Positions 1-64,000 of a DNA stretch of 64,000 nt are shown piece by piece. The position numbers were made by a program, and so were the translations under genes. Positions within the stretch are counted from its first letter, which is position 1. Each line of letters begins with the position of its first letter. This DNA is from Eledone cirrhosa (Eukaryota). The stretch spans positions 309,752,001-309,816,000 of the forward strand of contig OZ024741.1 in the NCBI GenBank assembly GCA_964016885.1, written 5' to 3'. The notes beneath the pieces are model-generated. The model was not told the origin of the DNA. It saw only the letters and a program-made list of their open reading frames with translations, and made no database searches.

Positions 1-900
1 GGACTGAGAGTGAACCTAGCTAAGACAAAAGTGTTGATGAGTAGAAATGAGGACAAAACCCTGATTCCGTCAGGGAAATGGCCATGTTCGATATGCAGAA
101 AAGGAACTGGCATAAATTCTATAAAATGCACACAATGCAGATCCTGGGTACACAAGAGATGTAGCGGGATAGCAGGCAAACTAACAGGTAGAGAGAAATA
201 TGTATGCAGTAGATGTACAGGGAAATTAGACAGTAGAAGTCGCATTGATAGACACATTTTTCAAATGCAGGAGGGCGCTATAGAAGTGGTGGATAGCTTC
301 CGGTACCTAGGAGATCAGATTAGCATGGGAGGAGGGTGTTCCGAGGCCATATTATCTAGAATAAGGACGGGTTGGAAGAAGTTTAGGGAGCTGCTTTCTC
401 TGTTGACGAAGAAGGGTTTCTCCCTGCGTACGAAAGGCCGGTTGTATGATGCCTGTGTGAGGAGCGCGATGCTGCATGGTAGTGAGACATGGGCAGCAAC
501 TGCAGAGGATATGCGACGGCTGGAGAGAAATGAGGCAAGCATGCTCCGTTGGATGTGCAGTGTAAATGTGCGTGAACGACCCAGCATAAATGTGTTGAGA
601 GAGAAACTGTCTGAGAGGGATAGAATGCAGTGTACGGGAGAGGAGACTGAGGTGGTATGGACATGTGATGCGCATGGAGGATGACCGATGGGTGAAGAAG
701 TGCCAGGAAATGCCAGTTGAAGGAAGATGTGGTAGAGGTAGACCACGAAAAACATGGGCAGAGGTGGTGAGAACAGACCTCAGATCATTGAAGCTCACGG
801 TGGAGATGACGAAGGACCGTGACGAGTGGAGAGATGCTGTGCTGAATAAGACCCGTCCCACCCTTACAAGCAGGGAAAAGCGGACGTAAAATGATGATGA

Positions 901-905
<5 letters not shown>
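1..905 (+). mobile_element. RTE-clade LINE 3' fragment (subfamily A), cut by the window edge; end of RT, PHD finger, C-terminus, (TGA)n tail
   Basis: GLRVNLAKTKV, WPCSICRKG..CTQC..WVHKRC..CSRC, VVDSFRYLG, LHGSETW. After a frameshift near 612 the frame ends ...GRPRKTW...DRDEWR...REKRT* and is followed directly by aatgatgatgat, then (TA)n. Confidence 0.93.
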
Positions 906-965
<60 letters not shown>

Positions 966-1231
966 ATATTAACAAATGGAAACTATATTTATAAAACCAT
1001 ATTTATTTTATTATACATATTTCAAGAGTCACCAAGGCAAATTATGGTACACTTTCATCAGATAAAATACAATACCGATTTGTTTTATAAATAAATATTG
1101 ACATGCCCTGAAAAGTCGAGTGCTTTATATCAGTTCTAAAAATGTTTAAGCTTGTTGAATCCCAACAAATTAAATATAACCTCTGCATATATAACACACA
1201 CACACATAATACACACACATATAATACACAC

Positions 1232-1340
1232 AAGTCCTATGCGAGCAAGACAATCACTCTTGCCTCAAGTGGGACTACCCCCGTCCAAACCCATGCAAGC
1301 GTGGAACACGGACGTTAAACGTTGATGATGATGATGATGA

Positions 1341-1345
<5 letters not shown>
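1232..1345 (+). mobile_element. 3' tail fragment of RTE subfamily C (short retroposon end)
   Basis: cctatgcgagcaagac...ccgtccaaacccatgcaagcgtggaacacggacgttaaacg(ttg)(atg)n; the same tail occurs on the - strand at 33020-33550, 44140-44580 and 48080-48300. Confidence 0.75.
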
Positions 1346-1386
<41 letters not shown>

Positions 1387-1679
1387 CACACACATACATA
1401 GTTTTTCCAAATTGAAGGATGAGTATTTAAGCTTTATTTTATTCTGAGTTAAGGTTTTTCCCTGGATTTCACAAAATTCTATGGATTAATCTGTGTCTTG
1501 ATTTTTTTTTAATTGAGTTTGAATTATTTTCCCATATAATACACACATATATATATAATACACACATATATATATATAATACACACATATATATATATAA
1601 TACACACATACATATATATAATACACACATATATATATAATACACACATATATATATAATACAAACATATATATATATA

Positions 1680-1852
1680 ATTGTTTCTATTTTTTTGGCA
1701 CAAGGCCAGCAATTATCCAGTACATTACTGGTACTTTATGTTATCGCCCCCCGTAAGGATGAAAGGCAAAGTTAACCTCGGCGGGATTTAAACTCAGAAT
1801 GGCAAGGGCCGGAACACTATACGTCAAAGCATGGTGTCTGACCCTCTACCGA
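1680..1852 (-). mobile_element. tRNA-derived SINE family 2 copy
   Basis: Reverse complement of the core ...gagttcaaatcccgccgaggttaactttgcctttcatccttac...gtaccagtaatgcactgg...ctggccttgtgcc..tagaaacaatt seen in many copies. Confidence 0.8.
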
Positions 1853-1926
1853 TATATATATATATATATATAATAAACACACACACATATATATATAATA
1901 CACACACACATATGTATATATATATT

Positions 1927-1962
<36 letters not shown>

Positions 1963-1990
1963 TACACACACACATATGTATATATATATT

Positions 1991-2024
<34 letters not shown>

Positions 2025-2052
2025 TACACACACACATATGTATATATATATT

Positions 2053-2088
<36 letters not shown>

Positions 2089-2089
2089 T

Positions 2090-2123
<34 letters not shown>

Positions 2124-2149
2124 TACACACACACATATATATATATATT

Positions 2150-2183
<34 letters not shown>

Positions 2184-2184
2184 T

Positions 2185-2216
<32 letters not shown>

Positions 2217-2217
2217 T

Positions 2218-2253
<36 letters not shown>

Positions 2254-2275
2254 TACACACACACACACATATATA
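1853..2275. repeat. Compound (TA)n-TT-(AC)n micro/minisatellite
   Basis: Repeated tatatattacacacacacatatata units; the same repeat resumes at 9337. Confidence 0.95.
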
Positions 2276-5200
2276 CGCTGTATTAGCGTTAAATTTTCCC
2301 TGCTGTATTAGCGATAAATTTTCGAGGGTTTCTCTTAGTAGCTTTTTCATGTCGTTAATATTATGATGTTCCCTGCTGTATTAGCGTTAAATTTTCCCTG
2401 CTGTATTAGCGATAAATTTTCGAGGGTTTCTCTTAGTAGCTTTTTTCATGACGTTATTATTGTTAATTTTACTGATGTAGTATTAACTTGGATATTTACC
2501 ATGCGACCCTCAGTTCCTACCCCCCCCCCCCCTCTATGCACTTCTTTAAGGCTTACTACCCTGTCTTTAACCTAATTCATTCAATCTGAAAATATTGAAG
2601 AGATAAGACACTTTGCCATTCTTCTCTGCTAAAATGTACCACTGAGCTGATTCAAATTTTCCCAGCCAGCCATCCACCTAATCTACGAAGGTATTTTAGC
2701 CTACATATTGTCGTTAATATTATGATGTTCCCTGCTGTATTAGCGTTAAATTTTCCCTGCTGTATTAGCGATAAATTTTCGAGGGTTTCTCTTAGTAGCT
2801 TTTTCATGTCGTTAATATTATGATGTTCCCTGCTGTATTAGCGTTAAATTTTCCCTGCTGTATTAGCGATAAATTTTCGAGGGTTTCTCTTAGTAGCTTT
2901 TTCATGTCGTTAATATTATGATGTTCCCTGCTGTATTAGCGTTAAATTTTCCCTGCTGTATTAGCGATAAATTTTCGAGGGTTTCTCTTAGTAGCTTTTT
3001 CATGTCGTTAATATTATGATGTTCCCTGCTGTATTAGCGTTAAATTTTCCCTGCTGTATTAGCGATAAATTTTCGAGGGTTTCTCTTAGTAGCTTTTTTC
3101 ATGACGTTATTATTGTTAATCTTACTGATGTAGTATTAACTTATTAACTTGGATATTTACCATGCGGTATTCTAATCCTATTGTATCTCTCTCAGTTATT
3201 TACCATGCGACCCTCAGTTCCTACCCCCCCCCCCCCCTCTATGCACTTCTTTAAGGCTTACTACCCTGTCTTTAACCTAATTCATTCAATCTGAAAATAT
3301 TGAAGAGATAAGACACTTTGCCATTCTTCTCTGCTAAAATGTACCACTGAGCTGATTCAAATTTTCCCAGCCAGCCATCCACCTAATCTACGAAGGTATT
3401 TTAGCCTACATATTGTCGTTAATATTATGATGTTCCCTGCTGTATTAGCGTTAAATTTTCCCTGCTGTATTAGCGATAAATTTTCGAGGGTTTCTCTTAG
3501 TAGCTTTTTCATGTCGTTAATATTATGATGTTCCCTGCTGTATTAGCGTTAAATTTTCCCTGCTGTATTAGCGATAAATTTTCGAGGGTTTCTCTTAGTA
3601 GCTTTTTCATGTCGTTAATATTATGATGTTCCCTGCTGTATTAGCGTTAAATTTTCCCTGCTGTATTAGCGATAAATTTTCGAGGGTTTCTCTTAGTAGC
3701 TTTTTCATGTCGTTAATATTATGATGTTCCCTGCTGTATTAGCGTTAAATTTTCCCTGCTGTATTAGCGATAAATTTTCGAGGGTTTCTCTTAGTAGCTT
3801 TTTCATGTCGTTAATATTATGATGTTCCCTGCTGTATTAGCGTTAAATTTTCCCTGCTGTATTAGCGATAAATTTTCGAGGGTTTCTCTTAGTAGCTTTT
3901 TCATGTCGTTAATATTATGATGTTCCCTGCTGTATTAGCGTTAAATTTTCCCTGCTGTATTAGCGATAAATTTTCGAGGGTTTCTCTTAGTAGCTTTTTT
4001 CATGACGTTATTATTGTTAATTTTACTGATGTAGTATTAACTTGGATATTTACCATGCGACCCTCAGTTCCTACCCCCCCCCCCTCTATGCACTTCTTTA
4101 AGGCTTACTACCCTGTCTTTAACCTAATTCATTCAATCTGAAAATATTGAAGAGATAAGACACTTTGCCATTCTTCTCTGCTAAAATGTACCACTGAGCT
4201 GATTCAAATTTTCCCAGCCAGCCATCCACCTAATCTACGAAGGTATTTTAGCCTACATATTGTCGTTAATATTATGATGTTCCCTGCTGTATTAGCGTTA
4301 AATTTTCCCTGCTGTATTAGCGATAAATTTTCGAGGGTTTCTCTTAGTAGCTTTTTCATGTCGTTAATATTATGATGTTCCCTGCTGTATTAGCGTTAAA
4401 TTTTCCCTGCTGTATTAGCGATAAATTTTCGAGGGTTTCTCTTAGTAGCTTTTTCATGTCGTTAATATTATGATGTTCCCTGCTGTATTAGCGTTAAATT
4501 TTCCCTGCTGTATTAGCGATAAATTTTCGAGGGTTTCTCTTAGTAGCTTTTTCATGTCGTTAATATTATGATGTTCCCTGCTGTATTAGCGTTAAATTTT
4601 CCCTGCTGTATTAGCGATAAATTTTCGAGGGTTTCTCTTAGTAGCTTTTTCATGTCGTTAATATTATGATGTTCCCTGCTGTATTAGCGTTAAATTTTCC
4701 CTGCTGTATTAGCGATAAATTTTCGAGGGTTTCTCTTAGTAGCTTTTTTCATGACGTTATTATTGTTAATTTTACTGATGTAGTATTAACTTGGATATTT
4801 ACCATGCGACCCTCAGTTCCTACCCCCCCCCCCTCTATGCACTTCTTTAAGGCTTACTACCCTGTCTTTAACCTAATTCATTCAATCTGAAAATATTGAA
4901 GAGATAAGACACTTTGCCATTCTTCTCTGCTAAAATGTACCACTGAGCTGATTCAAATTTTCCCAGCCAGCCATCCACCTAATCTACGAAGGTATTTTAG
5001 CCTACATATTGTCGTTAATATTATGATGTTCCCTGCTGTATTAGCGTTAAATTTTCCCTGCTGTATTAGCGATAAATTTTCGAGGGTTTCTCTTAGTAGC
5101 TTTTTCATGTCGTTAATATTATGATGTTCCCTGTTGTATTAGCGTTAAATTTTCCCTGCTGTATTAGCGATAAATTTTCGAGGGTTTCTCTTAGTAGCTT

Positions 5201-5670
5201 TTTCATGTCGTTAATATTATGATGTTCCCTGCTGTATTAGCGTTAAATTTTCCCTGCTGTATTAGCGATAAATTTTCGAGGGTTTCTCTTAGTAGCTTTT
5301 TCATGTCGTTAATATTATGATGTTCCCTGCTGTATTAGCGTTAAATTTTCCCTGCTGTATTAGCGATAAATTTTCGAGGGTTTCTCTTAGTAGCTTTTTC
5401 ATGTCGTTAATATTATGATGTTCCCTGCTGTATTAGCGTTAAATTTTCCCTGCTGTATTAGCGATAAATTTTCGAGGGTTTCTCTTAGTAGCTTTTTCAT
5501 GTCGTTAATATTATGATGTTCCCTGCTGTATTAGCGTTAAATTTTCCCTGCTGTATTAGCGATAAATTTTCGAGGGTTTCTCTTAGTAGCTTTTTTCATG
5601 ACGTTATTATTGTTAATTTTACTGATGTAGTATTAACTTGGATATTTACCATGCGACCCTCAGTTCCTAC
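2276..5670. repeat. Higher-order tandem array: runs of a 98-bp monomer separated by a ~260-bp spacer unit
   Basis: Monomer tgtcgttaatattatgatgttccctgctgtattagcg...agtagctttttca starts at 2709, 2807, 2905 (98-bp period). Runs of ~1.7, 4, 6, 5 and 6 monomers are separated by spacers at ~2445-2708, 3100-3413, 4000-4260 and 4750-5009, with a partial spacer at 5597-5670. Confidence 0.95.
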
Positions 5671-8600
5671 CTCACAATTTCCCTCCCCCCCACCCCCACA
5701 CACCACCATAGTCTATTCGACCAATCAAACCTAGCATGCCATTTCCACTGCTGCTGCTGCTGCTACTACCTGCCTAACTAACTCTCTCCTCCTCTGGCGC
5801 ATCCCAACACACCCTGCCATTACCCCACCACCACTGTCCTTCTAGCCCTCAATTTTCCCACCGTTAGGGATGGATGAGCTGGGAATACACGAGCAACTCT
5901 GAATCAATAGATGAAATATGAATCTGCGAGCTACCAAGCACCCACGTGAAGCGCCAACCCAGAGACCCTCCCCTACGAGTGTCGACAAATGCCCAAAACT
6001 CCGAGTTGGTACCATCAATGTAGGCTCAATGAAAGGAAGAGCAGGAGAAATCGTAGAAATGCTAGAGCGAAAGGAAGTTGATGTATGCTGTGTGCAAGAG
6101 ACTAGATGGAGAGGAGGGTCTGCTAGAGTCCTTGTAGGAAAAAGCCAGTGCTACAAATTTTTCTGGGTGGGAAATGACGATGGGATGGGTGGTGTAGGTA
6201 TACTATTAGCTGACAAGTGGGTAGATAAAGTAATCTCAGTGTACAGGGTAAATGCAAGAATCATTAAACTCAGACTAGTCCTGAATAAGACAATTACCAC
6301 AATAATATCAGCTTACGCACCCCAATCGGGGCTGCCAGACGAACTTAAGGATAGGTTTTACGAGTCCCTAATACACACTACTGCTCTAACAGACGACAAG
6401 GACTTCCTAATCATTGCAGGAGATTTTAACGGACACGTAGGTAAACACTGCGACGGCTTCAATAGAGTACATGGAGGCCATGGAGTTGGCACAAGGAATG
6501 AGGAAGGATTCAGACTTCTAGAATTCTGCGACGCCAATGACATGTCGATATGTAACACAAACTTTAAAAAACCCGACAACCACCTGATCACCTATAGATC
6601 AGGGGAGCACTCTAGTCAGTTAGATTTTATCCTCATCAGAGGACGTGACAGATGGACGGTCGTAAACACAAAAGCCTTCCCTAGTGAGGAATGTACATCC
6701 CAACATAGCTTAGTTGTCAGCGACCTTACGGTCAGAACTAGACGAGCCCTGAAACAGAGGCCAACCTGGAGAAGAAAGATCTGGAAGCTGAAAGTCCCCT
6801 CAACCAGTAACAGATTTAAAGATATTTTACTCAACGCCTACGACAGTAAAGAAGAACAGATAGAGACATTTAACGTAGAAGAGAACTGGGAGTTCCTAAA
6901 AAATAACTTACTAGAGGCGACGGATGAGGTTTGTGGCTGGAGTAAGACCTCAAGCAGGAGGAGAGTGACTTGGTGGTGGAACAATAAGGTAGATGAAGCA
7001 GTCAAGGCCAAGAGACAGGCATGGAAAGAATGGAAGAACGGGGGGAGCAGGGTACATTACATAGAGACCAAGAGGGAAGCTAGGCGACAAGTATACTTAG
7101 CTAGGAGGGAAGCAGAGGATAGAAAATTCAAGCATGTTTTACAACGTGAGGACCAGAAACAGGAGGTATTCAAGATTGCGAGGCAGTGTGTCAGAGATAG
7201 TTGTGATGTCATTGGAGAGAAGTGTATCCGGAATGATAAAGGTGAGCTTGCCCTCACAAGTGCTGAGAAGAAAGATGCATGGAAGAGTCATTATGATAGA
7301 TTACTAAATGAGGAGAATGCATGGGAAGAAGAGACCCTACCCCACGTAGACCCTATAGAGGGACCAGCAGTACAAGTCAGCGGCAGCGTAGTAAGTAAGG
7401 CAATCAGAGATATGAAGATAGGGAAGGCAACCGGTCCATCGGGTATAGCTGCCGAGATGCTGAAGGCATCTGGGTCTGTAGGTCACACTATAACCACACG
7501 TATCGTTAACCAGGTAATACTAGAGGGGGCCATACCAAAAGATTGGTGCAGTAGCATCATTGTCAACTGCTACAAAGGTAAAGGCGATGCACTAGATAGA
7601 GGAAACTATAGAGGTATAAAGTTGATGGACCAGGTCATGAAAGTAACAGAAAGAGTTATAGCACAGCTGATTAGGGACCGGGTGAATATAGACGAGATGC
7701 AATTTGGGTTTGTTCCAGGGAAAGGCACCACTGATGCGCTCTTCCTTGTGAGGCAATTACAGGAAAAGTACCTAGCTAAAAGTAAGCCACTCTACTTGGC
7801 ATTTGTCGACCTTGAGAAAGCCTTTGACAGAGTTCCACGTGCAGTAATCTGGTGGGCTCTTAGAAAACTAGGAGTAGATGAATGGCTTGTGAAAGCGGTA
7901 CAAGCCATGTATAGGGGAGCAGTCAGCAAAGTTAGGATTGGCAATGAGTATAGCGAGGAATTTAGCGTACAGGTTGGGGTCCACCAGGGCTCTGTTCTTA
8001 GCCCTCTCCTGTTCATCATAGTCCTGCAGGCAATAACGGAGGAGTTTAAGACCGGATGCCCATGGGAACTCCTGTATGCTGATGACCTCGCACTCATAGC
8101 TGAATCTATGGTAGAACTAGAGAATAAATTCCAAACCTGGAAGCAGGGACTAGAGAGAAAGGGCCTCAAAGTCAACATGACAAAGACTAAGGTCCTTATA
8201 AGTAGACGAGAAAACAGAACCCAGATCCCCTCAGGGAAATGGCCTGCTCAGTATGTAGGAAAGGTGTAGGTAGGAACTCCATTCTTTGCCCCAAATGCAA
8301 ACAATGGGTACACAAGAGATGTAGCGGGATCTCAGGAAGCTTAATTAAGAATGTAGGATTCACATGCAGCAGCTGTGCTGAAACAGCAAGCAAACAGCCA
8401 CAGGAAACAAGTACCACCAATCTCTGGGAGGGCCCTGTAGAAACAGTAGACAGCTTCTGCTACCTAGGTGACCGAATTAGCAACGGAGGTGGGTGCTCAG
8501 AAAGTACAATAACTAGGGTAAGAACGGGATGGAAGAAGTTTAGGGAACTACTACCACTGCTAGCTGCAAAAGGCTTCTCCCTCAGAATGAAAGGCAGACT

Positions 8601-9336
8601 GTATGATGCGTGTATCCGAACAGCGATGTTGCATGGTAGTGAGACCTGGGCGCTGAAGGTGGAAGACTTACGTAGATTAGAGAGAAACGAAGCCTGCATG
8701 CTCCGATGGATGTGTAACAGTAATATACGTGAACGACAAAGCATAAATGAATTGAGAGAGAGACTGAGCATAAGAGGAATCAAATGCTGCGTGCAGGAGA
8801 GGCGGTTACGCTGGTATGGACATGTGATGCGTATGAAGGATGACAGCTGCATAAAAAGGTGCAGAGCACTAGAAGTTGATGGAAACCGCGGAGTGGGGAG
8901 ACCCAAGATGACTTGGGATGAGGTGATAAAAGCCGACCTTACCCAACTACACCTCTCAAAGTCAATGACACACGACCGTGACTTCTGGCGTCACGCAGTA
9001 ATACAGGGTACCCGACCTCCCATGGGTACATGCTGAAGCATATAAACAATATGCCCCCCCCCCCCACCGCAAGGTGGTCGTGGAGGTGCCACGGCAAAAA
9101 AGCACCCAGCCCACACTGTAAAGTGGACGTGTAGGCGCCACGAAAAAGCACCCAGCACTCACTGTAAATGAGGTTGGTGTTAGGAAGGGCATCCAGCTGT
9201 AGAAATCAAGCCAGATCAGTTCCTGTATGAGCAAGGCATGGTCAGCCGACCAGACACTGCCCACAACAGGACAACCCGTCTAACCCATGCTAGCGTGGAA
9301 GAACGGACGTAAAACGGTGATGATGATGATGATGAT
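5671..9336 (+). mobile_element. Near full-length RTE-clade non-LTR retrotransposon (subfamily B)
   Basis: 5' UTR, single APE-RT ORF, ~300-bp 3' UTR ending ...ggacgtaaaacggtgatgatgatgat, followed by the TA/CA microsatellite. Confidence 0.96.
5918..9036 (+). CDS. RTE ORF: AP endonuclease + reverse transcriptase + PHD finger (~1039 aa after correcting one 1-nt deletion at 8244/8245)
   Basis: APE motifs TINVGSM, CVQETRW, SAYAPQ, GDFNGHVG, LDFIL, SQH. RT motifs NYRGIKL, QFGF, FVDLEKAFDRV, GVHQGSVLSPLLF, LLYADDL. ORFs 5918-8269 and 8239-9036 join if an A is restored in tggcc^tgctc (paralogous copies read tggccatg). Confidence 0.93.
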
Positions 9337-9420
9337 ATATTACACACACACACATATATATATATATTACACACACACACATATATATATATATATTACA
9401 CACACACACATATATATATT

Positions 9421-9505
<85 letters not shown>

Positions 9506-9876
9506 TACACACACATATATGTATATATATATTACAGACACACACACATATATATATATATTACACACATATATATATATATGTTACACACACATATATA
9601 TATATTACACACACATATATATATATTACACACACATATATATATATTACACACACATATATATATATTACACACACATATATATATATTACACACACAT
9701 ATATATATATTACACACACATATATATATATTACACACACATATATATATATTACACACACATATATATATATTACACACACATATATATATATTACACA
9801 CACATATATATATATATATATTACACACACATATATATATATATATATATTACACACACACACACATATATATATA
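9337..9876. repeat. (TA)n-TT-(AC)n compound microsatellite
   Basis: Same unit as 1853-2275; includes a regular 21-bp period. Confidence 0.95.
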
Positions 9877-10590
9877 GCAGGCGAGTTTATGCCTACTCCT
9901 TCCTACACACTGAGCATGGCCATTTCCCAGATGGGACCTGTGCCCTATTTTTCTTCCTACAAACTAGAACTTTAGTCTTAGACAAGTTAACTTTAAGGCC
10001 TTTTGATTCTAAGCCATGCTTCCATGTTTGGAATTTCTTCTCCAGTTCGGCCATTGATTCAGCTATGAGCGTTAGATCATCTGCATATAGGAGTTCCCAT
10101 GGGCAGCCGGTCTTGAACTCCTCTGTTATAGCCTGAAGGACAATAATAAATAGTAGGGGGCTAAGGACGGAGCCCTGATGAACACCAACTTTTACGCTAA
10201 ACTCTTCACTATATTCGTTGTTAATTCTAAACTTGCTGACTGTTTCTTTATACATGGCTTGTATAGCTCTCACAAGCCATTCATCAACACCTAGTTTTCT
10301 AAGAGCCCACCAGATAATGGAACAATGGACTCTGTCGAAGGCTTTCTCCAAGTCAACAAAAGCTAAGTATAGGGGTTTACTTTCAGCTAGGTACTTCTCC
10401 TGTAGTTGTTGTACAATGTTGTACTTTTACCTGACATAAACCCGAACTGCATTTCGTCTAGATCAATTCGCTCTCTAATTAGTTGCGCTATTACTTTTTC
10501 TGTGACCTTCATGACCTGGTCGATTAATTTAATGCCTCTATAGTTTCCCCTATCTAGGGCATCACCTTTACCCTTGTAGCAGTTAATGAT
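9877..10590 (-). mobile_element. Internal RTE RT fragment, inverted relative to the full-length copy
   Basis: IINCYKGKGDALDRGNYRGIKL...QFGF; EKAFDRV...GVHQGSVLSPLLF...LLYADDL...GKWPCSVCRK; small deletion near 10420; both ends abut (TA)n. Confidence 0.93.
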
Positions 10591-11587
<997 letters not shown>

Positions 11588-11787
11588 NNNNNNNNNNNNN
11601 NNNNNNNNNNNNNNNNNNNNNNNNNNNNNNNNNNNNNNNNNNNNNNNNNNNNNNNNNNNNNNNNNNNNNNNNNNNNNNNNNNNNNNNNNNNNNNNNNNNN
11701 NNNNNNNNNNNNNNNNNNNNNNNNNNNNNNNNNNNNNNNNNNNNNNNNNNNNNNNNNNNNNNNNNNNNNNNNNNNNNNNNNNNNNNN
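11588..11787. other. Assembly gap (200 N)
   Basis: Run of N. Confidence 1.
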
Positions 11788-12693
11788 ATACCAAATTCTT
11801 GTACATATTTGATCCGAGTCATCTGAAGAAAGTGATGGAGAAGTCTGAAAGATGCCATACTGTTAGCCTAAACCATGAGCAGAACATTAAGTACAATGCT
11901 TCTTCCACCAAACTAGAAGCAGACTATTCAATGTTCAAACTGACTAGTAATGCCCTGGAATATATCAAATCTGAATCTCCACTTGTTGCCACACTGGTAA
12001 GTCTTGTGTGCCATGATGACCTTGATGGAAGCAACCAGGAGGACAGTCATGAAGAAGATGAACAAGCAAGTGATGAGGAGTCCTGGAGGAAGTCTAAATC
12101 GTCAGTGTCTGACATAAGCTTGGTTGATATCAAAAGCTACCGATACCAAAAACTATCTGTCGACTTCCCTGTCCTGAAACAACACTTGTTACAATACATA
12201 ATACCTCTTGTTCAAACAGAACACTTAGATGTAAATTTGGAGACGAAGCACTGTTGAAGTTTATGTCTTCGGAAATTTCCTGTGATATCAAAATGGCCAT
12301 TCTTAGTTTGCCAGACAGCAAGAAATACCTATCGGTGGTTCTCGTCTGCTCAATGAATGTGTACATTCCAGAAAATGGTTGCAAGCCTTGAATATCATAG
12401 ACAGCCTACCGGTCACTCTAAAACAGGAGAATGGTGATTTCATCTTGCTCCATGACTTTGTTCTATGTTGCCTTGCCAAAAAAGCATGTGATGAAGAAGA
12501 CAAGAAACTGGAGGCTTATGCAAAGATGTTCTATAACAATGAAATCCAAGTTCGGACCATTTTGAATATTGTAAGGGGCCTTCCGTTGAAGAAAGGAATT
12601 GAACTTTTGAAGGCATGCCTTTCTAAGGAACTTTCTATGCAACTTCGTACAGCTGTCATTTCCAAATTAAAGCAGCTCATGATATTTTGTAAG
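11788..12693 (+). CDS. ZFYVE26: Spastizin (ZFYVE26) large internal exon, 5' end lost in gap; two apparent -1 frameshifts (~12235, ~12340)
   Basis: Protein-like frames 11799-~12235, 12239-~12340 and ~12340-12693; donor AAG|gtattt at 12694, phase 0, compatible with the next exon. Confidence 0.72.
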
Positions 12694-12746
12694 GTATTTC
12701 GATTCTTTTTCTTTCATTTTTTCTTTGCAATTTTTTTTTCATTTAA

Positions 12747-12967
12747 CCCTTTTGCATTTAAACCAGCCATATCCAACCAGAATTCTTGTACTTCTTTCTG
12801 TTCAAACTGGTTGTAACTAGCCACTCATACTGATGTTAAGGTATTGTTCTCAAAATAAATAATATCAAAATCTCATAGATTCGATATTTATGTAAGATAA
12901 TTATGTAAATTAAAGCCTTTCCCACAAAAGTACACTAGTATATAAAAAGTAATGTAAATGCTAAAGG
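12747..12967 (+). mobile_element. 221-bp piggyBac-type MITE, copy 1
   Basis: TTAA|ccctTTTgcattta...taaatgctaaagg|TTAA; homologous to copies 2 and 3. Confidence 0.8.
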
Positions 12968-13180
12968 TTAAAGGTGTATTCATTGTGGTGTGGTTAAGAA
13001 GTTCACTTTGACAACTATGTAATACTTTAGGCATGTATCTTCTTCAATAGCTTTGGGCCAACTAATGCCTTGTGAAGAAATTTGGTAGATAGAAACTCTA
13101 AGGAAGCCCATCAAATATGTGATCTTATTATGGATAGGTTGTGTTTAGGAATTTAGACTTATGGTGGGAAGGTTGTCCTT

Positions 13181-13362
13181 AGGAATTATGACTGGTAACA
13201 TTTGGTGTTGTCATGGTTATGATATTATTTAGAATTATGACTGGTAACATGTGGTCTTGTGATGGTTTTGATATTATTTAGAATTATGAGTGGTAACATG
13301 TGGTCTTGTGATGGTTATAACATTATTTAGAATTATGACTGGTAACATGTGGTGTTGTGATT
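13181..13362. repeat. 49-bp minisatellite (~3.7 copies)
   Basis: agaattatgactggtaacatgtggt... starts at 13231, 13280, 13329. Confidence 0.85.
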
Positions 13363-13644
13363 GGTAAGTTGTCCTTTATCTGACTATCCATTATCATAAT
13401 CAGCCACCTTCTATTCTGGCTTGGGTAGGCTTGGATAGTTTGAGACAATGTTGGATACTCTTCCTGATGCCAACTCCTTTAGTTGCTTTTGACATGCAGT
13501 AATACAATATACATATTCTTAAAACTGGTATATACACGGATAAGTCATTAAAAAACAAAACAACTTAAAATAAAAAGATTCATGTTATGGGTAGTAACCT
13601 TTCTATGTCTCTCTATAATATTTCTTTTTTTCTTTCTTCTCTAG

Positions 13645-13884
13645 GTTTCAGAGTGTGTTTCCACCGTAGAAAGATATAACTCTTTTGACTGCTCTGGAAT
13701 GGCTCCATATGACAAAGAAAACAAGCTTTCTAACCTGCTGCAGTGTCTTCAATGCTGGACTGATATACCATCATTATCAAGTTCAAATCCTGCCGGTGTC
13801 CTTTCTGTAATACTTGAAGCTGGGGACTTTGACACAGCTCGAGAGTGGGCAGACTACTACGCTGTTGACCAGTCATTGCTTGAG
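13645..13884 (+). CDS. ZFYVE26: ZFYVE26 exon (VSECVSTVE...EWADYYAVDQSLLE)
   Basis: Polypyrimidine tract + ctag acceptor, GAG|gtaacc donor, 240 nt, phase 0-0. Confidence 0.85.
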
Positions 13885-14886
13885 GTAACCTTTCAAACAT
13901 ATTTGTTTAAACAAAGCAGTTGACTTAAGAAGCATTGGGAAAAATTTGAATTTCAATATTGATCTTAGTCTTCATAGTATTAGGGGCATGATACAATATA
14001 CATAATTATTCTTTACATAATCCTACCCAACAACTAAATACAACAAACCTAAACTAGCCAAAAATGTACCACACAAAATACAATTACCCAATTAAATAAA
14101 TTAAAAACAAAACCTACCCACTATACTAGTACTAAGAGGATGAACTTGATCGGGCCACAATCACCTTCATATCTGGTTTCTGTCAGTCTTATATGAGCGA
14201 AACATGGTCCCCTGACCCAACTTGCCTCTAATGGGACAAATCCGTCTAACCATTGCTAGTATGGAAAATAGACGTTAAACGATGATGATGATGATGTCAA
14301 GTTGTGGTTACCAGATATATTAGTACCATATACTCTGTAGTGCACTAAATACTTTATCCTACCATCAGGAAAACCTTTCACACCAGAGATCTTTCAACAG
14401 GGATTTTAGTTCACACAGTATCAGAAGCATGATACAGTACATATAATTTTTCTTTATACAACCCTACCCAACAACAAAATACAGTAAGCCTAAACTAGCC
14501 AAAATACATCACACAAAATACAATTAACCAGTTAAATAAAATTAGAATTAAAACCACAACAGAAAAACAATTTATACCAGAAACTTTTCAATAATGATCT
14601 TGGTCTATGTTGTATCAGAGGCAGCATATAATTGTAATTTATATAATTTTTCCTTATACAACCCAACAACAAAATACATGGCTAAACTATTCAGATTACA
14701 TCACAGAAAATAGAGGAACCCGGTTAGGTGGTAGTGCTGATGCCATGGGTGTATTTGTAAGATTTGAACTTCACATTTTTCTCTAAGTTTTTTCATAATA
14801 TGTCTGATGAATGTATGTTAATTTATGAATGTCTTTTCCATTCAGCATTCTTTGTTTACTTACATTAACTCTTGTTCTTCCAACAG

Positions 14887-14955
14887 TGTATAGAGATGAA
14901 AGAAATCATGTTCTTTCTCAGTCACAAATCTTCTGACTCCAAGGAAGCATTCATG
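14887..14955 (+). CDS. ZFYVE26: ZFYVE26 exon (CIEMKEIMFFLSHKSSDSKEAFM)
   Basis: caacag acceptor, ATG|gtaaga donor, 69 nt, phase 0-0. Confidence 0.75.
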
Positions 14956-15074
14956 GTAAGATTTTATTTGTTATACTCTCTCTCTCTCTCTCACAATTGC
15001 ACACTTTAAATCTAGATTCAATGAAAAGTAGGCTGTGTGCAGTATTCAAGGAGAAAGATGGAAAGTGCCTCACC

Positions 15075-15500
15075 TTAATAGCATGGAATCAGACCTAAAC
15101 ACCAGCACTTCATTATGATGTCTAACCTAAATACCAGCTGTTAATGACATGAAATTAAACCTAAACACCAGCCCTTAATGACATGATGTGTAACCTAAAT
15201 ACCAGCTGTTAATGACATGAAATTAAACCTAAACACCAACCTTAATGATATGAAATTAGACCTAACTACCAACCTTTAATGACATTAAAAATCCAACCAA
15301 AAACCAGGTCTTAAGGATGTAGAATCAAACTTATACACCAGAACTTGATGATGTGAAATCTATCCTAAACATTAATGACATGAGACTATAATGAAACACC
15401 ATCCCTTAGTGACATGAAATCATGCCTAAACCCTAGCTCTCAATGATTTAAAATTCAACCTGCCATCAATGACATAGAATCAGACCTAAAAACCAGTCCT
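15075..15500. repeat. Degenerate ~33-35-bp minisatellite
   Basis: ttaatgacatgaaattaaacctaaacaccag repeated about 12 times. Confidence 0.8.
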
Positions 15501-15559
15501 TAAAACCCTTAAGGAGCTGCTTCACAACCTTTTGAATTTCATTGCATTATATATTCTAG

Positions 15560-15742
15560 GCATTGGAGAAAATGCAGGGTGAAGATGAATGCAAGTGTCT
15601 GAGAATCTGTAATAGACTTATGGAATCTCTGAGTCGACAGCAAGATATTCTATTTGTAGCAAGCTACATGTTGAACTTCCTTGAATGCAACTTGGATTTA
15701 GAGAGACAAGAACAGTTACGCCTTACTTGCATTGGGGCCAAG
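15560..15742 (+). CDS. ZFYVE26: ZFYVE26 exon (ALEKMQGEDEC...LTCIGAK)
   Basis: ttctag acceptor, AAG|gtaagt donor, 183 nt. Confidence 0.88.
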
Positions 15743-17141
15743 GTAAGTCTAAATTGTTTTAGTTGTTTAGTTGTAGTATATGTAAGCAGTATCAGATTTA
15801 TATATGGGCTAAGTGTATATAGTCCAGACAGCCCCTGTCTTGTTTTAAATATATATCAAATTTAGAATTTTTTTCCATATGCTGACATATGTGTATATGT
15901 GCATGTGTGTGTGTATGTGCATATGCAAACACAGGCACACTTACAAAAATACATATACATTCATGCAGGCAGCAAACATAAAGAGAGGAGTAGTATGAGG
16001 TAGTCAAACTACTACTCTCTCTTTATGTGTTGTGACAGAATCGCAGAAATTTATATATAGATATAGCTATGAAACATGACATTTTTGTCAAAATTTAGAA
16101 TATTATAATTATTGAATATTTTACTTTGCTTTAGATGTTAGTATGAATAGATACAAAAATCTAAACATTGTTTGATGTATATGCCTACATTCATGTGATT
16201 TTGATTAAGTTTCCTGCAAGCTAGTCTTAGGGAGAGGAGAAAGTTGATTAAATCAACACCAATGCATTACTGGTATTTTATTTTATCAATCAATTATTCG
16301 AGACCTAAGAGTATTTACTTGCATATGGCTTTAACATACACTTTTTACACATATACACCCACACATGTGTGCATGTGTAAATTTCTGCTATTGACTTGTA
16401 TATAGTGTTAACATACGTACATGTATGTGTAGATTTCTGTTTGAGTGAATGTGTGTATAGTTAATAAGCGGGGGGAGGTGGGGGTCATTATTCAAGACCC
16501 AATAGTACTAATGATGTCCTGGTGTCCAAATATGTTGTTTTCTACCTATTTAAGAAATGTTTATCATTACTGTAGTCTACAAGTCTAATCACCTTGTTTT
16601 GTTTAACTTCATTCTTTAGCCTTCTGAGTTCAATTCCCTCTGTTAACAAACTTTACTGTGGGGTGTGTGTGATAAAGCATGTACCAGACAAGGACTGGAG
16701 TTGATTAAAATCAACTATACCATTCCTTTGGCTCTATATACGATAATGCCTCTGGGATCACTTACCTAGGATGACCCCAGTCTCATCGAGCAAGAAGAAG
16801 AGATACTATTCCTAGGCAGAATCAGTAGAGTGTTTGACAAAATGCTTTGCGGTATTTAGATATGGCACTTTATGTTCTGAGTTCAATTTCTGCCAAGACC
16901 AACATTGATTGGCAGTATCATTAGAACATCAGACAAAATGCTTTTTGTCATTTATTTTAGATTTTACACTCTGAATTCAAATCCTGCGCGGAGAATAACT
17001 TTACCTTTCATCCTTCCAGTGTCAATAAAATAAAGTACCAGTAATTAACTGGGATCAGTTGATTTTCCCCTTCCCTTCAAATTGTTATCCTTTTGCTAAT
17101 GTCAGAAATGATAATAATAATTATTATTATTCCTTTTCTAG

Positions 17142-17237
17142 GCTTTGCTATGTCTTCCCAACTCAATAAGGGGTGAGTACCGCCACCTGGTATCAGCTCC
17201 ACAACTCTTGTTGGAGCAGCTATTAATGAACATGAAG
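17142..17237 (+). CDS. ZFYVE26: ZFYVE26 exon (ALLCLPNSIRGEYRHLVSAPQLLLEQLLMNMK)
   Basis: Contains LEQLLMNMK, recalled as conserved in spastizin; ttctag / AAG|gtaagc; 96 nt. Confidence 0.92.
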
Positions 17238-17321
17238 GTAAGCTTTCTGGTTCTTCCATTTATATTTGTTGCTTTTCCTCTTTGTATTTTCTATAAAATG
17301 TTTTTACCAGATCATCATCAT

Positions 17322-17672
17322 TTTTATGTCCGTTTTTCCATACTTACATGGATTAGACAGGTCCTTCTCAGCACACCATCTCTCCACTCATTGCATTCCT
17401 TCGTCTTCTCCTCTTTGAGTCTCAGTGATTTGAACTCAGCACTCATAACCTCTGCCCAGCTCTTTCTTGGTCTACCTCTGCTGTGGCTTCCTTCCATTTG
17501 CATTTCCTGGCACTTCTTCACCCATCAACCATCATCTATGCGCATCACATGTCCATACCAATGAAGCCTTCTCTTCTCCACACCACATTGGACTCCTCTT
17601 AAACCCAGTTACTCCCTGAGTTCATCAAGGCTCTGCCTTTCTCTCACATTTACATTGCACATCCAACAAGTA
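17322..17672 (-). mobile_element. RTE LINE 3' fragment
   Basis: KKCQEMQMEG..RGRPRKSWAEV...EWRDGVL..EKRT* plus (atg)n tail. Confidence 0.85.
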
Positions 17673-18040
17673 TGTTTTGCCATATTTGTTCCAGCTCTCT
17701 GCACTCTGAATTCATATCAGGTCAAGGTTAGCTTTACCTTTCATCCTTTCAAGGTCAATACATAAACTACCACTCCAGTACTGGGATCAATTCTTCCTTC
17801 ATCTCTCTTTATCACTTTCTCTTGCTCTATGTCCTTCTCTGAAAGAAATTGACTGTAAAGTGGCTGGCAATATGAAGGGCATGCAGCTGTAGTGACAATG
17901 CCAAAAAAGGGAGTTCATGAGTGAGATATGGTTTTCTGACTCCTGGATGAAAGTAGACACTCCAAATAAGAATGGACTAGGATCACGATGACTCATTTAT
18001 CATACATCAACATGGAAAAGTGGACAAAATTTATGATGAT

Positions 18041-18235
18041 AATAATTGTTTCTACTTTAGGCACAAGGCCAGCAATAACCCAGTGCATTACTGGTACTTT
18101 ATTTTATCAACCCCGTAAGGATGAAAGGCAAAGTCAACCTCGGCGGGATTTGAACTCAGATCGTAAAGGGACGTAACTATGCTGGAAAGCATGGCGTCCG
18201 ACCCTCTACCGATACTGCCAATCCACCGCCCATTT
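18041..18235 (-). mobile_element. tRNA-derived SINE family 2 (inverted partner of 18735-18929)
   Basis: On the - strand: A-box-like tggcagtatcgg, B box gagttcaaatc, (att)n tail. Confidence 0.88.
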
Positions 18236-18492
18236 ATGATGATAATAATGAGAGTTGATCACAATCATTTGTTTACCCCTCTATTTCCCATTTATATGTT
18301 TCTTTCTCTGTCACTTTCTATCATACACTCTCTCTTGTTCATTCTGTCTCTCTCATTCCCTCACTCTCACTCTTTTCTCTCTCTCTTGCTTCTACTCTCT
18401 TCCACTCTGTCTCTCACCCTCTTTCTTTCTCTTGTCATTTTCAAAAATCTATTTATAATTTCCTTCCATCTTTTCTCTGTTTCTTAATCAAG

Positions 18493-18649
18493 GCTGACCT
18501 TGCAGGTCAAGTATTTTCCAAGATACAAAATGACTTCCGACGCATTCAGGATAGCAGTCTTTGTTTTTCTATTGATAATTTTGATGACCTTGTCGCTAAA
18601 TATGCCACTAAGGCTCTTGAATTTCCTATTGTCCAAGTTCTAATTCAAG
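18493..18649 (+). CDS. ZFYVE26: ZFYVE26 exon (ADLAGQVFSK...KYATKALEFPIVQVLIQ)
   Basis: AAG acceptor after a long pyrimidine tract, G|gtaagc donor, 157 nt, phase 0-1; YAxKALxFP motif. Confidence 0.85.
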
Positions 18650-18734
18650 GTAAGCTTTGCTAAATATTTGGCTGAATATTCTCTTGTCTGTTTTCAATAT
18701 TTTTATTATATACATTTGTTATTATTATTATTTG

Positions 18735-19770
18735 AAATGGGCGGTGGATTGGCAGTATCGGTAGAGGGTCGGACGCCATGCTTTCCAGCATAGTTACGTC
18801 CCTTTACGATCTGAGTTCAAATCCCGCCGAGGTTGACTTTGCCTTTCATCCTTACGGGGTCGATAAAATAAAGTACCAGTAATGCACTGGGTAATTGCTG
18901 GCCTTGTGCCTAAAGTAGAGACAATTATTATTATTTAAAATCCCATCGAGGTTAACTTTGCCTTTCATTCTTACAGGGTCGATAAAATAAAGTACCAGTA
19001 ATGCACTGGGATAATTGCTGGCTTTGTGCCAAAAGTAGAAACAATTATTATTATTAGATAAAAGGTGATGGATTGACAGAACTGTTAGAGAACCGGACAG
19101 ATTGCTTTGCAGTATTTGTTTCGATTCTTTATCTCCTGAGTTCAAATTCCACAGTGGACAGCTTTGCCTTTCATCCTTCCAGGGTTGATGAAATAAAGTA
19201 CCAGACAAGTACTGGGGTTGATATAATCAACTTTGCTCTTCCCCCAAATATGCTGGTCTTGTGTCTAAATTAGAAATCATTATTAGTTCATTTTGAACGG
19301 CAGTGGATTGGCAGTATCGGTTGAGGGTCTGACACCATGCTTTGCAGGAAAGAGTTACGGCCCTTTATGGTCTGAGTTGAAATTCCGCCGAGGTTAACTT
19401 TGCCTTTTATCCTTACGGAGTCGATAAAATAAAGTACCAGTAATGTAGTGGGTAATTTCTGTCCTTATGCCAAAAGTAGAAACAATTATTAGTTCATTTT
19501 GTGGACACATTTGCTATAATGTATAGCAGGTTTCACTGGGCCGGATTGACAGTATCGGTAGAGCATCAGACACTATGCTTTGCAGCATAGAGTTATGGCC
19601 CTTTGTGCTCTGAGTTCAAATCCTGCCGAGATTAACTTTGCCTTTCATCTTACCAGCGTCTATAAAATAAAGCACCAGTAATGCACTATAAAGTACTGGG
19701 GTCGATTTAATCGACTTTCCCCTCCCCAGAAATTGCTGGTCTTGTGCCTATAGTAGAAACAATTATTGCC
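18735..19770 (+). mobile_element. Tandem cluster of ~5 SINE family 2 copies
   Basis: Copies at ~18735, 18937 (partial), 19062, 19298 and 19540, each with aactttgcctttcatc...gtaccag...tagaaacaattatt. Confidence 0.88.
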
Positions 19771-20358
19771 TATAGCCTTATGCCATCAGCATCATTATTG
19801 CCAATATCATTATCATCTATCATCATTGTCACCAGCATTACTGCCATCAAAACCAACATTTTCATCACATATGTGTCACTGCACCTTAGAAAATTAATCA
19901 ATGCATGTCAAACCAATGAGAGACTCTACATGGTTACTTGATCTCTTAGAAATAGCAACCAAACTTTCTCAAATCACATCCAATCATCTGGCTAATGGGA
20001 TTCTGTGTTTTCTACATTTCAAAAAAAGATGAAGTGGTCATTGTTGGAATATCTTTCATCATACGTTTGCCCAATCAAGTTTAGCCTGAGGCTAAACAAC
20101 AGCAACAACTACAGCTTGTCAGAATGTGTGGTCTAGACTCCAACTACTCAGAGGTATAACATATTTGGAGCTCGGGATCTGTGCAGTGCACATAGTCATT
20201 CAACTAACTGCTTATAAATGATAAGTCTGCCTGACCAGAGATGACTTGGTGCTAACACAACAGCGTCATCAACATCATCATAAGCATTACCAACACTGCT
20301 GCTATTATCAATTCTGATTGTCATTAATCAACCGTAATGATACAGCATGTGTGTATGT

Positions 20359-20407
<49 letters not shown>

Positions 20408-20408
<1 letters not shown>

Positions 20409-20800
20409 ATAGTGAAAGAGTGAAGAATCACATGGTCAGCTGTACAAAAAGGTTTTATTTACAGTATTAACAATTGTTTCATTGATCAGGTGAGTCTAAA
20501 GGCCGCTGATCACTCGAAATTGCGTCACTCGACCTTAAATGCAGTGTGCGTCTCTGATCAAATCATCGGAATACTCACCTGATCAATGAAACAATTGTTA
20601 ATACTGTAAATAAAACTCTTTTGTACAGCTGACCATGTGATTCTTCATTCTTTCACTATTATTACTCCAAGAATAACCTACATGAGAATTCTCGCAAACT
20701 CGCTACCTAACTAAGGAAACTTCTTGTTACGACAAACAACGCCGTACGTTAAAACTATCCATAGTACAGAGTACTCACAACCTCTAACTGGATTACCTAA
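20408..20800. mobile_element. Short palindromic Penelope-like remnant (88-bp inverted arms + tail)
   Basis: Arms 20408-20495 and 20573-20660; each carries a degenerate hammerhead ctgatcaatgaaacaattgtt; preceded by (TA)n. Confidence 0.6.
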
Positions 20801-21095
20801 AATGATAACTTGTTATCTCGTATATATTCAAATATAAAGATGGAAAAATTAACTTTTAAATAATTTTGCACATCCTTATATATACATAAATACACACACA
20901 TGCATATATATAGAGAGAAATTACAATAATTGTAAACAAACACATTCATATATAGATATACATGCACACAAGTGGATGCCCACATTCACATGCTTGCACA
21001 CACATTCACATACTTACACACTCACAACTGTGAGACATATTTCCAACAGCATTTAGATTTCATCTCCTTAAACATTTCTGTTAAACCATTTTCAG

Positions 21096-21230
21096 TGAGG
21101 GACAGAAGCCAGTCCCGATTGTCTTTGATGTCAGACCGTCAGGACTTAGATAGTGTCAGTGTGGTATCAAAGAACCAACAATCCGAAGCTGGAAGCACTC
21201 GGATGCGGAGACGAGGATCTGATACATCCC
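21096..21230 (+). CDS. ZFYVE26: ZFYVE26 exon (VRDRSQSRLSL...RRRGSDTS), Ser-rich linker
   Basis: tttcag acceptor, C|gtatgt donor, 135 nt, phase 1-1. Confidence 0.78.
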
Positions 21231-21506
21231 GTATGTTAACTCTATATTTTTGTGCTTTACATTTTTATTCAACATATCCAAGTTAATAGCTCTGTTAACT
21301 CCTAACATCCTGTTACAATTTAGCAGAAAATATCTAAAATCAGGTTTGTTAATTCAAATATTTATAGTGTCATTAATAGTAAATAGAATTAATCCCTAAT
21401 ATCCTATAATAATTTAGCAGAAAATATCTAAAAATAGGGTTTTTAATTCAAAGGTTTGTAGTATGTTTACTAGTGGACAGACTTTTGTGAAAATTTGCAG
21501 TATTAA

Positions 21507-21727
21507 CCCTTTAGCATTTAAACCGGCTGTATCTGGCCAGAATTCTCTCACCTCTTTCTGTTCAATTTGGCTATAACCAGCTGCTCATACTTATGTTAAG
21601 GTATTGTTCTCAAAATAAATAATATCAAAATCTTGTAGATTTGATATTATGTGGGATAATTATGTGAGATAAAGTGTTTACTGTGAAAATACAATAGTAA
21701 ATATAGAGTAATGTAAATGCTAAAGGG
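21507..21727 (+). mobile_element. 221-bp piggyBac-type MITE, copy 2
   Basis: TTAA|CCCTTTAGCATTTA...TAAATGCTAAAGGG|TTAA; perfect 14-bp TIR and TTAA TSD. Confidence 0.9.
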
Positions 21728-21944
21728 TTAATTTATATTGTGAGTCAGTCTTAATGTTGTTTTGTATTTTTCAAGAATGTCTTGCTAATGTAGTTTTATG
21801 TGGAACAAGAGGTTAAGAGTTAAAAATGAAATATTGTTATGTTAATTGTGCTGGTTATGAATTTATAGCTGAGATTTATTTCTTCCCTATAAACCACTTT
21901 TTACCTCATCCTTCCTGCCTATCTGCAGACATCTACTTACAGAT

Positions 21945-22485
21945 GTATAAAGTCATATATAATTATAAATAAATCTATAAACTTATGTTTTATCATAAAC
22001 ACATGTTTAAACCTATGTATAATTATCAACACATTTATAAACTTATGTATTATTTTCAACACATGTATAAAGTTATGTATAGTCATCAATAAATTTATAA
22101 ACCTATATATAATGATCAATACATGTATAAACATACTCTCGGGTCCCAAATAATAGGTAATTTTTCTACGTTGTCTCCCTTGATTTTTTTAAAAACCAGA
22201 ATTAGTCGTTTAGTTTACATATTGAGACCCCCAATCCATTCTATTTATTTCATAATGTATGAGTTTCTTGTAATGTTTTTTTTTTGTCATCTATAACGTT
22301 TTTTAATGTCTAAAGAAAATTATCACAAATAAAATTTCGCCAGAGATAGATTAGCAATATTTAATAAGCAGAGGGGGTTGGAAAAAGTCTGAAAAATTAA
22401 TAAGCAAGATGGACGATTATTCGAGACCCGAGAGTATGTATAATCATAATCACATATAAACCTATGTATAATCATAAACTTATGT
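21945..22485. repeat. 30-bp minisatellite interrupted by a MITE
   Basis: tataaacctatgtataatcatcaacacatg-like units on both sides of 22136-22434. Confidence 0.75.
22136..22434. mobile_element. Tc1/mariner-type MITE
   Basis: TA|ctctcgggtcccaaataat...attattcgagacccgagag|TA; TIR remnants also near 16292 and 16487. Confidence 0.78.
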
Positions 22486-22524
22486 CTAATATATTGAATT
22501 CATTCTCATCTACTTTTCCATCAG

Positions 22525-22721
22525 TGAACCGCTCTCCTGGAAAGAACATGGACAGCCATCAGCACAGATCTGTGGGTACAACAGGCAGCAAGTACCTTTC
22601 TCTTAACTGTGGAACTGGTAGTAAATTCCAAATGCCACAGGAGCCACCCCATAAAGACCAGTGGGTTCCAGACTCTACAACTGCTGTGTGCATGGTTTGT
22701 CGTGTTGAACGATTCAGTATG
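22525..22721 (+). CDS. ZFYVE26: ZFYVE26 exon, start of FYVE domain (...WVPDSTTAVCMVCRVERFSM)
   Basis: FYVE WxxD motif and first CxxC; catcag / ATG|gtaaac; phase 1-0. Confidence 0.93.
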
Positions 22722-23886
22722 GTAAACATCCATAATTTTGTGTAAATATGAGTGTGTGTGTCTATTTGTATGTATCTGTGTGTCTATTTGTGTGTGTGTC
22801 TGTCTGTGTGTGTGATTATGTGTCTGTCTGTTTGTGTTTGTGTGCATATCAGTGTGAGTGTATATGTATGTGTGTGTATGCATGTTTGTGTGTGCATGCG
22901 TGGATTCACGGTTAGATGCAGACATAGGAGGGTTATTAGCATGTAGAACAAAATGCCCTGCAGCATTTCCTCTTCCCCTATCTCTACCTCTTCTGCATTC
23001 TGAGTTTAAATTTCACTAAGGTCAACTTTGCTTTTCATCATTTTTGGGGTCAATAAATAAAGTACCAGTCCAGGGCCAGTGGATTGGTAGAATTGTTAGG
23101 GTGTTGGAAGAGATGTCTTGCAGTATTTGTTCTGGCTCTATGCATTCTGAGTTCTTAGGTGTTAGATTTAATCTGTTGCCTAGTATAACACCACCATCTA
23201 GTGCTTGGGTGCCTTTAGTTGAGCTCAATCTGTTGCAAATATTCAGTCCGAGTTTCCTGTTTAAGGATACATTCCTTTTTCCCTCCCACTAGTTTTGGAG
23301 ACCCAAAAAAAAATAAATGATCGTAGGTGTTGCTTTTACCTCCTTCATTAAATAATAAAAAAGAAAATAATCCACCAAGTACAAAAAATAAAACAAAAAT
23401 CCGTCCACCAGTACTAGCAGTGCAACACCGGAATAAATGAGTTGAGAGACTATAGGCTACAGTATCTGGTGATTAAGCTGAGACAATATAGGGTCAAAGA
23501 GGTCTCTTCAGTCCAAATGATCAAATGACAAACTCTCTAATGAGTGCTGGTGCCAGGATAAAATGCACCTAGTGCACACTATAAAGAGGTGATGCTGCTA
23601 GTATGATAAAATGCACTTAGTCCACTCTATAAAGTGGTAGTATTGGTGCCCTGAATAAAACGCACCCAATATACCCTTGTAATGTAATTGCTGTTAGGAA
23701 GGGCATCCACATGTAGAAACCACAGTAAATGTGGAAAGTGTGAGCAAGACATGGTCACTTGACCAGTATAGCCTCAGAAACTGACAACCTGTCCAACCAT
23801 GCCAGTCTGGAAACTAGATGTAAAAATGATTGTGGTGATGATGTTATTTTGCATATATGGTTTAATCAATTTATTTTTCCCTTCAG

Positions 23887-24017
23887 TTCAATCGGCGCCA
23901 TCATTGCCGTAGATGTGGTCGATTAGTTTGCAGAGCATGTTCCAGTAGAACTACCATTATCTTTGGCATGGTAGCTCGTACTTGTGATGACTGTTTTGAC
24001 CAGATGTCACGATCTAG
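23887..24017 (+). CDS. ZFYVE26: ZFYVE26 exon, FYVE core (FNRRHHCRRCGRLVCRACSS...ARTCDDCF)
   Basis: R(R/K)HHCRxCG PI3P-binding motif and RxC; cttcag / AG|gtaatt; phase 0-2. Confidence 0.96.
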
Positions 24018-25038
24018 GTAATTGATTGCTAACTCACACTAATTACTGCTAATTTTTTCCTATTTTTGTGTATGTATATAATGCTGTGTGTAGTTCTATT
24101 CTGTATCTTTCAAGATTCTCTTGTTAATTGCCACAGATGTCAGGCTGAATCTCTCTGAAAATTACATTAAGGGTACATATGTCTGTGGAATATTCAACCA
24201 TTCACATGTTAATTCACATGTCAAGAGCTCATTAGCAAGCTTGTCTGATATACCTGTTCTTAGGTGGTAGACTTAATTCATTGCTCAATTTAGCACTGCC
24301 ACCTGACCCTTTGGTGTTTTTAATGTGTAGTCTATTATGTTACACTCATTCAGATCATCATCTTGGTCTGAGGATAACTTTGTTTCTTAACCTGTTTTAA
24401 CTTATAATGTCTTGTACCACAAGAAAACACAATAGCAAGACATTCTTGAAAAGTACAAAACAGCAATGAACTCGCAAATGTAAAAGGGATAACTAGTTAT
24501 TATGTAGTAAATTAATATCCATGCACATAAAACATTATTTTTAGCATATTTGACTTCATCACATTAAATAGTAAAGTCTTTAGTCTAATGCTACAAATTT
24601 TCACAATGATCTGTCTGCAAGTAAAGATATGATGAATATTTGAATTAACAAACCTGTTTTGAGACATTTTCTGCTAAATCATTACAGGATGTTAGGACCT
24701 AAAGACTGAAAAAGCCATGAGTACTGCTCTTCCTCCTCTCACTAAGTCTTCTGAAGAGATTGACAAGATCCCAGACCTCATTCACTTACTGAGTGGGGTG
24801 GAACCTGTCAGACTGGACCGAGGAAACAATGTTTCCACTAGTCTTTTTAATTGCTGATACTATTTCCCAGTCACATCTGCTCAAGGATATAATGCATTGC
24901 CCGGTTCAGGAATCAAACTCATAACCTCACAGTTGTGAATCCAATTCTCTAACCACTAAACCACATGCCTTAAAGATGTTTATTCCTAGAAATGTTTTTA
25001 ATATTAAAATGTTTACATAAGCCTCTTAATGTTTACAG

Positions 25039-25264
25039 TATGAAAGATGAAAATGACAGAACTCCTTTTCGCCAAAAAGATTCCCAGTCAAGGGGTAGCG
25101 ACGAACCCCTAAACTACAGTCCCAGTATGACCTCTTTTACTACTAAAGACCATTTGAGCTTTTATGACCTAGCCGGTGCCATTCGTCAAACGGAGCATCA
25201 CTGGAAATTGAAGTTGGATACTGACTACAACAACGATCTTCTGGAAGAGTTTTACTTTGAACAG
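25039..25264 (+). CDS. ZFYVE26: ZFYVE26 exon (MKDENDR...WKLKLDTDYNNDLLEEFYFEQ)
   Basis: ttacag / CAG|gtatgt, phase 2-0; EFYFEQ joins APSASLC of the next exon. Confidence 0.9.
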
Positions 25265-26164
25265 GTATGTATGTATGAGATGTATATATATGTGTGTGTG
25301 ATGCATTTATGTATGATGCATGTATGTGTATGTATGTGATGCATGTATGTGTATGTATACAGTCTTTGTATGTGATGCATGTATGTGCTAATGTATGTGC
25401 GTATGTGATGTGATGTACGTATGTATGTTTTATGTGATACATGTTTAATGTATGTAGGGATGTATATATATTTGTGATGTATGTTTGTGTGTATGCATGC
25501 ATATATGTGTGTATGTATCTGTGTATGTACCTATCTATGTATGTATATGATACAATTTTGACTGACATGCTAACAACTCTGCCAATCCTAACCCTGAAAT
25601 TCAATATATAATAACAGCTACATTTGTAAGTAAAGGGATTAAATCTTCTCCAGTAAGAGATGAAATGTAAAGTTGATGATGACAGAGTTTGAACTCAAAA
25701 TATAGTCATTATCATCCTTCCATGTTCGTTTTTCCAAGCTTGCATATGTTGGACAGATTCTTTCCAGCACAGTCTCCCTTCAAATACATGTTAAATGGTG
25801 GTGATGGTGGTGATGTCAACAGCAGTAGTGGCTCCATGAATTTCGAGTGACTAAACTAAATACTGTAAAGCATTTAGTTAGGCACATTGGTATATCTGCC
25901 ACCCCAGCCTTATTTTATGCTTCTGTAATAACTATGATAATTCATATGAAATTTAGAAATGATTGTTATTTGAAATGTCATTATCAAGCTCCTGCAACTG
26001 GTGCAGCGAATTGTTCAGGTGTCACTCTAGCCATTTTCCAGTCAACAGTCACCACTGGTATCTATCCTCCATCATGTGTAGAAGGGTTGTGGTGTTGCAA
26101 ACTGTCAAGTCCTTGATGTTGTTGAATCACGATTTTCTTTTGTCTGCCTTTTCTTTTCTCTCCC

Positions 26165-26400
26165 TAAATTGTACCCAGAAGGTTGGTTTAGGTAGAGAGT
26201 CATGACGGGATATGTGGCTGTATTAGACAAGCTTCCATCTTTTTACCATCGCAAGGAGGGGTTCTTGTCTACCAACATATTTGTTGACTTGTTGCCTAAC
26301 AATGTTGTTTCTTTTGTGTTCTGTGTATGAGGTGCATAGCAGCCTTCTGAAGCACTTGTCCCTGAATGCCTGGATGTCAGCTGTAAGAGTTAACCTCTCA
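26165..26400 (-). mobile_element. Old RTE/BovB-like LINE fragment
   Basis: - strand reads IQAFRDKCFRRLLCTSYTEHKRNNIVRQQV...LLAMVKRWKL...HISRHDSL. Confidence 0.65.
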
Positions 26401-26452
26401 AACCCATACAGAAGTCACCATAATCATTAATTTTCTTTTCTCTTTTTTGTAG

Positions 26453-26613
26453 GCCCCCAGTGCTTCTCTATGTATTTCCATTCTTAATGTGCACAGTGAC
26501 CCTCGAAAATGTGGAGAGCTGATCCTTAAGCTTTGTGACGACCTTTCCAAACTGCTGAAACCCATCTCACCTGGAATGGCAAATAGTGAAATAGACTACA
26601 GCCTAGTCATTAG
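26453..26613 (+). CDS. ZFYVE26: ZFYVE26 exon (APSASLCISILNVHSDP...EIDYSLVI)
   Basis: APSASLC spastizin motif; ttgtag / AG|gtaaaa; phase 0-2. Confidence 0.93.
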
Positions 26614-27170
26614 GTAAAATGCACTTTTGTTATCATATTTATAATGAAATACGTTATCAATCTGTTTCAATTAATTTTGAAATAATAAATCATTTGAAGG
26701 AATTTAATAAATTAGTAAGCTGATGTTCTTCCATAAAATTGTGATGGAAAGTTTTAATATAAATATGAACACTTTAAAACTGACTGTTTTGTAGCATATT
26801 CACACACATGCGCACACACACACGTATATGTATATTTATGTGTGTGTGTGTATGGAGCTGTAACTCGCAGCAGCACCATAGTGACATACACCATGTCATA
26901 GGTATTTTTAAACCTGGTGGAGCCCATCCTCTCTTCACGTCTTGATTTCTTCCAGAAAAAGAGAAAGAGCTATAGAGTGGAAGTGAGAAAGAGCTATAGA
27001 AGCTGAATCAACCCCAGTACTGTACTGCTACCTTTTTTAATCAACCTTGAAAGGATGAAAGGCAAAGTTGACTTGGGTGGTTTTGAAGTCAGAGTGCAGG
27101 GAGCCAGGAAGACTGTAGCAAAGCATTCTAATAACTCTGCCAACTTACTGCCTTTATATATATATATATA

Positions 27171-27376
27171 AAGAAGGAATTGTGGTAAGGAACCAGATGG
27201 ACCATAACGCACCAGAGTACTCAATACTTAGGGTAGTAGAGTGGGTAATAGGAAAAGGTATGAACCCGACGGCAGAGCTCAAGCCGTTTCGACGGCTATT
27301 TCTGGACTAAATTTCTAATTTAGTCCAGAAATAGCCGTCGATACGGCTTGAGTTCTGTCGTCGGGGTCATACCTTT

Positions 27377-27380
<4 letters not shown>
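27171..27380. mobile_element. TA-flanked element ending in a ~62-bp-arm palindrome (probable Penelope-like remnant)
   Basis: gaaaaggtatgaacccgacgg...ggactaaatt/tct/aatttagtcc...gtcataccttttt; (TA)n on both sides. Confidence 0.55.
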
Positions 27381-27410
<30 letters not shown>

Positions 27411-27498
27411 AATGTCTGCTGGCATTTATAACAGGATGATAATACACGACCAATGACATATCCTCATGATTGAATAACTGCACCTATGATTGTATGAT

Positions 27499-27547
27499 CA
27501 TCTGATGAAATCACATACATAGCCATGTAACAGAAATATGTATCATG
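27499..27547 (+). ncRNA. Candidate minimal type-I hammerhead ribozyme in a TA-flanked remnant
   Basis: cat-CTGATGA-(stem II region)-GAAA-tatgta-TC-atg; stem I cat/atg. Confidence 0.45.
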
Positions 27548-27976
27548 CAATAAAGCAATTATGGTAACCCCGTCTTAACTACTTTTAATTGATAAATGAA
27601 TACTCCATCACTCCTAATCACCAACTTTTAACAAGGATAAGCTACCGACGTGAAGTGCCTTTGGATCGCTTGAACCAGCTTATCCTCATGAAGTTACAGC
27701 ACAACATCCATGTATAAGCACCTTATCTTCTACAGCAATATATATATATATAAACATCGGTGAAATTTCAGGTGAAGATAGTTATGCCAACAATCTTCAA
27801 GTTCAATGTAATTCTATTATCTTTTTCATCTTGAAATGTTTAATACCAAATTCCTTGAGTCAATACTCAGTTTATATTATATTGACACATCTACATATTA
27901 ATAATGTAATGGAGCAAATATTGCCTTTAGAAAGCATATATATGTTCATTCCTTAATTTCTTTTTGTCTTTGGCAG

Positions 27977-28153
27977 TATGATGAGACATCTGTTGTTCCA
28001 TGCAAAGGTGCGGTTTACCAGGTGCATGGAAAATCGCCTGATGATTTTGTGTGACCAATACTCAACTCTTGTTGATTTACTGAAAGTGCTACTTGCCTCC
28101 AACTACCCTGACCTTCCATCCATACAGGAACTCACAAAGAGTGAATCAGTGAC
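27977..28153 (+). CDS. ZFYVE26: ZFYVE26 exon (MMRHLLFHAK...LCDQYSTLVDLLKVLLASNYPDLPS)
   Basis: tggcag / AC|gtaagt; phase 2-2. Confidence 0.92.
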
Positions 28154-28946
28154 GTAAGTTTGTGTTTGTTACATTCAAGCTAAGCTAAGTTAGGTTTGGT
28201 TGAGAGTAACTTCTATGAGAGAGGATCATGTAGAAGAGTTAAATGAAACTAATCAGATAAATGACTGGACACCAGTCTGCTTTTCACCCAGATTTCTGCT
28301 ATTTAAATGTCTCTTACTTTCTTGTAGAGATGAAATTGAAGTGACATTGCTAGCTCATAATACATAAGTTCAAAGTCCATTGTGTAGAAATCAATCCATG
28401 ATATGGAACATATGAACAAGATGTGTCCTTGACCTGTCAAGTATCGGACTGTGGCAATCTGTCCAACTCTAGCCAGCATAGAAAGTGGACATAAAATGGA
28501 AAAAAAAAATAGTGTTGAGAGACTCCTTCAGTCATGCCACAGTGCAGCAACCTCGTTAGTGTTGGTGATCTATACTATATATGTACATACCCAGTACATA
28601 CTGTAAAGTGGTTGGTGATAGGAAGAACACGAGACTATATATGTAAATGAGATGCATTTCCTGGTCTGTTTGGGATGTCAGTAAACTTCTGTACTGACTT
28701 GGTCTATGTAGATCTCTCCAACCCTTGCAAACAGGAAAAACAGACATTAAAACTATGATGATGCTCATTAAATGAAAATGAAACAGAGGGCAAGAGAGAG
28801 GTTGATAAAATTGTATCAATAATAACTATAACAAAGTAAATTGACTGAACACCCATTGAACAAAGATTAACCTTGGGTCAAAACAGATAAATTCATTGTC
28901 AATATATTCTTCTACTCATGTGGCTTTTATTGAAAATGTGTTTCAG

Positions 28947-29112
28947 GCGCTTGCGAGATAAATTTATTGAAGTAGAACGCTTACCGCTTGCAATGGAAGT
29001 CTCCACAAAATGTGGTCTTGATGCTACAGGTGTGTGGGCTGCATGGGGACGAGCTTGCCTTCGCTTCCGCAACTATCCTTTGGCACGAGAAAAATTTGCT
29101 CGCTGTTTAAAG
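28947..29112 (+). CDS. ZFYVE26: ZFYVE26 exon (RLRDKFIEVER...EVSTKCGLD..GVWAAWG..AREKFARCLK)
   Basis: Highly recognisable spastizin C-terminal motif; tttcag / AAG|gtaatt; phase 2-0. Confidence 0.95.
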
Positions 29113-31069
29113 GTAATTCATTCTCTTTCCATATTCAGAATTTAAAACAAAAATTTTTTCAGAACACTTTTTATGTACAAGTATGATGCAGTCTTCCTTG
29201 GACCTGTGTAAGACAGAAACTCCAAATTAGAACCGACAACACAAACCAGTATAGAAAGCGGACATAAAATGACAATGATGATGTCTATAAAGATAAACTG
29301 TTTCATCAATGATTCAAGTAAAGCAGTCAAATATAGCCATAGGTTTTTTTTTAATGTTTGAAAGCGACTCCAAGAGTTAACATGCAATTAAAAAAAGGGT
29401 AGAATAAGGTGTGGTAGTTTACTTGAGGCATTGTGGAATATGAGATACAAATACAAATAAGAAATAAGTTTGGTTATTTTGAAGCCCAACAATGTGTGTT
29501 TGTTAAAAATGCCAAAGTACTAAGAACATAGAAGAAGAAAAAGAACACAGTGAAGTAAAGTAAAAGAGTGAGGAATTGTAAAGCTACATATAGTGCTTTA
29601 GTCCTGAAGCTGTAACAGCTATGATCAAATATCTTCATCTATGTTCAGTAAAAATGTATGTATATGTGGGTATATGTATTTATGATCTGTTTTTCCATGG
29701 CAGTATTCTACAACTAGACACCCTTCCTGATGACAACTCATGTTTTTAATTTTGATAGATATCACTGCTACCTTGAATGATGTGGATGCGTACATAAACA
29801 CACACAGACACACACATATATGATGGGCTTCCACATAGTGTCTGTCTCCCAAATTTCACTCACAAAGCATTGGTCGACCTGTTACTATATCATCATCATC
29901 ATCATGTGTGTGCGTGTGTGTGTATATCATCATCATTCTTATATGTCCTCCTTTCCAATGCTTGCATGAGTTAGATGGGTTGTCCATACCTTGTTCATAC
30001 AGATCTGTATTTTGGCTTGGTTTATATATAAGACCTGTCCAACTCACGGCAGCATGGAAAGAAGGAAATAAAAGGTTGATGATGACATACACATGCATAC
30101 ACATATATTATATTATATCTATTTCTTGTTCTGGCCAAGCCAGCCTACTGCTCTGTATGCAAATGGGGCCAATCAACCTATATACATAGAGGGGTACATT
30201 ACCTTGATAACAGCCATAAGCCAGAAACAGCTGTCGGTATTTTCCCCTTGCTTCTGCTGGTACTTGCTAAGTAGCACCCTGTCACCACCTTTTTGAAATC
30301 ATAGCTAAAGACTTTCAAAGGATCACACAGGATCACACACATCTAATGCACTCTCACTCAGTTTCTGACTACCAAATTTCACTGAGTGGGTTTTGATGAA
30401 CCAGAAGCTATGGTAAAAAACCTATCCAAGGTGCCATGAGAAAACCCAGGGCCACTTGGTTGGTGTGAAGTGAGCTGCTTCTTACCTACATATAACAATA
30501 TATTCCTTTATTAAATATATTTTATTTGTGAACATCTGGTTGACTTAAGAAACAGTGGGAAAATTTGAAATTTTGTCTATAATAATACTGACTACAATAA
30601 TAATAATTTCTGATTTAGGCACAAGACCAGTAATTTGGTGGGAGGGGGAAAGTCGATTAAATTGATCCCAGTGCGTGACTGGTACTTTAGTTTATCGATC
30701 CCTGTAAGCATGAAAGGCAAAGCTAACCTCGGCGGGATTTTAACTCAGGGAGCAGCTCGTCGGAACAAATATCACAAAGCATTCTATCCGATGTTCTACC
30801 GACTCTGTCAAATAGCCTTGGAACATATGAAAGCTAGATGCAGGCCCTATCCCGTTTGTGCACTCAGGAGAGTGTGGGAAGATATGTAAGTGAGTTGCAG
30901 GTCCCTGGCCTGTCTGAGCACTCAGTAGTGTGCATAAATCTATGAAAGTAAGATGCAGGCTGCTAACCTATATGAGGGGTTAGTAGCTCTGCTTAAGAAT
31001 GACTCAATCCATGATGACTCATCCATCTCTTGCTAACAAGGAAAATAGACATGAAATGATGATGATCAT

Positions 31070-31910
31070 CATCACCTTTGTTTTTCCATGCCTGCATGGG
31101 TTGGATGGGCCCTTTTCAGCACAGCATCTCCCTACTCATCATGTTCCTTCATCATCTGTGAGCCTCAGTGATTTGAGATCAGCTCTCACCACCTCCACCC
31201 AGATCTTCTTTGGTCTAATTCTACTGTGGCTTTCTACCACTGGGATTTCTTGGCACTTCTTCACCCAGTGATCATCATGCATGCACATCACATGTTCATA
31301 CCAACGTAGTCTTCTCTCTTATGCATTACTTTGGTTTCCTCTTAATCCCAGGGTGCTCCAAGAGCATAATAGCTAGAATAAAAATAGGATGGAAAAAGTT
31401 TAGAGAGCTACTCTCACTGTTCATAACAAAAGATTTCTCCCTACGTACAAAAGGATAACTGTATGATGCCTGTGTGCAAAGTGCAATGTTGCATGATAGT
31501 GAAACATGGGCAGTGACTGCAGTGGATATGCATAGGCTGAAGAGAAATGAAGCAACCTTGCTTTGTTGGATTCATCATCCTCTCATTGTAATATTTTCAG
31601 GCCTCTTTCTTTCGAGCGTTAGTGGTGCTAAGTGCACCAGTGTCATTTCTAGCACAATTTTACCTAACAACATCCTGATTCACACTGACATACCTCTTTG
31701 TAGTATGGAACACTTTATGTCTCTGATCCTCATGTTGCAAGACATTGGCAAACTTTTATTCTTTAGCCTCTTTCCAAACTATCTTCTAGCTTCTCACTTA
31801 GGTACCTGGTTCTGGTCTCTGCTACACCCATTTTTTCAGTCTTTCCACGCCTGTCTCTTGGCTTGGATGGCTCTATCCACTGTGCTGTTCTACCACCAGG
31901 CCGCCCTCTG
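31070..31910. mobile_element. Rearranged RTE copy: (-) 3' end, (+) middle segment 31350-31570, (-) linker segment
   Basis: GWKKFRELL...MLHDSETW on +, flanked by - strand RTE sequence. Confidence 0.75.
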
Positions 31911-32284
31911 TCTGGTTCAAAGTAACAAATTTAACCCTGCATCCTTCAGATGCTGGATAAGGGCATTAGCCATTACTCTAAGGGGTCTCTAGCCATCAAT
32001 TACCATCTTTTAGAAGATTTTAAGGCTGTACCTAGAAGTGTGAACATCTAGTTGACTTTAGAATCATTGAGAAAATTTGAAATATAGTTGTCCCAATGTG
32101 ATTCAAATAATAGTCACTTGGCTATTATTATAATCATTTACAATGGGATGTCTATATTTCAAATTTCATATTTATTTTATTCAACATTTGCTGTGTGCTG
32201 CTTTTCTACATACTATGATGATGATGGTGATTATGGGAATGACTGTGTATATGTTTAACCCAAACTTGTGATTATCTTCAATAG

Positions 32285-32380
32285 CCACCACGGGACCGTA
32301 ACCTAACCCAACATTCAAATGCACTGCTGATGGAAGTTGTGGAATGTTTGGAGTCAATGCCTAACAGAGAAAACACTGAG
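32285..32380 (+). CDS. ZFYVE26: ZFYVE26 exon (PPRDRNLTQHSNALLMEVVECLESMPNRENTE)
   Basis: caatag / GAG|gtaata; 96 nt, phase 0-0. Confidence 0.85.
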
Positions 32381-32619
32381 GTAATATATTCTTTTATTCT
32401 TTTACCTGTTTCAGTTATTAAACTGCGGCCATGCTGGGGTACTACCCTGAAGAGATTTAGTCAATCATATCAACCCCAGTATTTATTTTTTCAAGTCTGA
32501 TATTTATTTTGATATCTTTTTGTTGAACTGCTAAGTTACCAAAGATAAACCAACAGTAAATATAAACGCAAACTTGAACACATACATACTTACACACACT
32601 CACACACCCATATATATAT

Positions 32620-32970
32620 GGAGGCACATGGCTTAGTGGTTAGAGCATTGGCCTTGCAATCAAAAGGTTGTGAGTTCAATTCTCAGACTGGGTGATGTGT
32701 TGTTTCCTTGAGCAAGACACTTTATTTCACATTGCTCCAGTTTACTCAGCTGTAGAAATGAGATGATAGGGACTGAGGTCCATATCATTCCACTGCAAAG
32801 TGGTCGTGGAGGTGCCATGGCAAAAAAGCACCCAGCACTCACTGTAAATGAGGTTGGTGTTAGGAAGGGCATCCAGCTGTAGAAATCAAGCCAGCATCAG
32901 TTCCTGTCCCACCCTTGCAAGCAGGGAAAAGCGGACGTAAAATGGAATGAATGAAAAAAATGAATGAAAA
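32620..32970 (+). mobile_element. tRNA-derived SINE family 1 with RTE-derived body and tail
   Basis: A box tggcttagtgg, B box gagttcaattc, core ccttgagcaagacactttatttcacattgctccag, tail cccttgcaagcagggaaaagcggacgtaaaatg. Confidence 0.88.
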
Positions 32971-33019
32971 ATATATATATATACACACAAATATATATAT
33001 ATATACAAATGTCATCATC

Positions 33020-33550
33020 GTCATCATCATCATCGTTTAACGTCTATCTTCCACGCTAGCATGGGTTTAGACGGGAATTGTCCCACTTGAGGCAAGATTG
33101 GTTGTCTCGCTCGTATAGGACTGTCTGGCAGGTTTCCTACGGCTGGATGCCCTTCCTAACACCAACCACATTTACAGTGTGGACTGGGTTTTTTTTACCG
33201 TGTTAACTACACGGCCACATTACAGCGTGGACTGTGTTTTTTTGTCGTGACACCTACACGACCTCATTTATTTAGGACTGGATGTTGTGGTACCAACATA
33301 ACTTTACAGAGAAAGGGATGGGGGAGGGGGGTGTATATTTTATTAAGAGGTGCCTACTGACTGTAGGTTTTGCTTTGTACTTAGGCAAGGCGGGTTTTCT
33401 GTATTACTACGTAGCGCCAAAGATCACGGTCCAGCGACATTGTCTTAGAGAGGTGTAAGTTTGTAAGGTCAGAATTTATCAAATCGTCTCGGTTTTTTGG
33501 GGTCTGCCTACTCCATAACTTCCGTCAATTTTGATCGCCCTGCACTTTTT
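33020..33550 (-). mobile_element. RTE subfamily C 3' end (ORF end + 3' UTR)
   Basis: - strand reads ...DLTNLHLSKTMSLDRDLWRYVVIQKTR, matching the end of the 5918-9036 ORF, then UTR and (atg)n tail. Confidence 0.75.
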
Positions 33551-33787
33551 AATATATATATATATATACATACACACACACTCAATGGGCTTCCATGTAG
33601 TTTCTATCTACCATATTTCAGTTAAAAGGCATTGGTCAACCTGAAACAATGAAGTTGTGTAACAAACTCCTTAACCACATAGCCATCATCCACAAAATTG
33701 TTTAGGCCAGGTTACTTCATTCATACACTCAGGCTGAACAATTGCTTTATCAAAGAAAGCCCCAGGGGTTATTTGCTGCAAACTTAA

Positions 33788-34028
33788 CTCTTTCATTACC
33801 AGACTGCCTAAAACAGCCCCTGGTTTTATAATATCAAACTGTTTATTTTAAAGTATTTATGTTTATCATAAACTTATATGAGAACCTTTCTTAAGTTATG
33901 TTCAAAACACTACATAAATAATGAGAAAATTAGTTATTTTACTAAATCCCTCCAAATCCTTGAGTATTTTCAAATTGATTGAAACATCATAGACAGTATA
34001 TTTCATTAGAAATATGGTAATGAAAAAG
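33788..34028. mobile_element. Second piggyBac-type MITE family (241 bp)
   Basis: TTAA|ctctttcattacc...ggtaatgaaaaag|TTAA. Confidence 0.7.
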
Positions 34029-34843
34029 TTAATGTTTATATTTATAGAAAAATTTCCATCGTACTTTCATATAAGAGTCTTCATTAAGTTATGTTTCAAA
34101 CAGCAATTTGATAATGAGAAAATTGTGTTACTAAATCTCTCCAAATTCTTGATTATTTTCGAAATGGAAAGGATTAAACTTATAAGAAAAACCAATGCAA
34201 GGAGATGCATTTCAGTTGTGAGTTGCATTATTCACTGTTGTCAGAAGGCAAACATGAGCAGTTCAGCAGAAATAATTTCTGTACATGTCCTCATCTGAAA
34301 AGTGGATTGGCAGTATAGGTAGAGGGTCGGACGCCATGCTTTCCAGTTTAGAGTTATGCCCCTTTATGGTCTGAGTTCAAATCCCGCCGAGGTTAACTTT
34401 GCCTTTTAATAAGGCAATAATTGCTGGCCTTGTGCCAATAGTAGAAACAATTATAAAATATCCGAATATTTGAGAATAATTGAATATCTGCTTGGCCAAG
34501 GTTAGTGGTCATCATTTAATCAATATAATATGTGTGTGCCTTTATTTATGTGTCATATATATGTATGTGTGTGTGTGTGTATTTCTTGTCTAAAACATGA
34601 ATAGAAAGCCAAACACGCTCTAAACAAGCTCTTCCACAGTGCTTGTACTACAACAACAACACCCAGTACACAATGTAATGTGGTTGGCATTAGGACATCT
34701 AATATTAGAAAAGCAAACCAAAAACAGATCTGTATAAGCAAGATGTGGTCACCTGACCTGGCTAGCTTCATAACATGATAACTTATCTAACCCATGCAAG
34801 CATGGAAAACGGATGTTTATCAATAATGATGATGGTTGTATAC

Positions 34844-34920
<77 letters not shown>

Positions 34921-36211
34921 TCATTATTGTTTTGAATTAGAAAAGAGGGTTTTAACCCTGAAATATTGTTGAAATATACTGGGTAAAAACACTACTTTGT
35001 TTTGTTTTATTTATCGTCCTTTGCCCTTTATATATTTCTATTGCATTGTACCAGCTTTCTGAAATCCTTTCTAAAATCACCAGTCAATTATCTTATATCA
35101 TCATCACTGTTTAATGTCTATTTTTTCCACGCTTGCATGGGTTAGACAGGTCGTCCATGTTACGAGACCTGTCTGGCGAGTTGGCTGCGCTGTACCTTGC
35201 TCAAACGGAATTGTATTTTGGCTGGGATTTTTACAGCTGGATACCCTTTCTAACACCAATCATGTTTACAGTGTGGAACTGGGTGGTCCTGTTATGAGGA
35301 GGGTCTAGCCAGTTTGCTGTGCCATACCTTGTTCATAGCAGAACTGTATTTTGGGAGCTGGGTAGTTTTGTTATGAGGGAGATCTGGCCAGTCAGCCATG
35401 CTGTACCTTGTTCATAGTAGGATTAAGTTTTAATTGGGTTTTTATGGTTGCTGGATGCATGAAAAATAAGACATTAAACAGTAATGATGATGATAATATA
35501 TTTGAAGTGGGTGCAGCTTTTATCAATGGCTTCATAATTATTCAATTTTATGACTAGATGAATAAGTTTATATATATTGATACAAGTGAAACACTTGGAA
35601 CAGTGGAGCGCATCACCATCATCTTTGAATGAATGACTGAATTCTACTCCATATAGTGAGAACCTTTTTCCTGATTGTACACATGTATGTATGTTCAGAG
35701 AGTGGGATTGGCTCTGTGCAAAGCCTTTTCTCACTTAAAAAAGCTTCAAGCACAGGTATTGCTTGATATGTGACATTTTTGCAATGCATGGTATTGCTGG
35801 CCATAGGCAAGTCCCTAGCAGGACTTCAAAGCCACGTCCGTGGTGCTCATGTTTATGTATCAAGAAATGGCATTCCTCGAAATCGAGTTGCAGCCAACAT
35901 CATCATCATCATGTATGTATATATCTGTGTATATATATTAAACACTCACTCATTTTGTTGATAATGGAAAGCATTTAGTGCTCAAAAAATGTAGGCATAA
36001 TTTTCCTAAATGTTTAAATTTCTGACTGTACTTCACTCTACACTGTGCTTTACACTGTACTCTCCTCTACACTATACTAGGGATATGTAGCATGTAATTC
36101 TCTACATAATTAATTACACTCTAATGTCCTATTCTACAATATACTATTCTACTCAACTCTTTCCCTCTCTCTTTGTTAATGTTCCACAAATTGACTGCTC
36201 TGCCATTCCAG

Positions 36212-36280
36212 GTCTCTACGAAAGATTCCAATCTTTCGAAAACTGATCAGCATGACATAATTAATGAGTCGTATAGTCGG
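36212..36280 (+). CDS. ZFYVE26: Probable small ZFYVE26 exon (VSTKDSNLSKTDQHDIINESYSR)
   Basis: ttccag / CGG|gtaaga, 69 nt, phase 0-0, open frame; no recognisable conserved motif. Confidence 0.6.
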
Positions 36281-36469
36281 GTAAGACTTTCTATCGCATA
36301 CTGCTGCTGCTGCAACTACCATCACCGCCATCACCAGCAACTACCACCTTCACCAGCAACCACCTCCATCACTAACCACCACTACCACTATCACAACCAC
36401 CACCAATAACAATAACAACACTCTTAAACACTGTCTGCATAAAAAAATAAAAGAAAGGAAACATTAATT

Positions 36470-37800
36470 TAAGAGTTCAAATCCCGCCGAGGTTAACTTT
36501 GCCTTTCATCCTTATGGGTTCGATAAAGTAAAGTACCAGTAATGCACTGGGTAATTGCTGGCCTTGTGCCATAAGTAGAAACAATTAATTTAGTTCTAGA
36601 TACATGCTTTGCAGCATAGAGTTATGGCCCTTTGCGTTCTGACTTCAAATCCTGCCGATGTTAACTTTGCCTTTCATCCTTACGGGGTCGGTAAAATAAA
36701 GTACCAGTAATGCACTGGAATAATTGCTGGCCTTGTGCCAAAAGTCGAAACAATTATTTCTGAAAATAATGTGAAGTGGCCATGTCTGGAAAGCCATTGA
36801 TCTGCTTGATCAGAGCTGACCCGGGGCTACATAATAGTAACTGTTAGTAACTCTATATTACAGCACACATACATACAATACATAACACACAGCCACACAC
36901 ATGTGAATACCCCAGATCTCTCTCTTGCTCCCATGCATATACATGGTCAGTTGTTTGTCATTTTTACCTTTTACTGCTTTCTCCCTTTAACGATGAGTTT
37001 AACATTTAACTAGGGAACTTTCACTCTCCCATGTTTTCTTATCCTGCTTCCTTCAATCCAGCCTCATCCTACACTGTTCAGGCAAACCCTAGTATTGCTG
37101 CTTTTTCATATTTTGTTTTTGGTTTTTGCTGTTCTTTATATTATTATCATCATCATCATCATCAACACCATTATTATTATTATTATTGTTATTGTTATTA
37201 TTGAGGGTGGTGGATTGGCAGAATCGGTAGAGCGTCGGACAACATGCTTTAAAGTATTTAGTTACGGCCCTTTACGTTCTGAGTTCAAATCCAGCTGAGG
37301 TTAGCTTTGCCTTTCATCCTTATGGGGTAGATAAAATAAAGCACCAATAATGCACTAGGATCGATTTAATTGGCTTTTCCCTCCTCCAAACTGCTGGCCT
37401 TGTGCCTATAAAAGAAATGATTATTATTATTATTATTAAATTTCTAATTTAAGCATAAGGCATAAGGCCATAATTTGTATCATCATCCCCACCCTCATAC
37501 TTAATTGGTACTTTATTTTATGGACCCCTTTTCCAGGAGGATGAAAACAAAGTTGACTTCAGTGGGATTTGAACTCAGTACTCAGTTAAAAGTTGGAAGA
37601 ATGCTTCGTGGTGTTTGTTCTGGTTCCTTACATTCTGAGTTCAAATCCTTCTGAGGTTAATTTTGCATTTCATTCCTCCAGGGTTGATATATAAAATACC
37701 AGCCAGTTTCTGGAATCAATATAATCAACTTTCCTCTCCTCCAAAATTGTTGGTCTTGTATCTTAATTAGAAACTATTATTTTTGTTATTGTTTATAATT
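36470..37800. mobile_element. Cluster of SINE family 2 copies in both orientations
   Basis: Cores at ~36470, 36600, 37205, 37440 (-) and 37600. Confidence 0.75.
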
Positions 37801-38399
37801 TAAACACAAGGCCAAAAATTTGGGGAAGGGGGAAACATTTTTTTTTTCTTATACATTTTATCTATGAATACACTATTCAATGTTGATTTGAAAGAGATTT
37901 GGGTGTTATTTATAACTGGTTGAGTTCACCTGTTGACTCTGATCCACGTGTTGTTTAGCCCTCAGTCAGTCGTAATAGAGCTATTCTAGCCATGACCATC
38001 CCATCCTTTTTTTAGGCATAGTGTATCTGGGACAACATAACTCAATGTTTCCTTTATTTTTGTTTTTTCTTTTAACGATGGTAGGGTGTGATATGTGGAA
38101 GATATAGTTACACTTTTTAACAATTAATCAGCTTTGTAGTGGATGTCTCATCAACAAAGTATTTTATTTGTTGTTGCTATTGTAGAAAATAGCAGCCTAA
38201 TCTCTTTCAAATCACTGAAAATTCTTTTGGGAAAAATATTCACTGGAATATGGTCAGCAGACATTCTCAAAGTTTAGATGTAAATGTTATGAAGTTCATC
38301 TCTTTTTCAGGATCTAAAACTATGTCAAGGCGGCAAATTAACAGAGTGATTAGAATGCTTTGCAGTGTATGCTCCGGCTCTCTGTGCTCTGAGTTCAAA

Positions 38400-38451
<52 letters not shown>

Positions 38452-39339
38452 GATGTGTGTGTTTGACCTGGATGGGGATGGAATCTGCCAGGCTAAAATG
38501 CTTAAAACATGCTGTACATCACGACAGCACCACCTACAACTAGGGAGAAAAATTCAAAATACTAGATTTATAACAACTGATCCTCACTACGTGAGTGTGC
38601 TTGTTTTTTTTATGCGTATTTAGCTATTACGAGGTCACACTTAAGGAGTTTGTGATTATTGATATTACTGTGATTTTAGTGTTTGTGTGTTCCATAATTG
38701 TTCAGATCAAGTGCAAATAATAACGATTATAACTACTAATGGACCCATAAATGTGCATGGCTTAGTGGTTAGTATGTTGGGCTCACTTAATTGAGCAATG
38801 CATTGTGTCCTTAAGAAAGTCACTTTATTTCATGTTGCTCAGTTCACTCAGCTGGAAAAAATAAGTTGCAACATCACTGGTGCCAAGCTGTATCAGATAA
38901 TATTGGTGGCAAGAGGGGAGACTGGCATGCTTGTGTCTCAGAGAACTTTTTAGGTAGAAACCCATGGTCAGCCATGACCACTTCCTAGTAGACCAGTGCT
39001 GTCAATAATGAAGGTAATATCATAAAACATTTAATTTTTGGAGTACAGGATTAGTCTATCACATATACTAGGATTACTGGATATATGAACAGTCATACAA
39101 ATTGATAAATTAATAGTTTTCATAAGAGAAACCCTATAGTTTATGTTGATTACTGACATACGGAATTCATTAAAGATAAGAATGATATATTAATAATTTA
39201 TTTCGAGAATATAATTATATAAATGTTCAGCATATATATATTGTAGCCTTCATGGTGGTCTGGTGGGTGATACCAGAGATGGTGGAGGTCCTGGTGGTTT
39301 CAATCCTGGTCATGGGTTACATATAAGGTTTCATTTGAT

Positions 39340-39683
39340 GGAGGCACATGGCTTAGTGGTTAGAGCATTGGCCTTGCAATCAAACGGTTGTGAGTTCAAT
39401 TCTCAGACCGGGTGATGTGTTGTTTCCTTGAGCAAGACACTTTATTTCACATTGCTCCAGTTTACTCAGCTGTAGAAATGAGATGATAGGGACTGGGGTC
39501 CATATCATTCCACTGCAAAGTGGTCGTGGAGGTGACACGGCAAAAAAGCACTCAGCACTCACTGTAAATGAGGTTGGTGTTAGGAAGGGCATTCAGCTGT
39601 AGAAATCAAGCCAGAATCAGTTCCCATCCCACCCTTGCAAGCAGGGAAAAGCGGACGTAAAATGAAATGAAAATGAAAATGAT
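39340..39683 (+). mobile_element. SINE family 1 full-length copy
   Basis: Nearly identical to 32620-32970; (aaatg)n tail. Confidence 0.88.
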
Positions 39684-39975
39684 ATATACAAATAAAATAC
39701 TGGATTAGTATGAGTAACTTTGGAAAATCAAGTATTTACAGGGACAAAAATAAAATTAGAACCCAACACCTTGTGACTGGAAAGCAAATTATTTCTTGCA
39801 GCATGCATTATGTGTGTATGTTTGTGTTTGCAAATTTTAAAGAGTTACAGCCATATATATATATATATATATATATAGTGGTGGAACACTGGAAGGTAAT
39901 ATCCGTAGTGGTAGAGCACTCAGTCCATGGGACGAGTTAGGTAGAAGTGGTTACACAACAGTTAGTTCACCATAC

Positions 39976-40013
39976 CGAGAACAATTGTTTCACCTTAGCG
40001 GATCCTCAGCTCG
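39976..40013 (-). ncRNA. Minimal type-I hammerhead ribozyme (3' pLTR)
   Basis: - strand cgag-CTGAGGA-tccgctaaggt-GAAA-caattg-TT-ctcg; stem I cgag/ctcg; palindromic stem III acaattgt. Confidence 0.75.
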
Positions 40014-41985
40014 TAATGGGCATGGTCATAGGAACAGGAAGGACAACCGTACGAACACGCATGCACAGAAACCCGGTCACCTCACACAGGCAATACTAGA
40101 ATGCGTGCGAGAGGTGTAAGGGAGATAACTGCGAAAGTCCGAAATTTTTTAGTTGAAAATAAAATTAGAAGGAATCAGCTTTGTAGTTATGCAATAGGTG
40201 TTTGGCGACGTGTGAAAAATTCATTTCTCGTGTTTAGGGAATCTCTATTGTGTAATCTCTTTAGAATAGTTATTCGTTCGTCAATACGTAAGTCACACGT
40301 CGGATTTCCCCTTGCGTATGGCTTGGACTTAGTGATGGCTTTCCATTGAATGGAGTAGTCTATACTTGAGTCCTTGAGGGACCATACGTGGCTCGCGAGT
40401 TTCGTGGATGAATATCTCTCCGGGTACCTGAAGGTAGACTGGTGGTTCAGGAAACGTTCCTTAAATCGGCACTCCGCCATGCCCACATAGGATTTGACCT
40501 CCTGTGGTCCGTTTGGTCGGATGGAAGTGACCACAGCTTCATAAATTACAGCTGGTGTGTGGCATTGCTGTTGAAGGGAGCAAGCTTCGGGCTTACGGCA
40601 AGAGAACTCTGGTGGGGTGTTGCTCCTAGGGCTGTTGGTGATGTGGGCTTTCATGTTCTTAGCGCAGGAGTATCCTAGTTTAACTTTGTGTCGGTTAAAG
40701 ATGGAGCGGTATTTATGACTATAGGAAAGTGTCTATCTAAGAGGGCTAGAAATTTTTTTCTACATTGGTTTTAACGTTGAGTGAGAAGGGAGGAGAGAAC
40801 CAGATAACTTGTCTATTGTTGGGCTTTCTTTTCTTATTGCTGTTGTTGATAGTGGGAGAGTAAGTGATAGGTTGTGAGAAGCCGCTGTTAGCCAAACACC
40901 GTGTTATAGTAGGGTGCCGCCCTGTCAAAGATAGCCTTATTAGAGGAGAGGTTTGAGATTCTAGTACTGATATTCTTAACGAAGTTTCTAAAAACAGTGG
41001 GAGAGTGGCATGAGTCCTTGTGAATGTAATTGAGTTTCTCGTTTAGCTTATGGAAGGGTCTGTGGGTGTGTGTGCGAAGGTCTAAATTAATGCCTAAGAA
41101 ATCTATGCTAGAGAGGTTGCTGGCTACTGTTATTCTAAGTTCTAACTCATTGAAGGTAGAAGCTAAGTCTTTTTTAAACCGGTCGAGATCGTGACCCCTT
41201 TTATGGCTCAATAAAGTCAGTCCATCGTCGCGGTATATTCCCGTGTGGAAGTCGGGAATCTAACACGTAATATGTCTAAGATAAATAGGCCAACCAAGTC
41301 ACATACGTCAGCACTGTCAAACGATCCCATGGAGACGTCAAATAGGTCTGAAGTTGTAGACTTCTTTGCCCAGGCTACTCCGTCGTTCAAGAGGGGGGTT
41401 TTCCGGCAGTGAGCGATGATTTCCCTGTCTAAACCATCGACGATGGTATAAGTGGTAGCGAAGTCCAACGCTTTGTTTAACAGGGTCTCTGAGATCGACG
41501 GGTAAAAATCAACAATGTCAAACTGTGTGAACTTCGCTTTTTTGGATTTTAAGGAGTTAAACCACTTAATTACGGAGTCGGTGTTCTCCCACTGGGGCAG
41601 GTTGGACTTGGTCCTAATGGTCTTAACTATGTTTCTAAGTATGGCCTTACTGACTAGTCCCATATCTGTGTGTGCCGGGTTTATTAGTCTACATGTGGGG
41701 TTAGAAGTAAAATCTATTCTAAGGAGATTACGCAATAGTAATTGCCTAAACACGAGAAATGAATTTTTCACACATTGTCCACACGTCGCCAAACACCTAT
41801 TGCATAACTACAAAGCACCGGACTGATTCCTTGTAATTTTATTTTCAACTAAAAATTTTCGGACTTTCGCAGTTATCTCCCTTACACCTCGCACGCATTC
41901 TAGTATTTCCTGTGTGAGGTGACCGGGTTTCTGCGCATGCACGTTCGTACGGTTGTCCTTCCTGTTCCTATAACCACGCCCATTA

Positions 41986-42023
41986 TGAGCTGAGGATCCA
42001 CTAAGGTGAAACAATTGTTCTCG
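41986..42023 (+). ncRNA. Minimal type-I hammerhead ribozyme (inverted pLTR; sense to ZFYVE26 pre-mRNA)
   Basis: tgag-CTGAGGA-tccactaaggt-GAAA-caattg-TT-ctcg. Confidence 0.72.
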
Positions 42024-42052
42024 GTATGGTGAACTAACTGTTGTGTAACCAC

Positions 42053-42132
<80 letters not shown>

Positions 42133-42381
42133 TGAGATACATATATACACACACACATCGTTGTTTCTAATACAGTTTTAATGTGATAATAACACATCTG
42201 GATATTTGTTGATAGACATATTTATTTATAGGGTCTTTGTTCATTTGAATGACCAATGGTAATGGTCTATACTTTTCACATGTTTAGGTCTAGTAGTTGG
42301 ATCTGTGTCAATCACATACAAAAGATCATATAATGGTGCATTTTAACAATTCTCTCTCTCTCTTAATTTCAAATCCCTCAG

Positions 42382-42528
42382 CGTTTTTCTGAAGAAAGTA
42401 ACTTGGATAAAGTTCGCTTTGAAGAATGTGCTCACTATCTGGAGACCTATGGAACTTATACTAATGTGGTGGACTTTTTCCGAAGAAATGGACATTGGAT
42501 CCGAGCTATCCAGTTTATTCTTGACCAT
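42382..42528 (+). CDS. ZFYVE26: ZFYVE26 exon (RFSEESNLDKVRFEECAHYLETYG...AIQFILDH)
   Basis: cctcag / CAT|gtatgt; 147 nt. Confidence 0.88.
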
Positions 42529-43224
42529 GTATGTTCCTTTGACAAGATTCTAACATTTTTGTATCTTTCAATTGATTTATTGGTTTTTTTTCTATGTGCT
42601 TATTGATATTTTGAAAGTGAAGGAGGATTTTGTTGGAGGAGATTTTCTAAGTCTAGGTACACTCTGTAGAGGAACATATGTAAGTGAAATGTACCTCCAG
42701 CCCACCTGAGAGGTCAGTGGCGCCAACTAAGTACTGACTTGATCTATGACAACCCGTCCAACCCTTGTTAGTAGGGAAAATGGACATTAAATGATTATGA
42801 TTAGTCAGTAACATTTTGTTTTAAAAATATGTAACCAAAAAAAATGTATTTATTTTTTATATGTTGCCTGTTTTATTATTGTGTTTATGTTGTTACAGCA
42901 CACATATGTAAATTTAGTTGTTCTCCTGCAAAGATGCATCTCATAAGAGGTCTTTTTGCTGCTTTAATGACATTGGCACCAATCCTATCATGTCACTATT
43001 TTTCTAGTGACAAAAAGTACGGTATGCAATCAGAACAGATACCGAAAGGCATCCCATCCAACCCCATAACAATTCTGTCAATTCATCACTCTGGACTGGT
43101 ACTTTATCAGCTCCATAAGGATGAAAGACAAACTTGACCTCAGCTGGATTTGAAATCTGAGTGCAGGGAGCTGGAACAAATATTGCAAAGCAATCTAGAT
43201 ACAGAATAAGCAGATTGTCAGAGG

Positions 43225-43345
43225 CACTGGTGTTACCAGAGGGACTGGGGTTGCCAGAAGGACTGAGGTTGCCAGAGGGACTGAGGTTGCCAGAGGGAAC
43301 TGGGTTGCCAGAGAGACTGGGGTTGCCAGAGAGATCAGGGTTGCC
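43225..43345. repeat. 18-bp GC-rich minisatellite
   Basis: gactggggttgccagagg x ~6.5, at the end of a - strand SINE. Confidence 0.85.
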
Positions 43346-43856
43346 ATGTTGCATCCACAAATGGATATATTTGTGTATATGTAAGGATTGCCTGTAGGCT
43401 GGTTCTAATTTACTATGATATTCAATAGGGTTCTTACCTTTAAAACTTAAAATGTTTCGCGCTTGGTTTAAAAATTAACATGAAGAAGACTGTGGTGATG
43501 TAGCAGCCAGCACCAGCAAAAACATATGTAGAGCCAGACATCATATGTCTGTCTCTATGATCAGAAACTCTGGTTTATGTATCTCGGCAGTCTCTTAAAC
43601 ATATCATGCAGCCTTGACAAAGCTAATGATGCCTTCGGAAAGTGGGAAAAGCAACTATGGTCCCAGTGTAGACCAAATTAAAAGCAATAGTAGTATGCAG
43701 TCTTAAAATGTAGCACAATCTGCTACACATAGTCCAATGTGGCAATCTTGAGCAGGATAGAAAGTGATCATTCATAGACGCAGCACTGAACACACATAAA
43801 GAAGCAATAAACACCACAACACAGTGTTTAATCTTGGTCTCATTTCATTGTCACAG

Positions 43857-44054
43857 CAAAGTAGTCCGGATGTGTTTGAAGAAAGTTTGCTGATTCCTGC
43901 CTTGAAGTCTGGCAATCTGCGTACCTTGCTTGACAAGATGCTCGCCATCGACACGACACTGGAAAAATGGAATGCTTACTTTACCAGTGCCTGTCGCTAT
44001 CTTCTGAACCATAAGCTATATCATGTCCTTTACGAAGTCCAGCTTTTCATGAAG
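43857..44054 (+). CDS. ZFYVE26: ZFYVE26 exon (QSSPDVFEE...IDTTLEKW...YHVLYEVQLFMK)
   Basis: tcacag / AAG|gtttgt; 198 nt; LYExQxFMK motif. Confidence 0.93.
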
Positions 44055-44139
44055 GTTTGTATATAATAGATATAATATATTATAATGTGAGTACTACATT
44101 CAAGAGGCTGTGAGTTTCATAGACATTGACAAGGACACA

Positions 44140-44580
44140 TCATCATCATCATCATCAACGTTTAACGTCCGTGTTCCACGCTTGCATGGGTTTGGACGGG
44201 GGTATTCCCACTTGAGGCAAGAGTGATTGTCTTGCTCGCATAGGACTGTCTGGCAGGTTTTCTACAGTTGGATGCCCTTCCTAACACCAACCACATTTAC
44301 AGTGTGGGTCTGGGAGGTTTTTACCGTGTTGCCTACACGGCCACATTACAGCGTGGACTGTGTGTTTTTTTGTCGTGACACCTACACGATCTCATTTGTT
44401 TCGGCCTGGATGGCGTGGCACCGACATAACTTTACATAGAAGGGGGTGGGGGGGGGGTTATTTTGTTAGAGATGCCTACTGGCTGTAGTAGGTTTTACTA
44501 TGTATTTAGGTAAGGCGGGTCTTCTCTGTTACTGAGTACCGCCAAAGGTCTCGGTCCAGTGACATTGTCTTGGAGAGGTG
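44140..44580 (-). mobile_element. RTE subfamily C 3' end
   Basis: Homologous to 33020-33550. Confidence 0.75.
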
Positions 44581-45308
44581 TTTTCCATATTAAGAAGTTA
44601 TATGTGTGCCAAAATGCACATACAACTTACTTCTTATAATGAAGACTATGTGCCTTTATCAATAATATTTATGAAACTGATAGTTTCTTGAATGTACTAC
44701 TCATGCCATTTATTAAAATATATAAATTACCTATATGTTTATAGCTTGAGGGTTGATTCTTTCATAATATGGAATTTCACTCAAGTTAGAGAATCATTCA
44801 GTTGTGTTAAAGACTTGACAACATCTCGAGTGCTAGTGTCACAATAAAATGAGCTCTATACTGTGTGGGACCATATATAATTGAGATGTGGATCCCCGGC
44901 CTGTCTGGGAGGTCAGTAGCACTATTTAAGTACTGTGTTATCACATTTGAGAGGTATAATTGTGCAAGATCAGCTTTTATCGCTTCATCCCAAGCTTTCC
45001 TAGGTCTTCCTCTTCTATAGTTTCCTTGAACTTCAATCGCCCTGCTGCTTTTTATACAGCTGTCATTTTCCATGCACATCATATGTCCATACCACTGTAA
45101 CCTCCATATAAGCAAGACATAGTGACCTGACCTGACTTGTCTCATAATGTGACAACCTGTCTAACCCATGTAACCATGGCAAATAGACGTAAAATGGTGA
45201 TGAAGATTTTATATATATATATATTATCATCATCGTCGTTTAACATCCAAATATATATATAACATTCCTGATGATTTCATACGAATGAAATAGTTCTAGC
45301 TCTGTAGA

Positions 45309-45439
<131 letters not shown>

Positions 45440-45485
45440 GTTATAGGAATAACCAAAGAGTGCTTAGAAATACATTGTTTTATTA

Positions 45486-45530
45486 GCTAACAGTGTTTCA
45501 TCCATACACCATGGCAGGAATCATCAGAGC
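45486..45530 (-). ncRNA. Candidate type-I hammerhead ribozyme in a TA-flanked Penelope-like remnant (45440-45985)
   Basis: - strand gct-CTGATGA-ttcc...ggat-GAAA-cactg-TT-agc; stem I gct/agc, stem II tcc/gga. Confidence 0.6.
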
Positions 45531-45985
45531 CTATAAACATGAGTATATCAGTAGTTGCATGTTCCATCGAGCTGCGTCACCAGAACAAGGTTAAAGGAGC
45601 AGCAGGGGATTCCAAGGCCAGCGCTATATGGAAAAAGACAGAATACATGATGCACATGTCATAAAATGTCTTAAAAATTTAAAAATTAAAAATTACACCA
45701 AAAATTTATCACTTAAATGGTGCAATAGATGATAAAGAGGTTGGGAGAGGGTAGCAAGGGATGAGTGAGGGTATTACTCAGCATGATCAGAAACAATAAG
45801 AAAATAAGAAAAAAGTACAAAAATACAGGGATAAGAAAAGAGATAAATATAAAAATACAAAACAATAAAGGAACAAAAAGCCCGGAAACCCCCCCCAAAA
45901 TATAAGACAAAGCAAAGCATAGATGCATGAAAGCACAAGCAGTGCAAAAAGAGGGTGTGCAGGCAGATCAAGAGAGTTTGCAAGC

Positions 45986-46047
<62 letters not shown>

Positions 46048-46143
46048 CATAAATGTAAAATATGCAAATAATGTTTTTAAATTACTTTCATTTTTATTTT
46101 TTATTTTATGTGATAATTTATTTTATTTTATTTTTTTTTGCAG

Positions 46144-46418
46144 GATTTCATTCGAGCTTCAATGACTTGTACTCGATATTTCTACTTAGGCTCTGGACAG
46201 AGTTATGGTGACTTGGCATCTGGTATACAATGCTTGTATGAAGCTGAGAAACACCTACACTCTTATCTTGAACACTCCCAATGGGGAAATGTGCCAAAGC
46301 CACAGTTTTTAGCCAATTTATCCCCTGGTGCTACACCACAAAAGAACTCATCAGTGATGTCTGCAGAGATGGAAGAGACAGCTGTTCGACTGAATAAAGT
46401 ACCATCTGAAGTGCAAAA
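46144..46418 (+). CDS. ZFYVE26: ZFYVE26 exon (DFIRASMTCTRYF...VPSEVQ)
   Basis: T-tract + gcag acceptor, AA|gtaagt; phase 0-2; DxxRAxMTC motif. Confidence 0.92.
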
Positions 46419-47223
46419 GTAAGTGACCTTTACTCCAAACACTTGCTTTTTGAATTTAAAAATGTCTTTCAGAAACTATCAAGCCAATGAGGGCGTCATT
46501 ACACAGTTGTTTGGCTGATTAGAAATAGTAGCTAAATCTTCCTCAAATCACACTCTATTGTCTTAAAAAGTGAAAGGCACATGTGACAATGTAGTTCTGA
46601 TATACAAAAAGGTGAGATGATAACGACTGGAATACATTCAATTATATGTCTGTTAATTAGCTCTGACCTTAGGCTAGACAACAACAACAAAGAAGACTTT
46701 GGATGATGTAGTTCACTGTCTGAAAAGAAAAGACTTAAGATAGTCATGTATGAAACACTTTAAATTAGGGTTGACATTGGCTATATAAAAACAAATTTAT
46801 TTTATTTTGGTAAATTATTCTATCAGTAAACAAAAATAAGCTTTGGTAGCTAGTACCCTATTCTTTAGAGCAAGGAATATAGGACTTTTAACATAGAATA
46901 AAGGGTTCTGTCTATCAACAAGTGTTGATGACTGTAGTGTTGGTGCCATAATAAAAGACACCCAGTACACTCTGTTAAGTGGTTGGTATTAGGAAGGGTA
47001 TCTAACTAGAAATTACACAAAAAATTGGAACATGCAAGTGAGAGTCTATCTAACCTGTTTAGCAAGGCAGTAACTCCAAATAAGAACTGACATAGATTGT
47101 AACAACTCATCGAACCTATGCCAGCATGGTAAGCAGACATAAAATGATGATGATAATAATCTTATCAACAACTCCTCTAAAATGTTTTTAAAATGTATTT
47201 TTCTTTTTGATTTTTCTCTTCAG

Positions 47224-47395
47224 ACAAATTCTTCGAATCAGGTTGCAAATTGAAGTTACCAAATTCTTGGAAGCCTGTCTGAACAAAGCTGATAGTTCTG
47301 CTGCTAATGTTGCTGCCAGTTACTTGGCATCCCATAAATATGGAGCACCAACCCTTTTTGGAAATATTCAGATCCGCATGGACTTGGTCACAATG
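47224..47395 (+). CDS. ZFYVE26: ZFYVE26 exon (QILRIRLQIEVTKFL...PTLFGNIQIRMDLVTM)
   Basis: cttcag / ATG|gtgaga; phase 2-0; LQxEVTxFL and PTLFG motifs. Confidence 0.92.
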
Positions 47396-48079
47396 GTGAG
47401 ACAAAAGAAAAAATATTTTTTAGTTAACAAAAATCAATCATTTTACAAAGTTTTGAGCAAATTTATATTTTGAAAGTTGCCATGTCGTCTAGTTTTTAGA
47501 ATAGATAAGACATGACTAAAGGGTTGGTGTCAAGAATGGCATCTGGCTATAAGACATTGTCTCAAAGCATCTCATGTATGCCAATAAGGAAATATGGATG
47601 AAAAAACGATAATCATGATCTTAGCTAATTGTAAGCTGTTACAATGCAGGTTTTAACTGAAAATATGGACAACAATACTGTCAATTCATTTCTGTTCCAA
47701 GGAGTTTATATGTCCAACTTGTTCAACTAGGTTGTAGCAGCTTACAATAAATTAACATCCTTTCAAAATTAGAATCTTTAGTTTTAAATTTGTTTTATGA
47801 GTCTAGTTTTATTTTACCTTACACATTAATTTAATGTGTGTGTGTATGTATGAAAGTGGGTAGACAAAATCTATTTGGAAGCCCATTGGATGGACTGTAT
47901 GTTATTAAAAAAGCCAGCTTTGTTTTACCCTGTGGCCACTCTGAGTTTCCTTGTTATGGGTACACATGTTTGTGAAATAATCAGCAGCTTAAACATTAAT
48001 TTAACAATTAGGCGATATTGTTGACTAAAAAACTGTTGCATCATCATAAAAACCGAAGGAGGTCCATTTATTTTTTCTT

Positions 48080-48600
48080 TCATCATCATCATCATCGTTT
48101 AACGTCCATCTTCCACGCTAGCATGGGTTTGGACGGGAATTTTCCCACTTGAGGCAAGATTGGTTGTCTTGCTCGTATAGGACTGTCTGGATGCCCTTCC
48201 TAACACCAACCACGTTTACAGTGGGGACTGGGAGGTTTTTATCGTGTTACCTACACGGCCACATTACAGCGTGGACTGTGTGTTTTTTTGTCGTGACACC
48301 TACACAGAGCACCCTCCACCACTGCTGATTTTGTCACCCAGGTAACGGAAGGTGTCCACTATTTCTATAGAACCATCTGTGCAATGGAATGGGCTAGTAT
48401 TCTGTGGGCACTTGCTGCTACTTATTGCACCGGAGCACTGGCCACATATAAAATCTATATTCTTAGTTAGCTTACCTGTGATCCCACTACATCTTTTATG
48501 CACCCATACTTTGCATTTGGGACATAAAATGAAGTTTCTGCCTACTCCTTTCCTACACACTGAGCATGGCCATTTCCCAGATGGGACCAGTGCCCTATTT
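48080..48600 (-). mobile_element. RTE fragment: PHD region joined directly to subfamily C tail (internal deletion)
   Basis: CRKGVGRNFILCPKCKVWVHKRCSG...FICGQC...VDTFRYLG, then 3' UTR. Confidence 0.85.
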
Positions 48601-49009
48601 ATGTCTGTTAAGTGTATATGTTCACAATTTTTTAATTACAAAGTGTCTAGAGGACTCTTCAATTGTCTTAAGAGTACAGCAACCTCACTAGTGTTGGTTA
48701 TCTACACAATACACCCAGTACCCACTCTCAAGTAGTTGGTGACGAGAAGGGCATCCAGTAAAGATAATTTATCAAAGGCTCAGGAGGAATCTTCAGCTGT
48801 TTACAAGACATGACAATCTCCTTAGTGTTGGTGCCATGATAAAATGCACTTGGTAGAGCATGAGAATGTATGTAAGCAAGATGTAGGCCTCCAGCCCCTC
48901 TGAGCGGTCACTAGTTCCATTTGAGTACTGACTTGTTATGTAAAGAACTGTCCAACCTTGCTAGCAGGGAAGGCAAACGTTAAATGGTGATGATGATGAT
49001 GCTGATAAG

Positions 49010-49182
49010 CAGTGCCGGATTTAGGACAAATGAGGCCCTGTGTTAGTTAACTTATGAGGCCCCTTACTTGGGCCCTGAAGGAGGTAAAAAAAATTTTTTG
49101 CCAGGAAGATGACCCCCATCCCTTCCTGGCCAATGGGGCCCTGTGCTTAAGCACACCTAAGCACAATGGTAAATCAACACTG
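49010..49182. mobile_element. hAT-type MITE
   Basis: TIR cagtgccggattta / taaatcaacactg; 8-bp TSD ctgataag / atgataag (7/8 match). Confidence 0.72.
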
Positions 49183-49720
49183 ATGATAAGTGTTAAAAAA
49201 TCTTATGATGTCCTAATTTTTATTATAGTAACAAAACAAAAGCATGTCTATGCACTGAATCTCTAATTTCATGTAATTGTGAAAGTATTGAGAAACTTGC
49301 CTGCATCCTATTTTTAATTTAGAAAATGCTTCTTTAGTGCAGAGCACTAACTTTAAACATCTATTGCCATAAGCTTACAAATTACTCACTTATTTTGTGC
49401 AATTGCATTTCTTTTGTATACAAAAGCAGCTGAGGTATCCATAAAAGGAGCTCTATGAACACATCAAATATCTCATTAAATGTAGTTGATAGCCTCCATA
49501 TGGAATGACCTGTTACCTAGGTTATCCATGTCTGGAATGACCATATGTCTGCTGGATATGGCTTCATCTGGGATCAAACAATAACAATGACACAAAACGT
49601 TTTTTAGTATTATCTAATGCTAATTTTTAACATTGGCACAAGGCCGCACGGAGGCAGAGTATAGTTTATTAAATCAAACCCAGTATTGTTCTTATATTTT
49701 ACTTTATCAAGCCATGTAAG

Positions 49721-49912
49721 TAGGGCTGGATTAACCATTAAGCAAAATTATCACATGCCTAGAGCATCAAAAGAAGACAGGCACCATTTCATTCAAATTA
49801 AATGTATTTGTCATTCCCCCAAAAAATATTTTTTGCAAATTTTATATATGGAGGTGGGAAGGTACCATAATCTTTTATGTGCTAGGACCTCAAAAGGACT
49901 TAATCCTGCCTA
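49721..49912. mobile_element. Probable hAT-type MITE nested in a SINE
   Basis: TIR tagggctggattaa / ttaatcctgccta; TSD not clear. Confidence 0.5.
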
Positions 49913-50529
49913 ACCTAGAAGGATGAAAAGCAAAGTTGGTCTCAAAATGATTTTAATGCATATTGTTGGCAGAATTGATAGGGTGTTTGTTAAAATATCA
50001 TTATCATATTTTTTTCTGGCTTTTTACATTCTAAGTTCAAATCCCACCAAGGTCAACTTTACCTTTTGTACTTCCAGGATTGAAAAAATCAAGTACTAGT
50101 CAATTTAATTTAATCAACTTTGCCTTTCCCCAAAATTTGCTGGCCTTGTGCCTAAATTACACTTTTTAACACTGAAAAATTTCAATTTTTCAGTTCTCCA
50201 TTAGGATTTATTTTAAATATTTCATACATTTAATCTTTCTCTAAACCCTGTATTGGTAAGTCAATTTCCTCCTCCTACTCTTTCTTCTTCACTGAGTGGG
50301 TTGTGCAGGTAGAGTCCTCAGACATGCCTTCTAGAGGGTCTTATCCAAAACAATCATCTTCAAATGATTTGGCTGGATCCCCAAGTGAAACCAATCAAGG
50401 TTGTAGATGTTATCTAGCCATTTTGCTCGTGGTCTACTTCTGTAAAATATATCTAAGTTACTTGACAAACAGTGTAGTTTTTAATTTCTATTTACATATG
50501 TATATTATTTTGTTGATCTTATCCCTCAG

Positions 50530-50601
50530 ATACTGCTCAGCTGTGATAGTTCAGAAGAAAACCGAAAAGAAGGTTATGACCTAGTATTGAGAATAATCAA
50601 G
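50530..50601 (+). CDS. ZFYVE26: ZFYVE26 exon (ILLSCDSSEENRKEGYDLVLRIIK)
   Basis: cctcag / AAG|gtacta; 72 nt, phase 0-0. Confidence 0.82.
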
Positions 50602-50729
50602 GTACTAGTACTTGCCCCTGTGTATGTGTATGAATGTATATGTTTATAGCATGGCTGAATGATAAAGAGGTTTGCTTTGCAATCATTAGATCCCAGATTT
50701 GATCCACTGCATGGTATCCTGGTTCTTGT

Positions 50730-51918
50730 CATCATCATCATTTTACGTCCGCTTTTCCCTGCTTGCAAGGATGGGACAGTTCCTATTCAGCACAGCATCT
50801 CTCCATTTGTCACGGTCCTTTGTTATCTCTTCCGTGAGCTTCAGCGATCTGAGGTCAGCTCTCACCACCTCTGCCCATGATTTTCGTGGTCTTCCTTTAC
50901 TGCATCTTCCTTCCACTGGAATTTCTTGGCACTTCTTTACCCAGCAGTCATCCTCCATGCGTATCACATGTCCATACCAACGCAGTCTTCTCTCCCGCAC
51001 ACTACAGCTTATCCCTCTTATACACGGTTTCTCTCTCAACTCATCTATGCTTGGTTGTTCACACACATTGACATTGCACATCCAATCCTTCATTTCTCTC
51101 CACTCGTCGCATATCATCCGCTGTTGCTACGCATGTCTCACTACCATGCAGCATCATGCATCTCACACAGGCATCATATAACCAGCCTTTTGTTTGTAGG
51201 GAGAAACCCTTCTTTGTCAACAGAAGCAGCAGCTCCCTAAACTTCTTCCAACCTGTCCTTATTCTAGATACTATGGCCTCGGAGCACTCTCCTCCCTTGC
51301 TAATCACCTAGGTATCGGAAGCTATCAACCATGTCTATAGATCCTACCTGCATTTGAAAAATGTGTCTATCACTGCGAATTCTACTGTCAAATTTCCCTG
51401 AACATCTACTGCATATGTAGTTTTCCCTACCTGTTAGTTTACCTGCTATCCCACTACATCTCTTGTGTACCCAAGATCTGCATTATGTATATTCTATAGA
51501 ATTTATGCCAACTCCTTTTCTACATATTGAACATGGCCATTTCCCTGACGGAATCAGGGTTTTGTCCTCTTTTCTACTTATCAACACTTTAGTCTTAGCT
51601 AGGTTCACTCTCAGTCCTCTTGATTCCAACTGCTGTTTCCATAGTCAAAATTTATTCTCTACCTCCTCTACTGATTCTGTTATAAGTGCCAGATCGTCAG
51701 CATAGAGAAGTTCCCATGGGCAGCCTGTTTTAAACTCCTCTGTTATGACTTGGAGGACTATAATGAACAAGAGTGGGCTGAGGACTGAAGCCTGATGTAC
51801 TCCTACTTGTATCTGGAATTCCTCACTAAACTCCATTCCTACTCACACTTTACTGACAGCACCTCTGTACATAGCTTGTAGTCTTCACAATCCATTCCTC
51901 AACACCTAGTTTCCTTAG
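50730..51918 (-). mobile_element. RTE subfamily A, 5'-truncated and degenerate
   Basis: GVHQASVLSPLLF, LLYADDL, PHD region, RLRWYGHV, ...REKRT* + (atg)n; closely matches 1-905. Confidence 0.92.
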
Positions 51919-51935
51919 GTATATATATATATACA

Positions 51936-52272
51936 TGTGAGTTCAATTCTCAGACTGGGTGATGTGTTGTTTCCTTGAGCAAGACACTTTATTTCACATT
52001 GCTCCAGTTTACTCAACTGTAGAAATGAGATGATAGGACTGGGGTCCCTATCATTCCACTGCAAAGTGGTCGTGGAGGTGCCACGGCAAAAAAGCACACA
52101 GCCCACACTGTAAAGTGGACATGAAGGCGCCACGGAAAAAAGCACTCAGCACTCACTGTAAATGAGGTTGGTGTTAGGAAGGGCATCCAGCTGTAGAAAT
52201 CAAGCCAAAATCAGTTCCCATCCCACCCTTGCAAGCAGGGAAAAACGGACGTAAAATGATGATGATGATGAT
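51936..52272 (+). mobile_element. SINE family 1, 5'-truncated, with an extra internal ~46-bp unit
   Basis: Body near-identical to the 3' UTR at 9070-9220; RTE-A tail. Confidence 0.85.
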
Positions 52273-52915
52273 ATATTTAAAGTGAAGGGAACCAAAGTTT
52301 TTTAATTAAATACATCTTTAATATCTATAATTGTTTCTATACAGGCGATAAGCTTGCATGTATATACAAAATCTGCATAATTACTGTTGTGGCTTTTGGA
52401 TTGTTTGTTTTTCTCTCTGTATGTCATGGCATATCACTTTTTCCAATGCTTATATGAAATAATCTATCCTACCTTATGCCTCATAATCCTAGAAAAATAC
52501 TTCTCTATAATTACCGCCGTATACCTCCACCCGCTTCGCCTGCTTTTTTTCATTGCTGATCTCTATACAGCACTTGCTATTGTTAATGTTCTTGGTATGT
52601 GTTTTTGTTGAATTCAATCCTTGTTAATGCTCCTGATGATATGATGGTGTGTTTCTATATTGTGTGAATAATAGTCAGTTAATTATAACTGATTGATTCA
52701 TTGTTTGCATATACATGCAAGCTTATGACCTGTATTGAAACAATTTAGGTATAAACTACATTTTTGAATTTGAAGCATTAACTGTGAATAGAATGAACTG
52801 TGAAGTGTAAACACTTTTAACTATTCCTCTGTTCACAAAAAAACATAAGTGATTATTATTATGCTTGCATTTTAGAGGTTATTAGAACTTCTATGATTCT
52901 GTGTTTCTGCCTTAA

Positions 52916-53136
52916 CCCTTTAGCATTTAAACCGGCTGTATCTGGCCAGAATTCTTTCACCTCTTCCTGTTCAAACCGACTGTAACTGGCTGCTCATACT
53001 TATGTTAAGGTATTGTTCTCTAAATAAATAATATCAAAATCTCATGGATTCGATATTATGTGAGATAATTATGTGAGGTAAAGCCTTTACGATGAAAATC
53101 CAGTAGTATATATAGAGTAATGTAAATGCTAAAGGG
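52916..53136 (+). mobile_element. 221-bp piggyBac-type MITE, copy 3
   Basis: Same TIRs and TTAA TSD; ends 49 nt upstream of the exon at 53186. Confidence 0.9.
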
Positions 53137-53185
53137 TTAAGTCTACACCATCTATTTTTTATTTACTATTTTTTTTTTCCTACAG

Positions 53186-53377
53186 GAATACAGATTGGAC
53201 AAAAAGACAGCCTTCTGCCATGTCGGCCGTGGCTTAGTTAAACTTCATCGCTACAACGACATCAAATTCTTGGTGAACTGGATCGCTGTCAATAAACTGG
53301 GAGACAGCAGGATGTGTGATGCTGTCCTCGATGCTTGTTTGGTAGGCATTGCAGACAAAAGGCACACATTTACTGAG
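53186..53377 (+). CDS. ZFYVE26: ZFYVE26 exon (EYRLDKKTAFCHVGRGLV...HTFTE)
   Basis: ctacag / GAG|gtaata; 192 nt. Confidence 0.88.
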
Positions 53378-55469
53378 GTAATAAAGATTTTTATTTCTAC
53401 TATGCTGCAGTGAATTGGTAGTCATGGGGTCGATAAAATAAAGTACCAGCAATACACTGGGATAATTGTTGGCCTTGTGCCAAAAGTAGAAACAATTATA
53501 ACATTGGATAGAATGCCATGCAGTATTTGTTCCTGCTCTCTACAATCTCTGAGTTAAAATCCTGCTGAGGTCAACTTTGCCTTGCATCATTTCAAGGTCG
53601 ATATATAAAGTTCCTGTCCAGTAGCATGGTTGATTCTTCTTCTATATCACTTTATTACTTCCTCTCTCTCACTATCTCTCTCCTTTCCTGAAAGAAAACA
53701 GCTGTATTCAAACCTGGAGAGTGATGGGCTCCACCAAGTTTAAAGTGTTGATCCACCATCTTACAAAATATATGGAGACCTCAAACTCTTTTTGCCAACA
53801 CATTTCCATTTTCTTTGAGTTAATAACATGGTTATAGATTTATTTATACTGAAGAAGAGGTGGATTGTGATTGCATAAACTTGAAGATATACCTGGCACT
53901 TATTTTATCAGCCCTGGAGAGATGTATAGGTTTCAATTCAGTATATAGAGTGATGGAGCTAAATTCTACAAATATTATTATTGTTTAACTCTAGATCAAT
54001 CTAGACTAAGCAAATTTCTCATGAAAAGCATTCCATCCATGATCCTCGTGTATTTCTATATGTATCTGGAACTATATGATCTAATATTTCCTTCCTTGAT
54101 TAAGATAAGGGGGTGTCATTTGTTATAGACTTAACTACTATTTTTAGTGACTGTATAGCAGCTTAGTCTGCAAATATTTAGTTTGTTGATGTATTGTTTC
54201 TGTCTATACATCAGCTCACAACTCACCAGTGAAGTAATAAGTCTTTATAATATAGTCACACACCCAGAAATTGGGGAAAGGGTTCTATGGTTAATTTTAT
54301 CAATCTCACTATTTGACTGACACATGTTATTAACAATTAAAACATCATCATCCTCATCATCACTATTTAATGTCCATTTTCTATGCTTGAATGGGTTAGA
54401 TGGATTTCCATGTATTGAGGCTTGACTGGCCAGGTGACTATGTCTTGCTAGCACGCTTTGTTTTCAATGGCTGAATGCCCTTCCTAACACCAAATACTTT
54501 ATAGTATTAGGAGCATTTTATCATAACTCTAGTACTACCACCTTATAGGGAGAACTGAGTGCTTTTTTTGTCCTAGCACAAGTACGACCATCATACAGGT
54601 GAACCAGGTGCTTTTCACTGTAGCACCAGCACTATATAGGGGGAACTGAATGCTTTTTGTCATAGCACCAGTAAAACCACCTTACAGGGTGGACTGGGTG
54701 CCTCCACTGTGGCACCAGCACTACCACCTTACTGGGTGATCTGGGTACTTTGCACCATGGAACCAGCACTAATGAAATGTAATGTTCATCATGTCAATAT
54801 TTCACCCAGAACATAAACAGGAATAAATACTGCAAGATATTTTTATCTGGTGCTCTATTGATTCTGTTAATCCATCACCCTATTCAAAGAAGATAACTTT
54901 ATTTCAAACCTCTACAATAGGGCCAATTAAGAAACTTCACAGGTTCAGTATTATACTGAATGCCAAGAGCTGTAATAATAATGATGAGGTTCTAATCATC
55001 ATCACACTGCCACCTCTGACGACAAAACTTTTTGATTTCAATAAAACCTTTTTTTTTGTGTATGTGGGGTTCTAGAAATTGACCTAGTGTTTACTCTTCA
55101 CCTATTTTTTCAACCACAGAAGTACAAAAAGCAAAGTTGACCCAATCAGGATTTCAACTAAAAACATCAGAATTGGCTTTCCCTGCTACCATGGGTTGGA
55201 TGGTGTCTTTACTGCCCATATCCTTAGAGTTACTGCTCTTCTGGAAGGGTTGGAAGACCACAGCTCACTCATAAACTCTATTTTTGCATTATTTCTATGG
55301 CCGCATACTCTAGCTAGCATCAACCACTTTACATAGTATACTGAGTTTATTTTATTGTAGCACTAGCATAAAGATGTTGTTATGTCCTTAAAACTAAAGA
55401 GCTTTCTCTACACCACATTATCTCTGTTTAATCATCAACCAGTTTATTTTTAAAATAATAACAATAATA

Positions 55470-55690
55470 ATAGTTTCTACATTTGACACAAGACCAGCAA
55501 TTTGAAGGGAAAGGAAAGTCAATTAAATCAACCCCAGTGCATTACTGGTACTTTATTTTATCGACCCCCATTAGAATGAAAGGCAAAGTTAACCTCAGCA
55601 GGATTTGAACTCAACGTAAAGTGCCATAATTCTATGCCACAAAGCATATTGTCCGACGTTCCACCGATACTGCCAATCCACTGCTCTTAC
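55470..55690 (-). mobile_element. SINE family 2 copy
   Basis: Reverse complement of the family 2 head, core and tail. Confidence 0.8.
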
Positions 55691-55783
55691 ATAATAATGA
55701 TAATAATAGTAATAATGGTTTCTTTCACCTTGCAAATAGTTATGATAGTGATAACATCAAAAACAACTTATTTTACATTTCAG

Positions 55784-55840
55784 ACTCAACTGAAGGAATC
55801 TGGAAGCCTTATTGACTATATCAAAGCAGATTCTAATAAA
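55784..55840 (+). CDS. ZFYVE26: ZFYVE26 exon (TQLKESGSLIDYIKADSNK)
   Basis: tttcag / AAA|gtaagt; 57 nt. Confidence 0.85.
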
Positions 55841-56330
55841 GTAAGTATTTCTTCTTTTTCTCTTCTCCCCACTCTCTCTCTCTCTGCTTTTAGAATAGGT
55901 ACACCATCCATATCCTTGTATGTCATAAAAGACAACAAAAAAAGGTTTGTGTTAGGAAGGGCATCCAACTGTAAAACATTGTCTCTAAACATTCTGTCTT
56001 AACTCATGCCTGCATGGAAAAGTGGACATAAAAACACACACATTCAAGATATCCCAAAAGCAAGCATTTAGTTTAAAAAATAAGGTTCCAGCTCACCACT
56101 TCTATAACTTATTTCTATCTATAAGAATAGTACCTGTTCCTTGGATACCTTTAGTAGACTTCACATTGTTGCAAGTACTATATACACATATAAGAATATG
56201 ACACCTCGTGATAGAAAATAAACTAATAGAATGTAGTGTAGATATAAATACAGTAAACCTTTGATTTAATGGACTAGTAAGAGAAAGGTAATTTCTATTG
56301 TTTTTAATATAAAAAAAATACTTTTAACTC

Positions 56331-56804
56331 TTCTTCTTCTTCATCTACTTATTCCTGAGAGGGTCATGGGGGCAGAGTCCTCAAACACTCCTTCCAGCAG
56401 GTCCTGTTAGAAGCAACTGTCTCCAACTGATCCAGCTGAATCCCCCAGCGAGACCAGCCAAGCTCATGGATGTTATCCAACAATCTTGCTCGGGGTCTAC
56501 GCTTGGGTCTCCTACCTGTTGGTTTCGCCTATAAAATCTGTCCAGCGATTCTTTCCTGAGACATTCGAACCACATCCCCATAGTATCGGAGCTGTGATCT
56601 CTCAATTCTGACCTCCGAGCTACTCACTTTATTGAGTAACATTACTCTAAAGACCCTTCAAAGAAACCCCATTTCGGCCTCCTGTGTTCGCAATTGTATT
56701 CTTTTGATCATTACCCAAGATTCATGACCATAGATAAAGGTTGGCATGAATACTGAAATGAAGATAGCGAGTTTGGCTTTTAGACCTACCGCTCTTCTTC
56801 TGAT
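56331..56804 (-). mobile_element. Expander/Rex3-like RTE 3' fragment with (GAA)n tail and TSD
   Basis: - strand SVFMPTFIYGHESWVMIKRIQLRTQEAEMGFL; ttttaactc duplicated at 56322-56330 and 56805-56813. Confidence 0.7.
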
Positions 56805-57569
56805 TTTTAACTCCTATGATGATTTAATAGAATATGTCTTAGAAACAGGTTTTTTTAATTTAAATGTATATAGTATATTTAATAGAGGAAAGATTATTGT
56901 GAAAAATTTGCAGTATTAGAGTGAATATTTTAATTTTGAATGTGATGCACAGTGCAGTTTTGTACTTTTCATTGATAAGTGTTATGTTGTGACCATAGTG
57001 GTAGTACAGTATTGTATTATTATTTGGTTCATTATATCTGAAATCCATTATATCAGTGTCTGATAAAAATCAAGAGTTTATTGAATACATTATCATCTTT
57101 ATTTAACATCCACTTTCCCTGCTGGCAATGGTTGGATGGGTCATCAACATACTGGACCAATACTCAAAGCAAAAGTACTGATCTCATAGAGGGCTGGGAA
57201 CCAGCATCTTGCTTACATTCCTGTACCCTACCAAGTGATCAAATGGGTCAGCAACCTGTGACTTACAATCCCATGTGCTACTAAGTACATTTTATCATGA
57301 CACCAGTACTAGGGAGGTTGTCATGTCTTTGATGTCATTGACACAACTAAAGAGTTCTCACAACCCTGTTTGGCAGGTTTTCTATTGCTGGATGCCTTTC
57401 TTAAAGTACACCTTAAAGAGTGAAAGAATGTACTAGGAGCATTTCATCTGTAATCACCAACATTACGGAGGTTAGCTAAGATTCCTCCTGACCCTTTGGT
57501 TTTGCCAAAAGGTCATGAGGAATCTAAGTTGTAAAAAGAAAACGTTTTATCTCTAAAGTTGAGGTTTAA

Positions 57570-58198
57570 TCCTTTTAATACCAAACCATCTGAAACCACC
57601 TCTGGTTCTTCAATACAAAGCTGTTTATCTTAATGTGTTTATTTTTATCTTAATGTGTTTATTTTTATCTAAAAACCTTTCATTATAATTTTATCTAAGA
57701 ACCTTTATTAAGCTATTGATACAAACATTACATTAACTTAATAATGAGAAACTAGTTGTATTACTAAATCTCTCCAAATTACTGATTATTTTCAAAATTA
57801 TTTGAAAATCTCTGACATTAGAAATATGATTGTGGGACTAGGGAACTGGAAGTGCAGGGGAGGTCTTGCCGAAAGTGAGGGGCCAGTGATGTCAGATCGG
57901 AAGTGCAGGGGAGGTCTTGCTGAAAGTGAGGGGCCACTGATGTCAGATCGTAAGTGCAGGGGAGGTCTTGCTGAAAGTGAGGGGTTAGTGATGTCAGATC
58001 GGAAGTGCGGGCTGTTTTCCTCTTTCGGTCCATGGGCAGCATTTTGTGTGGACATCTGGTGCAAATGAATGTATGAGATTTGCTATGTTCTCCGGCTAGA
58101 CACAAAATAGGTGAACACCACGTAGGGAGATTCAGTCCAGACTTCTGTGGAGACAAAGGTAGGTCTCTTCACCTTTTACGACAATGATAATGAAAGGA
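57570..58198. mobile_element. TTAA-flanked MITE of the 33788 family carrying a ~370-bp insert
   Basis: TTAA|tccttttaatacc...gataatgaaagga|TTAA; internal ataatgagaaa...tactaaatc.ctccaaat shared with 33788-34028. Confidence 0.6.
57848..58010. repeat. 51-bp GC-rich tandem repeat (~3.1 copies)
   Basis: aagtgcaggggaggtcttg... starts at 57850, 57901, 57952, 58003. Confidence 0.9.
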
Positions 58199-58261
58199 TT
58201 AATAGTTTGAATATTATAATTTAATTAACAACTCATCTGAGACATAATATTTCTGTTTCAG

Positions 58262-58426
58262 ATCAATGCATATATCCTGTTGGGGAAACTTAAGACTGCA
58301 TATCTTTTGGCTGTGAAAAGCAATAACACTGAGGAAATCCGCCGTATCGGACGAGAAGCCAGTCGAGTAGGCCAAATGTCTGTGAAAAATATCTGTGATC
58401 GCTATCTGCTTCAACAGAAACCCTAA
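58262..58426 (+). CDS. ZFYVE26: ZFYVE26 terminal coding exon (INAYILLGKLKTAYLLAVK...ICDRYLLQQKP*)
   Basis: tttcag acceptor, KLxxAYLxAVK motif, TAA at 58424-58426. Confidence 0.93.
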   Translation: MNAYILLGKLKTAYLLAVKSNNTEEIRRIGREASRVGQMSVKNICDRYLLQQKP

Positions 58427-58536
58427 TTCAACATAATATATATAAGGGTTTTTGTTCGTTTTGAATTTTTTTTTTCACTGTGCAAGTATGATTTTTAAAA
58501 AAATATTTTTCAAAGGAGAATTTAGTGGATGAACTG

Positions 58537-58546
58537 AATAAATAAA
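58537..58546 (+). promoter_or_regulatory. Candidate polyadenylation signals (overlapping AATAAA x2)
   Basis: aataaataaa ~110 nt after the stop codon; the AT-rich background makes this weak. Confidence 0.35.
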
Positions 58547-59495
58547 CAAGATTGTTCAGAGATTAAATAATTGAAAGATACTGTCCACATGAGAAACAGG
58601 CAGTGTTTTGAGAGATTCATTCGAGTGTAAAATAAAATGCCTGGTATTTGTTCCAGTTCTTTGTGCTCTGAGTTCATATTCTGCCAAGGTCAACTTTGCC
58701 TTTCATCTTTTATGGGTCTTTAATGTAAAGTTTCTAGTCAAGGGCATTGGACTGGCAGAATTTGGTAATTCAGGAAATTACAAAATTGTATTGAATTAAT
58801 GAGACAAATTTTTAAAAAGTAAGAAAACTGTGGAGAATTTGATTGAAAAGATAAAAAAAATACACGAAGACTTATTTCGTTGGATTTGATTATTTTTTAA
58901 AATGTGTTAAAAGCGGAAAAAAGTAAAATCTTCCATTTCTATGAAATGATGCATTGAATAAATTTTTCTTCTCGTAATAAATGGGCTTCCAGAAACCATT
59001 CCCAAAATGTTATGCTTGTGTGTATGACTCTGTGTGTGTATATATGTATGTGTGTGTTTGTGTGTGTATTTTAAGTTACATGCTTAGTAGTCAAAGTATA
59101 CGATAAATGTATGTGTGTATATAAACTTAGATGGCATAAATGTGTATATAAATATACATATTCAGGATATAGACATATGTTTGAAATTCAGCTATTTCCC
59201 AGTATTTTTTCAATATAGAGGAAATACCTATATTTTGCATGTTTACATGTCTATATACTCAATGTGTAAATTTATAAACACATTTACAGTCTGTTACCAC
59301 TGTACTCCATGGATACAAATATAAATTGATTATATGTATGTGTCAATAAATGCATACACAGAGACTTATATATGTTTGGTGTCAACTTTATGTCGAGCCA
59401 GATAAGACTACACACACACATATATATGTGTGTGTTTGTATATAAATAGCGAGACACAAAGCAGGCTTTGTTTACAAACGGCTAGCGAATTTGAA

Positions 59496-59718
59496 AATTA
59501 GGTAGTAACATTTGCTTACGCCGTATTTGACTACATAGAATTAGTCTGTTAGTTGAGATTTAAAAAAACCCCTCTGAATGGAAAAAAAGGATGAATATTG
59601 ACGTACATGGGACACGAACCAACATCTTTTTTTCCCTTCAGAAGGCTTTTTAAAATCCTAACTAACAGACTAATTCTATTTAGTCAAATACGGCGTAAGC
59701 ACATGTTACTACCTAATT
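59496..59718. repeat. Long inverted repeat (~97-bp arms, 29-bp spacer), TA-flanked
   Basis: aattaggtagtaaca.tgcttacgccgtatttgacta... / ...tagtcaaatacggcgtaagcacatgttactacctaatt. Confidence 0.85.
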
Positions 59719-61697
59719 ATATATATATATATGGGTGTGTGTGTGTGTATGTATATATATATATGTTGTGTTGTATGCTGGGATGCAGTGGATATATTGA
59801 ACTTCTGGTAATCCTGCCACTATTTCTAACTGGTTTACAGGTCACTCTAGTCATGATTGCTAAATACCCTGTTTCATCATCATCATATTTTACTTTCTAT
59901 TTTCCATGCTTGCATGGGATAGTCTGGTTGTCACATACATTGACGTCTTGCTTGTATGCTCCATTTTTGGCTTGGTTTCTACATGCTAACCTTCCTAATG
60001 CTAACCATGTTATATCGTGTACTGGCATCATTTTATTATGACTTCACACTACCACCTAACAGAATGCTCTGGAGGCTTTTTGTCATGGCACCAGCACTAC
60101 CATCTAACAAGGTGGAGTGGGTGCTTTTTGTCATGGCACCAGTGCTACAGTTAATAAATTCTTAAGCAAGAAATGTTTGTGGGGACAATATCATTTGACC
60201 AGGGTAAAGTCCATTGACCAGCAGAAGAGATGAAACAGTGTCATTTCTACATCACCTTTCTAATTTCTGGATGTTACTGTCAAGACTCCATTTATCAAAC
60301 TGTGTAAAGATGAACTGCCTGAGCACAGCTTAGTGTAAAGGAAAGCAATGTTGTAAATTCATATTCTACTGCCCAAATATATTTAGTTAAAGTCTATTTG
60401 GTGCTTATCGAAATTTCATGAGGTGTTAAGCAACTGATAGACTCTCCTCTGGATGAGACCTGTGTATGTTGCAAAGTTAATCCTAGCTGCAGCTGCTACT
60501 CAGTATCAGCTGATTCAACTGAAGTAATGTGAAATAATACACCTTGATTAGGGATACAATGCACAATCCAGTCTAGAAATTGAACCTATGACCTTGTGAT
60601 CATGAGCACAACACACTAACTACAAGGCATGCTTCACCACTACTGCTAAGTAAGCAATGATTAGACAAGGTGAAAATGACAGCTAGAGAACACTGTTACT
60701 CGAGACTATACAATTAATATGAAGGTTTAGGAGAATTTTCTATCTATTACTCCAGAAAATAATTCTAAATTGGTGAAGAACTGGCATTATTCTCCATTCT
60801 TGACCAGCCATAAAACCATGCCAGTTATTTAAGGATGGTGAAACATTTTGTTTCACTAAAAATTAAATCACACACACACACACATATATATATATAATAT
60901 TATTTATTTATGTTCATACATGGAACAAAAGTGCTACCCAAGGTTTCAAGGCCCAATATCGACTTAATCTTCAGGCCCTTATATGTACGTGTGTATATGT
61001 GCATGTGTGTGCCTGTGGAGCTTTTCTTATCCTTCACTGATTTATTTTATTTATTTTTTGTTTTTATTTTCCCAAGCCACATTTATTAGGTTTCCCTCCC
61101 TTTTTTTTTTTCGTCCTTGAGAGTTCCATTGAAAAAAACAACTCTTACTATTCCACTGATAATCTGTGATTTACAATTTACGTAATGAAAAAGAAAAACC
61201 CAACAAATTACTCAAATTTATTTTTTTATATATTTTTTTTAATTTTCCAATCTGTGTTCATTGTTACAAAAATGTCAGGTTGTTGTATATAAAATGTTAG
61301 CATAATGTATATATGTAAAATGTATGGGCTCCATCATCACTACATGAGTAAAAGAATGTAATGTGTGTGTGTATGTTAAAATGTGGTATGAAGTATGTTT
61401 GTTATGTCTCATACACACACACAAACACACATCTTTTAATTAGATATACCTTTAATTTATTTTTGGTTTATTATGACAATTTAGGTGAATCACAATCAAT
61501 TGAAACCTCACCCCAACTCCCTTGCTTCCTTCCGAGTATATCATTGTTGTTACCTAACTTATCAATCTTTGATGACTGAAGGATTAAGACAATCCTTGGT
61601 GTGGTTTGAATGCAGAACGAGTTTAACAGTATATAACATTTCCAATACAACAACCTGATATTATTTTATTAGTCTACTTTTTACTTGGTTCAGCAAA

Positions 61698-61761
<64 letters not shown>

Positions 61762-63039
61762 GTGTATGTATATATATGCATAAAACATCTGAAGTTCATT
61801 TTACTATTTGATGGAGAGGAAAAAAAAAAAGTGGATGATTTAATTGAAAAAGCAATAAAATTTAAAATACATTTAATGGAATTTGTTCTCTTGTTCTTTT
61901 ACTGATTTTAGTCATTAGACTAGTCATGTTAGGACACAGCCTTGATTTAGTCAATCATATTGATCTGGGTACCTGTTTTTCAGGTTTAATACTTATCACT
62001 GATCCCTTTTTTATTTAACTGCTAAATGACAAGACATTAACACAAATACTGATACAGAAGGACACCCCCACACCCACACATTCATGTATTATGGGTTTCT
62101 GCTGTTTCTGTCTGCTGAATTCCACTTAGAATGCATTGGTCAATCCACAGCTATAGTAGAAGATACTAGCACAAGCAGCTTCACAATGGGACTGAAATAA
62201 AACCAAGTGAAAGCAAAATAAACTACTTAACAACTTGGCCATGTTGACACCTGAAATGTTTTTTTATTTTATTTTTTCCTACCAGAAGATAGCTTCTAAT
62301 CTATGGGTAAATAAAGAAATAGAGAGAAAGTGATGTCCGAATGATTATTCTCCACCTCCAACTAACTTACTCTCTGCCGCTCAGTCCTTATGGGTTATGA
62401 TATAATTCTGAAAGAATTGCAAAGATAGTCTTTTACTGTTGTAATATTTGATAAAATATTCATGCATGAGACTTTAACTCTTGATTGACTTGTAGGGATG
62501 TGGTAGTGATATACATTTTTTTAATTTTCTAGATGATTTTGAAAATAGTCAAGAATCTTATTTTGTTCTCTGTTATACATAAACAGAATTAAGTAATGAA
62601 AAAACAAGAGGATAGATCTGACTGTATAGGAAAGTAAAGGAAAGGACTATAAATGCCATAAAAATCCTCACTATGAAAAGAATGAAGTGTAAACACTTTC
62701 AGTTATTTCTCTCTTTATTCTCAGAAACACCCCTTCCTCTCCTACTCTTACAAATCCCACCACCCCATTACACTTATCGTACACACAGTCTAATGAGACA
62801 AGCAACTTGCTGAAAGTCTAAAAGTTTGATTTCCACTCCTTCCTCTAATAGAAAATATTGTACCATGGTAGATACAAATTTTGAATCTTTTCAGTTTGAA
62901 GAATCTGAAAGTGAAAAGAGTGCACCTTTGTTAAGTCTTCTTAGCACTTCTGCTGCTAAGGGAAGAATTTGGCAGCACTGAGCCTTGGTTTAATTAAATT
63001 TGCTATGAGTTTGGAATAGCAATCAGCATTTTAAAAATA

Positions 63040-63320
63040 TTAGTGCCACAATAAAAAGCACCCAACCCACTCTGTTGGTAGTGCTGGTGCTACAAGAAAA
63101 AGCACCCAGTCCATCCAGTAAAGTGGTAGTGGTGGTGCTATGAAAAAGCATCCAGTACATGTAATGTTGGCATTAGGAAGGACACCCACCTATAGAAAAC
63201 CAAGTCAAAATTGGGTCATATGGGCAAGATGTGGTCACCTGACCTGTCTGGCCTCATGACAGCCCATCTAACCCATGCAAGCATAGAAAATAGACATTAA
63301 ATGGTAATGATGATGATAGC
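63040..63320 (+). mobile_element. Older SINE/RTE-UTR-type retroposon with tandem ~45-bp units and (atg)n tail
   Basis: gtgctggtgc..aaaaagcacccag units, ttaggaaggg, taacccatgcaagcat..gacattaaatg. Confidence 0.65.
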
Positions 63321-63632
63321 ACTGTGATAAAGAAAGGTTACTCTCTGAGCCTACTTATATCACAAATAACCAACATATCTGGTATCTGTGTCACTATCAG
63401 GTACCTGTGACCTATTCTCTAACAACAGAACAACTGCTGAGAATGAGGTACATGAGCTGCATCTAGGGGAAAAACTAACCCCTTGGAAGCTGAGGTCACC
63501 AGCACAATTAATGTACTTAAATGTGGTAAGGCCTCTGGGGAGAATAAAATTTGGCTCAAGATGTTAAAAAGCCTTAAATAAAGAAGGTATGCTCTGAGTG
63601 ACTCCTGTGCTGGGTGGCCTGGAGTCTGGAAA

Positions 63633-63756
63633 AGTGCCAAAGAAATGGCAATTGGGGGTGATAATCCTAATTTTCTAAAAGAGAGACAAATAATAGTGCC
63701 AAAGAAATGGCAATTGGGGGTGATAATCCTAATTTTCTAAAAGAGAGACAAATAAT
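63633..63756. repeat. Perfect 62-bp tandem duplication
   Basis: agtgccaaagaaatggc...gacaaataat at 63633 and 63695. Confidence 0.9.
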
Positions 63757-64000
63757 TGCTCTAATTATAGTGGAATCTATAATGCTAAGTGTCTTGCAAA
63801 AAGATGTAGGGATATTGTCAAGTTCAAGGTAGCTGGTACTGTGGTTTTTGCTCTGGACAGGACACAGCTGACTATCTGTAGCAGGTATTACAGAAATCAC
63901 AGAGATGTATGTTTGTTTCGTGGAACTTAAAAAGCATACAACTGTGTCCCATAAGATTTGTTGTGGAAGGTTCTACAGGAATATGAAAACTCTATATGAA

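Follow-up and report, generated by a model that had tools for sequence, protein, structure and literature searches.

PHD domains of CR1/L2 LINEs were reportedly described by Kapitonov and Jurka in 2003. These domains are also encoded by non-LTR elements, but according to Metcalfe and Casane (2014, PMC4120745) they are found within ORF1 or ahead of the endonuclease, whereas the finger described here interrupts the polymerase; in the same source the structure of ORF2 is called highly constrained. The chromodomains of chromoviruses and CopiaMBD (de Mendoza et al. 2019, PMC6673714) are other cases of a retrotransposon chromatin reader that has been proposed or shown to guide insertion. Unlike the present element, these are LTR elements with integrases, in which the reader has another fold and lies outside the RT. 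That paper (PMC6673714) mentions a role for PHD fingers of retrotransposons only as a possibility. The octopus element RTE-2_OV (Petrosino et al. 2022, PMC9115989) is, as here, a single-ORF RTE with a zinc finger, but that finger is of the C2H2 type and is located at a terminus of a 1109-aa ORF, and is not a PHD inside the RT.

The same finger in the same place was seen by eye in supplement file 2 of Tay et al. (2010, PMC2887409), in BfRTE-a02 of Branchiostoma floridae and NvRTE-a01 of Nematostella vectensis. In the main text of that paper the words 'zinc', 'cysteine' and 'PHD' are absent, and the insert is unremarked there. The architecture of RT plus PHD is already present in databases as automatic Pfam labels. 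Full-text searches, judged by titles and abstracts and covering sources outside subscription journals, Repbase Reports and Dfam, gave no description of an RTE whose reverse transcriptase contains a PHD, and term look-ups in the available text of PMC9115989, PMC3849965, PMC11203168, PMC5203782, PMC4120745, PMC6673714 and PMC6338049 did not find the arrangement. Published RTE sequences contain the finger unremarked, and the arrangement itself was not found described in the literature searched.

In the current study, a stretch of 64,000 nucleotides of the Eledone cirrhosa genome (contig OZ024741.1, positions 309,752,001 to 309,816,000), referred to below as the window, was analyzed. The features discussed are the following, with their positions in the window.

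85..216, forward strand: second-subfamily finger, reading in frame with the RT, 8/8 ligands
~2277-9335, forward strand: whole LINE, a single long element
2277..5914, forward strand: 5' untranslated region, 98-bp tandem monomer blocks with a ~250-bp spacer between them, shared with intact copies
5915..9036, forward strand: single EN-RT frame, which in intact copies spans 1040 codons from stop to stop and is broken here by a missing base at about 8245
6011..6715, forward strand: APE-type endonuclease domain (Pfam PF03372 and PF14529)
7586..8191, forward strand: RT core to motif 6 (YADD; KTK at 8183-8191; Pfam PF00078)
8192..8454, forward strand: loop between motifs 6 and 7, ~88 codons compared with ~25 in finger-less relatives
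8245..8376, forward strand: predicted PHD finger (C4HC3), Pygopus-like
8455..9036, forward strand: RT motif 7 (FCYLG), thumb and C-terminal helices
9037..9335, forward strand: ~280-bp 3' UTR and (GAT)n tail, then AT/AC microsatellite
9899..10000, reverse strand: copy ending past the second Cys of the finger
48435..48566, reverse strand: finger of a diverged 5'-truncated copy, 8/8 ligands
51303..51617, reverse strand: decayed copy, third Cys gone and a stop within the finger

The RTE clade is defined by one ORF with an APE endonuclease and an RT, and by the lack of an ORF1. The element in the window fits these traits, having a single APE-endonuclease/RT ORF without ORF1, a short-repeat 3' tail and 5' truncation; its likeness to BfRTE-a02 and NvRTE-a01 was read by eye, and the RT tree described below contains no named reference. 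A (GAT)n tail was found at 50/50 loci examined (two of them duplicates), and truncated 5' ends were present among the copies of the family. The 5' boundary at 2277 is a by-eye reading. Between 2277 and 5611, several blocks of the 98-bp monomer and the ~250-bp spacer add up to about 3.3 kb, and the number of monomers seems to differ from copy to copy. The promoters of mouse L1 are likewise monomeric. Elsewhere in the window (40187-41807, reverse strand), broken frames resemble a Penelope-type element with RT and GIY-YIG-like motifs by eye, with no Pfam match at E 0.01.

Compared with the intact copy L067, the window copy is one base short at about 8245, so that its ORF reads as two frames, 5915-8269 and 8206-9036. 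The finger was in frame in 20/20 fetched copies, which had been chosen for a 1040-codon frame and showed 99.5–99.9% DNA identity to the window copy. The 150 candidates that were scored, out of 82,157 in a genome search, were all 100% identical over 132 residues, indicating that the family is very young. The second subfamily (window 1-684) has 66–80% protein identity to the main family, depending on the domain, and also contains long open frames. Clustering of the 150 identical-protein copies was observed on contig C1 (dispersion 2.3–3.8, 0/5000 uniform draws), but this is not counted as evidence, because the list was the search's own pick and had no control family.

The motif CSVC-x10-CPKC-x4-HKRC-x14-CSSC has the C4HC3 arrangement. 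It matched the PHD model of Pfam (PF00628) with 28.1 bits (E 2.1e-6, gathering cut-off 24) and with 27.2 bits in another run, and the PHD ligand spacing was reproduced in 0/200,000 shuffles of the 84-aa spacer. Readings of the finger as C1, RING or double zinc ribbon were rejected, all of them being under the cut-off and weaker than PHD. The predicted model of the finger had a pLDDT of 76 alone and 85–91 within the full protein, and the full-length model (pLDDT 88) matched L1 ORF2p and R2. In a Foldseek search and a second examination of its rows with VIA, the top rows for the finger model were the PHDs of Pygo1 and Pygo2, followed by BPTF and TAF3. The best fold match had an E of 6.5e-3, a Z of 7.1 (tied with its neighbours) and an rmsd of 2.1 over 54 aligned residues. 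None of the fold-search E values fell below 0.001, which is common for a model of 61 residues. In the top Atlas cluster (score 0.95), 69% of the members were PHD and 50% PHD_Pygo. The best sequence match was also to Pygo2 (E 2.6e-5).

The original prediction of a C4HC3 PHD finger is borne out, since the spacing, a Pfam score above cut-off and the predicted PHD fold all agree. Its one-frame string WPCSVC is broken in the window copy by the missing base. The claim that the ligands are kept in diverged window copies held for the copies at 85-216 and 48435-48566, with all eight ligands in each, and the two copies described as partial or degenerate are indeed so, one stopping past the second Cys (9899-10000) and the other having a stop and no third Cys (51303-51617). 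A separate observation concerns a young CR1-type LINE at two other loci (L257, 2270-3265; L256, 2454-3026), with a 945-aa second frame and an ATT tail, whose upstream frame is PHD-like with the His replaced by Cys. This all-Cys pattern, read by eye, was rejected as a second PHD family, as it had no Pfam PHD match.

The earlier placement of the finger, between the end of the RT and the thumb, has to be corrected. By established RT nomenclature we take FCYLG to be RT motif 7, and the finger thus lies inside the RT, within the palm, between motifs 6 and 7. The Pfam RT model reaches 205 of 205 in the finger-less protein P0247, and ends at 193 in the finger-bearing protein. Loop length was compared in 150 proteins (148 representatives and two repeats of earlier matches), of which 108 were parsed and 42 unparsed. 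A short KTK-to-FxYLG loop, mostly of 24–29 residues, was found in 87/108, many of these being near-copies of one catfish family. The other 21/108 had a long loop of 82–110 residues and all of them contained the finger, which was recognized by the strict pattern in 15 and, where the His-to-Cys gap is longer, by eye in six. The view that the two flanking motifs are normally close together in RTEs is in agreement with these data (a loop of ~25 residues in finger-less relatives versus ~88 here). In one protein, P0287, the finger is partially deleted.

In R2 the same loop between motifs 6 and 7 is termed 6a (residues 672-677); it contacts two target bases, and nicking is blocked when it is deleted (Wilkinson et al. 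2023, PMC10499050). The palm insertion of L1 ORF2p is also named 6a (PMC10830420). Alignments of the present protein to R2Bm (8gh6) end at R2 residue 666-669, directly before the insert, and no sequence or fold homology of the insert to the 6a of R2 was found in them. According to the same account of R2 (PMC10499050), its 6a is a six-residue base-reading loop, whereas the finger-RTE has a folded zinc finger of ~60 residues, is APE-type and has no fixed target. From its place in the loop corresponding to the 6a of R2, we infer that the finger probably faces the target DNA.

The eight zinc ligands were invariant in 120/120 homologs of about 50% identity, a set which favours finger-bearing proteins as it was ranked on a region including the finger. 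Mean column identity was 0.75 in the first half of the finger and 0.54 in the second half, compared with 0.77 in the RT core and 0.40–0.43 in the linkers. Between the two subfamilies dS was saturated, and hence only proportions (pN/pS) were used; these were 0.33 in the finger as a whole and 0.22 in its first half; the RT core had a value of 0.12 and the linker after the finger one of 0.79. The invariant ligands, and the low pN/pS of the first half compared with the linker, support the earlier suggestion of purifying selection on the finger. Named holders of the finger are Hydractinia, Ostrea, Octopus, amphioxus, Nematostella and a record labelled as nematode.

An RT tree was built without the insert from 83 rows (45 with and 38 without the finger) and rooted at the midpoint; duplicates and unparsed rows were dropped, and every fourth of the 120 close homologs was offered. 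All finger-bearing rows fell on a single branch (100/87) that also included two nested rows without the finger, and the finger label needed 2 changes compared with 27.6 for shuffles. In the simplest reading of this midpoint-rooted tree, the finger would have been gained once and lost once. The two nested finger-less relatives, P0247 and P0286, represent a natural loss. P0247 has an intact-looking frame of 987 aa and no finger, indicating that an RT of this type can do without the finger. Most RTE relatives lack the finger. Judged from these sequence comparisons, the finger is an old and conserved inserted domain by which a sub-lineage of RTE-type LINEs is defined.

The PHD of Pygopus (PDB 2vpg, 4up0; Fiedler et al. 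2008, PMC2726290) was the best match in both sequence and fold. As described for Pygo1 in that paper, the H3K4me2 cage is formed by W366, Y341 and D352 on a base of V350 and A356, while I357 and E360 help to hold T3 and A1, E360 being needed for binding; the exchanges W366E, V350E and A356E abolish binding or nearly so. When the pocket positions were mapped through the sequence alignment of the finger with Pygo2, the 24 fingers parsed among the 148 distant representatives had W in 24/24, V in 24/24, S (in place of A) in 23/24, I or V in 24/24 and an aromatic residue at the place of Y341 in 21/24. Among the closer homologs (217 parsed of 240), W was found in 215/217 and V in 194/217, and the aromatic residue, W, S/A and I/V occurred together in 180/217.

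The RTE finger thus keeps the Y/W-P-C start and the V, A/S, I and W pocket residues of the Pygopus PHD. Unlike it, the finger lacks the acidic loop residues, D352 and E360, is positively charged and has a shorter second loop. No acidic counterpart of D352 was found in the RTE finger, and the place of E360 was D or E in only 6/120 homologs. A chromatin-reading module had been proposed, and of its methyl-lysine pocket the aromatic and hydrophobic face is conserved, while the Pygopus acids D352 and E360 are absent. The finger may be likened in its working to a Pygo-type H3K4me reader, but on its sequence it is not counted as one.

Junctions running into AT repeats accounted for 25/49 to 27/48 of those of the main finger family, compared with 7–8% of random positions. 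In the second finger family the count was 11/26, with no 3' end located in 3 further cases. A finger-less BovB-like RTE of the same genome had 11/26 such junctions (4 without a found 3' end), and CR1 had 1/27 (3 without a found 3' end). AT repeats were also present on the 5' side in 9/10 truncated AT-junction copies. Targeting of (AT)n was therefore rejected as the function of the finger, as the finger-less RTE behaves likewise, and the bias, being common to the finger-less RTE and absent from CR1, is considered an RTE trait. Tail-linked site preference is known in RTEs (PMC6007223). A search for target site duplications gave matches of at least 8 bases at 2/19 non-AT junctions, both in satellite, many full-length copies having their true 5' ends outside the locus examined.

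Other features of the flanks were also observed. The 3' junctions of six loci (L039, L063, L073, L077, L078 and L079) run into one short-unit satellite, which was thus found at 6/49 junctions versus 0.09% of random background, and several of these loci are within the first 9 Mb of contig C1. Copies inserted into or beside copies of the same family were seen at L037, L072, L078 and L050-L051, and finger-RTE DNA made up 16–17% of finger-RTE flanks compared with 7.5% of random stretches.

A CpG o/e below 0.5 in the 8-kb flanks was found in 11/20 and 11/19 cases for the two finger families, the flanks of the main family being sampled from one contig, in 3/20 for the finger-less RTE, in 12/18 for CR1 and in 6/20 random stretches. 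The pooled value for the finger-RTE flanks (22/39) differed from that of the finger-less RTE (Fisher p 0.003, uncorrected), but not significantly from the random background (Fisher p 0.10, rank test p 0.07, both uncorrected). The finger-less control is older, with a pairwise identity of 93.8% versus 98.8–99.7% in the finger families, and selection after insertion can thus explain its CpG difference. The shift towards CpG-poor flanks is a weak signal for the finger because of this older control and the sampling from one contig, and because the finger-less young CR1 is as CpG-poor. In CpG-poor gene bodies, H3K4me3 is not expected. In octopus, CpG methylation is described as marking the bodies of broadly expressed genes (PMC9476566), and the reading of CpG-poor DNA as methylated gene body rests on this source.

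The window itself is CpG-poor, with a ZFYVE26-like exon downstream of the element. This exon (17142-17243, forward strand) matches residues 1660-1691 of human ZFYVE26 (spastizin) with an E of 1e-4, and further likely exons begin at about 11790. From these matches, the LINE copies likely lie in introns of a ZFYVE26-like gene.

Taken with the position of the insert, the conserved pocket suggests that the finger may tether the enzyme to target chromatin at insertion, by means of a methyl-lysine pocket and a basic surface. This is a tentative reading drawn from sequence and analogy, for which our confidence stops a little short of even. In such a mechanism, the motif 6-7 loop with its finger would, like the 6a of R2, face the target duplex on the upstream side of the nick, and the pocket would bind a methylated histone lysine, of the H3K4me2/3 type if the likeness to Pygo holds. 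In a pocket without an acid, nothing would favour the lower methyl states. Basic residues of the finger would bind nucleosomal DNA, resulting in a two-point binding that could bias insertion toward active chromatin on a regional scale, while the local (AT)n site would be chosen by the endonuclease and the GAT tail and not by the finger. A PHD module that binds H3 and DNA together is described for PZP (PMC10124903). Combined reading of methyl-lysine and DNA is ranked above a purely nucleic-acid function and above a non-histone partner because the pocket is conserved.

A rather unlikely alternative is that the finger acts as a nucleic-acid clamp and not as a histone reader, its basic surface holding either the DNA target or the RNA template close to the primer grip. 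The net charge of the finger is positive in 121/121 homologs (median +7) and no acidic residue is present within the first 32 positions in 94/121, which would suit this role, as would the DNA binding of 6a at the same place in R2 (PMC10499050). Canonical PHD readers are acidic, and the basic PHD of VIN3 is described as binding DNA and RNA weakly and not H3 (PMC9640981). A clamp leaves unexplained why, among the distant members, the pocket residues (W, V, S, I and the aromatic) vary as little as the zinc ligands do, and the (AT)n bias is independent of the finger (27/48 and 11/26 with it, versus 11/26 without).

It is more unlikely still that the pocket binds a non-histone partner, which might be a cofactor supplied by the host or a stretch of protein from either the same or a second ORF, and thereby controls the ribonucleoprotein or nuclear entry. 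A conserved, acid-free pocket would fit a ligand other than the H3 tail, PHD fingers with targets other than H3K4 exist (PMC10124903), and the element has no ORF1; against this, the place of the loop in R2 points to target DNA. That the finger is a passenger, tolerated by a permissive loop and irrelevant to transposition, is very improbable, for although the nested pair of finger-less relatives and the partial deletion in P0287 would be compatible with it, the invariance of the ligands (120/120), a first half nearly as conserved as the RT core (0.75 versus 0.77, linkers 0.40–0.43) and the retention of the finger from cnidarians to amphioxus largely refute it.

Returning to the tethering of the enzyme to chromatin, a wider reading, possible though on balance doubtful, is that an old, pan-animal lineage of RTEs acquired a Pygopus-like histone reader in the target-facing loop of its polymerase, which would read methyl-lysine on the target nucleosome. 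The young family with its many intact copies, the finger-less sister elements as controls and the nameable pocket residues make chromatin choice by a LINE directly testable. Relatives of the finger family occupy about 6.5% of the 200 kb of E. cirrhosa DNA sampled in random stretches, so any targeting would shape this genome. The finding also suggests that the 6a loop of the RT tolerates a whole domain, which matters for the retargeting of LINE-based gene-insertion tools. If the wider reading is true, it would be natural proof that this loop accepts a folded targeting domain, and the catalytic protein of a LINE would itself choose chromatin, making this lineage the non-LTR counterpart of the chromoviruses.
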